A stretch of DNA of 13,689 bases from Verrucomicrobiota bacterium (lineage in GTDB: Bacteria > Verrucomicrobiota > Verrucomicrobiia > Limisphaerales > CANJSG01), in assembly GCA_038209745.1 (NCBI GenBank), contig JBBQXJ010000106.1:1-13689 (forward strand), given 5' to 3'. Positions 1-13,689 of this stretch are shown here, in pieces (position 1 is the first letter of the stretch; every line of letters begins with the position of its first letter). A program made the position numbers and the translations under genes. The notes beneath the pieces are model-generated. The model saw only the letters and a list, made by a program, of their open reading frames with translations, did no database searches and was not told the DNA's origin.

Positions 1-1260
1 GGCCCACAACAAGGGCGTGGTCTCGACGAAGTTCCCGCTGTTGCCGACCAGGTCCCAGAACTTCGCGAACCGGCGCAGCCGTTGCATGGTCGGGAAATCG
101 AGGTCGCGGTTGCAGAGGATTTCATACGGCGGCGTGGACCCGTAGCGCATCGCGAACGCGGCGTCGTGCCGGATGATGGGGGTGCCGCGCAGCCGCTTTA
201 GGATGCCCACTTGGATCTCCTGCGGCTGCAGCGCCACCAGTCGATCAAACCCTTCGGCGAAGCTTTCCAGCGTCTCTCCCGGCAAGCCGGCGATGAGATC
301 CGCATGGATGTGGACGCCGGTCTCGCCACGCAGGAAGGCGAAGTTGTCGGCCAGCTTCTCGAAGTTGTTTCGCCGGCTGATGTGCTTGGCGACTTCCGGG
401 TTGAAGGTCTGGATGCCGACCTCGAACTGGAGCGAACCCGGCGGAAACTTCGCGATGATCTCCCGGAGCTGTTCCGGCAGGCGATCGGGAACCATCTCGA
501 AGTGGACGAAGAGCCCGGGCGACATCCGTTCGAGGAAGAACTCCAAGATCCGGCGGCTGACCGCGAGGTTCAGGTTGAAGGTCCGATCCACGAACTTGAA
601 CTGCTTCAATCCGCGATCAAGCAGCCGCTGCATCTCGGCGAGAAACGGTTCCAGCGGCGTCGATCGCACCGGGATGTCGAGGGATGAGAGGCAGAATTCG
701 CAGGTGAACGGACAGCCGCGCGACGCCTCCACATAGACCACGCGATGCCTCAAGTCGTCGTCCGAGTAGAGCTCGTAGGGCAGCGCGATCCGGTCGAAGG
801 TCGGGAGCTCGGCGGGGATGATCTTGGGGAGGGACAAGGCCGGGTGCCGGATGCCGGATGCCGGATCAATTGGTTCCAGCAGCGTGCGACAGGCTTCGGC
901 GAACTTCAGGTCCGCTTCGCCGGTGATGACGTGGTCGGCGAGGCGCACGATCTCCTGTTGGTCCACTTCGTAGCTCACCTCCGGGCCGCCGAGAATGACC
1001 GTCACCCCGGGACGAATCCGTTTGAGCGCGGCAACCAGTTCCGTGGTCTCGACGACGTTCCAGATGTAGACGCCGAGGCCGATGATGCGGGGATTCTGCG
1101 CGAGCAGGATCTCGGCGATGTCGAGCGGCCGCTGGTTGATGTCGAATTCCAGGAGGCAGGCCCGCGGCCGCAGGTCGCCGAGATTCGCCAGCAGGTAGCG
1201 CAGGCCGAAGGCGGCGTGGATATACTTCGCGTTGAGGGTGCTGAGGACAATGTCCGGCAT
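1..1260 (-). CDS. B12-binding domain radical SAM protein (3' end beyond window edge)
   Basis: ATG at 1260-1258 reads [30 protein letters not shown], a cobalamin-binding-domain-type N-terminus. It later gives [25 protein letters not shown] (CxxxCxxC, ~665-740) and [18 protein letters not shown]. The frame is open to position 1, so it is absent from the ORF track. Confidence 0.93.
845..865. repeat. (TGCCGGA)x3 heptamer tandem repeat in radical SAM interdomain linker
   Basis: Three perfect units at 845-865 plus an imperfect GGCCGGG at 838-844. Encodes PASGIRHP on the minus strand; 21 nt preserves the frame. Confidence 0.7.
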
Positions 1261-1339
1261 CGGGCCGACAGTGCTATCAGGTCCGAGGCGGGCCGTCACC
1301 GGGTTCTAGCAGCAGGCGCATCGACCGGAGCAGGCGCTG

Positions 1340-1680
1340 GGGCTTGAGAGGGATCCAACGCCGGGCCCGGCTGGTCCGCGCAGAGCGAGCATCTCCGTCG
1401 AACACCTCGCGATAGCTCTTCAGGATGCGGACGTAGCGTTCGCAGTATTTGTGATCCGCGGGACGACTGCCCTTGGGATGCTCATGGTGAAGAGGCTTGC
1501 CCAGAACCTAGCCGCAGAATTCCTCCCAGCAGGACCGAGTGGAGGTGAGGTGGAGATGCCACGCTTGATCGACCTGGTCCGAGGGCGACGCAACAGGGTC
1601 GGCGGCCATGGCGCGGAAGGCGAACCGATTGGATTCGACCCGTCGGCAGCAAGTTGACCGTCGTCACCCATCCGTCCCGG
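1340..1680 (-). pseudogene. Decayed glycine-rich-domain (GRDP-like/DUF1399) protein gene
   Basis: Manual translation: DG*RRSTCCRRVESNRFAFRAMAADPVASPSDQVDQAWHLHLTSTRSCWEEFCG*VLGKPLHHEHPKG...ERYVRILKSYREVFDGDARSARTSRARRWIPLKP. PSxQVDQAWHLHL and LGKPLHH match the family pattern as I recall it. In-frame stops at 1666-1664 (TGA) and 1510-1508 (TAG). Confidence 0.8.
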
Positions 1681-1693
1681 AAACGTTGGGCCT

Positions 1694-1711
1694 CTGTCAT
1701 TGGCCTGTCAC
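1694..1711 (+). promoter_or_regulatory. Pho box (PhoB/PhoP-type direct repeat)
   Basis: CTGTCAT-TGGC-CTGTCAC: two consensus heptamers at 11-bp spacing just upstream of the AraC-like gene. Confidence 0.75.
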
Positions 1712-1725
1712 AGAAGCGCGTTCAA

Positions 1726-2481
1726 ATGCGCACGATGTTGGCACAAATGGTCGTCGAGGATTTCCGTCTGGCCGAAGGCCTGGAAATGACCGGCGCGGAC
1801 GATGGGTGGATGTGCGCGCAGTTGCGCGAGGGGTTGGCCTATCGGTTGGGAGCGGACACCGCCGAGGATCTGGCACCGGGCGGAGTCGTGCTCCTGTTGC
1901 CGGGCAACCGGGTTGTGTTGCGTGCCAGTCAGCTGCGTCCATGCATCATCCGTCGTTTCGAGATGCGGGTGGAGTCGATGGCTGGAATCCTGACGATCGA
2001 GGAGGAAGCGGCGCTGAGGTGCTTGGAGGAGGCGAAGGCGCGGACGGGCTGGACGTTGTCCCCCGAACATCCGGCCGCTTTGGAGCTTTCATCCGTCTCC
2101 GCAGGATTCGGCCGGTCTCCGGGACAACGCATCCAGCTCCTGGGTTTGGCGCTGGATATCGTGGGACCCCTGCCCAATTTCGAGGACGACTCGGACGCTG
2201 CCTCCTCCCCCACGGCGACGGAACGGTTCCGGAGGCTCATGAGCGAAATTCCCGAGGGCGAACTGATGCAAAGCTCCCCCGACGACTTGGCCCGCCGCTG
2301 CCGCTGCACGGTCCGTCATTTGAACCGGCTCTTCCGCCAAACCTACGGTGTGGCTTTGCGGGCAAAGCTGCGCGATCTGCAGCAGCGGAACGCGGTCCAG
2401 CCTCAAGCCAGGCCGGGACTGCAAGTCGAATCGCGTCCGCTTGCACCGAGCCAAGACCCCGATACAGTCGCGCGAAGATGA
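1726..2481 (+). CDS. AraC-family-like transcriptional regulator with only one HTH
   Basis: SPDDLARRCRCTVRHLNRLFRQTYGVALRAKL is an AraC first HTH, preceded by a cupin-like N-terminal region. No second HTH is visible. Start uncertain (TTG 1654; ATG 1726, 1735 or 1747). Confidence 0.75.
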   Translation: MRTMLAQMVVEDFRLAEGLEMTGADDGWMCAQLREGLAYRLGADTAEDLAPGGVVLLLPGNRVVLRASQLRPCIIRRFEMRVESMAGILTIEEEAALRCLEEAKARTGWTLSPEHPAALELSSVSAGFGRSPGQRIQLLGLALDIVGPLPNFEDDSDAASSPTATERFRRLMSEIPEGELMQSSPDDLARRCRCTVRHLNRLFRQTYGVALRAKLRDLQQRNAVQPQARPGLQVESRPLAPSQDPDTVARR

Positions 2482-2512
2482 CGCTCGAAGTGATTCGGCA
2501 AGCGGAGCGCCG

Positions 2513-2959
2513 GTGAACCCGATTTACGCTGTGCAACTGAACGCAGACATTTGGAACGTCCTACATGACGGCACCCTCCTCGAAATCTCCGGCGACGTTC
2601 CGGGCGACCTCCGGCTCTCGATCGAGATCGACTACCTCCGGGAGCGATTTCCGGAACCGGGCCGGCGAATCGTGCTGACCCTGCTTCGCTGCACGGCCTT
2701 CAGCTATCAGCCCGACGAAATCGACGGACCTTTGATCGACTTTCCCGCGATCTCTGGCGAAAAGCCGCAGATACTCCGAGCCGAGGACTGGACGGACCCC
2801 AACCAAGTCTACTGCGTGTCGGGAACGATTCGGGTCGAGGCTGCGGAGTTCTCAATCGCGCTGGACAGCGGGCGTCCGGTCTCCCTCGAAGAGCTATGCG
2901 CCGCGTCCGAGGCCTACTGGGCCGAGTGGAGGGCAAAGGCACCGGATTCGACGCCGTAA
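2513..2959 (+). CDS. Hypothetical protein (~148 aa, acidic)
   Basis: GTG at 2513 with GGAG at 2504-2507. Globular-looking sequence IWNVLHDGTLLEISGDVPGDLRLSIEIDYLR...ASEAYWAEW. The ORF-track extension to 2348 overlaps the regulator and is unlikely. Confidence 0.7.
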   Translation: MNPIYAVQLNADIWNVLHDGTLLEISGDVPGDLRLSIEIDYLRERFPEPGRRIVLTLLRCTAFSYQPDEIDGPLIDFPAISGEKPQILRAEDWTDPNQVYCVSGTIRVEAAEFSIALDSGRPVSLEELCAASEAYWAEWRAKAPDSTP

Positions 2960-2991
2960 GTGTCGTGTTGGCCGTCTCCGGACCACCGGGA

Positions 2992-3042
2992 GTGTCCCGA
3001 GGTTGTTGCCCGCTTGTTACAGACGCGTCGTTCGGGCGTCAC
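2992..3042 (+). promoter_or_regulatory. Degenerate Pho-box-like array, five units at 11-bp period
   Basis: GTGTCCC (2992), TTGTTGC (3003), TTGTTAC (3014), GCGTCGT (3025), GCGTCAC (3036). All share nnGTYnn in exact phase upstream of the DUF3450 gene. Confidence 0.5.
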
Positions 3043-3064
3043 GTTCGGCCTCCAAGTTCGCTTG

Positions 3065-3835
3065 GTGCGAACAGCAGTCCTATTGCTTTGCCTGGCGGCG
3101 CCGGTCTTCGGTCCGGTCGTGGGCCGGGCAGCCGATGAAACCGCACCCTTGGCGGAGGCCCGGGAGACGGTGGCCCAATGGGTCCAGACCCGCCAGCTGA
3201 TCTCCGGAACCAAGACCGGCTGGGAATCGGACCGCGAGACATTGGAGCAGACCAAGGCTCTGTTCGAACGCGAGCTGGCGCAGGTCCGGGAAAAATTCTC
3301 CAAGGTCTCGACCCACAGCTCCGTGGCCGACCAGGAGCGTGAAACTGCGGAGGCCCGGCTCAAGCGACAAGTCGACGCGCTGGAGGCTGGCGCCGCGTTG
3401 GCCGCTCAGCTGGAGGACAAGGTCCGCTCGGTTCTTCCTCTCTTGCCCGCCCCGCTTTTGGCGACCCTCAAGGCGGTGACCGACCGATTGCCGGCGGATT
3501 CCTCCACTACCAAGGCCGCCGTGACCGAGCGTCTCCAAACCGTCGTGGCGCTGCTCAACGAGGTCGACAAGTTCAACAACGCCGTGACCGTCGCTCCCGA
3601 AAAGCGGGCGAACTCCAAGGGTGAACAGGTCGCGGTGGACACCCTGTATCTCGGCCTGGCCGGAGCGTGGTTCGCCGATTCCACCGGTGAGCTCGCGGGT
3701 TCCGGCACCCCGACGGCGAAGGGTTGGCAGTGGAAGATCCAGCCGGAGATCGGCTCGCAGGTTCGCGACGTCTTGGCCGTTTATCGGAGTCAAAGACCGG
3801 CCGCTTTCGTGGCTCTTCCCGCTTCCGTGCAATGA
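3065..3835 (+). CDS. DUF3450 family periplasmic coiled-coil protein (TtpB-like)
   Basis: Signal peptide VRTAVLLLCLAAPVFGPVVGRA, coiled-coil N-half, and ERLQTVVALLNEVDKFN and VDTLYLGLAGAWF motifs. Its stop overlaps the next ATG (ATGA, 3832-3835). Start uncertain (2960, 3062 or 3065). Confidence 0.85.
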   Translation: MRTAVLLLCLAAPVFGPVVGRAADETAPLAEARETVAQWVQTRQLISGTKTGWESDRETLEQTKALFERELAQVREKFSKVSTHSSVADQERETAEARLKRQVDALEAGAALAAQLEDKVRSVLPLLPAPLLATLKAVTDRLPADSSTTKAAVTERLQTVVALLNEVDKFNNAVTVAPEKRANSKGEQVAVDTLYLGLAGAWFADSTGELAGSGTPTAKGWQWKIQPEIGSQVRDVLAVYRSQRPAAFVALPASVQ

Positions 3836-5331
3836 ACGCTTCGCCGATGAATCCTTCTCGTCCTCCTTCTCGGACACCGTGCTTCGAGAAAGCGAACGCC
3901 GCCGGGAACGAGACGTTCTTGGGCCGGATGGGTCAAGGGGTGTCGAAGGCGGCCGCGATCATCACCTTGTTCTTGATGCCCTTCGCCGCATCCGCCCAAG
4001 AACTCCAGACCCTCGCCGCCGGAGCCAAGTCCGATCTCGCAAGGGCGCTGACCGAGCTGGCCGAGGTGCGCCAGCAGATCGAAACCCAGAAGCTGCCACT
4101 CGCTCGCGAGGTCAACGGTCTTGAGCAGCAGTTGATTGATCAAAAGGCCGCGCTCCTGAAGGCCGAACGGTTCCAAGAAAACCAGCTCGTCGAACTCAAC
4201 GCGCTCAAGAACCAGGTCAAAGCTCGTGGCGAAGAGGTCAAGTATGTGGGCGCGTTGCTGTCCGAGTATTCCCGCGCCTTCCGCACCCGCACCCATGTGG
4301 CGGAGCAGGCCCGGATCAAACCCGTTCTCGACGCCTACGACGCCGCGACCGCTTCGGTCGATTTGAGCGAGGCCGCGCGGATCGTGAAGCAGGGTGAATT
4401 GCTGGAGGCCGCTTTGAACCGCGTGCAGTCGATCGCTGGTGGCGAACTGTTCGAGACCTCGGTGCTTGGTCTCACGGGCAAGATGGAGAAGGGCAAAGTC
4501 GCGTTGATGGGACCGGTGGCCATCTTCGCCAGCAGCGAGACGCCGCTGGTCGGTGTCGTGCAGCTGGAGCTGAACAAAGCGGATCCGAGCGTGTTTCCCC
4601 TACCCGACTCGATGGCCTCCGGGGCGCGCGAGTTGGCCACCACGGGCGAGGGTTCCATCGATCTAGACTCGACCTTGGGCGGCGCGATCAAGGTCGCTTC
4701 GATCCGCGAAAGCTTTTGGGAGCACATCATGAAGGGGGGCGTGGTCATCTATCCGATGATCCTGCTGGCGGTGGCCGCGATCTCGGTTGGCCTCATCAAG
4801 TGGATCCAACTCTCGAAGGTCCGGCTGGCCTCCGGAACGGATCTTCAGGAAGTGCTCGACGAGCTGGAGAAAGGGGACCGCGCGGCCGCCAAGAAGCGCG
4901 CTGCAACGATCTCCGGACCTGCCGGCGAGATGCTCGTCACGGCGGTGGAGCACGTCGACGAGAAGAAGGAATACATCGAGGAAGTGCTCTACGAGAAGAT
5001 GCTGGCGACCAAGCCGCGTCTCGAATCGCTCCTGCCCTTCATCGCCCTGACCGCCGCCGCTGCGCCGCTGCTCGGTCTGCTCGGAACCGTCACCGGCATG
5101 ATCTCGACCTTCAACCTGATCAGCATCTTCGGCACCGGCGATCCGAAGACGATGTCCTCCGGCATCTCGGAGGCGCTGATCACCACGGAGTGCGGTCTCT
5201 ACATCTCGATCCCCGCGCTGATGCTCCACGCCTTCCTGAACCGCAAGGCCAAGGGAGTGCTCGGGAGCATGGAGCAGACGGCGGTCGGATTCATCAACGG
5301 ACTCCCCAGCCGGGAGTTCGAACCGCGCTGA
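3832..5331 (+). CDS. MotA/TolQ/ExbB proton channel protein with large periplasmic N-terminal domain (TtpC-like)
   Basis: Signal peptide ending FAASA-Q, coiled coil, then three TM segments with APLLGLLGTVTGMISTF and SGISEALITTECGLYISIP. Start could alternatively be 3847 or 3928. Confidence 0.93.
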   Translation: MNASPMNPSRPPSRTPCFEKANAAGNETFLGRMGQGVSKAAAIITLFLMPFAASAQELQTLAAGAKSDLARALTELAEVRQQIETQKLPLAREVNGLEQQLIDQKAALLKAERFQENQLVELNALKNQVKARGEEVKYVGALLSEYSRAFRTRTHVAEQARIKPVLDAYDAATASVDLSEAARIVKQGELLEAALNRVQSIAGGELFETSVLGLTGKMEKGKVALMGPVAIFASSETPLVGVVQLELNKADPSVFPLPDSMASGARELATTGEGSIDLDSTLGGAIKVASIRESFWEHIMKGGVVIYPMILLAVAAISVGLIKWIQLSKVRLASGTDLQEVLDELEKGDRAAAKKRAATISGPAGEMLVTAVEHVDEKKEYIEEVLYEKMLATKPRLESLLPFIALTAAAAPLLGLLGTVTGMISTFNLISIFGTGDPKTMSSGISEALITTECGLYISIPALMLHAFLNRKAKGVLGSMEQTAVGFINGLPSREFEPR

Positions 5332-5345
5332 ACGAAGGAACGACC

Positions 5346-5657
5346 ATGAACGCAGCCTTCTTCGAAAAGATCCTCAAATCCTGGACCGACGGCGGCTGGA
5401 CCATGGTCCCCATCGGTCTCGTAGCGCTGGTCATCTACACGACCGGTGCCCATCTGCTTTGCTACCTCTCGGCCCGCGGCCACAAAAAGATCACGGACCG
5501 GCAGATCAACGATTGGATCAAACATCCCGAACGTTCCGAGGGCGAAGTGGGCGACATCATCCGCTACACCCAGGACAACGTCGAAGACCTCGACGCGATC
5601 GCGAACCGTTTCGCGGAGGTCAACGCCGGCAAGGTGCCCGAGGTCGATCGCCGCCTT
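5346..5657 (+). pseudogene. exbB: Second MotA/TolQ/ExbB protein, N-terminal ~104 aa only
   Basis: RBS GAAGGA then MNAAFFEKILKSWTDGGWTMVPIGLVALVIY...KVPEVDRRL. It ends just before the expected APLLGLLGTV helix; the same frame continues as junk to 6233. Confidence 0.8.
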
Positions 5658-6972
5658 CGCTCCCCTTCCCGCCGACCATCCCTTGGCCGAGATCTGGAAC
5701 GATCCCGACTTCGTGAAGCGTCTCTTCGGCAGCTACGGCACCTTGAGCGAGCAGGAGCCGAAGCTGACGGCCGAGGAGCAGGCGTTCTATCGCGACACCG
5801 TGGTTCCGCTGGTCCGCGACGATCCGACCAAGGCGATCAAGGAACTGGAAGCCAGGCTGAAGCCCGGCGGCAGCGCGGCCTTCGACTACACGCTGGGCAA
5901 TCTCTTCTTCCAGACCGACGACCTGACCAACGCGGTGAAGTTCTTCGAGCAGGCCGTGGAGAAGTTTCCCGACTATCGGCGCGCCCAGAAGAACCTCGGA
6001 TTCGCCCTGGTCCGCTCCGGCCAATTCGACGCGGCGGTCAAGCCCCTCAGCAGGACGCTTTCTCTCGGGGGAGCCGACGGCAAGGTCTTCGGATTGCTCG
6101 GCTACGCGCACATGAATCTCGGCCGCCATCTCTCCGCCGAATCCGCCTACCGGCAGGCGTTGCTCTACGAGCCCGACAGCGTCGACTTCAAGCTCGGCGT
6201 GGTGAAGTGCCAGATCGCCTTGTCGGAATATGACGCCGCGCTGGCCATGCTGGATGAGCTCGTCGGCCAGTTCCCCGGTCGCGAAGCGCTCTGGGCGCTC
6301 CAGGCGAACGTCTACATCCAGAAAGAGCAGCCGGCGAAGGCCGCGATGAACTTCGAGATCCTCCGCCGCATGGACAAGGCGACGGCGGCGCAGCTCGGGG
6401 TGCTCGGCGATCTCTACCTCTCACAGGACGCGAAGGATCTCGCGCTCGGCGCCTATCAGGAGGCGTTGGCGAAGGATCCGGCCACCGGACTCAAACGGGC
6501 GTTGCGCGCCGCTGAACTCTTGGTCGGCCGGGGCGCTTTCGACGAGGCGAAGCAGCTCTTCGCCAAGATCCGTTCCGCCGATGGCTCCGAACTCGCCGGA
6601 CCCGAAGGACAGAAGCTGTTGAAACTGGAAGCCAAGGTGGCCCTCGCCTCGGGCGACGCCGACGCGGCCATCGCGACCCTGGAGAAGGTCGTGGAACAGA
6701 ACCCGCTCGACGGCGAAGCCTTGCTCTTGGCCGGCGACTATTACGCCCGCCACGACCAGAAGGAGAAGGCGGCGTTCCGTTACGAGACGGCGGCGAAGAT
6801 CAGCGGGTTCGAGGCCGACGGTTTGTTGAAACAGGCCCAGCTCCAAGTGGAGGGGCGGAAGTATGTCGAAGCCGTCGAACTGCTGCGGAAAGCCCAGAAG
6901 ATCAAACCGCGCGACAACGTCGGGCGCTACCTGGAGAAGGTTGAGCAACTGGCTCGCGGCGGTCGGGCGTAG
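5650..6972 (+). CDS. Tetratricopeptide repeat protein (TtpD-like), 5' end missing
   Basis: Many TPR units (FDYTLGNLFFQ...AVKFFEQAVEKFPDY; AQKNLGFALVRSGQFDAAVKPL; ALLLAGDYYAR). Plausible sequence begins at AAFAPLPADHPL with no intact start or signal peptide. The ORF-track start at 5446 is out-of-frame exbB sequence. Confidence 0.85.
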   Translation, partial: AAFAPLPADHPLAEIWNDPDFVKRLFGSYGTLSEQEPKLTAEEQAFYRDTVVPLVRDDPTKAIKELEARLKPGGSAAFDYTLGNLFFQTDDLTNAVKFFEQAVEKFPDYRRAQKNLGFALVRSGQFDAAVKPLSRTLSLGGADGKVFGLLGYAHMNLGRHLSAESAYRQALLYEPDSVDFKLGVVKCQIALSEYDAALAMLDELVGQFPGREALWALQANVYIQKEQPAKAAMNFEILRRMDKATAAQLGVLGDLYLSQDAKDLALGAYQEALAKDPATGLKRALRAAELLVGRGAFDEAKQLFAKIRSADGSELAGPEGQKLLKLEAKVALASGDADAAIATLEKVVEQNPLDGEALLLAGDYYARHDQKEKAAFRYETAAKISGFEADGLLKQAQLQVEGRKYVEAVELLRKAQKIKPRDNVGRYLEKVEQLARGGRA

Positions 6973-7059
6973 GCGATGGCGGACCCGAACCTGACGGCCA
7001 TGCCTGCTCGCAGCTCAACCTCCCATCCGGGGTCCGTCTCCGATGTGGCATCCTTGGGA

Positions 7060-7351
7060 AACCGCAGAGGGAACCAGATGGATGCAGACAAGGATTTCTC
7101 CGCGCTCCGTCTCGAAACGGCAGCCATTGGGGTGGGGCAGGCTTCGAGTTGCCTTGAAACAACAATGACTGACGCAGCCCCTCACCCCTTCCCGATCGGA
7201 TGGGGAGAGGATGGTCGAAGGTTGGGTGAGGGGGCGTCTCCTTTCCACGGTCGGCGACATGTCTGCTACCCGAGAGCATCCACTCAGACCCTGGAGTCAG
7301 GCGGGAAGCCCGACCTGCTCGATCCGTGTCCATCTGTGTCCCTCTGTGGTT
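7060..7351. repeat. ~290-bp segment bounded by 30-bp imperfect inverted repeats
   Basis: 7060-7089 AACCGCAGAGGGAACCAGATGGATGCAGAC vs reverse complement of 7322-7351 AACCACAGAGGGACACAGATGGACACGGAT: 23/30 identical. Each arm has a 10-nt internal period. Confidence 0.65.
7171..7238. repeat. REP-like palindromic element (CCCCTCACCC...GGGGAGAGG...GGGTGAGGGG)
   Basis: CCCCTCACCC (7178-7187) pairs perfectly with GGGTGAGGGG (7224-7233), extended by GACGC/GCGTC. It resembles a widespread dispersed palindromic repeat. Confidence 0.75.
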
Positions 7352-10176
7352 GGAAAAGTCTTCTTCGGGTTTGGTGCGGCATTCTCCTCTTCCTTGGCGC
7401 TGTTTCCACATCCGCCCAGGATTTGGGTTCGGTCAGCGGCTTGGTTGTCAGCGCATGGGATGGTGCTCCCCTGTCCGGGGCGGTCATCACGGTGCGCGGG
7501 ACGACCTTGGCGATCCAGACCGGCGGCGAGGGTCGCTTTCTGCTCAACGGGGTTCCCCTCGGCGACCAGGTTCTTCGCCTTTCCAAATCGGGCTACGCGG
7601 CGGCGACCGTGACGGAGGTCCGGGTGCTGCCCGGCCAGACGACAACGGTGAACGGCAACCTCCGCCCCGAGTTCTACGAGATGGAGGAGTTCGAGGTGAC
7701 GGCGGAGGAGTTCAACGAGCAGACCGCGCAGATCCTCTTCGAGCGCCAGCAATCCGGCTCCCTGTTGGATGCGATCGGGTCGGAACAATTCTCCAAGCTG
7801 GGCGCGAGCGACGCGGCGGAGGCGCTGAGCAAAGTCACCGGAGCCAGCATCGCGGACGGCAAGTTCGCCGTGATCCGCGGTCTGGCCGACCGCTACACTT
7901 CGACGACGTTGAACGGGGTCGATGTGCCGAGCGCCGACCCCGATCGAAAGGCGGCGCAGCTCGACCTTTTCCCTTCCCAGTTCATCGAGCGCATCGACGT
8001 CAGCAAAACCTTTACGCCCGACATGCCGGGCGGCTTCGCCGGTGGTGCGATCAACATCGTGACGAAGTCCTTCCCGAAGGAGTTCTTCTTCAGCATGAGC
8101 GTGGGTGTCTCCTACAACACGCAGTCGAACCTCAAGGACGACTTCGCCATGGGCGACCACGGCTCCACTGATTGGCTCGGTCTCGACGATGGAAAACGCG
8201 AACTGCCCGAGGTCGCGAAGAACACGAACCCCGCCGGGACGACCTCGCCCTTGGGTGAGCCGATCAAGAGCAGCTTCGGCTCGGGCCAGTTTGTGCCGCG
8301 CAACGGTTCCTCTCCTCTGAACGACAGTTTCGCGCTGACGTTTGGCGACACGGTCGAGGTTCTCGGTGGACGGCGTCTCGGCTACTTGGCCGGGCTCAAC
8401 CATAAGAACGACTACAAGGCCCGCGACTTGATCGTCTCGAAATATGAGGTGGTCAAGCGGCCCGACGGTTCCCAGGACCTGCGGCGGTTCGAGAAGCAAG
8501 GAACCGAGGGCGACATCGAATACACTTCGGGTGCGATGGTCGCCCTGGGTCTGGAGATCAGCGAGAACCACACGGTGAAGTTCAACTTTCTCAAGGTGCA
8601 GACCGCCGAGGACGAGGCGGTGCGGGTCGCCGGTCAGGACAAGACGCTGGAGACCGAGCCGGGCATCAGCTACGCGGACCAGTCCACGCTGCATTGGACC
8701 GAGCGAAGCTTCGACTACTTCCAGTTGACCGGGGCGCATGAGTTTCCCTGGGCGGACGACATGCGGTTCGACTGGGCGGCGGCGACTTCCAGCACCACCC
8801 AGGACGAACCCGACCATCGCATCTTCCAGTTCTTTGCCGTGCCCGGAGATCCGGCCGATCCGACCGACGACTACTACGATCCGAACGGCCCGACGCGACC
8901 GGCCCGGCCGACGCGGATCTTCCGCAAGCTGCGCGAGGACAATTCCAGCGTCCGGGGCGACATCACCGTTCCGATCCCCTCCTACAACTCGAAGGACACC
9001 CTCTTCAAGACCGGCTACAACCTCAGCCACTCGAAGCGGGACTACGAGGCGAGGGTCTTCGACATCCGGCCGAATGGACGGAACACCTTCTACACCACGG
9101 GCGACCCGGACGATTATGCCGCGCCGGAGAACTACGGGACCATCGGCTACTACAACTTCCCGGCGAACTTCCGCTACAAGGGCCAGCAGGAGATCGTGGC
9201 GGGTTACCTCATGTCGGATTGGTCCGCGCTGGAATGGCTGCGGTTGATCGGCGGCGTCCGCTACGAAGTCACCTCGATCAACGTCAGCACGATCAATGTC
9301 AGCAAGGGCGGCGAAACCTTTTCGGGAGCGATCAACCAGGCGGATCTGCTTCCCGGCGTGACCGCCACGATTTCGATGCGGAGCAATCTGCTTCTCCGCG
9401 CCGCTTGGTCGCAGACCGTCATCCGACCGAACTACCGCGAGATCAGCCGCGCCGAGGACTACGACGTGGCCAAGGCCCGCACGATCGTCGGCAATCCCGA
9501 TCTACAGATGTCGCAGAGCGAGAACTACGACCTGCGGCTCGAATGGTTTCCAACCCCGGGCGCGATCGTTTCCGTGGGGGTGTTCCTGAAGAAGCTGACC
9601 GATCCGATCGAGCTCGCCTCCCGGGACAACGACGTGACCCTCGTCTACTACCGGAACTACGCACAGGCGGATGTCCGGGGCGTGGAGTTCGAGGTCCGAC
9701 AGGATCTGGGCACGCTTTGGCCGCGCCTTGACGAGCTTTCCGCCGGGTTCAACTACGCCTTCATCCAGTCGACGGTGGACCTGACCCCCGAACAGTTGAA
9801 GAATCGCCGGATCGGGTTCAACGACACCAGCACGACCCGTCCGCTCTACGACCAGCCCGAGTTTGTCATCAATGGCGACATCACCTGGGACCACAAACCC
9901 AGCGGGACTTCCCTGACGCTGTCCGGGGGAGTCGTGGGCCGGCGGCTTGTCCTCGTGGGCTATGCCACACCGGACGAATACGAGGAGCCGACCCCGCAGC
10001 TCGACGTCTTCCTCACGCAGAAGTTGGGCAAGCATTGGAAGATCAAGCTCTCCGCCAAGAACCTGCTCGATCCGGTGCATGAGACCACCCAGGACTACTT
10101 GGCGCTCGGCCGCCATCCGATCGAGAGCTTCCGAACGGGACAGACCTATGGTCTGTCCGTGAGCTACGACTTTTAA
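7336..10176 (+). CDS. TonB-dependent receptor with N-terminal carboxypeptidase-regulatory-like domain
   Basis: Signal peptide ...GILLFLGAVSTSA-Q, then GSVSGLVV...PLSGAVITVRGT domain, TonB-box-like EEFEVTA (7684-7704), plug (DAAEALSKVTG, VIRGLADRY, LDLFPSQFIERIDVSKTFTPDMPGGFAGG), GNPDL motif, and terminal beta-signal YGLSVSYDF. Frame is open from 6976; start uncertain (6976, 7078, 7165 or GTG 7336). Confidence 0.95.
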   Translation: MSLCGWKSLLRVWCGILLFLGAVSTSAQDLGSVSGLVVSAWDGAPLSGAVITVRGTTLAIQTGGEGRFLLNGVPLGDQVLRLSKSGYAAATVTEVRVLPGQTTTVNGNLRPEFYEMEEFEVTAEEFNEQTAQILFERQQSGSLLDAIGSEQFSKLGASDAAEALSKVTGASIADGKFAVIRGLADRYTSTTLNGVDVPSADPDRKAAQLDLFPSQFIERIDVSKTFTPDMPGGFAGGAINIVTKSFPKEFFFSMSVGVSYNTQSNLKDDFAMGDHGSTDWLGLDDGKRELPEVAKNTNPAGTTSPLGEPIKSSFGSGQFVPRNGSSPLNDSFALTFGDTVEVLGGRRLGYLAGLNHKNDYKARDLIVSKYEVVKRPDGSQDLRRFEKQGTEGDIEYTSGAMVALGLEISENHTVKFNFLKVQTAEDEAVRVAGQDKTLETEPGISYADQSTLHWTERSFDYFQLTGAHEFPWADDMRFDWAAATSSTTQDEPDHRIFQFFAVPGDPADPTDDYYDPNGPTRPARPTRIFRKLREDNSSVRGDITVPIPSYNSKDTLFKTGYNLSHSKRDYEARVFDIRPNGRNTFYTTGDPDDYAAPENYGTIGYYNFPANFRYKGQQEIVAGYLMSDWSALEWLRLIGGVRYEVTSINVSTINVSKGGETFSGAINQADLLPGVTATISMRSNLLLRAAWSQTVIRPNYREISRAEDYDVAKARTIVGNPDLQMSQSENYDLRLEWFPTPGAIVSVGVFLKKLTDPIELASRDNDVTLVYYRNYAQADVRGVEFEVRQDLGTLWPRLDELSAGFNYAFIQSTVDLTPEQLKNRRIGFNDTSTTRPLYDQPEFVINGDITWDHKPSGTSLTLSGGVVGRRLVLVGYATPDEYEEPTPQLDVFLTQKLGKHWKIKLSAKNLLDPVHETTQDYLALGRHPIESFRTGQTYGLSVSYDF

Positions 10177-10420
10177 GCCGGAACGTCGCTGGAATTGCTC
10201 TCGCGGCCTGCTTGAGGGTCGCTGTTCTCTCGCCGTCTCCGCTTCTCGATCTCCGGGTTCTCCGAACGACGCCCATCAGCCCACTCTGAGCGGTTGCCCC
10301 TGAGTTCACGGGATCGTCACCTCGTCGAGCTTGGGAGTTAACAGAGGATCCCAAAAGTGACCCAACAACGGCGGTTTGGCTGCGACCCGCTACAACCGTT
10401 TTTAAGCAACCCGAACATCT

Positions 10421-12028
10421 ATGATATTAAAGAACCTATTTGTGCAGCTATCGGCTTCGGCCCTGCTCCTTTCGGGACCGGCGAAGGCTGAAACGGTGGA
10501 TGTCACCACCGATGTGACGGCGGACTCCACGTGGTATGCGACCAACACGTATGTGTTGCGGACGGTGGTGTATGTGGACAACGGGGCGACGCTGACGATC
10601 GAGCCCGGGACGGTGGTGAAGGGCGGGACGAACTCGGCGACGTTGATCCCGAGACAGGACATCCCGAACCTCGTGTCGGCGCTCTGGGTGACGCGCGGAG
10701 CGAAGCTGATGGCGGTGGGGACGGCGCAGAAGCCGATCATCTTCACATATGAAGGGGACGACGTGAACGACGCGAACGACGTTCCGTTCAACACCTCCGG
10801 CCAATGGGGCGGCGTGGTGCTGATGGGCAAGGCGACGCTGAACTCGGCGAAGGACTCGGCGGGCAACGTGGCGACGCCGATCTACGACCAGTTCGAAGGG
10901 ACGACCGGACCGGGAACGAACAACGCGAACCTCTTCGGCGGGACCAACGACACGGACAACAGCGGGACGATGCGGTATGTGTCGATCCGGTATCCCGGCA
11001 ACACGTTCGCGCCCAACTCCGAGCTCAACGGACTGACGCTGGCGGCGCTGGGCAACGGGACCGACATCTCGTATGTGGAGATCCTGAACAGCTCGGACGA
11101 CGCCTTCGAATGGTGGGGCGGCGTGGTCAACACGCATCATCTGGTGGCGGCGTTCTGCGAGGACGACGACTTCGACACCGACCAGGGCTACCGCGGGACC
11201 AACCAGTTCTGGTTCGGGATCAAGCCCATGTGGGCGGGCAGCTCGGACAGCCGGGGCATGGAGACCGACGGCGACCTGAACCAGGGAGCCTCGGGCGAAC
11301 AGCCCAAGAGCCAGTGGTATGTGTCGAACGTGACCCTGATCGGGCGCGGCCAAGGCGACACCGGGTTCGGCGGCGGCGTGGGCTGGAACAGCCGGGACGA
11401 AGCGGCGCCGAACGTGGTCAACGCGTTGTTCAGCGACTTCGCGGTCGGCATCAAGATCGACGTGGACGGGACGAACGAGTTCTTCACCGGCCAGGCGAAC
11501 CTGACCTCGAGCGTCTTCAACGTCGGCAAGGCGACCAACGACGCCAACGCGGCCTACCTGATCACGGACGCGGCGCGGAGGAACGTGGTGCAGGACCCGA
11601 TGTTGGGCGGAGTGGCCTACACGAACGACGCGGCCGGACTGGATCCGCGCCCCCGGACGGGCAGCGCGGCCCTGACCGGCGGCGCGACCGTTCCCGTCGG
11701 CCTGGTCCAGGTGGCCTATCGTGGCGCCTTCAGCGGCCCGGCCGACAACTGGGTCGACGGCTGGACCGCCCCCTCCAAGCTCGGCTTCCTCAAGGCGGCC
11801 ACCGTTCCGGCCATGGCCCCGACGCTGAGCTTCTCGCTGAACGGGGCCAATGCGGTCCTGCGTTTCGCCACCCAGACGGGGGTCACCTACCAGCTCCTCT
11901 CCAAGGAGAACATCGACACGGCATGGTCGAACCTCGGCTCGCCGGTCGGCGGCACGGGCGCCCAGGTCGAAGTGCCCACCTCCTTCAACGCCGCGGGCAA
12001 CCTGTTTATCCAGGTGTTGGTCCAGTAG
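10421..12028 (+). CDS. Secreted beta-helix-like TBDR-partner protein with C-terminal sorting-like domain
   Basis: Signal peptide ending PAKA-E. Motifs TLTIEPGTVVKG, GQWGGVVLMG, FGGTNDTDNSGTMRYVSIRY, ELNGLTL, DDAFEWWGG and EDDDFDTDQGYRG are typical of a family encoded next to this TBDR type. A distinct ~70-aa tail follows an Ala/Pro linker. Confidence 0.88.
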   Translation: MILKNLFVQLSASALLLSGPAKAETVDVTTDVTADSTWYATNTYVLRTVVYVDNGATLTIEPGTVVKGGTNSATLIPRQDIPNLVSALWVTRGAKLMAVGTAQKPIIFTYEGDDVNDANDVPFNTSGQWGGVVLMGKATLNSAKDSAGNVATPIYDQFEGTTGPGTNNANLFGGTNDTDNSGTMRYVSIRYPGNTFAPNSELNGLTLAALGNGTDISYVEILNSSDDAFEWWGGVVNTHHLVAAFCEDDDFDTDQGYRGTNQFWFGIKPMWAGSSDSRGMETDGDLNQGASGEQPKSQWYVSNVTLIGRGQGDTGFGGGVGWNSRDEAAPNVVNALFSDFAVGIKIDVDGTNEFFTGQANLTSSVFNVGKATNDANAAYLITDAARRNVVQDPMLGGVAYTNDAAGLDPRPRTGSAALTGGATVPVGLVQVAYRGAFSGPADNWVDGWTAPSKLGFLKAATVPAMAPTLSFSLNGANAVLRFATQTGVTYQLLSKENIDTAWSNLGSPVGGTGAQVEVPTSFNAAGNLFIQVLVQ

Positions 12029-12041
12029 GCGCTCATTCACC

Positions 12042-12070
12042 CCGGAGGCCGTCCGTTTAGCGGCCTCCGG
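12042..12070 (+). terminator. GC-rich hairpin (terminator or mRNA-stabilising stem)
   Basis: Perfect 10-bp stem CCGGAGGCCG / CGGCCTCCGG with a 9-nt loop, 13 nt after the stop. No U-tract follows. Confidence 0.6.
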
Positions 12071-12229
12071 ACTCAACCCCGAATCGGGATCGGCGGGTCT
12101 GGACAAATAATCCGTGTGTCGTCCAGATCCGCCGTTTTGGTGTCCGGAATCGACGGAAGATTCCGATCTAAAGGGAGATCCAGAGGCGCTCTCAACCCAT
12201 GGGCGCAGCCGAATTGGATCCGGTTTGGC

Positions 12230-12269
12230 CTGTCACAGGATTGTTACAATGTCTCCGCGAGCCTGTCAC
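12230..12269 (+). promoter_or_regulatory. Pho-box array upstream of porin
   Basis: CTGTCAC (12230)-AGGA-TTGTTAC (12241) plus an in-phase CTGTCAC at 12263 (+33). TTGGCCTGTCACAG at 12225-12238 is identical to 1700-1713. Confidence 0.78.
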
Positions 12270-12308
12270 AACGGTCTTCCAGCTTGGGAAAGTTCTAAAC
12301 GACACATC

Positions 12309-13661
12309 ATGCAAATCAAACCTGCCTATTTACTGGTTCTGGCCGCCGCCGGCTTCATTGCCGTCTCTGCGGGAGCTCTGAACTCATACGCGCAGTCTGC
12401 CGATGCTTTGATCGACAAGCTCGTCGACAAAGGGATCCTGACAGTCGACGAAGCCCAAGGTCTCCGCGACGAGGCCGACAAGGACTTCACCCGGACTTTG
12501 GCCTCCAAGAACGGCATGCCGGAATGGGTGAAGACGATGAAGCTCAACGGAGACTTTCGTGGCCGCTACGAGGGGTTTTACGGCAACGAGAACGGCTACA
12601 CGGACCGCAACCGCCTGCGCTACCGCCTGCGCTTCGGGATCGTGGCGGGTTTGACCGAGTCCTTCGAGGTCGGGTTCCGGCTCGGTTCGGGAGACGCGAA
12701 GGCGACGGGAGGACTGATCGACCCGATCTCCACCAACCAGACGCTGGACAACAACGGGGCCAAGAAAGGCATCTACATCGACCAGGCCTACCTGCGCTGG
12801 AAAGGGCTCAACACGCCTGATTTCAACGGCTCGGTCACGTTCGGCAAGAGGGAGAACCCGTTCGTCTATTCCGACATGGTGTTCGACCCGGACTACACGC
12901 CCGAAGGACTGGCGGGGACGTTGTCCTACCGGGTGAACGAGGCCCACAGCCTGTCTTTCACCGGGGCCGGCTTCGCGTTGAAGGAGCTGGGAGGGGACAG
13001 CGCCGACAGCTACATGTTCGGCGCCCAGATGCGCTGGGACGCGGTGTGGAGCCCCAAGCTCGCGACGTCCGTCGGCGCGGGGATCCTGGCGATCGCCAAC
13101 GACCAGGCGCTGACCGACGGCCAGGTGCCGAACATCAACGTGGGCAACACCCGCAACCCCTTTACCAAGAACCTGGCCTACAACATGAACCCGTTCGTGT
13201 TGGACGCGGCCGCGACCTACACGGCGGAGACATTCCCGCTCTATCCCGGCCCGTTCCCGATCCGGTTGGCCGCCGACTTCATGCAGAATCCCGGCGCGCC
13301 CAGCGACCGGAACCGCGCCTGGTCCGGCGGCATCACCTTCGGCAAGTCGGGAAAGCAGGGCACCTGGGAGATCTCCTACCGCTACAAGGAGCTCCGATCC
13401 GACGCCTGGTATGAGGAGGTGGTGGACTCGGACTTCGGCGCCTACTACGCGCTGAACCTGGATCCCAACAGGGTCACCCCCTCCAACGACTACGGTGCCG
13501 GCACCAATGTGCGCGGCCACATCATCAAGGCCAACTACTCACCCTACGACTTCCTCACCTTCGGCGTCACCTGGTTCTTCACCGAGGCGATCAACGAGAT
13601 CCCCCGCGGCACCGACAGCGCGATCCAGCGTCTGCAGGTCGACGCAATGGTGAAATTCTGA
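12309..13661 (+). CDS. Putative outer-membrane porin (Porin_5-like)
   Basis: Signal peptide MQIKPAYLLVLAAAGF..., N-terminal DALIDKLVDKGILTVDEA helix, LNGDFRGRYE, RNRLRYRLRFG, STNQTL, DPDYTPEG and GTNVRG motifs, and terminal LQVDAMVKF beta-signal. Confidence 0.9.
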   Translation: MQIKPAYLLVLAAAGFIAVSAGALNSYAQSADALIDKLVDKGILTVDEAQGLRDEADKDFTRTLASKNGMPEWVKTMKLNGDFRGRYEGFYGNENGYTDRNRLRYRLRFGIVAGLTESFEVGFRLGSGDAKATGGLIDPISTNQTLDNNGAKKGIYIDQAYLRWKGLNTPDFNGSVTFGKRENPFVYSDMVFDPDYTPEGLAGTLSYRVNEAHSLSFTGAGFALKELGGDSADSYMFGAQMRWDAVWSPKLATSVGAGILAIANDQALTDGQVPNINVGNTRNPFTKNLAYNMNPFVLDAAATYTAETFPLYPGPFPIRLAADFMQNPGAPSDRNRAWSGGITFGKSGKQGTWEISYRYKELRSDAWYEEVVDSDFGAYYALNLDPNRVTPSNDYGAGTNVRGHIIKANYSPYDFLTFGVTWFFTEAINEIPRGTDSAIQRLQVDAMVKF

Positions 13662-13675
13662 CACCCAAGTGTAAC
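13658..13675 (+). promoter_or_regulatory. Possible Pho box for the next downstream gene
   Basis: CTGACAC-CCAA-GTGTAAC at 11-bp spacing, overlapping the porin stop codon. Confidence 0.4.
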
Positions 13676-13689
13676 TTTCCAGGACAAGA

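What the first reader, a model, noticed from the sequence alone, without database searches (positions are those of the whole stretch)
1694..13689. Candidate phosphate-starvation TonB2-type scavenging system: Ttp energiser, TBDR, surface beta-helix protein and porin
Seen: co-oriented DUF3450, extended ExbB, exbB, TPR, TBDR, secreted acidic beta-helix-like protein and porin, with Pho-box-like repeats before several units. Known: the order ttpB-ttpC-exbB-exbD-tonB-ttpD defines Vibrio TonB2/TonB3 systems, mostly studied for iron uptake. Inference: here the same machine serves phosphorus, with a surface protein capturing a P-rich substrate (nucleic acid, polyphosphate or organophosphate) for TBDR import and a porin for Pi. 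I know of no characterisation of this combination in Verrucomicrobiota.
Basis: partly seen in the sequence, partly recalled or inferred. Interest (0 to 1): 0.8.

Follow-up and report, generated by a model that had tools for sequence, protein, structure and literature searches.

The report
Phosphate-starvation importer with swappable TonB motor
These genes encode an outer-membrane transporter, a partner surface protein and their own energy motor beside the phosphate-uptake genes, likely to capture a still unidentified phosphorus source; many close relatives replace the six-gene motor with a TonB-type anchor fused straight onto the transporter, which would make one protein span both membranes.

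Summary
The genes and Pho-box-like repeats are real. The exbB and TPR genes, however, are two broken halves: about 1.5-2.2 kb (exbB 3' half, exbD, tonB, ttpD 5' end) is missing at a 10-bp repeat in this assembly, and four other samples of the organism carry DNA there. The receptor plus beta-helix pair belongs to a widespread, phosphate-induced family known from Caulobacter (ElpS/CC0171), Flavobacterium (Fjoh_0545/0546) and Bacteroides (BT4055/4056). Its cargo is unknown. Phosphate genes flank 18 of 39 long homologous loci against 6 of 2000 control windows, and the Ttp combination also occurs in Alteromonas, so the locus is a variant of a known kind. The unexpected result is in relatives: 33 of 108 same-order genomes that carry this receptor, one in the same genus, match a form whose N-terminus is a TonB/TolA-type membrane anchor (invariant His) and proline-rich linker fused directly to the plug, with no TonB C-terminal domain, behind exbB-exbD and without ttp genes. 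I found no report of such a fusion. It would be a hard-wired, two-membrane-spanning TonB transporter.

The parts
1694..1711 (+). Perfect two-repeat Pho-box-like site, 32 bp before the AraC-like gene
   Evidence: it does not score above 9 bits with the matrix learned from relatives, a weaker site at 1661 does
1726..2481 (+). AraC-like regulator gene, ends after the first helix-turn-helix; relatives of it stand before exbB in several fused-type loci
   Evidence: 31% identity over 213 aa to L034 AraC; no Pfam hit itself; neighbours
3003..3042 (+). Pho-box-like 11-bp repeats before the probable ttpB start
   Evidence: 1 mismatch at 3003; rank 59 of 9.15 million positions; similar sites (2 mismatches or fewer) before ttpB in 6 of 9 testable relatives
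2960..3835 (+). ttpB (DUF3450); true start probably GTG near 3065
   Evidence: PF11932 E 4.6e-25; start inferred from the signal-like sequence and box position
3847..5331 (+). ttpC, ExbB-family protein with long N-terminal extension
   Evidence: PF01618 at residues 360-476 of 494
5346..5656 (+). 5' half of exbB, cut before its proton-channel domain
   Evidence: 27-48% identity to exbB N-termini of 20 intact loci
5647..5656 (+). 10-bp word at which about 1.5-2.2 kb (exbB 3' half, exbD, tonB, ttpD 5' end) is missing
   Evidence: contigs of runs X1, X3, X13, X14 end their match at 5656 and restart at 5647 with other DNA beyond; none shows the joined form; gap size from 20 intact loci
5647..6972 (+). 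ttpD (TPR protein) without its start
   Evidence: TPR families; frame change at the junction
7165..10176 (+). TonB-dependent receptor: signal peptide ending near 7416, CarboxypepD_reg domain, plug, barrel; start codon uncertain
   Evidence: PF13620/PF13715, PF07715, PF00593, PF14905; one of 4 Plug genes in the genome
10303..10320 (+). Degenerate Pho-box-like site in the receptor/beta-helix spacer
   Evidence: rank 8 of 9,152,428 positions with a motif learned only from 20 relatives' spacers; missed by the fixed pattern at 2 mismatches
10421..12028 (+). Secreted beta-helix protein of the ElpS / FII / BT4056 kind (Beta_helix_4), with invariant acidic cluster and a ~70-aa C-terminal domain; no lipoprotein cysteine
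12230..12269 (+). Pho-box-like array (three of four 11-bp repeats) before the porin
12309..13661 (+). Putative porin (Porin_5); a second version with the same promoter opens contig C102, followed by pstS-pstC-pstA-pstB-phoU-phoB-phoR
   Evidence: PF16930 E 1e-44

Best explanation
The locus encodes a TonB-dependent receptor, a secreted beta-helix partner and a Ttp-type motor behind repeated Pho-box-like sites, and it likely works as a phosphate-starvation importer in which the beta-helix protein binds a phosphorus-bearing molecule at the surface and the receptor, driven by its own motor, pulls it in. Steps: (1) PhoB switches on ttpB-receptor, beta-helix and porin-pst units (boxes shown; binding inferred). 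(2) The beta-helix protein reaches the surface and holds an anionic phosphate ester or polymer through a metal bound by its invariant Asp/Glu cluster (fold and cluster shown; metal, ligand and surface location inferred). (3) The receptor imports the cargo using a dedicated motor (gene pairing shown; transport inferred). (4) Phosphate released in the periplasm, or entering by the porin, goes through PstSCAB (linkage shown in relatives; flux inferred). The motor is exchangeable: either ttpB-ttpC-exbB-exbD-tonB-ttpD with an ordinary receptor, or exbB-exbD with a receptor that carries its own TonB-type anchor and linker. In this assembly the motor is broken by a deletion.
For: Receptor next to the beta-helix gene in 42 of 48 testable loci and a core phosphate gene (pst, phoU, pit, phoD) within the fetched stretch in 18 of 39 long loci, against 6 of 2000 random 21-kb windows of this genome. 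Same-genus G002 has beta-helix-porin-pstSCAB-phoU-phoB on one contig; L038 has the whole run from ttpB to phoBR; Alteromonas pBGP9 has phoB-phoR-pstS-(2OG)-beta-helix-receptor-ttpBCD motor. A motif found de novo in 20 relatives' spacers is an 11-bp repeat of Pho-box type; its best site in this genome lies at the DUF47-pit genes. D202, D203, E206, D224, D228 are invariant in 152 of 152 aligned domains. Beta-helix domains are fused to Phytase-like (E 2e-39, 4e-40) and weak PhoX-like domains in three relatives. Published members are induced by phosphate and not by iron limitation. Two motor types alternate at the same spot, which argues that the motor belongs to this receptor.
Against: 21 of 39 long loci show no core phosphate gene; five of them inspected by Pfam have housekeeping neighbours and one Flavobacterium locus sits in a polysaccharide cluster with a GH1 gene between the pair. 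The fold resembles polysaccharide lyases, tailspikes and NosD equally (Z 21-23) and gives no substrate. Purified ElpS had no phosphatase activity and its deletion left phosphatase activity unchanged; BT4055/BT4056 mutants had no phenotype in 519 experiments. Genome-wide, matches with at most 1 mismatch (15) are no more than in shuffled genomes (18-32): only their placement is informative. The window-to-pst join is not on one contig.
Confidence: 0.6

Rival explanations
1. The pair is phosphate-regulated but imports or holds a metal or cofactor needed by phosphate-scavenging enzymes (for example Ca or Fe for PhoX-type phosphatases), or binds phosphate minerals, instead of importing an organic phosphorus compound.
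For: The conserved surface is acidic, not basic; best structural match is the copper-associated NosD (Z 22.6, tied with others); ElpS raised extracellular phosphatase activity without being a phosphatase; an imelysin and a di-haem gene follow the beta-helix gene in L041.
Against: Members are not induced by iron limitation; direct fusion to phytase-like domains fits substrate presentation as well.
Confidence: 0.2
2. The beta-helix protein is a metal-dependent lyase or hydrolase acting on a phosphorylated surface polymer (teichoic-acid-like, capsule or plant wall), and the receptor imports the fragments.
For: Fold of pectate/alginate lyases and tailspikes; invariant acidic cluster like a catalytic site; one homologue lies in a polysaccharide cluster; Lidbury et al. 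suggested glycan binding or hydrolysis.
Against: No sequence match to any solved enzyme; frequent tandem repetition of two to four domains suits an avidity binder; no activity has been reported in the papers read.
Confidence: 0.12
3. The receptor exports the beta-helix protein, as Oar does for PopC, and the motor powers secretion.
For: Near-obligate gene pairing; ElpS reaches the surface without the type II system; a TonB-dependent secretion precedent appears in a search listing (PMC6434023, abstract start only).
Against: Many Bacteroidota-type members carry a type IX sorting domain and so have their own export route while still sitting by the receptor.
Confidence: 0.05
4. In the strain behind this assembly the motor is truly deleted and the locus is decaying (as opposed to a chimeric join in the assembly).
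For: A 10-bp repeat is shorter than the 141-base overlaps seen between this assembly's contigs, so plain repeat collapse is unlikely; the middle piece is not elsewhere in the bin; the AraC-like gene is also shortened.
Against: 4 of 4 other samples carry other DNA at the junction and none shows the join; flanking genes are intact; two porin versions in one bin point to strain mixing. This rival concerns the strain, not the function of the family.
Confidence: 0.35

Closest known systems
ElpS (CC0170) with receptor CC0171, Caulobacter crescentus (PMC2996285)
   Same: Beta-helix family protein next to a TonB-dependent receptor; phosphate link. The window protein is 34% identical over 294 aa (E 8e-35) to the Sphingomonas gene that has the elpS arrangement, protein-receptor-type II secretion genes.
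   Different: ElpS is a lipoprotein beside type II secretion genes; the window protein has an ordinary signal peptide and a C-terminal domain, follows the receptor, and has a dedicated motor. ElpS itself was not compared.
Fjoh_0545/Fjoh_0546 (FII, PUSIV), Flavobacterium johnsoniae (PMC8115612); BT4055/BT4056, Bacteroides thetaiotaomicron (bioRxiv 2023.03.17.533168)
   Same: Receptor followed by partner; Fjoh_0545 has the same Pfam set (PF07715, PF13715, PF14905) as the window receptor; phoBR and a porin nearby; pair reported in 621 genera.
   Different: Lipoprotein partner; no Ttp motor reported; those organisms lack PstSCAB according to the paper. Sequences of these proteins were not compared here.
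TonB2/TonB3 (Ttp) systems of Vibrio and Teredinibacter (PMC6957404, PMC10734418)
   Same: ttpB (DUF3450)-ttpC-exbB-exbD-tonB-ttpD order in intact relatives; a receptor gene in the same unit, as for TonB3.
   Different: TonB2 serves iron (and cellulose-derived sugars); TonB3 function is unknown and its receptor leads the operon. Here the receptor follows ttpD and the unit has Pho-box-like sites.
TonB and TolA (PMC12215075, PMC10907165), for the fused form in relatives
   Same: N-terminal membrane helix with Ser/Ala-x3-His, proline-rich linker, neighbouring ExbB with the Ser-x3-Trp and Pro that dock this motif.
   Different: No C-terminal domain: the linker runs into the plug of a receptor in the same chain.

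Membership tests
Ttp-type TonB2/TonB3 system | First gene is DUF3450 (TtpB) | tested here: met
   PF11932 E 4.6e-25; definition from PMC6957404
Ttp-type TonB2/TonB3 system | Second gene is an ExbB with a long N-terminal extension (TtpC) | tested here: met
   PF01618 only at 360-476 of 494 aa
Ttp-type TonB2/TonB3 system | All six genes present and in order in this assembly | tested here: not met
   exbD and tonB missing, exbB and ttpD partial
Ttp-type TonB2/TonB3 system | Six-gene order in relatives | tested here: met
   Complete with tonB hit in L182-L185, L192, L193 and L025, L026, L056, L066, L125; TonB_C confirmed in L038, L053
Ttp-type TonB2/TonB3 system | Energises transport (iron for TonB2) | not testable with these tools
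   needs mutants
ElpS / FII / BT4056 receptor-partner pair | Partner is a Beta_helix_4 right-handed beta-helix | tested here: met
ElpS / FII / BT4056 receptor-partner pair | Adjacent non-SusC receptor | tested here: met
   TIGR04056 16 bits against cut-off 368; Pfam set as Fjoh_0545
ElpS / FII / BT4056 receptor-partner pair | Sequence homology to ElpS, Fjoh_0546 or BT4056 themselves | tested here: inconclusive
   Those sequences were not obtained; homology shown to a Sphingomonas gene in the elpS arrangement and to Bacteroides and Parabacteroides genes
ElpS / FII / BT4056 receptor-partner pair | Partner is a lipoprotein | tested here: not met
   No cysteine after the signal peptide, judged by eye
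ElpS / FII / BT4056 receptor-partner pair | Induced by phosphate depletion | not testable with these tools
   needs expression data
Pho regulon | 11-bp direct repeats of Pho-box type before the units, shared with phosphate genes of the genome | tested here: met
   the consensus used in 54-56 is recalled
Pho regulon | PhoB binds and activates | not testable with these tools
   needs binding or reporter assay
Polysaccharide lyase / tailspike beta-helices | Right-handed parallel beta-helix fold | tested here: met
   Z 21.3, rmsd 3.0, 278 aligned to Pel9A; tied with many others
Polysaccharide lyase / tailspike beta-helices | Family-level sequence similarity and catalytic residues | tested here: inconclusive
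   No PDB sequence match; residue-level superposition not available
TonB/TolA (fused N-terminus in relatives) | Membrane helix with Ser-x3-His | tested here: met
   His in 73 of 73 aligned; Ser 63, Ala 24 of 87 at -4; motif from PMC12215075
TonB/TolA (fused N-terminus in relatives) | Proline-rich extended linker | tested here: met
   113-154 aa, median 17% Pro in the 87 that passed a filter that itself required 10% Pro; disordered 47-144 in the model
TonB/TolA (fused N-terminus in relatives) | TonB C-terminal domain | tested here: not met
   No PF03544 in 7 of 7 scanned nor in the precomputed domains; no folded domain between anchor and plug
TonB/TolA (fused N-terminus in relatives) | D-box for ExbD | not tested
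   motif described in PMC10907165; not scored

The most novel reading that the evidence does not exclude
This receptor family includes a natural direct-drive TonB transporter: one polypeptide stays anchored in the inner membrane by a TonB-type helix docked on its own ExbB-ExbD motor, crosses the periplasm by a proline-rich tether and continues into the plug and outer-membrane barrel, so the motor pulls the plug with no TonB-box capture step. This two-gene motor plus fused head and the six-gene Ttp motor are interchangeable cassettes, swapped more than once onto the same phosphate-starvation receptor in one verrucomicrobial order; TtpB, TtpC, TtpD and the receptor's N-terminal domain would then be a coupling device that the covalent link makes unnecessary.
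Probability: 0.6. Interest if true: 0.82.

Novelty: new variant of a known kind. Interest (0 to 1): 0.6.

Why it matters
The receptor/beta-helix pair is among the most strongly phosphate-induced outer-membrane systems in Caulobacter and Flavobacterium and is reported from hundreds of genera, yet its cargo is unknown; a dedicated motor gives a clean genetic handle. The fused form bears on a long-standing question, how TonB opens a plug: a permanent link tests whether pulling alone is enough, how the motor is gated without TonB-box capture, how a barrel is inserted while its N-terminus stays in the inner membrane, and what the Ttp accessory proteins are for. It would also be a single-chain target for a structure of a whole envelope-spanning TonB system.

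Tried and rejected
Complex prediction of the receptor barrel (699 aa, plug removed) with the first 300 residues of the beta-helix protein, both cut to fit the size cap: no answer, score 0.01, no evidence either way. No RNA holder listed among sequencing runs. PDB sequence searches found nothing; Foldseek gave no match at E<=0.001. The held Pfam copy and NCBIfam have no model for the beta-helix protein. Sigma-70 promoter and terminator scans were at chance level. The fixed Pho pattern missed the site at 10303 and found no notable box before the receptor gene in 16 loci (best 3-5 mismatches). A profile of the fused anchors gave no significant hit in this genome (a true TonB on C35 at E 1.4), and the Atlas gave only a 0.75 hit for the fused N-terminus: the TonB likeness rests on motif, topology and neighbours, not on a profile score. 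No exact overlap of 15 bases or more joins the window's end to C102 or another contig, and the join could not be checked on other samples' contigs. The metagenome scan did not return this organism's own locus. L094 was checked as a possible PUSIV orthologue and is not one. A planned Pfam survey of all loci without phosphate genes was cut to five loci. Rejected: exbB-TPR as a programmed frameshift or fusion (other samples have DNA between); SusCD; a frameshift or assembly origin for the TonB-receptor fusion (open frames, dozens of genomes, one single-contig genome).
Full report
Setting. The window is the whole of contig C106 of a 4.58-Mb, 140-contig assembly. Named homologues of its proteins are Verrucomicrobiota, so that phylum is inferred.

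Gene content. From 2960 all genes lie on the + strand: DUF3450, an ExbB with a long N-terminal extension, the start of a second ExbB, a TPR protein, a TonB-dependent receptor, a 535-aa secreted protein and a Porin_5 gene. An AraC-like gene (31% identical to a relative's AraC over 213 aa) and a 147-aa unknown gene precede them.

The motor is broken here. The second exbB runs ~103 codons and meets the TPR frame out of register at 5647-5656. In 4 of 4 public runs laid on this stretch, contigs match up to 5656 and from 5647 onward as separate pieces, with other DNA beyond the break where shown, and none shows the joined form. In 20 intact loci the equivalent points are 1523-2221 bp apart, with exbD and, where a query reached it, tonB between. 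The missing piece was not found elsewhere in the assembly. Either a chimeric join or a real deletion at a 10-bp repeat explains it; I put the real deletion at about one in three.

Pho-box-like repeats. With a loosened, recalled Pho consensus, three sites in the window have at most one mismatch, against 0.04 expected. Genome-wide there are 3 perfect and 15 near matches; shuffled genomes give 0-2 and 18-32, so the class is not enriched, but 4 of the 15 fall in this window and C102. Of the other 11 I fetched 8 and scanned neighbours of 7: three lie by phosphate genes (DUF47-pit, a phosphoesterase lipoprotein, a VTC gene) and four do not. Independently, a motif learned from the receptor/beta-helix spacers of 20 relatives (22 tried, window excluded) is an 11-bp repeat of the same type; it ranks window sites 10303, 12230, 13658 and 3003 at 8, 22, 37 and 59 of 9.15 million positions, and the pit site first. 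No box was seen before the receptor gene, which suggests it is read with the motor genes.

Link to pst. Contig C102 opens with the same promoter and a second version of the porin (84% of aligned columns identical), followed by pstS, pstC, pstA, pstB, phoU, phoB, phoR, identified from their translations. The two contigs do not overlap exactly, so the join is inferred. Same-genus G002 has beta-helix, porin, pstSCAB, phoU, phoB on one contig, and L038 runs from ttpB to phoBR.

The secreted protein. It is Pfam Beta_helix_4, has 5649 representatives at 50% clustering and folds as a right-handed beta-helix with pLDDT 96. Structural matches are tied among NosD, tailspikes and polysaccharide lyases (Z 21-23, 8-14% identity). 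Five acidic residues are invariant in 152 of 152 domain alignments from several phyla and E177 in 151, which I read as a metal site.

Neighbourhood survey. Of 607 confirmed matches the tool kept the best 80, giving 69 loci. A receptor was found in 42 of 48 loci with enough flank, and a core phosphate gene in 18 of 39 loci of 16 kb or more; the control was 6 of 2000 random 21-kb windows of this genome, a little low because contigs under 21 kb, C102 among them, were excluded. The loci are kin and not independent. 21 of 39 had no such gene; five checked had housekeeping neighbours and one lay in a polysaccharide cluster. Annotated plasmid records show the same Ttp combination in Alteromonas (beside phoB-phoR-pstS) and Pseudoalteromonas, and the elpS arrangement in Sphingomonas.

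What is known. PMC2996285 (parts 1-3 of 6 read): ElpS, next to receptor CC0171, is induced by phosphate and not iron depletion, is surface-exposed, and is not itself a phosphatase. PMC8115612 (passages): Fjoh_0545/0546 are induced by low phosphate only, in a phoBR cluster; FI-FIII are 31-36% identical to ElpS. bioRxiv 2023.03.17.533168 (parts 1-2 of 3; its supplements are closed and its table is an image): BT4056 is proposed as a lid for BT4055, with few confident contacts and no mutant phenotype. PMC6957404 and PMC10734418 (passages) define the six-gene system and state that TonB3 function is unknown. PMC11208175 (one passage) lists TonB receptors in the Caulobacter PhoB regulon. Earlier notes of this scan describe the same pair seven times, two of them with a dedicated TonB motor (seen after my analysis). 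The window's locus is thus a variant of a described, unsolved system. No paper joining ttpC to phosphate appeared among the 20 listed of 155.

The unexpected part. In relatives the same receptor comes in two forms. Form A (window; L024-L026, L038, L039, L053, L056, L066, L182-L185, L192, L193 and others) has a signal peptide and a CarboxypepD domain behind the ttp genes. Form B (L023, L029-L034, L041, L120, L122, L178, L180, L181, L186-L191) has only exbB-exbD upstream (L178 is cut after exbD), and the receptor begins with a membrane helix and a proline-rich linker joined to the plug. No form B locus examined had ttpB, ttpC or a separate tonB in the fetched stretch. Among the 120 listed hits to the form B N-terminus, 87 passed a strict filter, 12 were form A by their domains, and most of the other 21 show the same anchor by eye. 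The anchor's His is invariant in 73 of 73 sequences that I chose for having the anchor. The model shows helix 11-34, a disordered stretch 47-144 and then plug and barrel, with no TonB C-terminal domain. The Ser-x3-His motif docks on a Ser, Trp and Pro of ExbB in E. coli (PMC12215075, passages); Ser-x3-Trp and a Pro in the last membrane helix are invariant in 12 of 12 form B ExbBs. In 301 genomes of the order, 108 carry the receptor and 33 match from residue 9 or earlier, as the fused form does; I read the N-terminus directly in 16 of these, among them a single-contig genome and same-genus G006, while same-genus G002 has form A. The window's plug and barrel are 56% identical to the form B receptor of G019. 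On a tree of 40 plug-barrel sequences (near-duplicates and several outgroups left out), that receptor sits in a fully supported clade with the window and three form A loci, and one clade for form B is rejected (delta logL 351, AU p about 1e-69; two trees compared, 2000 resamplings), whereas form B ExbBs are 62-73% identical. The simplest reading is one fused head-and-motor cassette exchanged with the Ttp cassette more than once. Searches for such a fusion found nothing relevant: papers (passages of the review PMC11658791) and scan notes. The library lacks most subscription journals, so this is not proof.

Mechanism and verdict. I commit to a PhoB-controlled importer in which the beta-helix protein presents a phosphorus-bearing anion, through a bound metal, to a receptor with its own motor (0.6). 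Regulation is the best supported step, cargo the weakest. The fused form in relatives lifts the interest to 0.6 overall, 0.82 if it proves to be an uncleaved two-membrane protein.

Noticed in passing
window 12078-13689 and G000:C102:1-1652 (L021): Two versions of the porin gene in one bin: promoter and first ~170 codons nearly identical, the rest 68% identical as protein with different loop insertions, and alike again after the stop. Looks like alleles of a variable surface porin from mixed strains; a tandem pair is not excluded.
   Followed up: partly
window 1-141 and G000:C5 end (L144): The window overlaps the end of C5 by 141 bases; that end carries cstA, DUF47 and a Pit phosphate transporter with the genome's best-scoring box, so the phosphate island is wider than the window.
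   Followed up: partly
L031:6412-13011, L041:9905-14803, P0133: Beta-helix domains fused to Ig, Phytase-like (PF13449) and weak PhoX-like domains in proteins of 1600-2200 aa; tandem two- to four-fold beta-helix repeats are common.
   Followed up: partly
L029:12477-13565 and matches in L030, L032-L034, L041, L109, L120, L122, L180, L181, L187-L190: An unnamed lipoprotein-like gene (no Pfam hit) recurs beside fused-type loci and was not seen in Ttp-type loci; a possible extra part of the fused system.
   Followed up: partly
L038:4673-5347, L053:4436-5113: The TonB of the Ttp-type loci has a C-terminal domain but no His in its membrane helix (read by eye), the reverse of the fused form.
   Followed up: no
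window 11810-12025: The ~70-aa C-terminal domain of the beta-helix protein has no Pfam hit but matches the ends of other large proteins of the order; other phyla have a lipid anchor or a type IX sorting domain in its place. It may be a verrucomicrobial sorting signal.
   Followed up: partly
window 7176-7352: Short repeats shared with contigs C30, C55 and C11 lie between ttpD and the receptor's signal peptide, which blurs the start codon.
   Followed up: no
window 2516-2959: 147-aa gene with coding-type GC pattern and no family hit between the AraC-like gene and ttpB.
   Followed up: no
G000:C4:36564 (L140), G000:C1:78892 (L142): Box matches before a beta-propeller plus phosphoesterase lipoprotein and divergent to a VTC-domain gene: further likely members of the phosphate regulon.
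   Followed up: partly
L037, L039, L041, L046, L066: Record titles name Akkermansia, Bifidobacteriaceae or Klebsiella, but the genes group with this verrucomicrobial order; I did not rely on those titles.
   Followed up: no
G176:C40, G128:C99: One fused-type match has a TAG inside and one lies in a 546-aa frame: broken or split copies, not examined.
   Followed up: no
L035:2621-4560: An aminotransferase class V and a HAD hydrolase gene lie between receptor and beta-helix gene next to phoU-pstSCAB; they recall a phosphonate-degrading pair (recalled, not tested).
   Followed up: no
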